Source: Ruditapes philippinarum (taxonomy: Eukaryota). From it: a stretch of DNA of 64,000 nt. This document shows, piece by piece, positions 1 to 64,000 of this stretch (positions within the stretch are counted from its first letter, which is position 1; each line of letters begins with the position of its first letter). The notes under the pieces were generated by a model that saw only the letters and a list, made by a program, of their open reading frames with translations, was not told where the DNA came from and ran no database searches. A program made the translations under genes and the position numbers. The stretch lies in the NCBI RefSeq assembly GCF_026571515.1, contig NW_026866023.1, positions 1 to 64,000 on the forward strand, given 5' to 3'.

Positions 1-888
1 TTTTTTCAGAAGTTTAAAGATTTTTAAAGACCATCATGTTGTTAGAATTTTCATTTTTTGCTCTTTGTATTTAATTTTAGGGCCCTTTTCTTGAAAACTT
101 ACATAATTTGTATATAGCAAACTATACAGAGTTATACTGAGAACATGTTTAATTGTAGTGAAAAGGGTTTACATAGTGTGTTTCTAGACCATTCTATCTG
201 AAAGACCCTGATTACACCCAAGGCAGAGCTGAGGATGTTATTTCAGTTAAAGGGTTACTAATATGCACCCGCCATGGGTGTTCTTTCAGTTCAAGGGTTG
301 CAAACATGCACTATTACCCTGAGAGACATGTGTTATTTTTCTATTACACCAAAACAACATTTTAATGTAGTTTTCACCGCTATGCATTATTAATCGAAGA
401 GCCAGAGCCAGGAGAGAGAACTAGACCATAAAGTTTTCTTAAGTCTATATAGATTATCTTGCCCCTAAGTAATATTACAAAATATTATCGACTGGGTGAT
501 ATTCATTTCCAGGATGATAGATTGAAATAACACTATGTGTGATGTCACACTAGGCTAAGTAGTAAAGAACTTTAAAGACATTAATTTTTCTAAAAGTGAA
601 TTTCAACAAAAGCAGAGATGTAGATAACTGTTATCTATGTCTATGACTAATGTAGCTAAAGCTTAAATCCAAAATGCCAACCTCAAAATCTTGCATCAAT
701 CTGTACTGCCTTACAAGGCTCTATACTGTTGGTAGCTTTATTTCTGCATTTTAAAATTGAAACCCACTGAACTTGGAATGGACTGTTCTATTTTAAAGCA
801 GGACAAATCCACTACACAAATTCAGCAGGTGGCCCCTGTTATGCTTTTCAATTTTTTAAGACTATTGGTGATCATAAAATAACTTTAC

Positions 889-3800
889 CCTTCTTTGTTG
901 TTGTAGTTTGTATTTCTGAGCAAAACTCTTTCAGTGGATCATGCTTGAATCTTTCTTTCCAATATAAACAGTAACTGAAAGAATCAAACATCAGACCTGA
1001 TTTTCTTTATTTCAAAGAAACAAGTCAACAATGACAGAAAGTTTCATAATGGAAAAACAAATATTATGATCAAATAATACAAATATGGCAATATCTAAAG
1101 TGATCTTTGAAAACAAATTTCATAGCCTATATCACGAGTTAAAGCTGTAGTTATGTATATAACAATTAAGTCCTTAAATTAATAAACAGCTGGAACCAAA
1201 TTTGATTGTGACTGTCTGTGCAATCTGAGCCAACAGTATAGAGCCTGGTCAGACTGCACAGATGTGCAGGCTGATCCGTGCACTCTGACCAGGCTCTATA
1301 CTGTTGGCTGACTAACTTTAAATATTCAAATTGATATCCCTAAAACTGATAATAGACAGTCCCAAAAATGGAAGCAGGACAAGTCCATTTAAAATATTCA
1401 GCATGTTATGGGTGAATTCTGATATTGAAATCCCTTTAACATAGGATGGACTGTTCCAAATATACAGTCGGACTAATCCATTTAACAAATTAAGTAAGAA
1501 ACTGGTTAGATGAACAATATACCATTTAATATATTCAACATAACACAAATCTGAGGAATGGATTAATAAATCAATGATAATCAACTTAACAATTAATTTG
1601 ATTATTTTCTACAAGCAGTACCATACCTTTTAAAATTGGCTATCAAATTCACATCGGCAATCACAAACTTATGTGTTTCTAATAAATGCTTTAGATAAGC
1701 ATCAAGAGTTTCAGAAATATCAAGTTTTTCAGGACATAGCACACATTGTAGAGAACTTCTAGGAGACTCACGCCCGCTGGCTGCTGTGCCCAACCAAGAG
1801 CCTTGGAGCAGTAATGGCTCTAACACGGGTTTTTCTGTATTGATGAACAGTGTATCATCTGCAAGAAAAGGGTATCATTGAAAATGATAAATGCTTGTCA
1901 GAGTGTAGGGGGTAATGTGACTTAATAATAATGGGACTTAAAAACACGTAAATTAGACTAGTGTGATAAATTCTAATGATTTTTGTTAAAAGATCTGTAT
2001 ATCTACAGTACGCTCACCGCTGATTTTGCCTTTTCCGCGATACCACCGCGGACGATATTTTTCTACCACGGACAAACGCCATGGAGGTCCGCGATAAAAA
2101 CAATTATTTCCCCCGCTATCCACAGTGTTTAGTTGTTTCCGCCGCGGACCAAAAACCGACGATTGCAGTCACATTATCGTTAAAATCAGTCATCCATGTT
2201 TCGCGGGTAACGCGGGGGTCAGAACAAGTAAATCTAAGAAAAGAAAATAATAAACAAACAAAAAAACTTACATAAGTCTACGACCTTGGATAGGCTTTTA
2301 TTTTAACATGAAGAATAAGAAATTTATACGCAGTTCTTGCATTTTTAAAATAATTTTAATTGTTTATTTTCTCATCGCCAGAATCCACAGTACACTATCC
2401 GTAAATACTACTTATTAATACCGATACCGGTATACGGCCTGGGTTACTGAGGATGCCTTTTCTTTGATATAAAAGATATTTCTTTGGTTAAGGATCAACA
2501 TTATACAGTTTTGAATTTTAACAGTACATTTCTTACTACATCCCCATAATTATTTCATGTCTTGCAACAAAAATAACAGCACCCAAATTTTTACAATCTA
2601 CGATGAAATATTAATAGAGTCCTTCTGTCTATTCACATGTAAATAAATGCATTATTACGTTAACTTAAATAATCAGGGTCTAGACACAGAAAAAATACAC
2701 GTTGCAATAACTTTTGACTAGCAGTACGGGCCCGGACGCAAGCTGTTGCAACTTCTGAAATTGACGTCCAAAAACATTCTGAAAGGGAAAATAAAGGCAA
2801 AAAAATTATTTTATTAGACTCTTAACTGTACAATTATTTCATAAAGTTTTAACAAGTTCCATAAAATACTTATAAATTCAATCGTTTTCACGATGAATAC
2901 CACCGCGGTCCACGGTGATTGACCACCGCGTTCCCCCGCAATTAACCACTGTGTTCCGCGGGGGAAACGCTTACAGCTGTAGATTTATGTCCGCGGTGGT
3001 GAAAAATTTCTGCAAAATTGAGCAAATTTTTGTCCGCGATGAGTCTCATCCGCGGGGACACATTATATTAAGGTACATGTATGACCCACCTAATGCATTA
3101 GCTTCACTTTGAAGAGCATTCAAATAGGCTAGAACTACTGTCAACTTCATTGAAACTGAGGGGCTCGGGTTCAAACCCCAGAGGAGGCAATTTTTTTTTC
3201 TTTCTTTGAATATTATTTATGTGTCTCTTGGATCCATCTTGGAAAGAAAAAATTGTTTCATTTTGATTATAGAATTATTATTGATATTTATTGACTAAAA
3301 TAAAATTATGCCAAATTTATTATAAAATATGGTACCTGATATTTTCTAAGTCCAATAAAATAAAATCTAGACTGTAAAAGTACATTATAATTAACAAGAT
3401 CCACCAATATACTTTAAAGAAAATTTAGGCAAACTTTGAAAACAGCCCATCATTTTGGTGAATTTTAAGGATATTTTGAAAAAGGCCCTCCAAGTAGGAA
3501 AATGATTTAATTGAAAATTGTTATCTACACATCATATGCCATATGTATTAATTACCTGTTTACTTCTGGCTATCAGATGCAAACGGGGAGTGTACCCGTC
3601 AGTGATTGGCTGAAAGTTAAACTGCTTTAATTTGGATAATTTGTCATGCGTACTGGCTACTGTACCTGAAGGCGGGGCTTATTACTTAAATACTTTGTTG
3701 ATGCGCAGTTTTTGCATCTGCATTTATTGATTGACAAACAGTTAAGTTTCCATGCATCCATCAGAAATTATCACGGGTTAAAAATGACATGCAAGCTGAT

Positions 3801-6406
3801 TTTATGATGTGTCAAACAAGTGCATTCAGAATTTCCGTGGGTGAAGACCCGAGGTCTCGGATCAAACAAACACCCTGTTAGGGTGTTCGTAAGACTCTGA
3901 AACTCTAGGATCAATGATCTGCTACAACAAAATTTTTAAGGATCAAACCCAAATATTCAATGGTCAGCTTATTTTAAGTATCACTGATCTAAATTCATAC
4001 AGCTTATTTAGCAACCACATGTATAAAACATATTTCATAAGGAAAAGCTTGCAATTGTTTTTTTTTTGTTGTTCTTTTACAAATTACAATGTAAGACATA
4101 TTCAGCACAGTTAGACCTTTGAGGCTGAGCTTTGTGCTGTTTGTTAAGCTTCTTGAATTTCAGAATACACCCATTGACAGTCTCTATATGAACTATGTAA
4201 ATAACCGAGGTATATCAAGTGAAAAAACACAAGTTGTTTCCCTTATCTTCGAGTAAAATCGATATCTCTAATGCTAAAACAATGCAAATTTAGCCGTTTT
4301 TAAACTGCTAGTTTGGGGTGATTTAATGTCTGATTTTAAAATTTATTTCACCAATGAAAAGCTTGAGATCTTAGCTTCGTCTCAGTATATATTTCAACAC
4401 ATTGTTTGACACCGAAGGTATTTAAATCTACGGTTAAACCTACCACAAGTCAGACCATTTTACATAGGTTTTATACATTGAGATACGCAATCTGTTATCT
4501 TTACTAGCAATACACCGATAAACACTTTCCCCAACTAGCAGACAACAGGCTATTCTTATCAGTAGGTTTTCGAGTAAAGATAACCGGTTGCGTATCTCAA
4601 TGTATAAATCATATGTAAAATGGGCTGACATATGGTAGGTTTAACAGTTAATTTAAATACTTTGGTGTCAAAAGATATGTAAAATTATATACTGTGACAA
4701 AGCTAAGATCCCAAGCTTTCCATTGATGTAATAATTTTTAAAATCGGACATTTAATCACAACAAACAAGCAGTTTCAAAATGGCTTAATTTGTATTGTTT
4801 TAGCGTAAGAGATACCAATTTTACTCGAAGATAAGGGAAACAACTCGTATTTTTTCACTCGATATACCTTGGGTATTTACGTAGTTCACATGAAAAGTGT
4901 TTATGGGTGTATTCTACTGATAAGAATAGCCTGTCATCTGCTAGTTCGGAAACTGTCAATCCGTGTATTGATTGTGCCGTTTGTTAAGCTTCTTGAATTT
5001 TAGAATTGATAAGCAGTAACTGTTGCTAACTCCAGGTGATCCAAATTTTTGTTTTGATGTCTATGCTATTCATTCAAGGCTAATTATTTTTTTAATTAAA
5101 GCTTGAATGTTTCCGTTATAGAGCAAATCTCTTTCCGAGTGCTCAATATCGGGTTTGCCTAAAATACGAAAGTGAGATTTTTGACGAAAGTGAGCGAAAG
5201 TGACTTTTAGAATTTGAATTGTATCGTTTTAATAGAATTTTACAGTAAAATTGCTGTTTGTCGACGTATATTATTAGCAACTTATTATATATATATTATA
5301 ATAAATAACCATAATCATGATTTAATCGCCATTTATTGGCCTAATTTCTATATACAAGTTCAGCGATCTTCCTTTCGCTTACATTGAAAAATACGAAAGT
5401 GACTTGTAAAATATCAAATATTGAGTTTGAATTGAAAATGTCCTTAAACTGCAGCGTATATTTTCAGAAATTAATAATTTGATATTCAACACTATATTTC
5501 AGTTAAACCTTATATTTGATATTTTAGAGGTCACTTTCGTATTTTCAATGTGAGCGAAAGGAAGATTGTTGAACTTGTATATATAGAAATTATGTAGAAA
5601 AAATGGGGTAAAAATCATCATAATGATTAATTTTGAAAATAAATAATATTAATTTTGGATATTATACGCCTGAAAAATGCAATTTATGTGTAACTTTCAA
5701 TTTGAACAATGCTTTATTTCATATTTTACAAGTCACTTTCGTATTCTTCAATGTGAGCGCAAGGAAGATCTCAGAACTTGTGCATAGAAATTATTCAAAC
5801 AAATGGTGATTAAATCATCATAATGATTATTATTGAAAACATATATTATATATTTCTGATGATATACGTCTGCAAACTGCAATTTTAGTATAAATTTCAA
5901 TTTAAACTTTATATTTAATATTTTACATGTCACTTTCGTATTTTTCAAAGTGAGCGAAAGGAAGATCTCAGAACTTGTGTATAGAAATTGTGCAAATAAA
6001 TGGCGATTAAATCATCATAGGGATTATTTTTGAAAAGAAATATTATTAGTTGCTAATAATATACGTCTACAAACAGAAAATTCACTGTGAAATTCTATTA
6101 AAACGGTACAATTCAAATTTTAAAAGTCACTTTCGCCCACTTTCGCCAAAAATCTCACTTTCGTATTTTAGGCATACCGCTCAATATCAATGGGTATCCG
6201 CCTACTCTTCCGTACGAGTATAGTACAACTTTGTTGTCAATCAATTCTATCTGTTTCCGTGTACTATCAGTTTCAATTAAATATTCATTATATGTAAATT
6301 ATGAAATAATGTCTTATTTCACAAATATGCACTTTATTCACGTAGAATAGATCACATATATTTAAGCGAAATATAAATGTTTACCACTTCTCATGGAGGC
6401 TGCCAT
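889..6406 (-). CDS. ZNF277: Zinc finger protein 277, 5' part (exons 6406-6385, 1858-1627, 974-889); continues beyond the left window edge
   Basis: Spliced translation MAASMRS-DDTLFINTEKPVLEPLLLQGS...LQCVLCPEKLDISETLDAYLKHLLETHKFVIADVNLIANFK-SYCLYWKERFKHDPLKEFCSEI resembles recalled human ZNF277 (MAAS...ILEPLSL...CIFC...LLKHMIIEHKIVIADVKLVADFQRYILYWRKRF...DFCSVI). All junctions are GT-AG with compatible phases (1, 2). Exon 1 is only 22 coding nt and is less certain. Confidence 0.9.
1215..1500. repeat. Degenerate dispersed MITE-like repeat in a ZNF277 intron; related pieces at ~700-830 and ~14320-14460
   Basis: Inverted arms aacagtatagagcctggtcaga / tctgaccaggctctatactgtt. The tail 'gcaggacaa(g/a)tcca..aaattcagca' recurs in the other copies. 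Confidence 0.55.
2005..3070. mobile_element. Probable non-autonomous DNA transposon with CCGCGG-rich imperfect inverted ends
   Basis: GC-rich CCGCGG clusters at 2015-2220 and 2900-3060 show patchy reverse-complement similarity (accacggacaaa vs atgtccgcggtggt) around an AT-rich core. No TSD identified. Confidence 0.45.
4162..4970. mobile_element. Foldback/palindromic element with ~345-bp inverted arms
   Basis: 4162-4505 is the diverged reverse complement of 4574-4915, e.g. gttgtttcccttatcttcgagtaaaat / attttactcgaagataagggaaacaac. It is flanked by a ~34-bp direct repeat at 4133 and 4973. Confidence 0.8.
5151..6179. mobile_element. Non-autonomous Mutator (MULE)/Foldback-like element with long TIRs and a 9-bp TSD
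   Basis: TSD ctcaatatc at 5142-5150 and 6180-6188. TIRs of ~250 bp (gggtttgcctaaaatacgaaagtgagattttt... / ...aaaaatctcactttcgtattttaggcataccg). About three internal ~200-bp tandem subrepeats at 5530-6130. Confidence 0.85.
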
Positions 6407-6595
6407 TTTATCTTAAATATTTACGACTCAAATTATTGGCATCATCATCATCATGAAGAACAAATTTGTGGTCAAAGGTGCTAGTCGCTCTAATTTGAGC
6501 TAAAATACGTTTAAATCTTGTTATCTTTGTAATGTATCTCATCTCCTTAGTATTGTTTTTTTTTTTTTTGTAAAGTGGATACATGCTTTAGTTTA

Positions 6596-9500
6596 TATGA
6601 TGTTGTCTAAGAAATGATTAGCCAGTTAACATCTAATTACCTCTGTATGTTGCTGGCTAAGAAATGATTAGCCAGTTAACATCTGATTACCTCTGTATGA
6701 TGTTGACTAAGAAATGATTAACTGGTTAACCTCTGATTACCTCTGCATGATGTTGGCTAAGAAATTATTAACTGGTTAACATCTGATTACCTCTGTATGG
6801 TGTTGGCTAAGAAGTGATTAGCCAGTTAACATCTGATTACCTCTGTATGATGTTGGCTAAGAAATTATTAACTGGTTAACATCTGGTTATTTCTGTATGG
6901 TGTTGACTAAGAAATGATTAACTGGTTAACATCTGATTACTTCAATATGGTGTTGACTAAGAAATGATTAACCGGTTAACATCTGATTACCTCTGTATGA
7001 TGTTGACTAAGAAATGATTAACTGGTTTACATCTGATTACTTCTGTATGGTGTTGACTTAAAGAAAAGATTAGCCGTTTAACCTCTGATTACCTCTGTTT
7101 AGTGTTGACTTAGTAATGATTAACTGGCTCACATCTGATTACTTGTGTATGGTGTTGGCTAAGAAATGATTAGCCAGTTAACATCTGATTACCTCTGTAT
7201 GATGTTGACTAAGAAATAATTAACTGGTTAACCTCTGATTTCCTCCGTATGATGTTAGCTAATAAATTATTAACTGGTTAACATCTGATTACCTTTGTAT
7301 GATTTTGACTAAGAAATGATTAAATGGTTAACATCTGATTACTTGTGTATGGTGTTGACTAAGAATGATTAACTGGTTAACATCTGATTACTACTGTATG
7401 ATGTTGACTAAGAAATTATTAGACGTTTAACATCTGATTACCTCTATATGATGTTGGCTAAGAAATGATTAGCCAGTTGACATCTGATTACCTCTGTATG
7501 GTGTTGGCTAAGAAATTATTAACTGGTTAACATCTGATTACTTCTGTATGGTGTTGACTAAGAAATGATTAACTGGTTAACATCTGATTACCTCTGTATG
7601 ATGTTGACTAAGAAATGATTAACTGGTTAACATCTGATTACTTCTGTATGGTGTTGGCTTAGAAATTATTAACTGGTTAACATCTGATTACTTCTGTCTG
7701 ATGTTGACTAAGAAATAATTAGCTGGTTAACATCTGATTACCTCTGTATGGTGTTGGCTTAGAAATTATTAACTGGTTAACATCTGATTACTTCTGTATG
7801 ATGTTGACTAAGAAATTATTAGCCATTTAACCTCTGATTACCTCTGTATGGTGTTGGCTTAGAAATTATTAACTGGTTAACATCTGATTACTTCTGTATG
7901 ATGTTGACTAAGAAATGATTAGCTGGTTAACATCTGATTACCTCTGTATGGTGTTGGCTAAGAAATGATTAACTGGTTAACCTCTGATTACTTCTGTATG
8001 GTGTTGACTAAGAAATGATTAACTGGTTAACATCTGATTACCTCTGTATGATGTTGGCTAAGAAATGATTAACTGGTTAACATCTGATTACCTCTGTATG
8101 ATGTTGGCTAAGAAATGATTAACTGGTTAACATCTGATAACTTCTGTATGATAATGACTAAGAAATGATTAGCTGGTTAACATCTGATTACCTCTTTATG
8201 GTGTTGGCTAAGAAATGATTAGCCAGTTAACATATGATTACTTCTGTATGGTGTTGGCTTAGAAATTATTAACTGGTTAACATCTGATTACTTCTCTATG
8301 ATGTTGACTAAGAAATGATTAACTGGTTAACATCTGATTTCTTCTGTTTGATGTTGACTAAGAAATGATTAACTGGTTATTATCTGATTACCTCTGCATG
8401 ATGTTGGCTAAGAAATGATTAACTGGTTATTATCTGATTACCTCTGTATTATGTTGACTAAGGAATGATTAACCGGTTAACATCTGATTACTTCTGTATG
8501 GTGTTGACTAAGAAATGATTAACTGGTTAACATCTGATTACTTCAATATGGTGTTGACTAAGAAATGATTAACTGGTTAACATCTGATTACCTCTGTATG
8601 ATGTTGACTAAGAAATGATTAACTGGTTTACATCTGATTACTTCTGTATGGTGTTGACTTAAAGAAAAGATTAGCCGTTTAACCTCTGATTACCTCTGTT
8701 TAGTGTTGACTTAGTAATGATTAACTGGCTCACATCTGATTACTTGTGTATGGTGTTGGCTAAGAAATGATTAGCCAGTTAACATCTGATTACCTCTGTA
8801 TGATGTTGACTAAGAAATAATTAACTGGTTAACCTCTGATTTCCTCTGTATGATGTTAGCTAATAAAATTATTAACTGGTTAACATCTGATTACCTTTGT
8901 ATGATTTTGACTAAGAAATGATTAAATGGTTAACATCTGATTACTTGTGTATGGTGTTGACTAAGAAATGATTAACTGGTTAACATCTGATTACTACTGT
9001 ATGATGCTGACTAAGAAATTATTAGACGTTTAACATCTGATTACCTCTATATGATGTTTGGCTAAGAAATGATTAGCCAGTTGACATCTGATTACCTCTG
9101 TATGGTGTTGGCTAAGAAATTATTAACTGGTTAACATCTGATTACTTCTGTATGGTGTTGACTAAGAAATGATTAACTGGTTAACATCTGATTACCTCTG
9201 TATGATGTTGACTAAGAAATGATTAACTGGTTAACATCTGATTACTTCTGTATGGTGTTGGCTTAGAAATTATTAACTGGTTAACATCTGATTACTTTCT
9301 GTCTGATGTTGACTAAGAAATAATTAGCTGGTTAACATCTGATTACCTCTGTATGGTGTTGGCTTAGAAATTATTAACTGGTTAACATCTGATTACTTCT
9401 GTATGATGTTGACTAAGAAATTATTAGCCATTTAACCTCTGATTACCTCTGTATGGTGTTGGCTTAGAAATTATTAACTGGTTAACATCTGATTACTTCT

Positions 9501-10100
9501 GTATGATGTTGACTAAGAAATGATTAGCCGGTTAACATCTGATACCTCTGTATGGTGTTGGCTAAGAAATGATTAACTGGTTAACCTCTGATTACTTCTG
9601 TATGGTGTTGACTAAGAAATGATTAACTGGTTAACATCTGATTACCTCTGTATGATGTTGGCTAAGAAATGATTAACTGGTTAACATCTGATAACTTCTG
9701 TATGATAATGACTAAGAAATGATTAGCTGGTTAACATCTGATTACCTCTTTATGGTTTGGCTAAGAAATGATTTAGCCAGTTAACATATGATTACTTCTG
9801 TATGGTGTTGGCTTAGAAATTATTAACTGGTTAACATCTGATTACTTCTCTATGATGTTGAACTAAGAAATGATTAACTGGTTAACATCTGATTTCTTCT
9901 GTTTGATGTTGACTAAGAAATGATTAACTGGTTATTATCTGATTACCTCTGCATGATGTTGGCTAAGAAATGATTAACTGGTTATTATCTGATTACCTCT
10001 GTATTATGTTGACTAAGGAATTATTAACCGGTTAACTTATGATTACCTCTGTATGATGTTGATTGAGAAATGGTAATAAACTTATATCTGATTACTTCCT
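6596..10100. repeat. 50-bp minisatellite array, ~70 units (copy A)
   Basis: Unit agaaatgattaactggttaacatctgattacctctgtatgatgttgacta repeats in tandem and includes a ~1601-bp internal block duplication. Confidence 0.97.
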
Positions 10101-11225
10101 TAATGGCTTTGGCTAATTATGGGTTAAGGTGAATGCATTTAAATTCTTATCTTATGGCATTGGTGAAGACAGGGTTAACTGGTTTATATCCAATTATTTT
10201 CTATGATCTTGGCTAATTAAGGGTTAAGTGGTTGCCTTTTTAAATGCCTCTTAAGAAATGGTTAAATAAAATTTCCTCTATTGCCTCTCTATGTTGATGG
10301 CTATAATAGTGTGTGGATGTTTTCATCAGGCTTTTCATCTCCTCTTCTATTGGCCATGAAATAAAGAAGTCTGAATTAAGTGATGTGGTACATTATGAAT
10401 TAGGTGATGTGGTACATTATAATGCCTTTTTAAACTCTTTTTTACTGTATATGTATGAATTGGTCAGCCCTGGTGGTTTACATGTACTAACATTCTTTTG
10501 AAGCTGTCTATGAAATGGTAATGTAGCTGTAGACTATTGTACTTGTTTTTGATTTGGATAGATTTACACTTATGGAGTTGCCTATAAAATGGTTATTTAT
10601 GGTTCATTTAAAGATGTTTTCGGGAGTTTTCATATAGACATATAGGTAAAATTAAAACTGTTCAATAGAATTTCTTTAAACTTGGCATGTTGTTAGATTA
10701 TGATAACAGAAACATTTTAAGCGAAAAAAAAATTGGGGTCACCATTCTCGTTTTTGAGTTATCTGCCCTTGAATTAGACTTTTCTACTTATTTGAGGTCA
10801 TTTCAACCCATTATGTTGGTTTTGTCATGACGCGGCTCAAATAGGTTTTATGAATGACTGATACAGAGAGTCAGAGACTTCTGCATTATTTTTCATATTC
10901 TTTTTACATTAGTCAATTTTAATACATGTATTTAAGGACAAGTATTAGATGTACACGAAAAAACTTTAGATCAAAGGATGTTTAACTGAATATTTATAAA
11001 CATATTTGTATAGTATTTTATTTTGCATTTGCCATTTTATCTTAAATATTTACGACTCAAATTATTGGCATCATCATCATCATGAAGAACAAATTTGTGG
11101 TCAAAGGTGCTAGTCGCTCTAATTTGAGCTAAAATACGTTTAAATCTTGTTATCTTTGTAATGTATGTCATCTCCTTAGTATTGTTTTTTTTTTTTTTTT
11201 GTAAAGTGGATACATGCTTTAGTTT

Positions 11226-13127
11226 ATATGATGTTGTCTAAGAAATGATTAGCCAGTTAACATCTAATTACCTCTGTATGTTGCTGGCTAAGAAATGATT
11301 AGCCAGTTAACATCTGATTACCTCTGTATGATGTTGACTAAGAAATGATTAACTGGTTAACCTCTGATTACCTCTGCATGATGTTGGCTAAGAAATTATT
11401 AACTGGTTAACATCTGATTACCTCTGTATGGTGTTGGCTAAGAAATGATTAGCCAGTTAACATCTGATTACCTCTGTATGGTGTAGGCTAAGAAATTATT
11501 AACTGGTTAACATCTGGTTACTTCTGTATGGTGTTGACTAAGAAATGATTAACTGGTTAACATCTGATTACTTCAATATGGTGTTGACTAAGAAATGATT
11601 AACCGGTTAACATCTGATTACCTCTGTATGATGTTGACTAAGAAATGATTAACTGGTTTACATCTGATTACTTCTGTATGGTGTTGACTTAAAGAAAAGA
11701 TTAGCCGTTTAACCTCTGATTACCTCTGTTTAGTGTTGACTTAGTAATGATTAACTGGCTCACATCTGATTACTTGTGTATGGTGTTGGCTAAGAAATGA
11801 TTAGCCAGTTAACATCTGATTACCTCTGTATGATGTTGACTAAGAAATAATTAACTGGTTAACCTCTGATTTCCTCTGTATGATGTTAGCTAATAAATTA
11901 TTAACTGGTTAACATCTGATTACCTTTGTATGATTTTGACTAAGAAATGATTAAATGGTTAACATCTGATTACTTGTGTATGGTGTTGACTAAGAAATGA
12001 TTAACTGGTTAACATCTGATTACTACTGTATGATGTTGACTAAGAAATTATTAGACGTTTAACATCTGATTACCTCTATATGATGTTGGCTAAGAAATGA
12101 TTAGCCAGTTGACATCTGATTACCTCTGTATGGTGTTGGCTAAGAAATTATTAACTGGTTAACATCTGATTACTTCTGTATGGTGTTGACTAAGAAATGA
12201 TTAACTGGTTAACATCTGATTACCTCTGTATGATGTTGACTAAGAAATGATTAACTGGTTAACATCTGATTACTTCTGTATGGTGTTGGCTTAGAAATTA
12301 TTAACTGGTTAACATCTGATTACTTCTGTCTGATGTTGACTAAGAAATAATTAGCTGGTTAACATCTGATTACCTCTGTATGGTGTTGGCTTAGAAATTA
12401 TTAACTGGTTAACATCTGATTACTTCTGTATGATGTTGACTAAGAAATTATTAGCCATTTAACCTCTGATTACCTCTGTATGGTGTTGGCTTAGAAATTA
12501 TTAACTGGTTAACATCTGATTACTTCTGTATGATGTTGACTAAGAAATGATTAGCCGGTTAACATCTGATTACCTCTGTATGGTGTTGGCTAAGAAATGA
12601 TTAACTGGTTAACCTCTGATTACTTCTGTATGGTGTTGACTAAGAAATGATTAACTGGTTAACATCTGATTACCTCTGTATGATGTTGGCTAAGAAATGA
12701 TTAACTGGTTAACATCTGATAACTTCTGTATGATAATGACTAAGAAATGATTAGCTGGTTAACATCTGATTACCTCTTTATGGTGTTGGCTAAGAAATGA
12801 TTAGCCAGTTAACATATGATTACTTCTGTATGGTGTTGGCTTAGAAATTATTAACTGGTTAACATCTGATTACTTCTCTATGATGTTGACTAAGAAATGA
12901 TTAACTGGTTAACATCTGATTTCTTCTGTTTGATGTTGACTAAGAAATGATTAACTGGTTATTATCTGATTACCTCTGCATGATGTTGGCTAAGAAATGA
13001 TTAACTGGTTATTATCTGATTACCTCTGTATTATGTTGACTAAGGAATTATTAACCGGTTAACTTATGATTACCTCTGTATGATGTTGATTGAGAAATGG
13101 TAATAAACTTATATCTGATTACTTCCT
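11226..13127. repeat. 50-bp minisatellite array, ~38 units (copy B)
   Basis: Same unit and same order of variant units as copy A. Confidence 0.97.
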
Positions 13128-14873
13128 TAATGGCTTTGGCTAATTATGGGTTAAGGTGAATGCATTTAAATTGTTATCTTATGGCATTGGTGAAGACAGG
13201 GTTAACTGGTTTATATCCAATTATTTTCTATGATCTTGGCTAATTAAGGGTTAAGTGGTTGCCTTTTTAAATGCCTCTTAAGAAATGGTTAAATAAAATT
13301 TCCTTTATTGCCTCTCTATGTTGATGGCTATAATAGTGTGTGGATGTTTTCATCAGGCTTTTCATCTCCTCTTCTATTGGCCATGAAATAAAGAAGTCTG
13401 AATTAAGTGATGTGGTACATTATGAATTAGGTGATGTGGTACATTATAATGCCTTTTTAAACTCTTTTTTACTGTATATGTATGAATTGGTCAGCCCTGG
13501 TGGTTTACATGTACTAACATTCTTTTGAAGCTGTCTATGAAATGGTAATGTAGCTGTAGACTATTGTACTTGTTTTTGATTTGGATAGATTTACACTTAT
13601 GGAGTTGCCTATAAAATGGTTATTTTATGGTTCATTTAAAGATGTTTTCGGGAGTTTTCATATAGACATATAGGTAAAATTAAAACTGTTCAATAGAATT
13701 TCTTTAAACTTGGCATGTTGTTAGATTATGATAACAGAAACATTTTAAGCGAAAAAAAAATTGGGGTCACCATTCTCGTTTTTGAGTTATCTGCCCTTGA
13801 ATTAGACTTTTCTACTTATTTGAGGTCATTTCAACCCATTATGTTGGTTTTGTCATGACGCGGCTCAAATAGGTTTTATGAATGACTGATACAGAGAGTC
13901 AGAGACTTCTGCATTATTTTTCATATTCTTTTTACATTAGTCAATTTTAATACATGTATTTAAGGACAAGTATTAGATGTACACGAAAAAACTTTAGATC
14001 AAAGGATGTTTAACTGAATATTTATAAACATATTTGTATAGTATTTTAGACACTAAGATGCCAGTCAGAAAATGTGTCGAGTTTATGTGCATTGGTGATT
14101 GGGCTTCAGAAGGAGAAAATAAATGCATGTATTCTTAAAATCACATATTATCTTGTTTCTTAAAAACAAAACATTCAATACTATATGAATTTATTTTATT
14201 TAACAAATGACAATTAAAATGACACATAACACATAATCACAGTCAATTTCAATCATAAATATCCTCATTAAAATTTAACAGGCACAAACAACCAATCTTA
14301 ACCAGAAGCTTTATTGACTTGACAGTATGCCACCAGTACAGACCCTCAGTCCATTGGCCTATCTGCGACACTTAAACGTTATGATAATGAAATCCCTTGA
14401 ACTACTTATGGACTTGCCCAAATTTAAAGTAGGGCGAGTCCATTATACAAATTTAGCAAGAACAACTTAAAAAAGTAAAAACCTGTCAAATATTATCATA
14501 CAAAATTGTAGAATAGTATAGTAATTTCATGTAAGTTTACCAATTGGTGTGAAATTTTAAATAAGAAAATATACAGACTATTATAAATAACCATGTAGAA
14601 AGGGGATTTTCAAGCTCTATTTAACTGATACAGTATGAATGTTTTGTAATTTTTATACAACAGACTTTTAAGGAATTTTTATAACATATTTCAGTGTCTT
14701 GAAAGCATTTTTTTTTTAAACATCAATTATTTACAACAAAATTATAGCAGTTCTGTTGTTAATCATGCTAAAATTAACTTAACCACCTTTTGCTTCCACA
14801 GTTTATCTTATCCTTGAATGAACTTTTATAGTAAATTACTAAATATGAACTATGCTGTCAAAATGTTTATAAA

Positions 14874-17035
14874 CTATGACGCCATGAAAGTTGCTGATGC
14901 TTTTTGAAGTCCATCCCTCCTGAAAAAAAAGAGAATATTTTCCAATCATATCAACAAAGCATCATTTATAAAACTAATACAGACTAAAAATTGAAAAGAT
15001 GCATATAGTTATTTTTGCCTAATTTTTCACTTTTTGATAGGCATGAGTGATATTTCAATGGAGTATTTAGGAGCTGCTTATCTCTACTATCTATGTCTCT
15101 GCTATAACTATCAAACTAAATTGGATAATTCCTTTTATATTTTAAATTTTAATTTTATGATCAAAGTATATTTACGCTGCATGTAAAAATGTGTCAAATG
15201 TAACTCTGTTGTCCATGGCGCCGTCAGGTTGAGCATCATATCCTTTGATTCCAAGAGTCTCTAATGCTGTATAAATCAAAACAAAAACAGATGAAAAAAA
15301 TCATATCCACAATTTTTAAATACTTAATCATAACCATGGATTTTATTTGATTATTATATACTGAGCATTATATTTTATTTTAAGTTCAACATACTGTGAT
15401 ACATGTAATAAAAGTGAATGTTCATTAAATTCATAAAAAATTACCTTCACAATATTGTTGAAGGGTAATGTATCCTCTGTTAGTAGGATCTAACATTCCA
15501 TAAACTGACTGTATATTGCTATCATCAAACAAACAAGGGCAGTCTCTTTTTGTTGATTTGGCTTTTTGAAGTCGTTCGAGATTCTCAATCATGAATTTTT
15601 TGGGGTCAGCTGTAAAATAAATTATGAATGTAGACTAGAGCTCTAGTGTATCAAATATAAATTTAGGTTACATACCACGGAGGAAACATACCAGAAGGTT
15701 ACTTACCATTTTTGGAGGATACATACCACATATGTATTTTGAAGTATATACATACCTGAATTTGTTTGGGTCTAATGCGAAGAAAGGTGAAGGTTGTGAG
15801 ATTATAAACCAATTTGTTTTTGTATAGTGCCACCAATGCTGTTTCCAGTGTTATAACTGTAGTAAATTGGCTATAAGGCTAAGTGCAACACCTATATTCA
15901 ATTCAATGTTAATATTTGGCTTAAACAATTAAAAAAAAAAAAAAAATTGCCTTCACTGTCTGGGATTTGAACTCCGGACCTCTCGCTTACTAACCGAGCG
16001 TGTAACCCCTCGACCACGGTGAAGTTTTAAGATAACAACCTGTAGAAAACCACATTAGTCTAAATAAGGGTTTGTAACTGTTAATATTTCACGGTAAACC
16101 TGTTGTTTAACACCGTATGTAAGTAATCATGGAGCTTAATTTAACATAAGCATGTTTATCTATAAAGAATAACACAATATTAGAAATCTTCGACAAATCG
16201 GGAACTATTTTTTCTTCCCCGATAATTAATGCGCTTGTCATTTGACAATCTTTACGCAGTGATTTCCCTTAATTTTTCAGCGTTAGTGTTAGTTATAAAG
16301 GGAAGTAACAGCTTCGAGGAGTTGGGACTTCTTTTGGTAATTGCAAATAAGCACATCAGTAAAGAAACGATAAAAGTAGTGGTATTTCACTGTTGCCTCG
16401 CACTAGGGGGCGGGCTCCCACTTATGCTACACCTCTCATGTCTGAGTCTGAAATTTCGCTACCATTATTTGTTTGGTCGGACAACCAAATGGCCAAACAA
16501 ATAAAAACATTAGATTCATTAATGCAATAATTTAAAGAATAATTTATAATTTTACAATTTATCCCTTATTTATTATCCCTTTATTAACTATTTCTATATA
16601 TGTGGTACATAACCTCCCAAAATGGTAGATCTACATTTATGCAGTGTAATTAAATTGATTATTCCAATTTAACAAAGTTTTTGTTAATTTTTTTTCTTTT
16701 AAATTCAAACCCATTTGTCGTGTGCCTTCTGTCACACAAGTTGACTGCTTCAAAGCAGTTAAATATTAGACGAATTAGCTTGTTATCATTTTTATTTTAA
16801 GATTATTTTTATAAATAAACAGATAAAATAAATTCTGGCTGTTCATGTGTAGAAAACAATTTACAAATGACTGTAACGAGTTAATTAAATTGCTGAAGGA
16901 AAAATAATATTTACCTGGTCTATTAAAAATTAACTGCGATGTCATATTATTAAATAGCTCCAGTATTCGATGATTTTGTAAATATAAGTTAGTTTCATCT
17001 ACCCTCGGTTTACCAGTTTCTCCATCGGTCGCCAT
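14874..17035 (-). CDS. EFCAB10: EF-hand calcium-binding domain-containing protein 10, 140 aa (exons 17035-16915, 15609-15445, 15266-15176, 14919-14874)
   Basis: Spliced MATDGETGKPRVDETNLYLQNHRILELFNNMTSQLIFNRPADPKKFMIENLERLQKAKSTKRDCPCLFDDSNIQSVYGMLDPTNRGYITLQQYCEALETLGIKGYDAQPDGAMDNRVTFDTFLHAARDGLQKASATFMAS* has an RIIa/DPY30-like docking motif plus an EF-hand, matching recalled EFCAB10 (YLEKHQI...LLFFRPEKPK...DNSNIVAMFEMMD...QYKEALKTLG). Phases 1,1,2 are consistent; 423 nt in total. Confidence 0.92.
15948..16026 (-). pseudogene. tRNA-Thr(AGT)-like pseudogene or SINE head in EFCAB10 intron 1
   Basis: Minus strand reads cttcaccgtggtcgaggggttacacg-CTCGG-TTAGTAA-GCGAG-aggtccggaGTTCAAATCCcagacagtgaagg then poly-T. 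A-box and B-box are present but D and T stems are imperfect. Confidence 0.5.
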
Positions 17036-17049
17036 TTTTACGCTTAACT

Positions 17050-17063
17050 GTAACCACAACAAC
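17050..17063 (-). promoter_or_regulatory. RFX X-box-like motif just upstream of the EFCAB10 ATG
   Basis: GTTGTTGTGGTTAC resembles the X-box consensus GTTNYY-NN-RGNAAC typical of ciliary gene promoters. Confidence 0.45.
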
Positions 17064-17719
17064 AGTGCAGGTGCGCGCCACATCGCCACAACTAATATCT
17101 CGTAAACGGTATCCGTTCACGAAAAATCGTAAAAAGAGGCCCACCATGAAAAAAACGAATTTCAATCTTTGTAACTGTATGCTTGGTCAAGTAAAATAGA
17201 ATTAAAAATGGTTTAATTATAACAATGATTGACATATGTTTTTTTAAAACATAGCATAGTATATATCTTTTGTAAGAAAAAAAGAAAAAAAGGAATTTCC
17301 CAAAATAATGAAATATTTAGTACTATATTAAAATTTTAAAGCACAACAGTTGTTTATACTTGATATACGCTATAGCTCTACAGTGAAAAGAAATACAGTC
17401 TTATATCAGTTTTATATGATATATATTCATATAATGTCCAATAAAATTAAATGGCAATATCAAAAGATTAGTTATTTGGAGGTCCTGGTTGCAGAAATGC
17501 AACTGCTTTATATTTTAAGCACATGCATCAATGTATAGTTTTTAAGATAAACAACTACACTACTGATGAGCAAGCGTTTAATTTATTAGCACATATGCTA
17601 ACAGTAACTTTTTAATTCTATGATTTAAAAGCTATTTAATTTAAGAGCCCTGTTATAGTTTCCAAAAAAGGAATTTACATTACCGATACCACCTTTTTCC
17701 TCTGTTGCATTTCTGAGGC

Positions 17720-19095
17720 ATAACGTGCCTTTAAATAAAGAAGTTCTACTTCTTTTGTTATTAATACATTTCTCAGACACAAGCCTATGTCTGTTTACCA
17801 TATTATAATGACAATACTTTGATTTTTCAGACTCCACGTAGTATTTACAAAGTAATCGAACAATGCGTGATATGCTTTTCAAAATCTTGATATTATTTTC
17901 TGAAAGTCTGGCGGATTGATCCATTCACACAATGACTTTTGTTTCTTTTTCTCTTAAACACCTTTAATACCTATGTCTTTTTAAGTTTTTCTTCCTTGTG
18001 GTTATAATGCATAAAATATTCAAAACAAGAGGTACAATGTACAACTCTTAATTGAACATCAACATTGAAATAGTAGGAGTTGTTTCCCTTGAGATATCAA
18101 CAGAGTGAGATTGGATGATTTTGATAACCCTTACAGTGCTGAGCATTATCATTCAACCAGTTTGAAACTGGGCCAACAGCCAAGTTACTCGCTGTCAGAT
18201 CTGGTTCTTTGCTGTTTGCCATACTGACATTATTTCATATTGAATATTCTATTGACAGTTTCTTAAGATTATATTTGAAGCAGACAACATCAAAGGTTTA
18301 AATTAGGTTAAGTAACAATGTTAAATTGGGAATCGTTCATTATATTACAAGAAGGTCTATGATACTACAATATAATAACTTCAGAAAATTTCAATCATCT
18401 ATCTTTTTTTTCTTTTCATTTTTTATCCAATAAAATGGTGCCATCAATTAGGGTACGTCAACAACCTACTCTTTTGAAATCACGAATTCTTGTCAATTAT
18501 GAATATGTATATTTAATTCTGCTATATGTATATGTTCAAGAGAATTTGTAAGGTTAGTATGGGGTGATCATTTGGACGGGGATAATAAATGGGGTCACCC
18601 TTATTGTTTGGGCAAAAAAAGAAGAAAAAACTTCAGAAAAGGAATATTTTATTAATGTTATGTTGAAAGTAGGTCTGGCACTAATAATGTTTCACTATAT
18701 TGGTAAGGTACTGTTGGATAACTTTTTTTTATAATCCTTGTAAAATCGTATTTTTTTTAAACCTTTTTAAACAAATACATGTATCTCTATATATTGTATG
18801 TTTATTCATAAATGTTTTGTACTGTGAAAAAAACTAAAAATGAAATAGAAAAGATGAAAAAATATTCATTTATGAGGCTTAATGTGCCTTTTAAAAAGTC
18901 CGACTTCTTTTATTGCTCTGACACATGCCTCTGCGTAAATTATGGTTTCTGCACCAATTGACAATCTATCGCCTGTTTACCATAATATAACGACATTTCT
19001 TTGGCGTTTTTAAGACTCAACGTACAATTCACAAAGTAGATAGCACAATACGTGAAGTACTTTTCAATCTTGATATTTATTCAGGAAGTCTGGAT
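17720..19095. repeat. Two diverged ~200-bp direct copies (17720-17920 and 18880-19095)
   Basis: Shared blocks gtgcctttaaa..acttctttt..gacaca.gcct, and cttttcaa(aa)tcttgatatt..gaa(a)gtctgg. Confidence 0.55.
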
Positions 19096-19143
19096 TACTA
19101 TTATATAAACGTGTACTAACAATTGCGTCTCAGTTTTAACTAC

Positions 19144-22100
19144 TTATGTAATGTCCCTAAGATGCCTATTAAGCAAAGCAAGAACCCTGTAGCGCATTTC
19201 CCTGATGTCCCTTTTCAGATTACTGATTAAATCACGATACTGCTTCTTCCAAATAGGCTTTAGCTTTCTGTTCACATCGTCGTCATCATTTGACCGAATC
19301 TCATTTCCCTCTCGGCCGGACTCGTTTTCGTTTTCATACTCTCGATGAAATCCCTTAAGATGTCCACTGATAGCTGTATATAACGCCTTTATGTTTCGGT
19401 ATACGCTGTTACTAATACGACGTTGACTTTTCTTCATTGACCCGGCCAGACTTTTAAAGAATAATCTGTTTATCAACGATTGGTTAGTGTCTGTATATAA
19501 AGAGATAACAATGTGATAAATTGTCACTTGCAAATATACGTACATGACATTAAGATTAGCCCATCAATAAATGTTTTGTAAAAGATGCTTTTGTAAAACT
19601 ATTTTGTCACATATGTTATGAATTTAAAAACAATATAATAATATACGTCATAAATTTGTGTTATATGCAACACCTGGCACAGAATAATTTCCCTAACAGA
19701 CTGAAAGGGCATAAATTATATCTTTAGAGAATAAACTGCCATTTATTAATTAAGCGTGATGTTAACTAAATGATAGCTGGGAGAGAAGAGACTTCCATGG
19801 AAAACATCAACACATATAATACCATTCGTTATTTTATTAACACTCATTGCCATATACTGTTTAGTTACTTTTGCAAAGATCTAAAAGAAAACAGAAGAAA
19901 TTGCACATATATACGGTATTACAATAGGTCAGTTTGAGTTTTATTGCATTCAAAATTTTATATCGATATTTTGTAACTATACTTACCTTTATGATAAGCA
20001 GAATTACATTTTGTTGCAGAACTATGGTCCGATGATTTTTGTTTTGAAGATGTCGCACTAGAGACAGGGATTGTACTCGAAACTGGAGCTACTTTAACAA
20101 TGCAGTTACAAATCGGTGTAATTGCACATTTGTCCCTTTGGACAGGACGGACTGTGGTTGTTTCTGGAACACTTTCCGTTGTCGTTTGTGATCCGGCGGA
20201 CGCATAATTTTGAGATGCCTCCGTTGTTGCTATAGACGTTTTTATAGACTGTAATAGCTGAGATGTAGATGGTTGTTCAGCATTGTTAGTTGCATCTACC
20301 GATGGTTTCTCAGATGTTGGAAGTTCTGTTGTCAAGTATTCGACATCATCGAACGCTGAGGTTGTAATTCTGCTGTCGAAATTAGGTTGAATATTAGTTG
20401 TGTGTCCATCAAATATATCTTGATATTCTTCATATGTACTTGCAGAAGAAGCACTTGAAGTTGGTAATTTAATAACATTAAGTGTACTTTGCTTATCTTC
20501 AATGGTTGTTGTATCTACACGGGGAGCTTGTTTATCTGAAGTGGGGATAAAGGTTGAGGACGTTGTAGAAGACAAGATATATGAAGTCGACGAGGAAGGG
20601 TTATCCGATGATTTCGCTGTTGCAGCTGTTGTCCATAGAGAAGAAAACGTTGAAGGAGTATGGTTAGCATATGTAAGAGGTAATATCGATGATTGTGAAG
20701 TTGTTGTAGGATTCGATGCTGTTGATGTAATTCCAGCTGTAGTTATTGCTGTTGTTGCAGTAGTAGATGTATGTGACACTGACATTTCTGTCATGGTACT
20801 CAGTTGTGGTCTAGCAAATGGTGTAGGTCCATCGAAGCATGTTAAGCAACATGTCTTCGGTGCATAATCTTGATCGCCGTTCTCACACTCAATCCGCATA
20901 CAATCATCAGACCTATCACCGTATTCACAACCAGTAATCCCGGTAAATAATGCTTCACAAGTCTGGCAACACGTATGTCTAATGTCGGCAATGTAGCACT
21001 GACTTGGTTCACTTACAACAAGGTTGAAGCAGCCTATGTTTGGTTCATTGCCAAATGCGCAAGTGTCAGAGCTCGCGGGAGCACTGTTATTTTCAATACA
21101 GCTACCTTCATGGCAATATTTTTTGTTACCACATGGAGTTCCATCTGCTGGTAGAATAAATCCACAATACTCTGACCCCGGAAATGTACACAATAGTCCT
21201 CCGCAAATTTTCGAATATTCTGTTTTTATTTCTTTACGGCAAACATCTGAGCCCAAACCAAGCGCATTTTCGCATTGCTGTCTACCAGTATATGTAACAC
21301 CGGGCAATTCAGTAATCAATCCGGCTAATTCAGGGGGGTATCTTACTTCTAATGATGATTCTTTCAAGCACGTTAATCCATCATCATTCAGTTCTACTAT
21401 ATAGTCATTAATGTACTGTTCGGAACATTGTGAAAACTTCCATTTATTTGATCCGAATGACTTTATCGGCAACTTGAACTTTGGGACCATCATGTAGTTA
21501 AAGAACTCGAGACAGTCATTGTTGTCCATATCATCTCTTGTACCAAGAGCACGTGCAATTTGCTGGGTTGCAAATGTGACAGTTCTGTATTCGAATATAT
21601 CTTCAACTATTGACGAGTTTGATATGTTTCGACACATCGATGATGCAAATGCTAATCCTGTATTTCCAGGGCTACCAGCATAAGTCAGATTTGTTCCTGT
21701 GAACAGCATTGCATGATCGTATTTTGGAAGAAAATTTGATTCATCAAGCCACTTTTGAAACTTTTCTAGAGCTTCAGATGAATTAACCATTACACGTATA
21801 CTTTCTCCGTCTCCGTCAATAACGCTCTTTGTAGTCCAGTAAGACTCGATCTCAGTTTTAGCAACAAACAATCCAGCAAATGCAAGATCAATTTTAAAAC
21901 CTTGATTTTGAATGCTACCAAACCTGTCGTCGATACCCTTGAATATATAAGCATAATACTGTCTGACTTTTGCCATTATTTCAAAATCCTGGCTATCTGG
22001 CTTGCCAACCATATCTTTCCACCAGCTATATGCTGCAAAATCGATGACCATGAGCAGATCGATAGTCAAATGTTCGATTTCACGTTTTACTCTGTCTTTC

Positions 22101-23413
22101 GACTTTGCTTCCCTCGAATATGTGCCAAAGGCATTGGAAAGTTTGAAATTGGGTAGTTTCTTTTTTATAATGCCCAGTTCGTTTCTCTGATGTTTTTCAT
22201 TGGTCGGGCATTCATCACTTTCACCATTCCTTTTCAGAGAGAAAAAGTGCTTTGATTGATGTGACATTTCGTCTAACGGCTGAATTTCTATGACATTACC
22301 ATCTATGCAAAGCTTTCCTTGTATCTGAAATTGATTTTCCGATACCCTGTTTACTCCAACAAATGTTTGCCCTTGCTTGGCTTGGTATAACTGACGTTTC
22401 GTTTTACCATTTTCGATACTTTCAGCTTTATCACTAAGCAATCCTTGTAAAGCGTCAATTTCATTTGAAGTGAAATCTATTTCATCAAGATATTTTTCAA
22501 GAAATACTTCAAAGAGTGGCTTACTCATCGCGTCTCTATGTATGGATAAAGTAACTGTTTGCGGGTAGCTCTCTTCTAAATCACTGACACTAACCTGTTT
22601 CACGTAAACCATTTCTGAAAATTCAGACATACTTAATTTGTGTGTGCCATTACTTTAAAAGCACAATTTAAAGAAAGTAGAATTCACATACATTTTCTGT
22701 TAGTATTTGTTAGAAATGAATAGCGTTATGCATATGTTTTACTTAATAAAAAAAAACCTTCATTTTGTCGGAAGCAATTCATTCTAAAAATGTAAGGAAA
22801 CGTATTTTATTTGACCAATAATAGTGTATTATATAATATATACTGTTATATGAATTCGTATGTTTTTCAAAGTTTATCCTATCTTTACATATAAGGGAGA
22901 ACGATAAAATGGTCCTTAAACAACGTATGGCACGTTATAATTGAATGCAACTCAATAACCTGATCGCAACGCTTGTATTTCATTTAACTGCTAAGTTCAT
23001 TAATGCTTCTTTAATATTTTGACATGAATCTTTATCTCAATTTACAAGCACTCTTCCATATCTCGTGAAATTGTAGCTTTTAAGCCCGCCAATCATGTTC
23101 ACACCAGTAAGTAAAATTCATTGCACTTCTTTCTATAAAAATTGAATTTTGATAAGGTTTAAAATTGTAGTATATATTGTAAAACTTATGCAATCTAACG
23201 ATCAATAAAAACACATGTGACAAAGTCCATGTTTAGAAATTTTTAATGATAAAAAACTTGATTTCTAGTACTCATAAGATTATAACCATTTCCATATTGT
23301 TTGATTTTTTTTAAATAAAAAATATACATACCCTTTTGTATGTTATATGATTTTCCTGAGTTGATTAATATAAAAATAAACTTAAAGACGAGATTAAACA
23401 TATTGCCCACCAT
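19144..23413 (-). CDS. Secreted ADAM/ADAMTS-like (M12B reprolysin) protein with a degenerate zinc site, cysteine-rich modules, Ser/Thr mucin stalk and helical C-terminus; ~1018 aa (exons 23413-23332, 22614-19987, 19490-19144)
   Basis: Exon 1 MVGNMFNLVFKFIFILINSGKSYNIQK is signal-peptide-like and joins in phase 1 via the ttttcag acceptor. Motifs: furin site RVKR, DLLMVID, YDHAMLFTG, GLAF..SMC, Met-turn YMM, FSQCS, and ADAMTS cys-rich LPG..Y...QQC / ADGTPCG..K.C..G.C. A GTAAGT donor at 19986 joins in frame to the 19144..19545 ORF. Confidence 0.88.
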
Positions 23414-26400
23414 TTTTGTTGACACCGAACGAAATGTTGATCTTTTTCCCGTGGGTAAATATTTTTGGATACGATCTTTTCTTTATAAGGCTAAAGTTGT
23501 TCCCAGTTGTTTGTTGTTATCTTTTTTTCTTCAACTTGTTGTTTTGCTATTGTATAAGCACTGTTCTACACTGTTTACTTTTCATTCTTAGTATGAAATT
23601 TGTTTATATATGTGCATCAACATTATTCATGTATCGTGTTTTTATGTGATGCTGTGCAAAATTTTATGCTGCCCTTTTAAAATATTGTTGCGAATAAGTG
23701 AGATTTTATTCTTTTCTTTCCTTTTTTTTTCGAAACAAAACAATTCTCTTTCTTTTTTTTTAATGTATGAGAAATTTCTTTTTATCAAGTCCCTTGAACT
23801 GGTACAGTAACGTTTCTTTATACACAATATTGAGATGTAGTAGTAAAATATATTTTATGATATAAAAGTACACGTACATAATACGCAAGCAGTAAAGGAG
23901 AAATATTCTTATAACTGTATCTATTTTTTCGGAAATGATAAAAAAATACTTCCCGTAGATATTATGACAGCCTGCACTTTTAAACTGCATAATTTAATGC
24001 AAGACAGAAAAGAAAAAGACATTATATAGCATTATGGAGTTTTTCCTTGAAGTTCTTTAAGAAAACAAAGTTAATAATAATATGTGAAGTCTGTTTCCTC
24101 GTGTATGATTTGTATAGACAGCTAAAACTAATGAAATGAAATGGTATCTCTATGCCCATATATTGTATTGTTGAATCATAACTTTGCAATTCTGTACAAA
24201 GTGATCTAATCTATTCAGAATATACATGTATAAAATGTAAGTATGTTTAAAATGTTTGGAATCTTGTTAATTGAATAAACCGAAATAATTTTAATTTATT
24301 ATGAAGACATGTCAAAAACGTTTTAGTTGCGCGTTTTAAAAAGGAAACATCAAGCAAGCGTGGGCAGGTTCACCGAGTTTAATACATTCACGTCACGGAG
24401 GTTCACATTGTAATAGTATATTAAATCTATTTTCATCAGAACTATTTATTACCTTTGCTATATCTCAGATCTAAAATACGATCTGTTCAAAAATAAATAA
24501 TTTTAATTCTGCTTGTAAACTAATTGTAAAATATGCTTGGCCTTAATGCTGAAATAACTGACAATGAACACGGAAACGTCCCATTTATGTCATGTTGGAA
24601 CACCTATTTTAGTATCCCATTACCAACCTGTTCGCCTTTCTCAGCTTTTCGTCCATTTCCTTCCCTTTTCTATTAATATATAACTAAAACTAAATTAAGA
24701 CTGGTACGCCATTTTATTTTTCAGTTTATTACAACAACCTTATCTTTGAAATACAATTTATATTTTCTTACACAGCTGAAAAATTGATCGTAAAATAAAG
24801 AAAAAAAATAAAGAAGTCAATAATGTTTCATTTATGCTAAATTGCTTTTTCAATGGGTGTGTAATTATTTTTTATCAGGCAAAATTCTATATATTGTTTA
24901 AAATTATGCAAATTTCAGAGAAAAACGAAATAAAAATCCATTATATATTGTCTTTAATCAACTGTATTTCCATGTCTACACTCCCTTTTGACAGATTTGG
25001 GCGTATAATTGAAATAAAAATAATGAATTGACGAAAAGTAGATTGATGAAATCAATGTCACAGCATATGCAAATCCGACTTAGCAGTATTGATAAAAGTG
25101 TGAAAGACGAAAATGTATTAGTAGTTATGTATAATTAACAACATCATCTTTTGCAGAAAAAATTCGTTTAAATCTGTTGTACCACGAACAATGTATAAAT
25201 TAATGTAAAGTCAAAATAAATTAAGTTGGCATTAAATGCCATAACTCTGACTACAACGATTATGCTTCGATTTCATTTTTTATACATAAAAATGACAAAA
25301 CCTTATATTTGCTGACGATTTAGATGCAGGTCAACCATATTGTCTGACTAAGTGACTTCAAATTTATCTGGACATAAATTAAAAAAGTTTTAAAAAGGAA
25401 ATTCGGACAAGGGTATAAAGATACGCTTAACCTTCAAAGTAAAGTATTTACAAATAAAACAAAACTAGTTTGTTATTTATTTTAGACATATATTTCATAA
25501 AAATTAAAGCAATGGCAATGCAAACAATATGGATTTAACAGTGAGCTTTGGAATAACGCAATAATGACAATTATGAAATGGAGTGATTATGGAAGAAAAT
25601 GAAAAATAAATAGGCGCAAAAATGGACAAAAATATAAATGTATAACAGAGTGAATAACAACAAAACAAATATCAAATAAACCAATGAATGTGTTCAATAA
25701 ATAATTTGACATAAAGTGAGCATTACTGTTTCTATGGTAATAAATATATTAATTTAATGAGACAATAGATATTTTACGTTGAATGGGAACATAACGTGAG
25801 CCATAAATCTAGATAAATAGGCAAAACACTTTAATGGCCAACGATTTTCTATGCAAATTTCTTGTTTCATTGTTAACAAAATGAAGATAAATTACCGATG
25901 TAAAATCAACTCGACCAAGAATTTCAAAGCTAACAAATCAACTGTATTGCTACAACAATCTATTCAACATAATAATTATGATCCAACAAGGTCACGAGTA
26001 AGCTATGAATAGAAAGAGACAGTGATTATATAAATATGTTAAATTAAGTGTTGCATCCTTCTGTAAATGATTTCCCTTTTAAAACTATATCCTTACCATA
26101 ACCAATTAGAATCTAGAAAGAAGTTTAGAAAATGAGACTTCAGTCATACATTATTTCATCACATGATGAAAGGAAATTGTTAAAAAGTTTACATAAGGGA
26201 ACAAGGAAACACGAGACTTGGTAACAAAATGATGAATTTCGAACATATGTCACTAACTGAATTTGTCATCATGAATCACCAAAGATACAACCTAGATCTA
26301 AACCTATTTACTCTTGTAAAGGAAGTAGAAAAACTATAAGGTGTTCTATCTTTACTATTATTTCTATAAAGGTATTGTTACTTCAAAATTCAGCGTCTTC

Positions 26401-26966
26401 ATTAGTGCCTAGCCTTTTCCGTTTTTTCTCTTGAATTTGTTAATTAATTTTATGTCAGATATTTTTATTTTATTATATTCTTTTAAATATCTTTTTTTAT
26501 TTCATTTGTCAAAATTTTACGAGAATTGTCAAAACTTTATGCCGGAATATTTAATTTGATTGACAATTTATTTTGGGCATTACGTATTTTAATTTTGCAT
26601 TCTTTTCTATATTAAGGCATGGCCACAAAGTGGAGCTAATTATAGTATCCCATTTGCTTCGTAATTTATTATGATAGCATATGGTATTAAACATCCAAAA
26701 TCCTGATATGTCCTCAAATTGCAAAACTAATCATTAGGGTCAATATTAAATTAAAAGTACAGTATCTGCTGCAGAAAGTAACCAATATATCACCCGAAGA
26801 CATAATAAAGGTCAATTATATCATAGATAATTAAGATATATGTGTGAGTCATATAAGAAGGCATGTCAGTGTAATTAGTATGAGTAAATATTCTACTTTG
26901 CAAATGATGGATGCTAATTATGATAAAAGTAGTAAAGGTGATTCAGATGAAATAAATATTGGAAAA

Positions 26967-26979
26967 AATAAATAAATAA
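26967..26979 (-). promoter_or_regulatory. AU-rich element (overlapping AUUUA) in the putative cytokine 3' UTR
   Basis: Minus strand reads TTATTTATTTATT about 455 nt after the stop codon, with further ATTTA pentamers nearby. The AT-rich background weakens this. Confidence 0.4.
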
Positions 26980-27432
26980 TTACATTAAAATTATTATTTA
27001 AATGCCTTTGGACGGTATCATACCTTATTAAAACAATTCAATAAATTAAGTTTAAATAGAAATAAATATATATAAATTAAATTATATTGCACGTATATAT
27101 CACAGTCATTGTAAAATTGAAACAATTAGTCATTCATTTCATGATATAAACGCCCTCGCTTATACAAATTAAAACATCTGTAATTCAAAAGCTAGAACGT
27201 GAGTTGGGCGAGAATACAATAACGTTTTTCAAAACATGCATCAATAAAGTTGACGGTCGCAACACGACTAGTAACTATCTTTCGTATTGCCTATGCATGC
27301 GTCTATCTTTCTGGTTCTCACGCACACAGTGTAAAATCTGTCAAAAGTATATGATAAAATCACGTTTTTCCGCGAAATATTTGCGTATTTGCATTTAAAC
27401 CTGTACAATATATCGACAAAGGTATACAAGTT

Positions 27433-30073
27433 CTACATCACAGTGAACATTTGCTTTAAAAACCCCATAATGTCCTGACAATCATTCATAAGGTAATATG
27501 CCCTCTTTGTTTCGTTGTATTCTGCTTCTGCATGGGCTTTGAATCTAGGCGACACTAGTTCATCAGAAACAGTTAATTTTGCGGTATCATTTTGTCCTAT
27601 TAGTGCTATTTTGATGTCGCACATGATCTGGTATAGTTGATCTTCAAGAGCACGAAGCTTGCCTTTTAGTGTTTCCGGTCTATCGTGTTGCTTTCCTATT
27701 CTATCACTAGTTCTTGCATATTCTGTGTAACTTATAAGCTTCGACAGTAGTTTGTAGTGGTCTTTCAAAGCTAAACTAAACTGAAATATAAAAAAAAGCA
27801 GAGATAATAAGAAATACTTTTTCCTGTCTAGATGTGCGGTTTTCGTTAAAGGACCGCACACAGTATGTATAATGTAATTAATTTTCTCAAACAAATGAGC
27901 GATTTCTTTTATACATTGGATCAATTCAATGATGCAAAAGTAAGCGTGTTTGAAAAACAACAATTTTATGTAGCTATAAACATCAATGCATTTGCCCCTA
28001 GCAATTATTTTAAACATTAAATGCAGCAAAGGTGTGTTAAACGTAAAATGTTTATTTAAGGTTTGTCAAGTGATGCTGTAAGATGATTAACTCACTATCA
28101 AACTTTTCAGAATCATTATTTATCACCACTTTCAGTAACTTATATCAACCAAAAGATACACGCAATGCTCTTGTCAGTTTTTGTTGCTAATATAGTTAAT
28201 TAATTTCTTAAATACTTACATTTGTCGATGCTTTTGTTTTCTTTTTGTCAGTAACTGTAAATTCTTCTTTTGATATGAAGTTGAATGTTGGTAAATTTGT
28301 TTCTTGTATTTCCGTTTTTATCTAAAATCAAAAATAGCACATTTGAAATAAAGATATATATCAAGCAAATTTTATCAAATTTATGGATATAAAGTTAAGA
28401 GTTATCAAATACACGTACTTGCAGGTTTATGTTATATTTTAGGACTTATATAACCATAATGAACGTTATGAAAATTGATAGAATGAAAGAGAAGAAGTGT
28501 CAAAACACATGTTTGACGTTCTTTCATTGGTCTGGAAAACCCCGAAATGTTTTATAAGTTCTTTGATAATCTCATAACAAGGACGATACGCATAAATCAT
28601 TTTACTTCCCCTTTATGCAGTTAGACAAATCTGTTTTATTCTATTAACTTTTAATTATTTCCTAGTGAATAAATTAATCTTCACAACACAGCCAATGTTC
28701 TAAAAAAAGATCAGTTTTCAGTCGTGATTGATGCGACAGATAAGGAAAATGTAAAACTGCTACCGCATATTTTCCTTTACCGCAACTTAATTGTTATTAA
28801 ACATAGGTCGAAACGTTAAAAACCGCTTGAGTGACCACATAAACGGTGTAAGCGTTTAACGACAGTGATTCAGAATATGAATGGAATTCCACGGTATAGT
28901 AAACGACATGAATTGACGTGTTACGTTAACTTTTACGTGAATATACGTTATTGGTCATCGAGTCACTGTTACAGTATACATTGGTTTATCTACCTATGAA
29001 ATGACCAATCCTAATTAATGTATACGAACGATTTTGTTGCCTGATTTACATGAGAACAATACATGTAAAACAGATTTACACTTGTTATACAAATATGCTT
29101 CAAAAAGAGCTATTGCCCCCGTAGCAAATTATATATATAATTCTGCAGAAAAAAAATATTTACTGTATATAATTCACTTCCTAGCACGAACTTAAAGCAT
29201 TAAACCTTTTCCAAAGTCACGCCTTTTCTGCAGTGCCTCTCAACATTTAAATGCTCAGCTCTTTTAAGAAAAGTGTCCTCAGAAATTTCATACTTATAGT
29301 TCATTACATTTTGCTAATATTTATCATCATACTTTTCATCATTTAACTTAACTCTAACATTGACACTTTAACTCTGGCTATATCTTAAGCTTCAAAAATA
29401 AAAGATCCTTACAAAGTCTTTGATCCTTTTAGCAGTGTCATTGACACCTGTTGTTCGTTTGATAAGGTCATCCATCGTAACATCTTTTGGCTGAATCACA
29501 AATTTTCCTCCTTTATTAAGAACATTACATGGTTTTTCAGGTTGAAGTGATGCTTGCAAAATAGGATTTGCATTTGACATTGCTAACATAACAGTTAGAA
29601 ATAGTCCTGTTAATTGTCTACAAGTATAGATGTGACCTGAAAGAAAATTTATAAGAAAATTAAGTTTAAAAAGATCAAAATAATATAATAAAGATATAAT
29701 AATAATAATTTAGAATGAAAAATAACCATCGCTTCAGCTTATGAAAGAATATATAAATATATAAATCTTAATGCACTTTTGAATATATATGTATTCACAG
29801 AAATATTTAATTAATTATCATCATTATCAGTATCTAATTCAATATTTTATCATTGTCATAAAGTAATCATGTTTTTTTATCAATAAAACATTCATTTTCT
29901 TCTCTTAATTATTATGTTGCCTGTTCAATATGTATTTGAAAAGCAAATATTTATTATATTAAATGTTTAAATCGTAATGAAAATTGTAAATTATCTAAAT
30001 TGCTGAATATTTTTCTATGTATTTTATACTTACAAATTTTCTTAAATACTTTTGATGCTAAATTGTTTTTCAT
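27433..30073 (-). CDS. Secreted 237-aa putative long-chain four-helix cytokine, IL-6/Unpaired-like (exons 30073-30034, 29636-29413, 28321-28220, 27780-27433)
   Basis: Donors GTAAGT/GTAAGG/GTAAGT and pyrimidine-rich acceptors give an open 714-nt frame: MKNNLASKVFKKICHIYTCRQLTGLFLTVMLAMSNA|NPILQ...TMDDLIKRTTGVNDTAKRIKDFIKTEIQETNLPTFNFISKEEF...FSLALKDHYKLLSKLISYTEYARTSD...TLKGKLRALEDQLYQIMCDIKIAL...ETKRAYYLMNDCQDIMGFLKQMFTVM*. The gene model is well supported; the family assignment is inferred from helix pattern and intron phases. Confidence 0.75.
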
Positions 30074-30148
30074 ATTTTTGTCTAATTATCACAATGTTCT
30101 TTCTAGCTGACAAAATAATTTATTGTTTGAATCTCGCCATAATCTACC

Positions 30149-30427
30149 TTTTATATGAATCAATTGATGTCATTTAGTACATGAGAGATCTCCCCAATTA
30201 CAAAAATATCTAAAAATAGTATTTTATGAAACTTTCTTACCATCCTACTATGTATACATCCAGCGAGCACATGCTATAAAACCCGGAACAACACTCCGTG
30301 ACCCTCCCAGTGTTACGCTATTTGTTTTAAAAATCCGCGTCGCGTCTCACGGTATGTTTCACACGCTCTTCACAAATTACGTTAAACGTTAAATACTGGG
30401 CGGTAAAATTACTCGAAGGGAATTTTC
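30149..30427 (-). promoter_or_regulatory. Putative inducible promoter: TATA box (30149-30155), CRE/AP-1-like TGACATCA (30165-30172), kB-like GGGAGATCTC (30185-30194), kB site GGGAATTTTC (30418-30427)
   Basis: Motifs read directly from sequence; TATAAAA lies ~76 nt upstream of the ATG. Confidence 0.6.
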
Positions 30428-32169
30428 TGTTTACTCTATTATGACCAAGTATTCTCCATATTTAGCATTGTAAGCCAAAAAAAATCTGAAATTTATGCCT
30501 GGCTCTAGGTCTTCCTTTTAGCGATACGCCTTAAATTAAGCATGATTTTATGTTTAATGATGAAAATATTACTGCAATAATAGAAACCATATTAATTTGA
30601 TGTAACAGCTGTATGACAGTAATTAAACTATCACTACGTCACTCGACAACTTACAACATTGAGGGAGTGCAGATTCTGATATACTGACACGAACAATATT
30701 TTAAAAGTACAATGTATATATAAAAGTATTTTCTCTTTAACGTATCTCAGACGGTATGTTTAAACAGGAATGACATATATTCGAACTTTGAGACTATGGT
30801 TATTTCTTTTCCGCCCTGCTTTTTGATTAATAGTGTTTGTTAAAGACCTAAACGGGATGTTATTATTACCTGCGTTATTTTGAAGTATTTCGCTTGTGAG
30901 ACACTGTTTCTATGAATGTAATTAAACTATGTAGATTATGACACATTAACCTGTATCTAACTCATAAATTTATTTAGCCTAGTGAACTAGCTAGCACTTC
31001 TGGATCATTTGCAATCCAAATCAGACCATGCTTGTAAATGTTAATGATAATTGATAACAATGCATTCATACTGAATCATAATAATTGCTTCAACTTTTAC
31101 AACTTCAGCTTTTTCATATGTACAATTTTCTCATTTAACATGTGTAAGGTATTTTTCATTTTGTTGAGATAAATGAATCTGAAGAAAACGAAATACAAGA
31201 AATGTAATGATGTTTTGCTCAATATTTCAAGGTCGGGATGGTCAATGATCAAATAGCCAAAATTCTGTGGTTTCGCTACAAGGTAGGGTCAACCAATCAA
31301 CAGTTATTAGCAAATGGCTGACGTTTACACCTGTCATGTTTGATTGATAATCGAATGATGTTCATTTATAAGTATAGATATTTAGCGAACAGATTTATTT
31401 TAACAAATAGTGCACCTTTGTGATATTTCACCATTATTACTGAAATTACATATTGTTTGAGTAATACATTTGTTATTAATAGAATATTTGATAATGCATA
31501 ATGCTATTTTTGGTGACAATTACGCTTATAAATAATCATTATCACCGTTAATATCAAATACTTGATAAACGTTATAAAACATAGATATATTTCATAAACG
31601 TACAATAAGAAACAAAATTATAATATTGATATAAAAGTGGTTTTACAGAAAATTATGTTTGATAAACCACTAGAGTGACTGCTACCCTGACATAAGTATC
31701 TCCATGTTTAGCAATTTCATTTCATTGTGATTTATTTTACCAGAAAACAAACTGGGAATACTCCTAAAAATAAGCAATCGACAGGCTTAAATTTCTGTTG
31801 TTTTTGGTTGTTTTAGAAAGAATTTCTAACTAAAAGTTTTTAGGTAGGTACAAGACAGTCTTTAGCGAATGTGTTTAAGTTATTAGAGACAGTTATTACA
31901 ATAAATGGCATAAAATACATAGCCTGATTTCTATGGAGATGTGATCTAAATTTTTGTCTTTTCTTAACTTATTTATCGTTTTATATAAAGGAGCTTGAGG
32001 GTATGTCCCTACTGTGTTAAGGTATGCTGCAATGCTTATATTAGTGTTTACCCCTTTACAGTTGGACACTACGTTTTCCTCTTTTTCTGCTGTATTTTTG
32101 TATTCTCTACCTTCATTTAATAAATGGAATGGGTTTTCCGTGCCTTGACGGCATTCTACGTAACTTATC

Positions 32170-33145
32170 GGCACATCCGTTACCTCTCGCCCGTTTCCGT
32201 AAACAGATTTATTTTTATTTCTAAATTAATAAATTATTTCTTTTATTATTTTTATATCCAGTATAAATAGAATTTTAGTTTTTGGTAAAATGAAAATGAA
32301 ATTAACAAAAAGAATAAGTTGTTCATAAACGGATAATTCGTAAAAATTACGTTTCTGTGAAACCAGTTTGTGAAACCCCTGTAAATGACGTCACGATTTC
32401 AGAAAACAGAAAAGGCCTTTTTCTTTTTATACTTATTTCTGTGTTTAACTTATTTCACCTTTTGTAACCATAAAAGATGTTAGGGGACCCATTTTATTTA
32501 CACTGTTTGGTTGAACAGGAAGATGTTGGAGCTGGGTTAAGAGTGATGTTTCAAAATTCAAAATTGTACCAGTTCATGTTAAATGTTGAATTCTACTTAA
32601 GCCGGTGCTAGGGGCGTTGACGGTAGTTTGCACTTTACAGTACCGTCCATGAAACCGAGCCTGCAACATTTTCAATTTTGCCGAGTTGGACTTTCTTTAC
32701 GGATTCTTATTTTCTCTATTTTATCGCCACATCAGCGTTGTTTGTTCCGTGTAGCGGCTGTAAAAAGTCGCCCCGTACATTCAATCAGAGATGTTATATT
32801 TCCGATCCTTAAAGATCGTCCAGCACGACATTATTGTTGTGCTTGTGGTAATTTAGTTCTTTCTATTCAGCTATTTTCTTGTTGGATGGTTCCAGTATCC
32901 CTCACTTGAATACTGTTGAATCACCCTTAGGATATGTAGCCTGTTTTTTAAATATGTCATTTTGACGTCTTATCTGTGATATGCAGGTCTCATAACCTCT
33001 GAATCCCCTTTCAAAATAAATTCCATTTTATTAAGTTCCGCCCATTGTTTTCTCGTTTAGGCCACACGCATTTTTTAACTTTGGGGCCATATGCTGCTTT
33101 TTATGGCTTGACACTTACGTGTCACATTGAAGGTTCCATGATAAC
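32170..33145. repeat. Dispersed repeat or transposon relic; inverted related copy at ~62620-63330 and a fragment at ~59870-60000
   Basis: 32550-32690 and 33030-33145 are reverse complements of 62650-62810 and 62825-62950, e.g. gccggtgctaggggcgt / acgcccc(c)tagcacc. Confidence 0.75.
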
Positions 33146-33350
33146 CGCCGAGTGGTTAAGGTCGCTGACTTGAGATCACAGGTCCCTCACCGCTGTAGGT
33201 TCGATCCTCACTCGGGTCGAAATCTTTCATGTGAGGAAGCCATCCAGCTGGCTTACGGAAGGTCGGTGGTTCTACCTAGGTGCCCGCTCGTGCCTGAAAT
33301 AATGCCCGGAGGAGCACCTGGGGTCTTCCTCCACCAATAAAGCTGGAAAA
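33146..33350 (+). mobile_element. tRNA-derived SINE with conserved central domain (resembles the bivalve Meta-type SINEs)
   Basis: A-box gccgagtggttaagg, B-box ggttcgatcc, then core gtgaggaagccatccagctggcttacggaaggtcggtggttctac...gcacctggggtcttcctccacca. A 3' fragment of the same family sits at ~52845-52950. Confidence 0.8.
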
Positions 33351-34214
33351 AATCGACGAAAAATCTCGGCGGGACGCTCTAGGATGGCCCGACTTGAGTG
33401 TACGGTCGCCCATATGGGCTTTCCGGCGGCGACCTTAAATAAACGCATTAAAAAAAAATCTATTTTGATGCATTATTAACCAATTAAAGATCACCATTAG
33501 TGACTGTGCCTCTGACCGTTTCAATTTTTCTAAGATGTATGTTTTGTTGTTTTGTCGTGTTTTGCTTCAAAACATCTAGTCAGTTCTTCGCCCTTTTGCT
33601 CTCTCCACTCTTTTTTGTTTTCCTTTTTATTAAGTACATTTGTTTGTAATGAATTATTTTAATTATTTATTAAGTTATTTATTTATTTATTTCTGTGGGG
33701 TGCTTCATTGAATGTCGCGCTCTTCCTTGTTGGTCTTAGTTTTCATACTGTTAAAAAAACGACACCTTGTTGTTATTTGGTCACAGAAATATACTTTTTA
33801 CAATGAATTGCAATTGATATTTATCCGTAAAATAACACATATGTGAATTCTATTGAATTTTTCGATCTATAACACAAAGTTCCTTATCTTATGCGGTAAT
33901 CATTCAATTTCTTTTGTGAAATTACATAAATCAATATCAATTTTCTAAACAAAGATTATTTAATATATATCAGTATCTTAATAAATTAATTAATTACTAT
34001 AGAATAAATAATTATGATTTACGTTCTATAATTTGAGTCAATGGTTTGAGAATTAGGTTTTAAATCTTCAAAGTATTTCATGTTTATTGGTTGCACGTGT
34101 CGAAATGTCTCGTTATTGTGGCTATGTAAGATATAAATCATTGTTGTAGGAAAATTTATAGCTTCAATATGCATCGCATTCAACATTTCAAATGTTGCTT
34201 TCAGAAATGGTACC

Positions 34215-34457
34215 ATTTGAGCCGCGTCACGACAAAACCAACATAGTGCGTTTGCGACCAGCATGGATCCAGACCAGCCTGCGCATCCGCGCAGTCTGAT
34301 CAGGATCCATGCTGTTCGCTTACCAACTATATAACAAGTAGAGAAACCGATAGCGAACAGCATGGATCCTGATCAGACTGCGCGGATGCGCAGGCTGGTC
34401 TGGATCCATGCTGGTCGCAAACGCACTATGTTGGTTTTGTCGTGACACGGCTCATTT
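34215..34457. mobile_element. Palindromic MITE with ~105-bp near-perfect arms
   Basis: tgagccgcgtcacgacaaaaccaacatagtgcgtttgcgaccagcatggatcc...gttcgct is mirrored by agcgaac...gtcgtgacacggctca. Terminal fragments also occur at ~10810-10841 and ~13838-13870. Confidence 0.9.
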
Positions 34458-36753
34458 CATTATGCTAACGAGGAAACTTAGTGACCACGCTCTTGTCATT
34501 TGCTCAGATTATGGCCAGTTAGGTCAACATGTACATGTACCATCTTTCTTCATTTAGATAAAGATGACTCAGTATATCACAGTGTACATACACTATTTGT
34601 CTGTCTTGTGTGAAGATTTATTTATTCAAAATTAAGCTATGGGAAGAATTTTATTTTCGCCTACATCAGTGCATACCAACGATAAAACGTTTTTATTTCA
34701 GGATATCGTATAAAATCCTTACAACGTATTCTTAAATTGGTTAAGTTAGTTTTGGAAATTCGTATGAAAATCACTTATAAATTAAGAAGTGAAAGTGAAG
34801 GAAGGGGTATCCGAACAGATATTATATATATATTACTATATGTCTTGGATCTTGCTCATTTTAATTTACCCAAGTTGATATAATTTAATAAGCAGGATTT
34901 TACAATGGAAAAAGGTTTGAAACGTTCCCACTTTCTTTTCCGTTGAGATCGATGTAGATGTCTGTATTGATATTCTCTTTAATACATGTATATAATATTA
35001 ATTATAAGAAATAAAATTAAACAGTTCACAAATACCTAGAGTAAGGTCAGTAAATTCGTCACGAGTTCTGCAGATATCTTAGAATTTACAGCATGACAGT
35101 ACATATACATGTATTTATATTCAAATCTGCTTGTTTTGTGCCAAACTTATTCACTAAAAAGCAAGACGCCTTCAACAGTTGTACCATAATCCACATTTGT
35201 TACTATTGATGATAATAAGAGCTTTAAACTACATTATCTAAGCTTGCAAAACAAAACCATTTAAGTGCTATGTCAATGTCAAATAATATTTTAAAAACTA
35301 TGCTGAAAACTTATCTAGCTGTTAACTATAGTCTGCTTTTTTTTCTTTAAAGACACTTTATGCCTCAGAAAGGAATGAATTTTGACTGCATTAGAAAGTG
35401 CAAGCATGAATTTTTAAAGTTTAAATAATAGTTTTAGGCATGGTAGATGCTTATCACATTTGGAGATAAGCGCTGAATGAGAAATTGTTTGCAATAAAAG
35501 TAGCAAAATGTAAACAAAGAATAATTTGGATTTTCATACAAAATACTGAATCACTGTAACTGACTACTAACTGTAAACTAGGAATAAAAGATGGTTTTGG
35601 AAATTGGGCAAAAATGAGCTTTTAAAAATAATTACAGGGAAATGATAATTGAAAAATAATTAATTATTACCAAAAATAAAAACCTGTGAGAAATAAAAAC
35701 ATAAAAGCGTATCTGGGGCATAATAGGCCTGTAAGTTACTGTAAGAGGTTTTCGGTCAATCAAGCTTTATGAAACTGATTTTAAGGCTTTTTTATGTTCG
35801 TTGTTAAATTATCCATCAAAACAAAGTATATTTTTTGTTTTAACATTATTTATTTACATTAGGTTGTGAAGAAACTTTGTGTTCTATTTAAACCACTCTC
35901 AAGATCCCTTTCTGGATCTTACGGCTACTGGCGTCACATGCTGAAACATGGTCTTGGTCCAGATCCCTGGTTTTTAATGCTGCCACCATAACTACTGGGA
36001 CAACAATCCCTTAGAATAGTACGTTTTCATATCAAGTATGCTGGGGAAGTATTTGGTCGATTTTATGTTGATTTGCGCACCTCTGCGTTTTGTGGGATTT
36101 ATATAAAAGATTATATTGTTCAAAAATGTCTTGTGCTAGACTATAATTGTATTTTTGATAGTTTACATTTAATGATTGTTTTATTGCTAAGCACTTTTAA
36201 ACGTGATTGAAAGTAGAAAAGAGTGTTCATAAGTATGGGTAAATAATAGTAACAAATGTCACTTGTCAAAGTCTTAAATAAATATTGATTTTAATAATGA
36301 CAGATGTGTATTTAAACACATATTTCTAATATAGAAAGTAATACTAAACAAAGCGTTATATACGGAAGCTTAAAGCAACTTAAAATAGTTCATTGCTCGT
36401 GTCAGATTTCATTTCTGACTTTACTTTTGCTATCGCTTGTCACATGAATATAATATTTTTGTTTTACCTAAGGAGTGAAAATATGTCATGTTATAGAGTA
36501 ATAACTTTTCGTCAGACGTATAAACATCTTTTGTTCAGTTCATGTCCTCATGACATAAATTCCGTTAATAGTTACCACCTGTTCCGTATAACACTGTAAA
36601 TATTGTTAAACACACTTTATCACAACTATAATAAATATGTTTAATGTTTATATCTCCTTGAAATTTGAAATGTATGACAATATACTTCTTTAGCAACTAT
36701 TACAATATACTTCTATAGCAACAGACACGGAAATATCTACTGTCAATCTTTTT

Positions 36754-38823
36754 CTAAAACACTCTGACATGACACAAAAGACAATTTTTGTGCTTTCTTT
36801 CTTTCACATACGGAAGAAGAAATCTAGCAACTTCCGGGTAATGAATGTCAGCATTTTCCCCATTCTTGACAAGAAGCTGCAGATTTTCGACGGCTTGCTG
36901 TCTGTGTACGGGTCTATGGATATTGTTATAGGACAATGCTAGAAGAAAATAGGCATACACATTAGCGTCCACAAAGACAAACCCTTTATGATCTGTATCA
37001 TCGTCTGTAATCGGTTCCCGATCTTTCAGCATCTGTATCGCTTCAGGGGCATACGCCACTTCCCATGGGGAGAACGCTATCTCTAATGCAGCCCATTCCA
37101 GCAAAGATGGGGCATTTCCTAGTAGAGACGTAACCGAGCGATGCTTCCGAAGAGACAGCGGTCGTTTGCATGATTTCATCCTCCTGGTTTTATCACCAGT
37201 TGTGTTAACGATGTACTCGTTAAATTGCCGAAGAAGTTGCATAATAATTTTGATACTTTCGTCGTAATTTTCTGTCATGTAGTGAAATGTAGCAAGTTTT
37301 AGTTTTGTAGCAGCAGCATCTACACCAGCTGCATCATCAAGGTATTTCACTGCAGTCGGTAAAAGGTTTTGTGACCCTCCTTTCCGGTTGTAAGGGTATG
37401 TATTTGACAGACCCATATAGAGTATGCCCAAATGACTTTTAATCACCTGTTTGACGATCCCAGTTGCCGGAACATCAGGAAAGTGAACCGGATCGCGCAT
37501 TGTCGGGTATTCGAGAAACATAAGCATGGCGTCTATCGTTCCCTGAATATCGGGTCTTTCCGTGAGACGCAGAACAACTCGTATTGTCATGTTGAACATA
37601 GTGTAACATCTTTCCACCATGGAAACGCTTCTTTCACAGCCTTCCGTGCCCCAATGTGTGTCACAGCAATCACATCTTATCTGTATTTTATGCCTCGCTA
37701 AAAGCATATTGAGATTTGGCGGGAGACACTGTAAAATGCATTGCCATCCCTTTTCTAGAACTCCTGTAACTACAGCAGCTAGCCTGATTCTGGTATCCCC
37801 CTGTAGACGTGGCAAAAATAGATTATGACTCGGGATGAAATAATGTGGCAAACTTCCATCCTCAAGACATTGCAGTAGTTTCTGCAAACAGCCAACAAAA
37901 CATGCTGCAAGTTTCTCCCTTGTCCATTCAGCAGGATGTGTACTTTCGACCATATGGAGCATGATCGTTTTAACCTGATATGAAGTGATCCCTTCAATTA
38001 CCATTGGGTTGATAACATACGTTACCAGTAGTTTCACAAGAAAATAGCACTGCATTTGTGTAATGTTGAATGTGCGAACCAGAAGCTTCTCGGCTAATGA
38101 AAATGACCATCGCCATTCAATATGCTTGTTTGGACTCTGTGAGTTTCCAATAGGAACAACGTGACATCCATGCTGTAGAATGAATTTCTTCAATTCCACG
38201 GTTGGCCAAATATACCTTCTCACTCTAAACGCCCATTCCCTTGCAGCGAGGGGCCATACTGGTGAATGGATGCATAAAATTGGAGAAATTGTATTTCTCA
38301 TAACACCAGATATTGCAGGCGCACTTATTGTACCTGTAGTATTATTGCTGTATGCATCAGTCAGAAGTTTTCCCGCCAAAATCATTCTTCCTTGTTCGTC
38401 TGCCAAACAACAATTTGGCGTCGACATTATTGATCTACTTGGACTTGTACCCATGAAAACACATTGTAATCTGACATATGATGGGTGGTATGTTTGAATG
38501 ACCTTGAAAAGGTGTGACTCAGCTTGACCTTCAGACTGCCTCTGCGGGGCAATCCTAGTACCTGACACAGTCATCATTACATTGATATCTGACCCGAGGC
38601 GCTCTAGAGCGATGCCCTCTGCTGAACTTCCGACATTTATTGCATGAAACATGTAGTCAACGTCAGACCCGTAGTTAGCAATACCCTCAATACTAAAAAG
38701 TGAGTTTGAATAATCACTGAACCAGTTCCTTTGTTTAATATCTTCTTGTGCCATTCCCACCTCACAACAAAGTTCATACAGGTGCAAAGAATCCCGTTCT
38801 GTTTGCTCTACGTTGTTCCACAT
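36754..38823 (-). CDS. Mab-21/cGAS-like receptor (cGLR) with C-terminal TPR-like helical region; catalytic triad degenerate
   Basis: 689-aa ORF with GSSAEG...SDxxxM, WP..A.EW..R.R...WP, GCHVVPIG...EWR.SFSLAEK.L, YFLVKL, ITSYQVKTIM, W....L..C...CL..L..CL..G.LPHYFIP..NLF: the invertebrate Mab-21 NTase signature. The C-terminal KLKLATFHY and YAYFL motifs are typical of bivalve cGLR-TPR proteins. Confidence 0.92.
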   Translation of the reverse strand: MWNNVEQTERDSLHLYELCCEVGMAQEDIKQRNWFSDYSNSLFSIEGIANYGSDVDYMFHAINVGSSAEGIALERLGSDINVMMTVSGTRIAPQRQSEGQAESHLFKVIQTYHPSYVRLQCVFMGTSPSRSIMSTPNCCLADEQGRMILAGKLLTDAYSNNTTGTISAPAISGVMRNTISPILCIHSPVWPLAAREWAFRVRRYIWPTVELKKFILQHGCHVVPIGNSQSPNKHIEWRWSFSLAEKLLVRTFNITQMQCYFLVKLLVTYVINPMVIEGITSYQVKTIMLHMVESTHPAEWTREKLAACFVGCLQKLLQCLEDGSLPHYFIPSHNLFLPRLQGDTRIRLAAVVTGVLEKGWQCILQCLPPNLNMLLARHKIQIRCDCCDTHWGTEGCERSVSMVERCYTMFNMTIRVVLRLTERPDIQGTIDAMLMFLEYPTMRDPVHFPDVPATGIVKQVIKSHLGILYMGLSNTYPYNRKGGSQNLLPTAVKYLDDAAGVDAAATKLKLATFHYMTENYDESIKIIMQLLRQFNEYIVNTTGDKTRRMKSCKRPLSLRKHRSVTSLLGNAPSLLEWAALEIAFSPWEVAYAPEAIQMLKDREPITDDDTDHKGFVFVDANVYAYFLLALSYNNIHRPVHRQQAVENLQLLVKNGENADIHYPEVARFLLPYVKERKHKNCLLCHVRVF

Positions 38824-39154
38824 TGTTGGGGTCTACAATCAGGGCTATGTGAGAAATATATAATAATTAAATTAAAAGGTGCGTACATTAAATATATACA
38901 GTTTTGATATTTCGGTTAGAATAGAATAGAATAATAAACCAAAGTTGTAGATAATAATTAGAATTGCACATAAAGAAAACTTGTTCAGACTACGTTGTTG
39001 GTATTTTATCGCCGACTACGACCAGCGTTACACAAATTACTGTTTGTTCAAGAAAGAAAACACTTCATTTTTAAAACTAACAGCGACGTTTCAATTGTCC
39101 AAATGTAATTTCTCAGGGAGTATTGTGCACAATAATGTATTTTAGAACCTTAAT

Positions 39155-39400
39155 TTCAACCTTTACCGCGTGAAGGTTATTCTTAGAAATTGACATTGTT
39201 TGTTGCTACTTTTAACAGTATCTGTATCAAAATAATGAGATTGTGCAGCCAGTAGTTAATTGTGTGCCTGGGAAAATGTGCACAACTGTGAACTAGTTTG
39301 AGTTGTTTCCTAATCAACCTTTACCTTGTGGAATAGTGAAGGTAGTGATTAGAAACTGACATTGTTTGTATGCTTCTTTTAACAGTTCCAGCATCAAAAT
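39155..39400. repeat. Diverged ~85-bp direct duplication upstream of the cGLR coding exon
   Basis: tcaacctttacc...gtgaagg...ttagaaa(t/c)tgacattgtttgt...ttttaacagt...atcaaaata occurs twice (~39157, ~39314). Confidence 0.7.
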
Positions 39401-41488
39401 ATTTAAGTTATATTATCAACCGTTTAAATATTAGTCAAACGGCACTGACAAGAAGAAAGAACTCACTGTACTCTGAAAGCATTTGCGGCCCTTGCGACAA
39501 AAGTGATATTATCATACGCTTTTCTATTTCTAGACAAAACACATAGTCAAATGACATATATTTTCACCCTAATGATATTCAGAGGCTGTCAATTATCATC
39601 AGATATGCTGAATCATTAAGTTTATTATGCTTAGAGAGAAATAAATATTTTTGAAAAATAAAACAAACAGTTTAAGTGTCAAGACAATAGTTAATAATGT
39701 CACATTATCATTCTTATTCATTTTAAGAGAATTTCAACATTTATGAACACGCAATTTAACAAACTAAAAGAATTATTATTTATGTCAGAGTTTGAAATAA
39801 ACAACGTTTGTAAAAAGAATGTATAAATGTTACCTTCTGAAAAACTATGTTTCTTCTTAACCTTGCATTAAAATTAAAATGAAATGACAGTATAAGATTA
39901 CGTTTCTTTCAACCACTTAATGGTAGAGTGACATTGTTTAAAACAATACTTTTATTTTTCCGACCGAATTAAGATTTGGAAGATGTCCAAATAGGGGGCA
40001 GCAAAACGATATTTACGTTATACTACATATTTACATTGAAATATAATCAATAAATCGTGCAAAAATATGGCAAAACATTATTGCCTTGGTTTAAGCTTTA
40101 AAACAAGTGTGTATGTTTGGAAAAAATATAAAAATATAATTTTAAACATTATTCTCTACATTGACTTTATATATGATAATAGTAATAACGTTTTTAAATA
40201 ATCATAGAAATAAAAAGTATTATTTCTCGCAAGTCACCGACCTTTCCATTACATTGATAAATATTTCATATACGATTCGAACCTAAAGAGACGATGGCAC
40301 TTGATTCTTGTGGGATCATTTTATACTCATAGCAGCAGATATCAAATAGGCAGTGGCCCAGTTCTTCATTGCAGGGTGTTATATTTTTGTGATCATTCGG
40401 GAACATTAATGCCTTTACGTTGTGTGTCGATAAATAAATCCTGCTCTAGCCGGTGACAGAGAGCGAAAGATGTTGATCCATTATCTCTAATGAACAACTT
40501 TTAACAAACTCAGTTTGCTTCCTCGCTGGATCTCCTCTTTTCTAGAACATTAATAACCATCTTCATTGCATCTCAGCGACGGACATTTCCACACATTAAT
40601 TGTAAGGAAGAAGGAACATTTGCCGTAAAGTTGATAGGAATATACAAAAAAATAACTTTTTAAATCATGGCTAAAATTGTACCATGGGACTGTTGTTAGA
40701 CATGACAATGTCTTAATAAAACATAACTGCGGTTTGAGAACGAAGGTTTAACATACCTCGCGCGTGTCAGTTTTCTTTTTTTTTGTGCTTTGCACTTTTA
40801 ATTTAAATCCACAAGTCATAATTGGTGTATTTCTGTTTTTTCCGTGTTATTATGTTTGAAGCGTAATTATGAGTGTAAAACAGAAGGCATTATGATGTAA
40901 TTAAGATTTTAGGTAAATTCGTACGTATCTGAAGGATATTGAATGAGTGTAGGTTCAAAATGAATTTATTGAACGATTGATGTAAAAAAGACATTTACTT
41001 TAAAATTTATTTTTCCGTCAAATTACCCCTTTGTCCAGATTTGTTTAAAGGTAAAATATGAGGAATTTTTATCAGGAAATATCAGTTATTTAGGTTATCT
41101 TCCTTGGGGTTTTTTGCATGAAATCATCTTTGAATTACTGCAACTGTGGTTGTATCAACCACGACTTTAATTGTATTCAATTAAACACATGTATCGACTG
41201 ATGCAGGTTGGTTACTTTATTGATTGTTTAATTAATGTGGATAACCATTGTTAGCCGTGAGACTGGAGGGTTGTTTTTTTAATTTTGACGTAATTAAAAA
41301 TGTATACAATACTGAATACTTAATTAATTATATGCGTTTAATACCAATCTTAGTCAAATTTTGCAATTATCTTTAATAAGCAGGTATACGAAGTATACGT
41401 TTAGATGATCTTAAAAAGATAAAAACAGAAATGTACATAAAATTCGCTTAAATCAAGACACTTAATCATACGCGTAGTTTCATGCTTT

Positions 41489-42352
41489 TACGAGGGCTGT
41501 TCAATAAATACGCGGTAAAGTGTCCCTATTTCCTTATTTTCCAAGTTAGCTGAATAAAACTTATACAGTAATAAAGTATGGAAGAATATTAACGCCAAAA
41601 TTACATCTTGCTTTCTTACGTTACATCGTGCTTTCTAACTTGTACATCTTGCATTCTGACTTGTACATCTTGCATTCTGACTTGTACATCATGCATTCTG
41701 ACTTGTACATCTTGCATTCTGACTTTACATGTTGCTTTCTTTCATGCACATTATGCTTTCTGCTATGTGCGTCTTGCTTAATTGTATGTTGATATCGTTA
41801 TTTAACGATAAATTATTATTCATTTGTTGATCTGGTATATTAATTCAATAACTTAACCTGCAACTGTTTGTATTTGGGTCTATTTACTCAGCATGAATGA
41901 CGAATGTCATAAGATAGAATGACGCATAGCCGAAAGCCGAATGCAGCAAGCATAATACCAGCTGCGGGGAGAACACTTTGATGATGTGGACGAGTTGTCC
42001 TACGCGGTGCAAGGTGCAATTTCAGAGATAAATAATGGCTCCTACTTTAATAGTTTCATGTCATGGATCAACCGTGGTAAAAAGTGTGTTTCCTTTCACG
42101 GAGAGTATTTCGAGAAGGACTAGGTGCGTGTTTTGGGTGACTCTCATACATGCGTTGAGCGTGACGTCGTTACGACGTTGGGCCAGTTTCACTGCGATTA
42201 CCTTAGAAATACTTGAAAGTGTACTATTAATTTTGTATCCGATTTTATTGAAATTTTGTGTACATGTTTATTATATGTTTATTTACAAAATGTAAAGAGA
42301 ACGTCAATTTCCCATGAATATTAAAAATATGGCAGCACTTTTCCGTATTATT
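41489..42352 (+). mobile_element. Internally deleted Tc1/mariner element with a transposase C-terminal remnant (41959-42123)
   Basis: Left end TA-CGAGGGCTGTTCAATAA is a mariner-type TIR. The remnant QLRGEHFDDVDELSYAVQGAISEINNGSYFNSFMSWINRGKKCVSFHGEYFEKD* matches the mariner C-terminus (LRG..F...W..R..KC....GEYFE). A degenerate right TIR lies at ~42325-42352. Confidence 0.82.
41620..41780. repeat. 21-bp minisatellite (cttgtacatcttgcattctga) inside the mariner relic
   Basis: About 4 near-perfect units plus degenerate flanking units. Confidence 0.85.
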
Positions 42353-45300
42353 ATCTTACTTCGGATTTTAAATAGAAGTTCAAGTGTCGGGTAATTATAA
42401 AAGAAAAAAAAACAGGACTTAGATTATGAAAATCGGAACAATGAACACACATCATCTGACGCAAAGGTTAAAAAATATTGTAAAAAATAAGAACATATTG
42501 TTTGTTAACAATATTTTTTAACTAAAATTAATGCGCTCATTGAATTTCTTATAGAAAACCAACAAGAGTCTCATGCCCTGTGGTCTTCCAAGGCCCAACA
42601 CCAACAAGGTCAATTTCATAGTGCTGCCAAGGATTTGATATCTTTTAACTATAGTGTAGTTAACTTTTTGAAGATTCATTGCCCTGTAAGGTATTTGATC
42701 ACACTTAGGTTATATTTTTTTAATAATCGAACATAGGCTCTTTACAGCTGAAAATTGCATTGACAGTGGCATTTGATATTTTGACAGACATCATCCCTCA
42801 AAGTTTGATTTAAGTACCGCTCTTTTTCTGCTATTTTACATAATTGACCTTTTTAAAGTCGTTCAAATGAACAAGACAACAGTTGATGATGAAGACGACA
42901 TTAACTGTAAAACTATAGGGAGCGCGACAAAACAATACACTTAATTAACACATCTTATAAGTTCATATTGTACATGCATATGTTCATTTATAAACTGTTA
43001 CATATTTGCGTTCATAATGATCCAATCGTGCTGATTTTTTTTTTCAATAATTACATAAATAAGAGATTATATGGTAATACATTAATCTAATTTCACAACA
43101 AACGCATATTTAAGTCATATGATTTGATGGTTCTTTGAAAAGTCAATGTTTTTGTGGAATGGGCGACCACATATATGTATAATAATGATGATGAATAATA
43201 CGCTTAGGCCCCTGAAATTTGGGAAAAGCGGCTGGACACGCACAAAACGCTAAATGGGTCCAAGTCCTTATAATATAACAAAGGTGTCACATGGTTGACC
43301 ACTCGTGTTATTATTTGCAAGCTTTTTTTCGCATAAATAACCAATATGTTGATAAAATATGATTATGCCAATGTTTTTTTTCTTGTATCAATAAATAAAA
43401 CACCACGAAACACACATGATGAAACTAAAACAACGAAGATTAAGTAACCAAGACGCCGACATAAATAATTTGTTCAATCTTGGAAAATTTAATGTTTTTC
43501 ATTAAAAAGACAATCAACAAAGATCGCATTTGGACTAAATATGACAGCTACCATGACATGCACGAGTAACGCAAGCGCATACGCTATTTACGCACGTGCC
43601 GTTCTGCATGTTTAATTTTGAACGCGAATATTTATTCTCTAAACAAGATTATTCATTTGTTGGGTTAAGTGAAGTGTATGCGTTTAAGTCTCGTCTAAAG
43701 AATGTCCTGCTAATGCTTTACTACTTCACAAGAATTTTGATTGGAAAATGACAACAATTTTTGATTGAATATGGCATTTTGCGATATGCGTCACAAAAAC
43801 AAACATAGATATTTTTAAAAAATGTACAATTTATATATGGTAACAGTATTTTCTTAACAGCAATTAAAACACAAGACGTTTTTAACGGACATATTTTTGA
43901 TTTAGCATTATTTACTCGCATTTTGTTGTAAGACATGATATAGCCAATGCCGAACTATTTTCATACTACATGAACACATTGATCACAAAAACCTTATACA
44001 CTCAACGAATCGGTTACTTCCCCTGATCAGTACATCGTTAAGAAACCGGTGCGTGGAGTTTGGGCTACTCAAGTCATGATTATGCACCTTCCACGAGGAA
44101 ACCTGTCAAAATTACCCTAAACCTGTGTTATTCCTGGACATGAATCGATCTGTATATAGAGTTGCAAAATACAAATTTAGTATCTTAATACTATATATAG
44201 TTTGTAAAACATAATGATAATAGAACAACAAACAATTTTAAAGAATTCAATACCCCCGACCTACCCCTAAGTTTTGTTAATTGTAATTAATGTGATCTCT
44301 CCTAATTACCATTGTCAATAATTTATTGTCAATAAAATAAAAGTTTCACGTGGGTAACCGGGGATAAATGATTGAAGACTTGCTTCTATTTCATCATTTT
44401 ATTGTCGGACATACAAAAACGAGCCTACAAACAAAATACAAAGGATTTACAAATAATTGATTTACAAAATAATAAAATTACACATTTCATCCAATTCATC
44501 AATGGAAAAGAATAAATATGACATTAGAAATATATCAATTCTTACCAGGATCAGCATACATGCAAGAACTGTCCATAAATGATGTTCAAGTTTACTAATA
44601 AGTAACTACTACTATCAACAACTATACTGTAAAGTATCAGTTACTCGTATAATGTGGAACTGGCGAAGTGAAATATTTTACTTAAGCAAGAAAATGTTTC
44701 GTGGGGATTTTAGGGTCATGCACGTGAAATATTAGTGAACACATTCATACAACCTTTCAACTTACAGTGACCTCTCATACGAAACAGACTATACAAAACA
44801 TTACCACAGTTAGGCAAACAACAGTTAGGCGAATACCAACCAAATACAACATAGCACAGAGGATACAATATACCAGTGATAAAAAGAAAACGATACACAG
44901 GTTACACGTGCAAAGGTATTTTAATACAATATTACTTGAAAATAGATACCAAATAATTTCTAAACTAGATTCTATTTGAAAGACTCTAGGTAAACGAATG
45001 ATAAACAGTATAAGGAAATTATACATGTTCAGAATGTATGGTAGAATCATCTGCAATTCCCGGAAAAACCGTAAATTTCACGGAATTGTTCTGGGTCTTC
45101 TACAGAATACACAAAGGAGCTTTATATAACATTATTAATAAAAGTCTCTGAATATTCAATGTAATATATAGCTCCATGTATATACATGAGAAACTTTTTA
45201 CACACATTACTTTCTCTGCATGTTATATACAAATACATATGTTTTTGTTACCTCCCTTAAAGATGAAAAGGTACATACTGAGATAATTAACACAGCACAA

Positions 45301-45525
45301 TATATACAATTTAAGTTATATTTTCATGTGTCCATATATTTTATTCGGGGATATGTAAACATCAATAACTTTCAAAACGTTTGGGAAATTCAGGAAATAA
45401 TAATAAAAAAACAACAACAAAAACCCGGCATTTTACCGGAACACAGAAATTAACCCCACCTCGACTGTGTCCAATGTTTATTATCTTAGATTCGATAAAA
45501 GCAAAATAAAGGTAGAATCGTTCTA

Positions 45526-45539
45526 GAGCACCTGGCAAC
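45526..45539 (+). promoter_or_regulatory. RFX X-box-like motif upstream of CFAP54
   Basis: GAGCACCTGGCAAC has a perfect GGCAAC half-site ~120 nt before the ATG of a motile-cilia gene. Confidence 0.45.
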
Positions 45540-45656
45540 AGAATTTGTTTAATGGCTGCTTCCATACGAACGCTACAAGAATTTTAGTTTACAAATAATG
45601 CACTGTTAATACACGAATTTCTGTAAAATTACAGTGGCTTTCAGGCGCTAATCGTA

Positions 45657-48600
45657 ATGGCGTCTATTTTAAGAAGTGCGGCTGCCGCCGTAAATAACAA
45701 AGGCATGCCGAGTTCGTTTTATAGCAAAGATAAAACAAATCCAGTTTTTCAGTCTCTTGATAAAGAGATAAAGCAGTTTATGGGATTCATCAAAAAGAGA
45801 AATTCGAAAGGTTATCAAAAGCCAAATGAAGAGGCACAGTCGAGATCGTAAGTGGTATTTAAGTGTATTGGGAGGGATTAAATTTTGCAGATTTCAAGAT
45901 TTATATTTCCAGTGTAACTAGTCCTAATTATAAGACCTATACGTAACCTATTTCATATTTATCATTCATTAATCTGATATTTTACATTTTTCATTTTCCA
46001 TGTTATGTTAGGTCTTAACACTAACAGATCTTTGCAAAATCGTGACGTTAGGTCTTAACAGATCTTTGCAAAATCGTGTAGCTAAAAATTGACATTAGAC
46101 ATCGATTTAGATCTAATGCATTTAAACAATTAAGACAGTGTGTAATATGAAAAAGGCAAAGCCTCAAAGCGAGCTCGATGTACTTTTAACGTGAAATAGT
46201 ATGAAATAATCGCTCACGTACTGTGTTAAATATGGCTCCGCCCCTGTCGTTAAATGAATAACGAGTTTTGAAAACGTTGATAAAACTTTGTTTATTTTAT
46301 TTCACTCTATAATTTTTCAAGCGAAATAAAGATTATTAAAAGTGAAATAAATGTAAAACTTAAAACGTTTGCGACATTAAAATAGCGTACTTGATTTGAT
46401 TGTTTTGCATGTGCTGTTTGGCGCTACATTGTGATGTCACGTAAACAATACTTTAAACGTCTGTACAGCATTAACAACTGAATAAAAGATATTGGTGTTC
46501 GGATTCATTTTCTTAGTTAGACCATTTTCTTTCATTCTAGATAGTTTTCACAACATAATTCGACAAAAAAAATGTTTTTATTTATCAGATTTTTCAAACA
46601 AAATGGCGCCTTCAATTTTCATTTTACATTTTCCGTTTTAAAACTGTCATTCGATATTTTATACACAGCTTCCGTTATTCTGGTTCCCTGTCCAATTATT
46701 GTTCCCATAGACTTGCGCGGGTGACCAGTCTACACATCCGTTTTCAGTCAGAATTCCTCAGTTTTTATCGTTATCTTTAAATTCGAAAAGTTGCGATGTG
46801 TCCAATTCGGTACTTCGAACGAAAGTTTTCAAAACCATCACTTAGCAGGTACTCGCGTTACCGTAAAGCTCGCTTTGCGAGCAGGCCCTTTGGGCCAGCT
46901 CGTCGAGCTCGCTATTAATTTACATTAATTTTGACCTATTTATGAACAAAACTAAAAAATAAAATACCTTTTAACAAAATAATTAAACTGTCACATCCGA
47001 AAAGTCATGATTAAATCCTCTCATTTAATTTAATTCCTTGTACAGCCGATATACAAATGGCCGCCATACAGTGCGCGAAATCTGATTGGCTAATTCAAAT
47101 GCAAGCGTTTAAATGAGTCCAGAAGTTACTAACGAAATATTTTTTCAACGAAATAATTGCCCATGCACCGTCAGTGTGTTTGAATATATTTTTCCGTTCA
47201 AAAAATTGGAATCAATCTGTAAAACGCTTTACTTAACCAGTATGGCTAATAGGCGAAATAGATTGATATTTATATTTTATTTTTAATTGATAAGTACATT
47301 GTTTAATGATAGACCATGCAATTGAAAGAACAGAAGATAAGCTTTTGAATTAAGCTTGAAAGGCAAGTCAACAGACAGTTTTTTTAATTTTTCAAAATGC
47401 TATGCGTTTATGAGCAATAACTATTAGACGTCAGGCTTGACCAACATAAAACTATATCAAGCCTGTAACGTCTAATATATTGGACTACAGTGTAACGAGC
47501 TGGACATGGGATCCCTTGTCCTATCCCTCAGTTATTGATTAACAATAATATGAAATTAAGCATAGGTTATGAACGGGGAAGTCAGTTATGAAAATGTTTA
47601 TTTTTTCCGTTTTAAAGGTGAGAATGTAAAAGTCAAGGTCCCAATCCCATGTACAAGTAGCTTAAGGTGTTCAGCTTACCCATTTATAGTGGAACCCCAT
47701 TGTAGTGTGCTATTCATTGTATTGATCTATTTACAAATCTTTCGATTTTTTTGCACAATGCACTAGCTACTGATTGTTTACATTTACAACAGTGTCATGA
47801 AAATCTTTCGCATTTGTTTTGTGCCGTAACAATGATCAAAAACATGTTTCCAGTACCGTCAGACTTTGTAGATAATAAATAGACTTATAAATAGTGTGTT
47901 CTTATTAAAAGTACATTAACTGTCTGTTGGAAGTTCCTAAATTTATGCTGACATTTTAAAACAGACATCTTTGCTTCTAATTGACTGAAAAACCTAGCAT
48001 AAATATGGGTCAGGCTTCCCTTCTTTGACTAACTGAGCGATTCTCACAATGCATCGATATAATGGCGTGACCTAATTCTTCAACCTGTTTGACATGTCTG
48101 TAAATATCTGTATATTCCAAAGCTAAAAACAATATATCAGTGATGTTTGCCATGTAAATATTATGACAAAAAAATCAAAATAAATAATACAAAATAAAGA
48201 TTCAGGGAGATTTAAATTTTTTAACTACAGTTGTGATTTATGGGTAAATAGATCAATACAACGGGGTTCCAGGCTATATACTGTGAAATGACGTGAATGC
48301 TGAAGACAGACCCATAGCCTGGGGAAAATCCTTCAATAATTGTGCCAGTGTGTGTGTGTTTGCGTTTGTTTACCCTCAACATCGGAAAAAGACCATACGG
48401 GCGAGCATTAATTGTGCCAGGATTTGACAGGCCCGTATTCATTTGTGCCATGGATTAAAGTGAAGCATATCCTAATAAAACTGTATAATCTGTTCAGGTT
48501 TTCTAGTTTTTCTAGGGTCACTTGTCCTGCAGGGCTTTTGGTCATTTTGCTTGAAAATGCAGTAGATCTATTGAAGTCTGTTTAAGGAAATAACAAAACT

Positions 48601-51600
48601 GTTACATTTTCATAGCTCAGTTACAACTGATAAGAAATGAATTGATAAAAAATGCTGATAAAATGTCAGTTTTCAACATTGTAACAATTACAGTTCATAT
48701 TAATAATTTTTTAATATGATTGTTTAAATGGCTAGAAAAAAGAATAAACAAGTGAACCTTAATAATTTATATAGTTGTAGTAATTTTATAAGTTCTAATA
48801 TTCTAATTTTAGTGCTGACACATTGTTTGAAATTTGGAACAAGTATGAGCCAAGACTTCCCAGAGCCTACTACCAAGAGAAGTTGCTGGAAGTCGGGGAC
48901 TTCCTCATGTCTGCAAAGGTATGGAGTAATGACATACTTGAATATGATTTTTCATGTCATTTTTACTACAAATTTTTCTATTCAAATAAAACTGGGAACA
49001 ATTTTATGTTTGAATACAATGTACATGTAGCTTCATCATGTGATGTGTACTTTTTTAGCTCACCTGTCATAAAGTGACAGGGTGAGCTTTTGTGATTGCT
49101 TTTCGTCCGGCGTCCGGCCGTCCGGCATCCATCCGTAAACTTTTACTTCAAATGACATCTCCTCATAAACCACTAAGCCAATTTCATCCAAACTTCACAG
49201 GAATGTTCCTTTGGTGGTCACAAAATTGTTCAAAGAATTTAATTCAATGCAGAACTCTGGTTGCCATGGCAACCGAAAGAAAAAACTTCAAATATCTTCT
49301 TTTAAAAAACCCAAAGAGCTAGAGCTTAGATATTGGCATGAAACATCTTCTAGTGAGTGTCTACCAAGATTGTTCAAATAAAAGCCCTGGGGTCAAAATT
49401 GGCCCCGCCCTAGGGGGTCATTGATTTTCCCTATATGCATATAGTAAAAACTTAAAAATCTTCTTTTAAAGAACCCAAAGAGCTAGAGCTAAGATATTTA
49501 GCATGAAACATGTTCTTATAGGTGTCTACCAAGTTTGTTCAGATAAAATCCCTGCGGTCAAAATTGGCCCCGCCCTAGGGGGTCATTGATTTTCATTATA
49601 TGTGTATAGCAGAAACTTAAAAAATCTTCTTTGAAAAAACCAAAATTGCTAGAGTTTAGATATGAAGCATGAAACATCTTCTAGTGAGTATCTACAAAGT
49701 TTGTTCAAATAAAAGCCCTGGGGTCAAAATTAGCCCCACCCAGGGGAGTCATTGATTTTCCTTATATGTGTATAGCAAAAACTTAAAAAATCTTCTTTGA
49801 AAAAATCCAAATAGCTAGAGTTTAGATATTAAGCATGAAACATTTTCTAGTAAGTGTCTACAAAGTTTGTTCAAATAAAAGCCCTGGGAAAAAACTGGCC
49901 CTGCCCCCAGGGGTGTCTTTGTTTTTAACTATATGTGTATAGTAAAAACTTTAAAAGATCTTCTTTTAAAAAATCGAATGAGCTAGAGCTTAGAAGTTTA
50001 GCATGAAACATCTTCTTATAGGTGTCTACTAAGTTTGTTAAAATAAAAGCCTTTGGGTCAAAATTGGCCCTGCTGGGGGGGGGTGAGATCATTATTTTTC
50101 ATTATATGTGTGTAGTAAAAACTTAACATCATGAAACATCTTCGAATGGGTGTCTTCCAAGTTTGTTCAAAAAAAAAGCCCTGGGGTTTAAAATTGGCCC
50201 GTGAGGCCTATATACAGGTGCCATCATGGCCCTCTTGTCTTATTTTGAAGATAGATACATTTAAAAAGTGCTGGTACATGGATATTGTGAAATAATTATT
50301 GCATGTTTATTTTCTTAAATGAAATGAAGATGATTATAAGATGTTATATTAAGAAACTCAGTGGGCGGCCCCATTTTTATAATGAGTTCAAATGTCTATA
50401 TATTCATGTATTAATGTAAAATGTACATTGGCTTGGCAGGAATACAGCTTGGCTCTGTGGCAGTGTTATGATAGATATTTGATGCACTTTGGAAACATAA
50501 ATGTAGTAGAAATCTCTGATATAGACACATTCAAGTCAACTTTCTTCAAGAATGGCTTTGATGGTGATAGTGCAGGGCTTACCGTAAGTGTTTGTGATAT
50601 TTTTTTGTTATTTGTCTAAGTGTCTTGAGTAAGTTTGAACTTGATTTAACGAACGTTATACGTTAGTGATAAGTTTCATGTAATTTACCCGTGGTCAATA
50701 ATTGAAATATTCCAAAAAAGTTGGTATTTTCCGCACAAAAAGCCCTTTACATTCTGCTAAGCATCAATAAAGATAATTTCTATAATTTTATTGGATAAAT
50801 TCTGTTTTGATATATACAGTATATAGTTGCTTTATTCTACTCTTAACCAAAACACTGAGATGCTCCTGAGTGATAATAATTCTTATGCCTATCTACATAG
50901 AGTATGACCAAGAAAATGGCAAAATAATTGCTTGTTTTTCCTAAGGTTATCATACACATACAGTGATTTACAAAAAATCAGGAGGAATATATTTTCATCT
51001 CAGTTCTTTGGGTTTTATACACTCATGATTTAAAACATATTGTGATGAATATGATGAATTGTCAAACTGATGGATTAGAGAGTTCTTTAAAATAAAGTTT
51101 AGTTTTATTTATTCTGCAATCTTTTTTCGTTTTAAATTTTAGAGTGTTTGCTTCTTCATATTGACATAACCATTCATCCTATAATTTATTGAAAATGTAT
51201 TCAAAATGAATTCATGATCCCTGAATATGGGTTTCAGGGTATCCTGAAATTCACACATAATTAAATTTGGAAAAAGTAAAAAATATTGTCATAACAATGA
51301 TAACACTTTTTTCAATAAACTGATGGTATTCTATTTATGCTTAATTTTACAAAACTGTTTCATTATGCAGACCTCTTATTGTACATGTATCTCAACTTTG
51401 ATTTTTGTTTCCAATATCAAATTTAAAAGAGATTGCAACATGAGTTAGAAGTTAATTTGTATAGCTGTATATTTCAGTTCCGTGCCCTGATGGGTAAGTG
51501 TATCAGCATGTATCAGGTAGTGAGATCCTCAGATCCCAAGTTACAGAATGCTCAAAATGTTGCCAATTGTGTGGAGATATTGACCTTTTTAAGACTGGTC

Positions 51601-54600
51601 ACTCAAATCATTCTGCCCATTGAAAAATTATGCTGGCTAGTTTACAATGGTAAGTTATTCATTTTGGTTTTCATTGTAAAATATTAACACCTTGAACTGT
51701 AAAAACTTGTCAAGAAATTGTATGCTCCCTAGATTTTTTATATGTGATTGAATATTTTTTTATGCTAAAACATCAATTCTTCGTTACCATTTGTTCTAAA
51801 TTGAATTTTGTTTTCTGTTCTAGTGTTTTTCAATGATATTGTACCCTATTTCTTGTAGGTACTATCCACATATACAGTATATCACGTTACTTGATGTCCC
51901 TGGGTCATTCAGCAAAGGTTTTGGAGTATCTCCTGTGGGCCTGCATGTGTATGGAGACTTCAGTACCTCTTCTTACAGTCAAATATCTCTCTTGGAGGTC
52001 AACACTCTATACAGCCGTATGCCAGAGTTATTTTGACTGCAAGGCAGCAGAACATGCTGAGGTATGCAGTAACAGATGTTAAATTTTGAATAATTTGAAT
52101 AATGTTATACAGCAGTATTGCAGAAACTTAAGGCTCTAATCACAAGTTTGCCATAACAAAATAAGTACAGCTTTATATAGAAACTAATAGAATGTAGAAA
52201 TAACATAAGAAGCCAGTGTTGCATCTAGGCCGCGCGATTGCGCGATTTGCCCATTTTTTATGCAGAATGCGCATTTTAATGAAGTCAATGTGCGTCAAGT
52301 CGCGCATCTGACGATCTTTTCAACTTAATTCAGTTTATCTATTCGTATCTTGAACACTTCAGCCATGTTTGTTTTCACTCATGGTTATGACTAAAATACT
52401 ACAGGGATGCCAATTTTCCGCGGAAATCCACGGATTTCTAGGTCCGCGAACCACATTTGAGAACGATGTAAATCCGAGGAGAAAATTTGGGAGGTGGGGG
52501 TCTCTGTCGCCGAGTTTGCTACCGTCTATTGTCCACCGATTGTAAATGTTTAGACCATACCGTAAATATTTAGACCGTACCACTTTTCGGGTATGTTCAG
52601 TTATTGTTGCTATTATAGTAAGCCAATGAACGATAGTGTTAAATATACCGACCAATTGTAGCGTCTTTCTGTAGTTGAAGAAAGCAAAACTAAATGTCGG
52701 CCGATTAGCAAGAAAGATATTATCAGTTAATGAAAATATTTTATAAAGCACTAAAAGGAAATGCATTTTAGACCATCTGAAAAGGATGAAAACCCAGGAC
52801 CTTTGGGGGCTTTGCCCCCTGGTCCCCCACCAAGCTCTGCCCTGTTTGTGCCTGAAATAATGCACGGAAGGGCACCTGAGGTCTTCCTCCACCAGTAAAG
52901 ATGGAACGTCACGATATGATCTATACTGTGTTGATGTGACGTAAAACCCAAATTCTAACACTATAGGAAATTTGCCTATATAGACAAAGAAGGTCGGAGG
53001 CGTGCATTATTCTACAACAATGCACTCGCCGTTCTTATTATCTCCCTGTGTATTTTCACATTGAGGGCGCCATTTTGTTTAAAAAAATATGATAAATAAA
53101 AACAATTTTTTGTCGAATTTAGTTGTGAAAACTATCTAGAATGAAAGAAAATGGTCTAACTAAGAAAATTAATCCGAACACCAATATCTTTAATTCAGTC
53201 GTTAACGTTGTACAGGCGTTTAAAGTGTTGTTTACGTGACGTCACAATGTAGCGCCAAACAGCGCGTGCAAAACAATCAAATCAAGTACGCTATTTTAAT
53301 GTCGCAAACGAGTTAAGTTTTACATTTATTATCCCCCGCCGAAAAATTTCGGCGGAGGATATAGAAATAGTCTCCGTCCGTCCGACCTTCCGTCCGTCCT
53401 TCCGTCCGACATTTTTGTCCGGAGCATATCTCTAAAAGTATTTGAGTTATCAACTTGAAACTTCATAGGTGGATAGACCTCATTGAGGAGGAGTGCAGTG
53501 CACAAGAATGATAACTCTACCTTGCATGATTTTTGAGTTATTGCCCTTTGTTATTTTTCAAAATTGATTTTTGTCCAGAGCATAACTCCAAAAGCCTATG
53601 AGGTATTAACATGAAACTTCATAGGTGCATAGATCTCACTCAGGAGGTGTGCAGTGCACAAGAATGATAACTCTACCTTTCATAATTTTTGAGTAATTGC
53701 CCTTTGTTATTTTTCATACCTAATTTTTCACCTGAGTGGAGCATAACTCAAAAAGTGTTTGAGATATCAACATGAAATGTCATAGGTGGATAGATCTTAT
53801 TGAGGAGGAATGTTGTGCGCAAGAATGATAACTCTTCCCTATACACTTTTTGAGTTATTGCCCTTTGTTTTTTTTCATGGTATTTTGTCCAGAGCTTATC
53901 TGAAAAAGTATTTGAGGTATCAACTTGAAACTTCAAAGGTGGATGGATCTCATTGAGGAGGAGTGCAGTGCTTAAGAATGATAACTCTACCCTGCATTAT
54001 TTTTGAGTTATTGCCCTTTGTTATTTTTCAAAATTAATTTTTGTCCAGAGCATAACTCAAAAAGCCTTTGAGATATCAAAATGAAACTTCATAGGTGCAT
54101 AGATCTCACTCAAGAGGTACAAGAATGATAACTCTACCTTTTATAATTGTTGTGTTATTGCCCTTTGTACTTTTTCATACTTAATTTTTCAATTCAATTT
54201 TTTTCTCAAAAAGTATTTGAGGTATCAACTTGAAACTTCATAGGTGGATAGATTTTACTGAGGAGGGATGCAGCACACAAGAATGATAACCTACCCTGCA
54301 TTATTTTTCAGTAATTGCCCTTTGTTATTTTCAGCCATCAGTATTCACATAGGTTTCAAATCTGTAATCACTATAGCCATCAGTTTTCATTACCAAAAGA
54401 CCTCTTAAAATGGAATTATTCCGCTCTACTACACATACATTCTTCCAATGAGCAAACACATTCGGCGGGGGATGGCCATGTTGACATGGCTCTTGTTTCA
54501 CTTTTAATAATTTGTATTTCGCTTGAAAAATTATAGAGTAAAATAAAATAAACAAAAAAAGTTTTATCAACGTTTTCGAAATTCGTTATTCTCAAAATGT

Positions 54601-56572
54601 TTCTACACACGGTAGATTTAACGACAGTTTTTTTTCAACTCACTGGAACAGCCTTTAAAGAACGTTTCTATTGGAAACTCTGAGACAAAAACAATATAAA
54701 CCACCAAACATAAAGTCCAACTTTAAAATAATAATTATATTTTTTCTTGACGTGTTAGAATGGAAATAGATATTAATTCTTCGTGCATTATTGTATAATA
54801 ATGCACGGTTTTCGTTCAAATGCTTTGTAATTAATCACTCAGGCCTATCGGCCTTCGTGATTATATTACTACGCATTTGAACTCAAACCGTGCATTATTC
54901 TACAACAATGCACTCAGAATTGATATCTATTTCCTAAACAAACAATCTTATCAGAACCAATAGCAGTAAATCACCTAACCCTCATGTAAATGTCTTTAAA
55001 ACACTGAACAATTGAACAATTTTATTTGTTTAACAGCAAATTAGGAATTCTCATGCAATAATATGTGCAATTGATTTCAGAGTTTTGCTAGACGAGGATT
55101 ATCTAAGATACAAGAGCTAAGTCAGCTTGAATCAATGAGCAATGCAGAGGACTCCCCTGAGAGAGAGATTGCCTTTAGACAAGCTACAATTAAGGTACAT
55201 ACAGTTGTAATAAAATATTTTAATTTTTTCATCCTATTTTCAGGTTTTGATGGTTTTCATACATTGCTAACATAAAATTGTGTGACAGAACTTCTGAACG
55301 TATTAACAATTTCAAACATGAAAATAATACTACTATGTACTCATATGTGCTTTAAATTTTATACATTCTCGTACATTATATGTATTAAAATGGCTTTTAA
55401 GGCCCACTAAATCAAACATTTGTCCATACTTGATTCATTTTAAACATAGTTTATTCCGAACAAATTCATAGTATATATACAGATAATACCAGTTAGAATG
55501 TACACAATCCAAACATGAATTGTTGAAAAAGGATTTGGTCCAAAAACTGAGCTAATAAAGGCATTCTCCATACCTGATTTAGATATAGAGGATGTTGGAA
55601 ATACATTTATCACATACCCATGCTGCTTTTGCAACTCCAGAAAAATGGTGTGGCATGGCCGTGCATTTATTTTGATGTGGCGTCATTAGCATTATACAGT
55701 TATAGAATTAAGGCTTGCTAATGTCAGCGTTACACTATTGGCCACGGGGCTTGACAATGAATTTTATTGTTTAAAACAATTCTTATTTTAGGTATGTGAT
55801 AAAAAGAATATTATAATTCATTTGATTAGGTTCATAACTAAATTTGTTGAAGATTTTGCTCCCTAAAAGCTTGCATGATATAATTTTTTTCAACTCATTA
55901 GATAAATTCCATATTAAATCTAAACTCATTCAATATCTTCTGTTCAGTGAGATAAAACCTATATGATTGCATCATATATTACAGATGGCCATAATGGTGT
56001 TCCGTAGATCTGTGTATGAAACAAGAAGAAGACCAAAGGGTTTGCTGAGACCAAAAACAAGAGCTAACCTTAAGGATGCCCAAAATGTAAGTATAGTACT
56101 ACCTATCCAGTATCTTTTGTATTTTTTACCTGTCTTGTAAAAAGAGGCATTTCTAAAGTCAAAAAAATTGCTAAATGGATAAGTTGCATTCTGCTGGCAT
56201 GATTTTTAATTGCTCAGTTTGCAAAAGTTGGAAAGAAATTGAAATTTATTTGTATCAGGCCTTTTTCTTAGAGATATATGCAGAGAATATATAGCATAAC
56301 AATAGTTTCTTTACCCTATATGTGTTGTTGTCATTATTTCAATATTGGTCATGCTAATTTATCCAAACAGCTACAATGGCCGCGTACGCCCAGTGAGAAG
56401 TTGTTACAAGATATGTTTGAAGGGAGCTCCACCCAGCTATTGTGTATCCTAGAGGCACTGAATGATACAAACAGAAGGATCCTAATCACATCTCCACCGG
56501 CCCCGGACTCAGAAGTGGAGATTCTGGATGTGTATGCTGAGCTGTTTATGGCAGCACAAGAAATTTTAGCAG
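45657..56572 (+). CDS. CFAP54: Cilia- and flagella-associated protein 54, 5' part (exons 45657-45847, 48813-48918, 50440-50583, 51478-51649, 51859-52061, 55081-55194, 55985-56086, 56371-56572); continues beyond the window
   Basis: Spliced motifs LFEIWNKYEPRLP..YYQEKLLEVGDFL, ALWQCYDRYL, LCWLVYNGTIHIYSISRYLM..G.SAKVLEYLLWACMCMETSVPLL.VKYL.WR.TLYTAVCQ.YFD, FARRGL.KI.EL, FRRSVYETRRRPKG.LRPK, WPRT.SE.LL..MF match recalled CFAP54 N-terminal sequence. All junctions are GT-AG with consistent phases (2,0,0,1,0,0,0,1). Confidence 0.93.
46255..46612. repeat. Dispersed repeat; an inverted copy at 53065-53330 plus 54497-54592 is split by a later insertion
   Basis: Reverse-complement match, e.g. tttgcgacattaaaatagcgtacttgatttgattgttttgca / tgcaaaacaatcaaatcaagtacgctattttaatgtcgcaaa. 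Confidence 0.85.
49051..50238 (+). mobile_element. Non-autonomous Helentron-like (HINE/Pearl-type) element with ~165-bp internal tandem repeats
   Basis: 5' ttttagctcacctgtca..tgacagggtgagc hairpin, a CGTC/TCCG microsatellite, ~6 tandem units, and a 3' caggtg + gccatcatggc palindrome + cctcttgt. Confidence 0.82.
53328..54497 (+). mobile_element. Non-autonomous Helentron-like element (second family) with ~155-bp tandem units
   Basis: 5' atcccccgccgaaaaatttcggcgg hairpin and (TCCG)n; 3' subterminal inverted repeat ttcggcgggggat + gccatgttgacatggc palindrome + tcttgttt. Inserted in a T-run without a TSD. Confidence 0.85.
54756..54936. repeat. ~180-bp hairpin/MITE-like palindrome
   Basis: gaaatagatat.aattct..gtgcatt.ttgta.aataatgcacggttt is mirrored by aaaccgtgcattattctacaacaatgcactcagaattgatatctatttcc. 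The arm motif is also at ~53000-53027. Confidence 0.75.
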
Positions 56573-57144
56573 GTAATATTAATTCAGTTGTTGTTTTCTT
56601 CCCAACGTTTTTAGAATGTGGCCTTAAGCTTTAAAATTGGGGAATTTTTACAACAATTTGTGTAAAATTTGGACAAATGTAAGATTTCATACGACTATAC
56701 CCCCAGCAGAGCTATTCAAAAAGTGTCTTGAAGACACTTTTAAATAACAATTACTTTCGTCTTGGTATGTTATATTTCTTTCCTATAGTCTTGCCCCGCC
56801 TTTCTGAGCCAGTGCACTAGACTGTTCTCAGTGCTTGATAGTAAAACAAGAGCCTGAATAATGTATAATTTTTAAAGTTCAAAGGGCCATAGTTCTGTCA
56901 AAATTCATATTTACAATAGCTCTTCTACTTTTTGAAAAGTCGAGCGTAAACAAGAGATTTAGTCAATCTGAAATCGCAACAGGGTTATTTTAACTGCCTC
57001 AAACAGGACACCATAGAAACTGACTGAAAGTTGTAGCAATTAATCAAATCAATTGGATGGCCATTTCCAGGAACAAGTTACTGTTGATTTAGCATTGACA
57101 AAACTAACAAAAGTTTGTTGGATGATGCTAAAACTCTATCATTG

Positions 57145-58035
57145 TTTTTAGCTCACCTGTCACAAAGTGACAGGGTGAGCTTTTGTGATCGCTATTCATC
57201 CGGCGTCCGGCCGTCCGGCTGTCCGCCAAGATATTTGGCATGAAACATCTTCTAGTAAGTGTCTACATAGTTTTGTTCAAATAAAAGCCCTGGGATCAAA
57301 ATTGGCCCCGCCCCTGGAGGTCATTGATTTTCCCTATATGCATATAGTAAAAAACTTAAAAATCTTCTTTTAAATAACTCTAAGAGCTAGAGCTAAGATA
57401 TTTAGCATGAAACATGTTCTAATGGGTGTCTACCAAGTTTGTTCAAATAAAAGCCCTGGGGTCAAAAATTGGCCCCAACCCCGGGGTCATTGATTTTTCT
57501 TATATATGTGTTTAGCAAAAACTCAAAAAAATCTTCTTTGAAAAAAACCTTAATAGCTAGAGTTAAGATATTAAGCATGAAAACATCTTCTAGTGAGTGT
57601 CTCTACAAAGTTTGTTCAGGTAAAAGCCCTGGGGTCATAATTGGCCCTGCCCCGGGGGGGTCATTGATTTCCCTTATATGTGTATAGCAAAAAAACTTTA
57701 AAATCTTCTTTGAAAAAACCCAAATAGCTAGAGTTTAGATTATTAAGCATGAAACATGTTCTAGTAAGTGTCTACAAAGTTTGTTCAAATAAAAGCCCTG
57801 GGGTCAAAACTGGCCCCGCCCCAGGGGAGATATTGTTTTTAACTATATGTGAATAGTAAAAAAACTTAAAAAGTCTTCTTTTAAAAAACCCTACACATGC
57901 TGATCAACACTCCTGTAAAGTTTCATGACTCTAGGTCAAATCCTTTTTGAGTTACGTGTGACACAAAAGTGAATGGACTGACGGACGGACAAGGGTAAAT
58001 CTAAATGCCTGCCACTAAAGTGGGGGCACAAAAAA
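57145..58035. mobile_element. Truncated copy of the 49051 Helentron-like family (57145-57890) fused to the reverse-oriented end of another family (57891-58035)
   Basis: Same 5' hairpin and 165-bp units, then an abrupt switch to a (GGAC)n stretch + gccactaaagtggg hairpin + caaaaaa. Confidence 0.75.
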
Positions 58036-60871
58036 TTTATTCTAATTGTTAAATTGCATTAGTCTTAAGATTTGTTTCTGGTATGTTCTTTTTATCCAAA
58101 GCTTATCATGTAATGATTGATATGTAGTAAATTCAAGTTGTTTTCATTTGATTTCTAGGATTAGTTAGCTACGTTAAAGAAAACTATAACATTTTATTTA
58201 TTTTTGTACATTTTATGTGGTTTTAGTACGCATTTATATAATGTTTGCTATAAGAAACTTTGATAAATATTATTTAATTTATGGCTTGGTTCCAAGTATT
58301 TTCGATTAATGTGTGATTACTTTTCGAGTAAAAAATAAATCGTGTTTATTAAAGATAATCAAATGTAAATACTAAACGGCTGTAAAACTTCGATGTTAAA
58401 CTATAAAGTGTCTACATTTGACAGCTTTAGAAATTATCTGTTGTTTTTTCTGTGATATATATGCTTAGGAATGGCAATAAAACAGTCATATTCAACGTTC
58501 TTAAAATACTCATTTCATTTTAAAGACTAACATTTTTAGAATTATACGAAAACCCTATTTTCTATATAGAAAATCAACATGCTTTGCAATATATACAGTC
58601 CGTTTTGCAATTAAGATTGCACGTTGAACAAGCGTATTTCTCGACATATTGAATTACGAGCGAATGATGAATCGAAGCCAACATTTACTTTATATATGTT
58701 TCATTTTATTACCAGGGACAGTTTCATCAGTGGTGACTACAACAAACCACATTACCTACCCAACAAATTTTGTTTTATTTCTACTTAAAATAGATATTAA
58801 TGTAGTAAAACATGTAATAAATGCAAACAGACATACAATATACTTAATTTAAACTTTAATCCCTGCTTGACTTAAGTTATAAAAGTATTCAGCAATTGTC
58901 ACTGCATAGTTTGAGATTTCAACCTGTTAGAATCAAAAGTGTGTGCAAACACACGTCAATAATCATCATACAAATGTATATCAATTATATCTAATTCAAT
59001 CTTAACAAGCGTGTTAATCTTATTATTGAAAATATCTAAGATCAGATCAGATAATTACTCATCTGTATTGATGCCAATAAATTTTGTAAATAGGATAGCA
59101 ATAATATAATTGAAGAAAAAGTAATTTTTGGGAAATCCAAGTTATAACAATATTACACATTTTATCTTTTATGCATGCAAAATAAATAAATAAGATATTA
59201 ATACACTGATAATGTCTAGATCATTATCAATCTGTATTTCCAAGTTTTAAATGTAACTGTTTCATAAATTTATCTTTATTGCAATAATTTCAAATCCCAA
59301 ATATATGACGATACAAATGTGTGGATGATCAATAAATGTTACGCTCATATTTAAGAAAATTAATTCAATTGATCAAATATGGTCATTTCTTCTGAAAATA
59401 TATACCCATTCCGTATTTATAAAAGAGGCAAAACATTTTAATGATTTTAAATTTTTAAAGAAATAAGACAAGATTGTAAAGATAATAACTTATCTGATAT
59501 ACTTTATGGATGCCATTTCTGTTACAATAAGGTCAGGAAACAGGAAATCACAAATAGAACTGAACGGAAGAATTGTCGTGGAAAAATGTTTTGAATAAGA
59601 CATCGGAGATTCGTCAAAGGAAAGAGTGAAATGTTGTTATTATCATAGAGAAAACGGGTGGAAAATTAAAAAGTGCTGATGGTAATTATTGATTTTTATC
59701 CTTCTTTAGTAGGCATGAGTAGTTTTCGTTTTTCACATTTCGAATACTCTATGTATGTTGACTTTTTTGTTCATTGTAATGGAAAAAGAAACAAATATAT
59801 AATGTCATCCTAGTGCAGTTATAAATAGGATAAAAATCAGGAAACAAAGTGATCCCTCGGAAGCATTAATCACAATAAAATTGCAAAAAAAATGCAAAGT
59901 CGGTTTGATTGAGTCTGTACATGAGGGATACTGAATACATGCAACATCAATCACGCCCCCTAGCACCGGCTTGAGCGGTACTCAATTCTCAACACTTAAT
60001 AGTGCTGTCATCAATGATCCCGAAGGACCAGAAAAATATAACAACACTGAAGTGAAATACGGGGCAACGTTTTACAACTGCCACACAGTACTTGACACCT
60101 GCTGTTGTGAAGTAGAAAGACAGATTACTAGTTAGTTATCACTCTTAAGGGACAATTATAATTATGCATGTTTTGCTTACAGTTGAATGTTTTGTTGAAT
60201 GTCTCATTTTGAATGCAATATTGACGGTTTATTTTTTTGGAAACACCTAAAAGTTCATAAAGTGCAATTTTATGATTAGAATCATTTTAATCTATTATGA
60301 ATAACATTTTTTACATTCCTAGCAATATATTTGTCGTACAAAGTTTAATATCTAACACGTTATTTAAGTGCGTTCACTCTATAAGATCAATCACAAAATT
60401 ATGCAAGAGCAGGACGGTAAAGAAGAGATGTTTTGACGTTGAGATATGCTTTGTTAGGAAAGACAAGACGGCTCATTGTTAGAAGAGATAAATCGTTATT
60501 GAATCTCAGAAAGGACAATAGCATCACATATTACATTTCTCTGTGTATTTGTCTGATATAAAACATAATTTATATGTATACAATTTTCTAGAGTACAATC
60601 GGAATTGTTATCCTTTCAATTCCCTGAACAAAGAATCCCATTATTGAATAAAATGTAAAAAAATGTACTTGCAAAAAAGTTATCAAGATAGATATAACAT
60701 AAAAACCAGTTATATTGTAACATCTATCTTTTTAAAACAAAGTAACATCTATCTTTTTAAATCAAAGTACAGTATACAACTTGCGAAGTCACAAAGCACT
60801 CCCCTTGTGGCTAGTCAAATATGTGTTTCTTTAAGATTTGTACTCGTCCAAATATTTTCCCGTATTTTACA

Positions 60872-62614
60872 TTTTAAGCTCACCAGAACCGAAGGTTCAG
60901 AGTGAGCTATTAGTATCAAAAAGGGATGCTCCAGCGTCCGTGGTCATGCGTCAACAATCGTATTCTACTCTGAAACTGCTGGGCAGATTTACTTCAAGTA
61001 TGGTCTGTAGCATCCTTATGACAGTCACACTTAGATTTGCTCATGTCATTTCAATTGGCCCCTTTAAGGGGTCAACAGAGCTAAAAACAGAAAAACCTTT
61101 AAACATCACCAACTACAGAACTAATTGATGGATGATCACCAAACTTTGTCTGTAGCATTATTAGGTAGTCTTTTATCAAGTTTGCTCAAATCAATTTGAT
61201 TGGCCCATTTAAAAGGTCTCTAGAGCTTAAAATAGAAAAAAACCTTTAGACATCTTCTTCTACAGAACTAATGAATGGATGATCACCAAGTTTTGTCAGT
61301 AGCATTCTTGGTAAGTCTTTAAGCAAGTTTGCTCATATTAATTTGACTTGCCCCTTTCATGGGCCGCTAAAGCTAAAAACAGAAATACCTTTCAACGTCT
61401 GTTATTACAGAACTAATTGAAGGATGACCATCAAACTCTGCTGTAGCATTCTAAGGTTGTCTTTTATCAATTTTGCTTATATTAATTTGATTGGCCCTTG
61501 TAGGGGTCTCTAAAACTATAAATAGAAAGTCCTTTAGACATCTTCTACAGAACTAATTGATGGATGAGCACCAAACATTGTCTGTAGCATTTTTGGGTAG
61601 TCTTTTCTCTATTTTATAACGTTTGCTCATATTAATTTGATTGGCCCATTTTAGAGGCCGCTAAAATTAAAAATAGAAACACCTTTAAACGTCTGCTTCT
61701 ACAGATGTTATTGATGGATGATCACCAATTTTTGTCTGTAGCATTCTTATGTGGTCTTTTATCAAGTGTGTTCATATTAATTTGATTGGCCTATTTTAAG
61801 GACTGTTAAAGCTAAAAAAGAAATACATTTAAACATCTCCTTATACAGAACTAATGATGGATGATCACCAAACTTTGTCTTTAGCATTCTTCGGTAGTCT
61901 TTTATCAATTTTGGTCATATCAATAGAATAAGTTCCTTCTAGGGACCGCTTAAGCTACTAGAAATAGAAAAAAAACTTTGAACGTCATTTCGTACAGAAA
62001 TAATTGATGGATAATCACCAAATTTTGTCTGTACCACTCTTGGGTAGTCTTTTATCATGTTTGCTTATATTTATTTGATTGGCCCCTAGTAGGAGCCGCT
62101 AGAGCTAAATATAGACATACCGTTAAACGTCTCCTTCTATAGAAACAATTTATAGATAATCACCAAATTTTGCATGTAGCATTCTTAGTTAGTTTTATCT
62201 CAAGTTTGCTCATATTATTGTGATTTTTAGGGGCCACTGAGGCTAAAAATAGAAAAACCTTTGAACATTATTTCCTACTGAATAATTCGTAGATGATCAC
62301 CAGACTTTGTCTGTAGCATTCTTAGGTAGTCTTTTATGAAGTTTGCTCATATTAATTTGATTGGCACCTTTTAGGGGCCGCTAAAGTTTAAAAAAGAAAT
62401 ACTTTGTAACGTCTGCTACAGAACTAATGGATGGATGATCACCAAATTTTGTTTGTAACAATCTTAGGTAGTCTTTTATCAATTTTGCTCATATTAATTT
62501 GATTGGCCCATTTTAGGAGCCGCTTAAGCTAAAAATCTAAAGGCTAAGCTAAAACCTTTGATCATCATCTCCTACTGAAATAATTGTCTGTAGCATTCTT
62601 AAGTAGTCTTTTAT
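60872..62614 (+). mobile_element. Helentron-like element (third family) with ~10-11 diverged ~147-bp tandem units, 3' end missing
   Basis: 5' ttttaagctcac.agaaccgaaggttcagagtgagct hairpin; unit ...ctacagaactaattgatggatgatcaccaaactttgtctgtagcatt... recurs at ~147-bp spacing. Confidence 0.8.
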
Positions 62615-64000
62615 AAAAAAAAAGAGAAAGACAGAATCCCTAAAAAAGCCCAACACGGCAAAATTGAAAATGTTGTAGGCTCGGTTTGATTGAGCCTGTT
62701 CATGGGCGGTACTGGAAAGTGCAAGTTACCGTCCACGCCCCCTAGCACCAGCTTTAGCAGAATTCAACATTTAACACGAACTTGTACAATTTGGAATTTT
62801 TAAACATCAGCAGATGTTCATATGCCGGTTATCATGGAACTTTCAATATGACACGTAAGTGCCATTCCATGAAAAGAGGCATATGGTCCTCAAGTTAAAA
62901 AAATGCATGTGCCCTAAACGAGAAAAAAATAGGCGAAACTAAATAAAACAGGCTCAGGAAAACTCCAAAACGAGCTATAATAGCTCAAACGATCTATAAT
63001 AGCTTGTTTATATGAATGAATGAAAACATTCAAAAGTAACGATTTACTTTCCTATCCGAAATATCGAGCACTGTCCGAACTTGTACAACTACATCATTAC
63101 AACAATATAATAAAAATTCTGTTAAATCAGGCTCAGCATCTTCTAGAAAACATTCATAAAAAAAATCCACTGCCTGTTTAAAATGTACGGGCTCCGTAAA
63201 TAATCAGCATCCGTTTCAAACGAAATCTGATGTTTCTAGTGTTATGTGTACAGGGTGTTCTCATTTTCATTTTACCAAATTGTTTTTCAATTAAAAGCAA
63301 TTTATATTTAGTTTAAATAAAAAATATTTTAAAATTTATCACATAAATCACATGACTTCCTGTGCATGATTTTCGCGTAATTTCAGAAGTAATTATTTTT
63401 TATTATTGCTGCAATATGGTATATATTTGTTTATTATTTGTTAATATGGTCCTTTTTCATTTATTTCACTAAAATATCACAAATCGTCATCTGATTCAAT
63501 ATTATTTTCTGAAAAAAGAGACATTAATAAACATAAACACTGAGTCTACATTGTTTGTTACAACTACAATGATTATGTATTCTTATCGTAATAATATATA
63601 TACTAGCGTAATTGATTTCTAAAATAAAAAGAATCATATGTTGCAATAAGAACATTAAAAAATGAATAAATTATATCTGCTTTTACGTGTTAAAACATAG
63701 AAAACAAAAGGAAACAATCCTGGCAAAAATGTCAAAAACCAGAAATGTAGGGCCAAACAACACTAGTTATATAGAAGACCCAGTAAAAAGGTACCAGACA
63801 CTTCATCAAAGGAAAAACACGATTTATAAGAAGGAACATAATTATATATTACCATCATTACATTCTTCTACATTTGTATAACAACATCCTTGTAAAACAT
63901 TAGAATGTCCTTCTTTGTCTTCACTGTAATTAGTAATTTGATTATATAACAACTTTGCTTGCAAAGTACTTTCAGATTAAAAAGAAGCGTTTCTACTTTC

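Follow-up and report, generated by a model that had tools for sequence, protein, structure and literature searches.

Molluscs have cytokine-type receptors, JAK and STAT, yet no helical cytokine has gained acceptance as their ligand. According to a 2026 survey, IL6R-like receptors, JAK and STAT occur together in Mollusca and IL-6-type ligands only in vertebrates, the molluscan module being described as existing “in the absence of a canonical IL6 ligand” (PMC13203501). A 64,000-nucleotide stretch of the genome of the clam Ruditapes philippinarum (RefSeq assembly GCF_026571515.1, contig NW_026866023.1, positions 1 to 64,000; hereafter the window) raises the question of whether such a ligand is encoded on its minus strand at 27433-30073, where an earlier note had proposed a hidden gene for an IL-6/Unpaired-type cytokine. 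On balance, we favour, with measured confidence, reading this locus as an expressed clam gene for a secreted long-chain class-I helical cytokine that is somewhat more likely than not a class-I receptor ligand.

The existence of the gene is the firmest part of this reading. As claimed in the earlier note, a script check found four minus-strand exons joined into an open reading frame of 237 amino acids (237 codons plus TAG) with intron phases 1-0-0, all three introns being bounded by GT..AG with a pyrimidine tract before each AG. Coding exon 1 (30073-30034, 40 nt) opens with the ATG, carries 13 codons and 1 nt and encodes the n-region of the predicted signal peptide. It is followed by the phase-1 intron 1 (29637-30033) and by exon 2 (29636-29413, 224 nt), which contributes the signal peptide's hydrophobic core, a Pro-Cys pair (Cys50) and most of helix A, with the predicted cleavage after Ala36 at 29569 and helix A starting at 29478. 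Beyond the phase-0 intron 2 (28322-29412), exon 3 (28321-28220, 102 nt) completes helix A and supplies the long AB loop. After the phase-0 intron 3 (27781-28219), exon 4 (27780-27433, 348 nt) encodes helices B (27777-27709), C (27669-27595) and D (27513-27439) with a short BC and a long CD loop, carries the near-invariant Cys176 in helix C and ends with the stop codon TAG (27435-27433).

Transcript contigs of three independent studies (X1, X5 and X6) were mapped on 26600-30900. Joints 27780>28220 and 28321>29413 are present in contigs of all three, and those of X5 and X6 hold all three predicted joints, the remaining one at 29634(+2)>30032(+2) with a two-base ambiguity compatible with 29636/30034. 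Most of the intron sequence is left uncovered by these contigs. The same picture emerges at the level of sequencing runs: 14 RNA-like runs from nine studies contain 7-27% of the sampled words of 27300-30300 and DNA runs 58-69%, while exons and UTR parts account for 881 of the 3001 bases of this interval (~29%), near the top of the RNA-run range. All four coding differences in the transcript contigs are synonymous third-position changes, and the gene is single-copy in the R. philippinarum genome. Because the exact predicted joints recur in contigs from three studies, the spliced gene is beyond chance, and the lack of a spliced transcript, which the earlier note had named as fatal to its proposal, is not what the RNA data show. 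That the gene model is correct and the gene expressed is thus practically certain. Low-depth X1 contigs (2.6-3.5) at 27773-27930 and 28300-28549 also extend past exon borders, into intron 3 and intron 2 respectively, and probably represent unspliced precursor or retained introns.

To call the gene hidden was fair in one sense, since its full-length product is absent from the protein collections searched. With exon 4 as query, a word-based protein search yielded no more than a 142-aa ORF call without splicing and a fragment of 69% identity; a word-based search with the full-length alignment yielded next to nothing further.

The flanking sequences are compatible with an ordinary and possibly tightly controlled message. 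A TATA-like box, TATAAAAGG (30155-30147, minus strand), which we infer to be a promoter element, stands 48 nt upstream of the furthest transcript-contig 5' end (30107). The 5'UTR covers at least 30074-30107 on the minus strand, the X5 contig reaching 30107 and that of X6 30086; this interval is free of upstream ATGs, and position -3 relative to the start codon is an A. On the other side of the coding region lies an AU-rich 3'UTR (25521-27432, minus strand), of which 26600-27432 is directly covered by contigs. As the X5 contig extends 1079 bases past 26600, we infer a 3'UTR of about 1.9 kb that ends near 25521. It holds 22 AUUUA, 9 UAUUUAU and 3 UUAUUUAUU motifs and is the top 1.9-kb AUUUA stretch of the whole window with both strands compared, the window mean per 1.9-kb stretch being 7.9 +/- 4.1 AUUUA and 1.3 UAUUUAU. 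Elements of this AU-rich kind are typically found in short-lived mRNAs of cytokines and early-response genes, and by this analogy the 3'UTR suggests a short-lived, inducible message.

Two intronless reading frames of the window lie on either side of the gene in the same orientation. One, of 689 aa (36757-38823, minus strand), has Mab-21/cGAS-like domains (PF20266, E 4e-19; PF03281, E 4.6e-5) and is located about 6.6 kb upstream; the other, of 890 aa (19961-22630, minus strand), combines a reprolysin domain (PF01421, E 6e-10) with an ADAMTS cysteine-rich one (PF17771, E 2e-12) and is located downstream of the long 3'UTR.

The encoded protein looks secreted. Its N-terminus is signal-like, with a basic n-region and a 12-residue hydrophobic core LTGLFLTVMLAM, followed by SNA and, beyond the putative cleavage after Ala36, by NP. 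The signal peptide proposed at first sight therefore stands as far as its core and the SNA-NP boundary are concerned, the cleavage site itself being a prediction. Secretion, a feature of long-chain class I cytokines, is in keeping with this N-terminus, and full-length relatives also start signal-like. The predicted mature product has 201 aa, a mass of 23.1 kDa, a pI of 9.0 and four N-X-S/T sequons. Its three cysteines (50, 176 and 223) imply either one free cysteine or a disulfide-linked dimer, and this odd number was counted against the reading favoured here. The family described below conserves Cys50 and Cys176 but not Cys223. AlphaFold2 modelling of the exon-4 product alone (pLDDT 65.8) gave helices at 2-24, 38-62 and 90-114, separated by loops of 13 and 27 residues, and these coincide with helices B, C and D of the earlier note. 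An NLP tripeptide, which had been likened to that in the AB loop of IL-6, is indeed present; it carries no evidential weight and was rejected as evidence for a cytokine.

A point missed by the earlier note is that the gene belongs to a large lophotrochozoan family. With exon 4 as the query, 21 further loci were found in the 1.41-Gb R. philippinarum genome (22 with the window gene), and a second subfamily query added 9 more, which brings the total to at least 31 exon-4-like loci. Tandem clusters of exon-4 paralogues occur on contigs C544, C8732, C6045, C792, C9127, C4295, C3509 and C8909; some copies have in-frame stops (e.g., C8732:27894-28196 and C6045:33097-33309) and are probably pseudogenes. 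A profile built from 13 exon-4 pieces (A1) retrieved, from 1.84 billion representatives, 64 proteins at E<=1e-3, of which 33 reach E<=1e-10; an Ascaris ATPase among the 64 was discarded as a false match. An alignment with the exon-2 and exon-3 products as rows (A3) was misaligned and so left out. Named full-length members come from the bivalves Mya arenaria, Mercenaria mercenaria, R. philippinarum, Tegillarca granosa, Mytilus edulis and M. galloprovincialis and, beyond bivalves, from the gastropod Gigantopelta aegis and the brachiopod Lingula anatina, seven genera in all, and every named member that was looked up is annotated as “uncharacterized”.

Family members have in common a signal peptide, a Pro-Cys close to the start of the mature protein, a Met-Cys in helix C that hardly varies and Tyr/Asp/Leu/Tyr in helix D, the invariant exon-4 columns being Y18, L42, M53, C54, Y95 and L108. 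The window gene bears the marks of the “uncharacterized LOC128218222-like” family, namely the Pro-Cys, an ALKxH that opens helix B, the Met-Cys and the helix D Tyr/Asp/Leu/Tyr. Its exon 4 shares 40% identity with the Mya arenaria protein P0066 and 67-69% (alignment and BLASTP figures) with P0002, a relative whose reading frame is intact, and its exon 2 aligns collinearly with the N-terminal region of another M. arenaria protein, P0015 (BLASTP E 2e-7). Identity between subfamilies is about 25-31%. The RefSeq paralogue P0007, rebuilt from R. philippinarum contig C3509 with 223 of 223 residues reproduced, has only two introns, both of phase 0, at the positions of introns 2 and 3 of the window gene. 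One deposited model, P0009 (M. mercenaria LOC128558855, 423 aa), has a C-terminal half of the family type behind about 300 unrelated residues and is probably a mis-merged model or the result of a transposon insertion. The window gene is a divergent member of a predicted secreted family seen in molluscs and a brachiopod.

The case for a cytokine fold was built on this family. Searches used the exons separately, and the high-confidence fold model is that of the closest full-length relative, Mya P0066, and not of the window product. Folded by AlphaFold2 with a 67-row alignment, P0066 gave a pLDDT of 88.7 and a pTM of 0.82, with helix A at 43-72, helix B at 107-130, helix C at 143-167 and helix D at 192-227, and with three mini-helices in the long AB loop. 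In the model the four helices run up-up-down-down, the AB and CD loops being long and the BC loop short. In a Foldseek comparison with 350,542 PDB chains, all the matches listed are long-chain class-I cytokines (prolactin, IL-11, IL-27 p28, GH, G-CSF, CNTF, OSM and IL-6), with TM scores of 0.80 for prolactin (rmsd 3.1) and 0.80-0.81 for IL-11 and rmsd values of 3.0-3.4 among the top matches; the E-values are weak, the best being 0.016.

VIA-align, run without Foldseek against 48,161 representative chains, ranked IL-11 first (17.3; rmsd 2.5, 164/165 residues), followed by OSM (16.2), CLCF1 (16.0), CNTF and placental lactogen (both 15.7), IL-27 p28 (15.1), LIF (14.3), IL-6 (14.1) and IL-23 p19 (13.7). 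Interferons reached at most 11.4, leptin 10.8, the first non-cytokine 9.3 and ferritin-like bundles at most 7.5. The top matches are thus above the caution line for helical bundles (~13), cover the whole domain and stand far above the unrelated rows. Language-model features recognised only long-chain cytokine families both for P0066 (0.95-0.91), whose neighbours include a molluscan cluster with Pfam IL6 in 11% of its members, and for window exon 4 (0.91-0.80), where recognition falls below the tool's line and is a lead only.

For the window product itself, the exon-4 model alone is non-discriminating. When the exon-4 and mature exon-2 pieces were co-folded, ipSAE was 0.60 (best control 0.01), with runs agreeing in at least 87% of contacts and a partner pLDDT of at least 60. 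This result is graded “weak support”: among solved complexes 51 of 78 attain the mark, among mismatched pairs 2 of 108, and the cases at ipSAE <=0.60 comprise only 5 of the 78 solved complexes and all 4 passing mismatches (of 180). A mimic from a mollusc virus was also considered and rejected, the viral structure library having given no meaningful match. Taken together, the models make it very likely that the product adopts the long-chain class-I cytokine fold, with helices A-D arranged up-up-down-down. The earlier note had staked its proposal on such a bundle and on the lack of a clear match to an unrelated known family; the family model, at high confidence, is of this kind, its best matches are IL-11, OSM, CLCF1, CNTF, LIF and IL-6, and no match to an unrelated family appeared.

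What did not emerge is kinship with IL-6 or Unpaired at the level of sequence. Pfam searches were empty both for the three exon products (E<=10) and for 14 members of the family (E<=1), the IL6, CNTF, LIF_OSM, IL11 and Hormone_1 profiles included, and the family profile gave only chance-level matches among PDB sequences, such as a staphylococcal complement inhibitor (E 0.09). Neither an Upd-sized nor an arthropod-named protein is found among the 20 looked-up profile matches from the 1.84 billion representatives. The earlier note had also invoked gene structure. IL-6 and G-CSF genes have a short first coding exon and a phase-1 intron followed by phase-0 introns; the window gene has phases 1-0-0, and its paralogue P0007 only two phase-0 introns.

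How such a protein might act can be outlined by analogy. The 237-aa precursor would yield a secreted, glycosylated mature protein, which would bind the cytokine-binding modules of at least one class-I receptor (Domeless/IL6R/gp130-like); the receptors thus brought together would switch on JAK and STAT, as with the IL-6-family cytokines and Drosophila Unpaired. As the transcribed gene of a secreted family with a predicted IL-6/IL-11-type fold, the locus provides a concrete candidate for the missing molluscan JAK/STAT ligand, and we consider a receptor/JAK-STAT ligand function somewhat better than an even prospect. STAT exons are present in the R. philippinarum genome; scans of the same genome for the receptor domains PF09240 and PF06328 were blank and, with their controls equally silent, uninformative. 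The STAT DNA-binding exons occur with identical scores at C8568:186015-186933 and C14010:12564-15573, and these two loci may be haplotigs or a recent duplicate. A broader proposition is that the family comprises the native ligands of the molluscan IL6R/Domeless-like receptor-JAK-STAT module and shares common descent with vertebrate IL-6-family cytokines and perhaps arthropod Unpaired; this we regard as tentative and more doubtful than otherwise.

The most serious rival accepts the fold and disputes the function, seeing in the family secreted four-helix immune effectors, binding proteins or decoys (e.g., membrane-active, lipid- or glycan-binding, or antagonistic) diversified by host-pathogen conflict. 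The genes of this family are numerous (at least 31 loci), lie in clusters and diverge fast, subfamilies sharing about 25-31% identity and some copies carrying stop codons. Such a copy number is atypical of a signalling ligand, the sequences show no tie to cytokines, and a common fold is no proof of common function. We consider this account rather unlikely, and still the one to be taken most seriously beside that of a receptor ligand.

A class-II (interferon/IL-10-like) cytokine, possibly kin of the oyster CgIFNLP, is improbable on three counts. The VIA-align matches to the IL-6 family are clearly higher (14-17) and near end-to-end, interferons not exceeding 11.4. No Crassostrea protein occurs among the name-bearing profile matches. 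Class-II interferon genes are described as having intron phases 0-0-0-0, as opposed to 1-0-0 in the window gene (bioRxiv 10.64898/2026.05.30.728932). Neither the best structural match nor the phases of a class-II cytokine are thus found here. Finally, a decaying or non-coding locus, transcribed with a functionless reading frame, could be imagined from the missing full-length product in the searched protein collections and the stop codons of some paralogues, and is highly improbable given a 237-aa frame intact over four exons, coding polymorphisms that are synonymous in four of four cases, a 69%-identical relative (P0002) that retains its frame and the conserved family residues kept by the window gene.

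The reading as a secreted class-I helical cytokine has consequences at several levels. The fold class is already known, and the named family members are deposited only as uncharacterized proteins; in the open-access literature, no description of a molluscan helical class-I cytokine was found. A family with an IL-11/CNTF/IL-6-like predicted fold supplies named candidates in clam, mussel, snail and Lingula for receptor and haemocyte tests, and the finding would bear on the origin of class-I cytokines, on invertebrate immune signalling and on the disease biology of farmed bivalves. Should common descent be true, IL-6-type helical cytokines would already have been present in the bilaterian ancestor, and lophotrochozoan immunology would gain its first class-I cytokines. 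The locus also illustrates that sequence-based annotation misses such genes, the window gene being absent from the protein collections searched.

Set against known systems, the clam family is closest in predicted structure to the vertebrate IL-6/gp130 cytokines (IL-11, OSM, CLCF1, CNTF, LIF, IL-27 p28 and IL-6), and differs from them in having no detectable sequence similarity (about 10% identity in structural alignments, Pfam negative), in its cysteine pattern (an N-terminal Pro-Cys plus the helix C cysteine) and in its genes, the window gene having four coding exons and the family at least 31 copies. There is likewise no sequence similarity to growth hormone, prolactin and placental lactogen (Pfam Hormone_1); growth hormone itself has a lower VIA-align Z of 12.5, and its pituitary-type context is absent in the clam. 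Among molluscs, the oyster CgIFNLP is secreted and cytokine-like and is reported to bind the cytokine-receptor-like CgIFNR-3 and to activate STAT reporters (PMC8218723); it is described as interferon-like. Two arthropod clusters rank among the nearest neighbours of P0066 by language-model features (0.94). Unpaired proteins are about 400 aa long, and no such protein was retrieved in the family profile search. The parallel with Drosophila Unpaired 1-3, the ligands of Domeless, is one of role, that of a protostome secreted helical ligand of a gp130-like receptor, which is the role proposed here for the clam protein.
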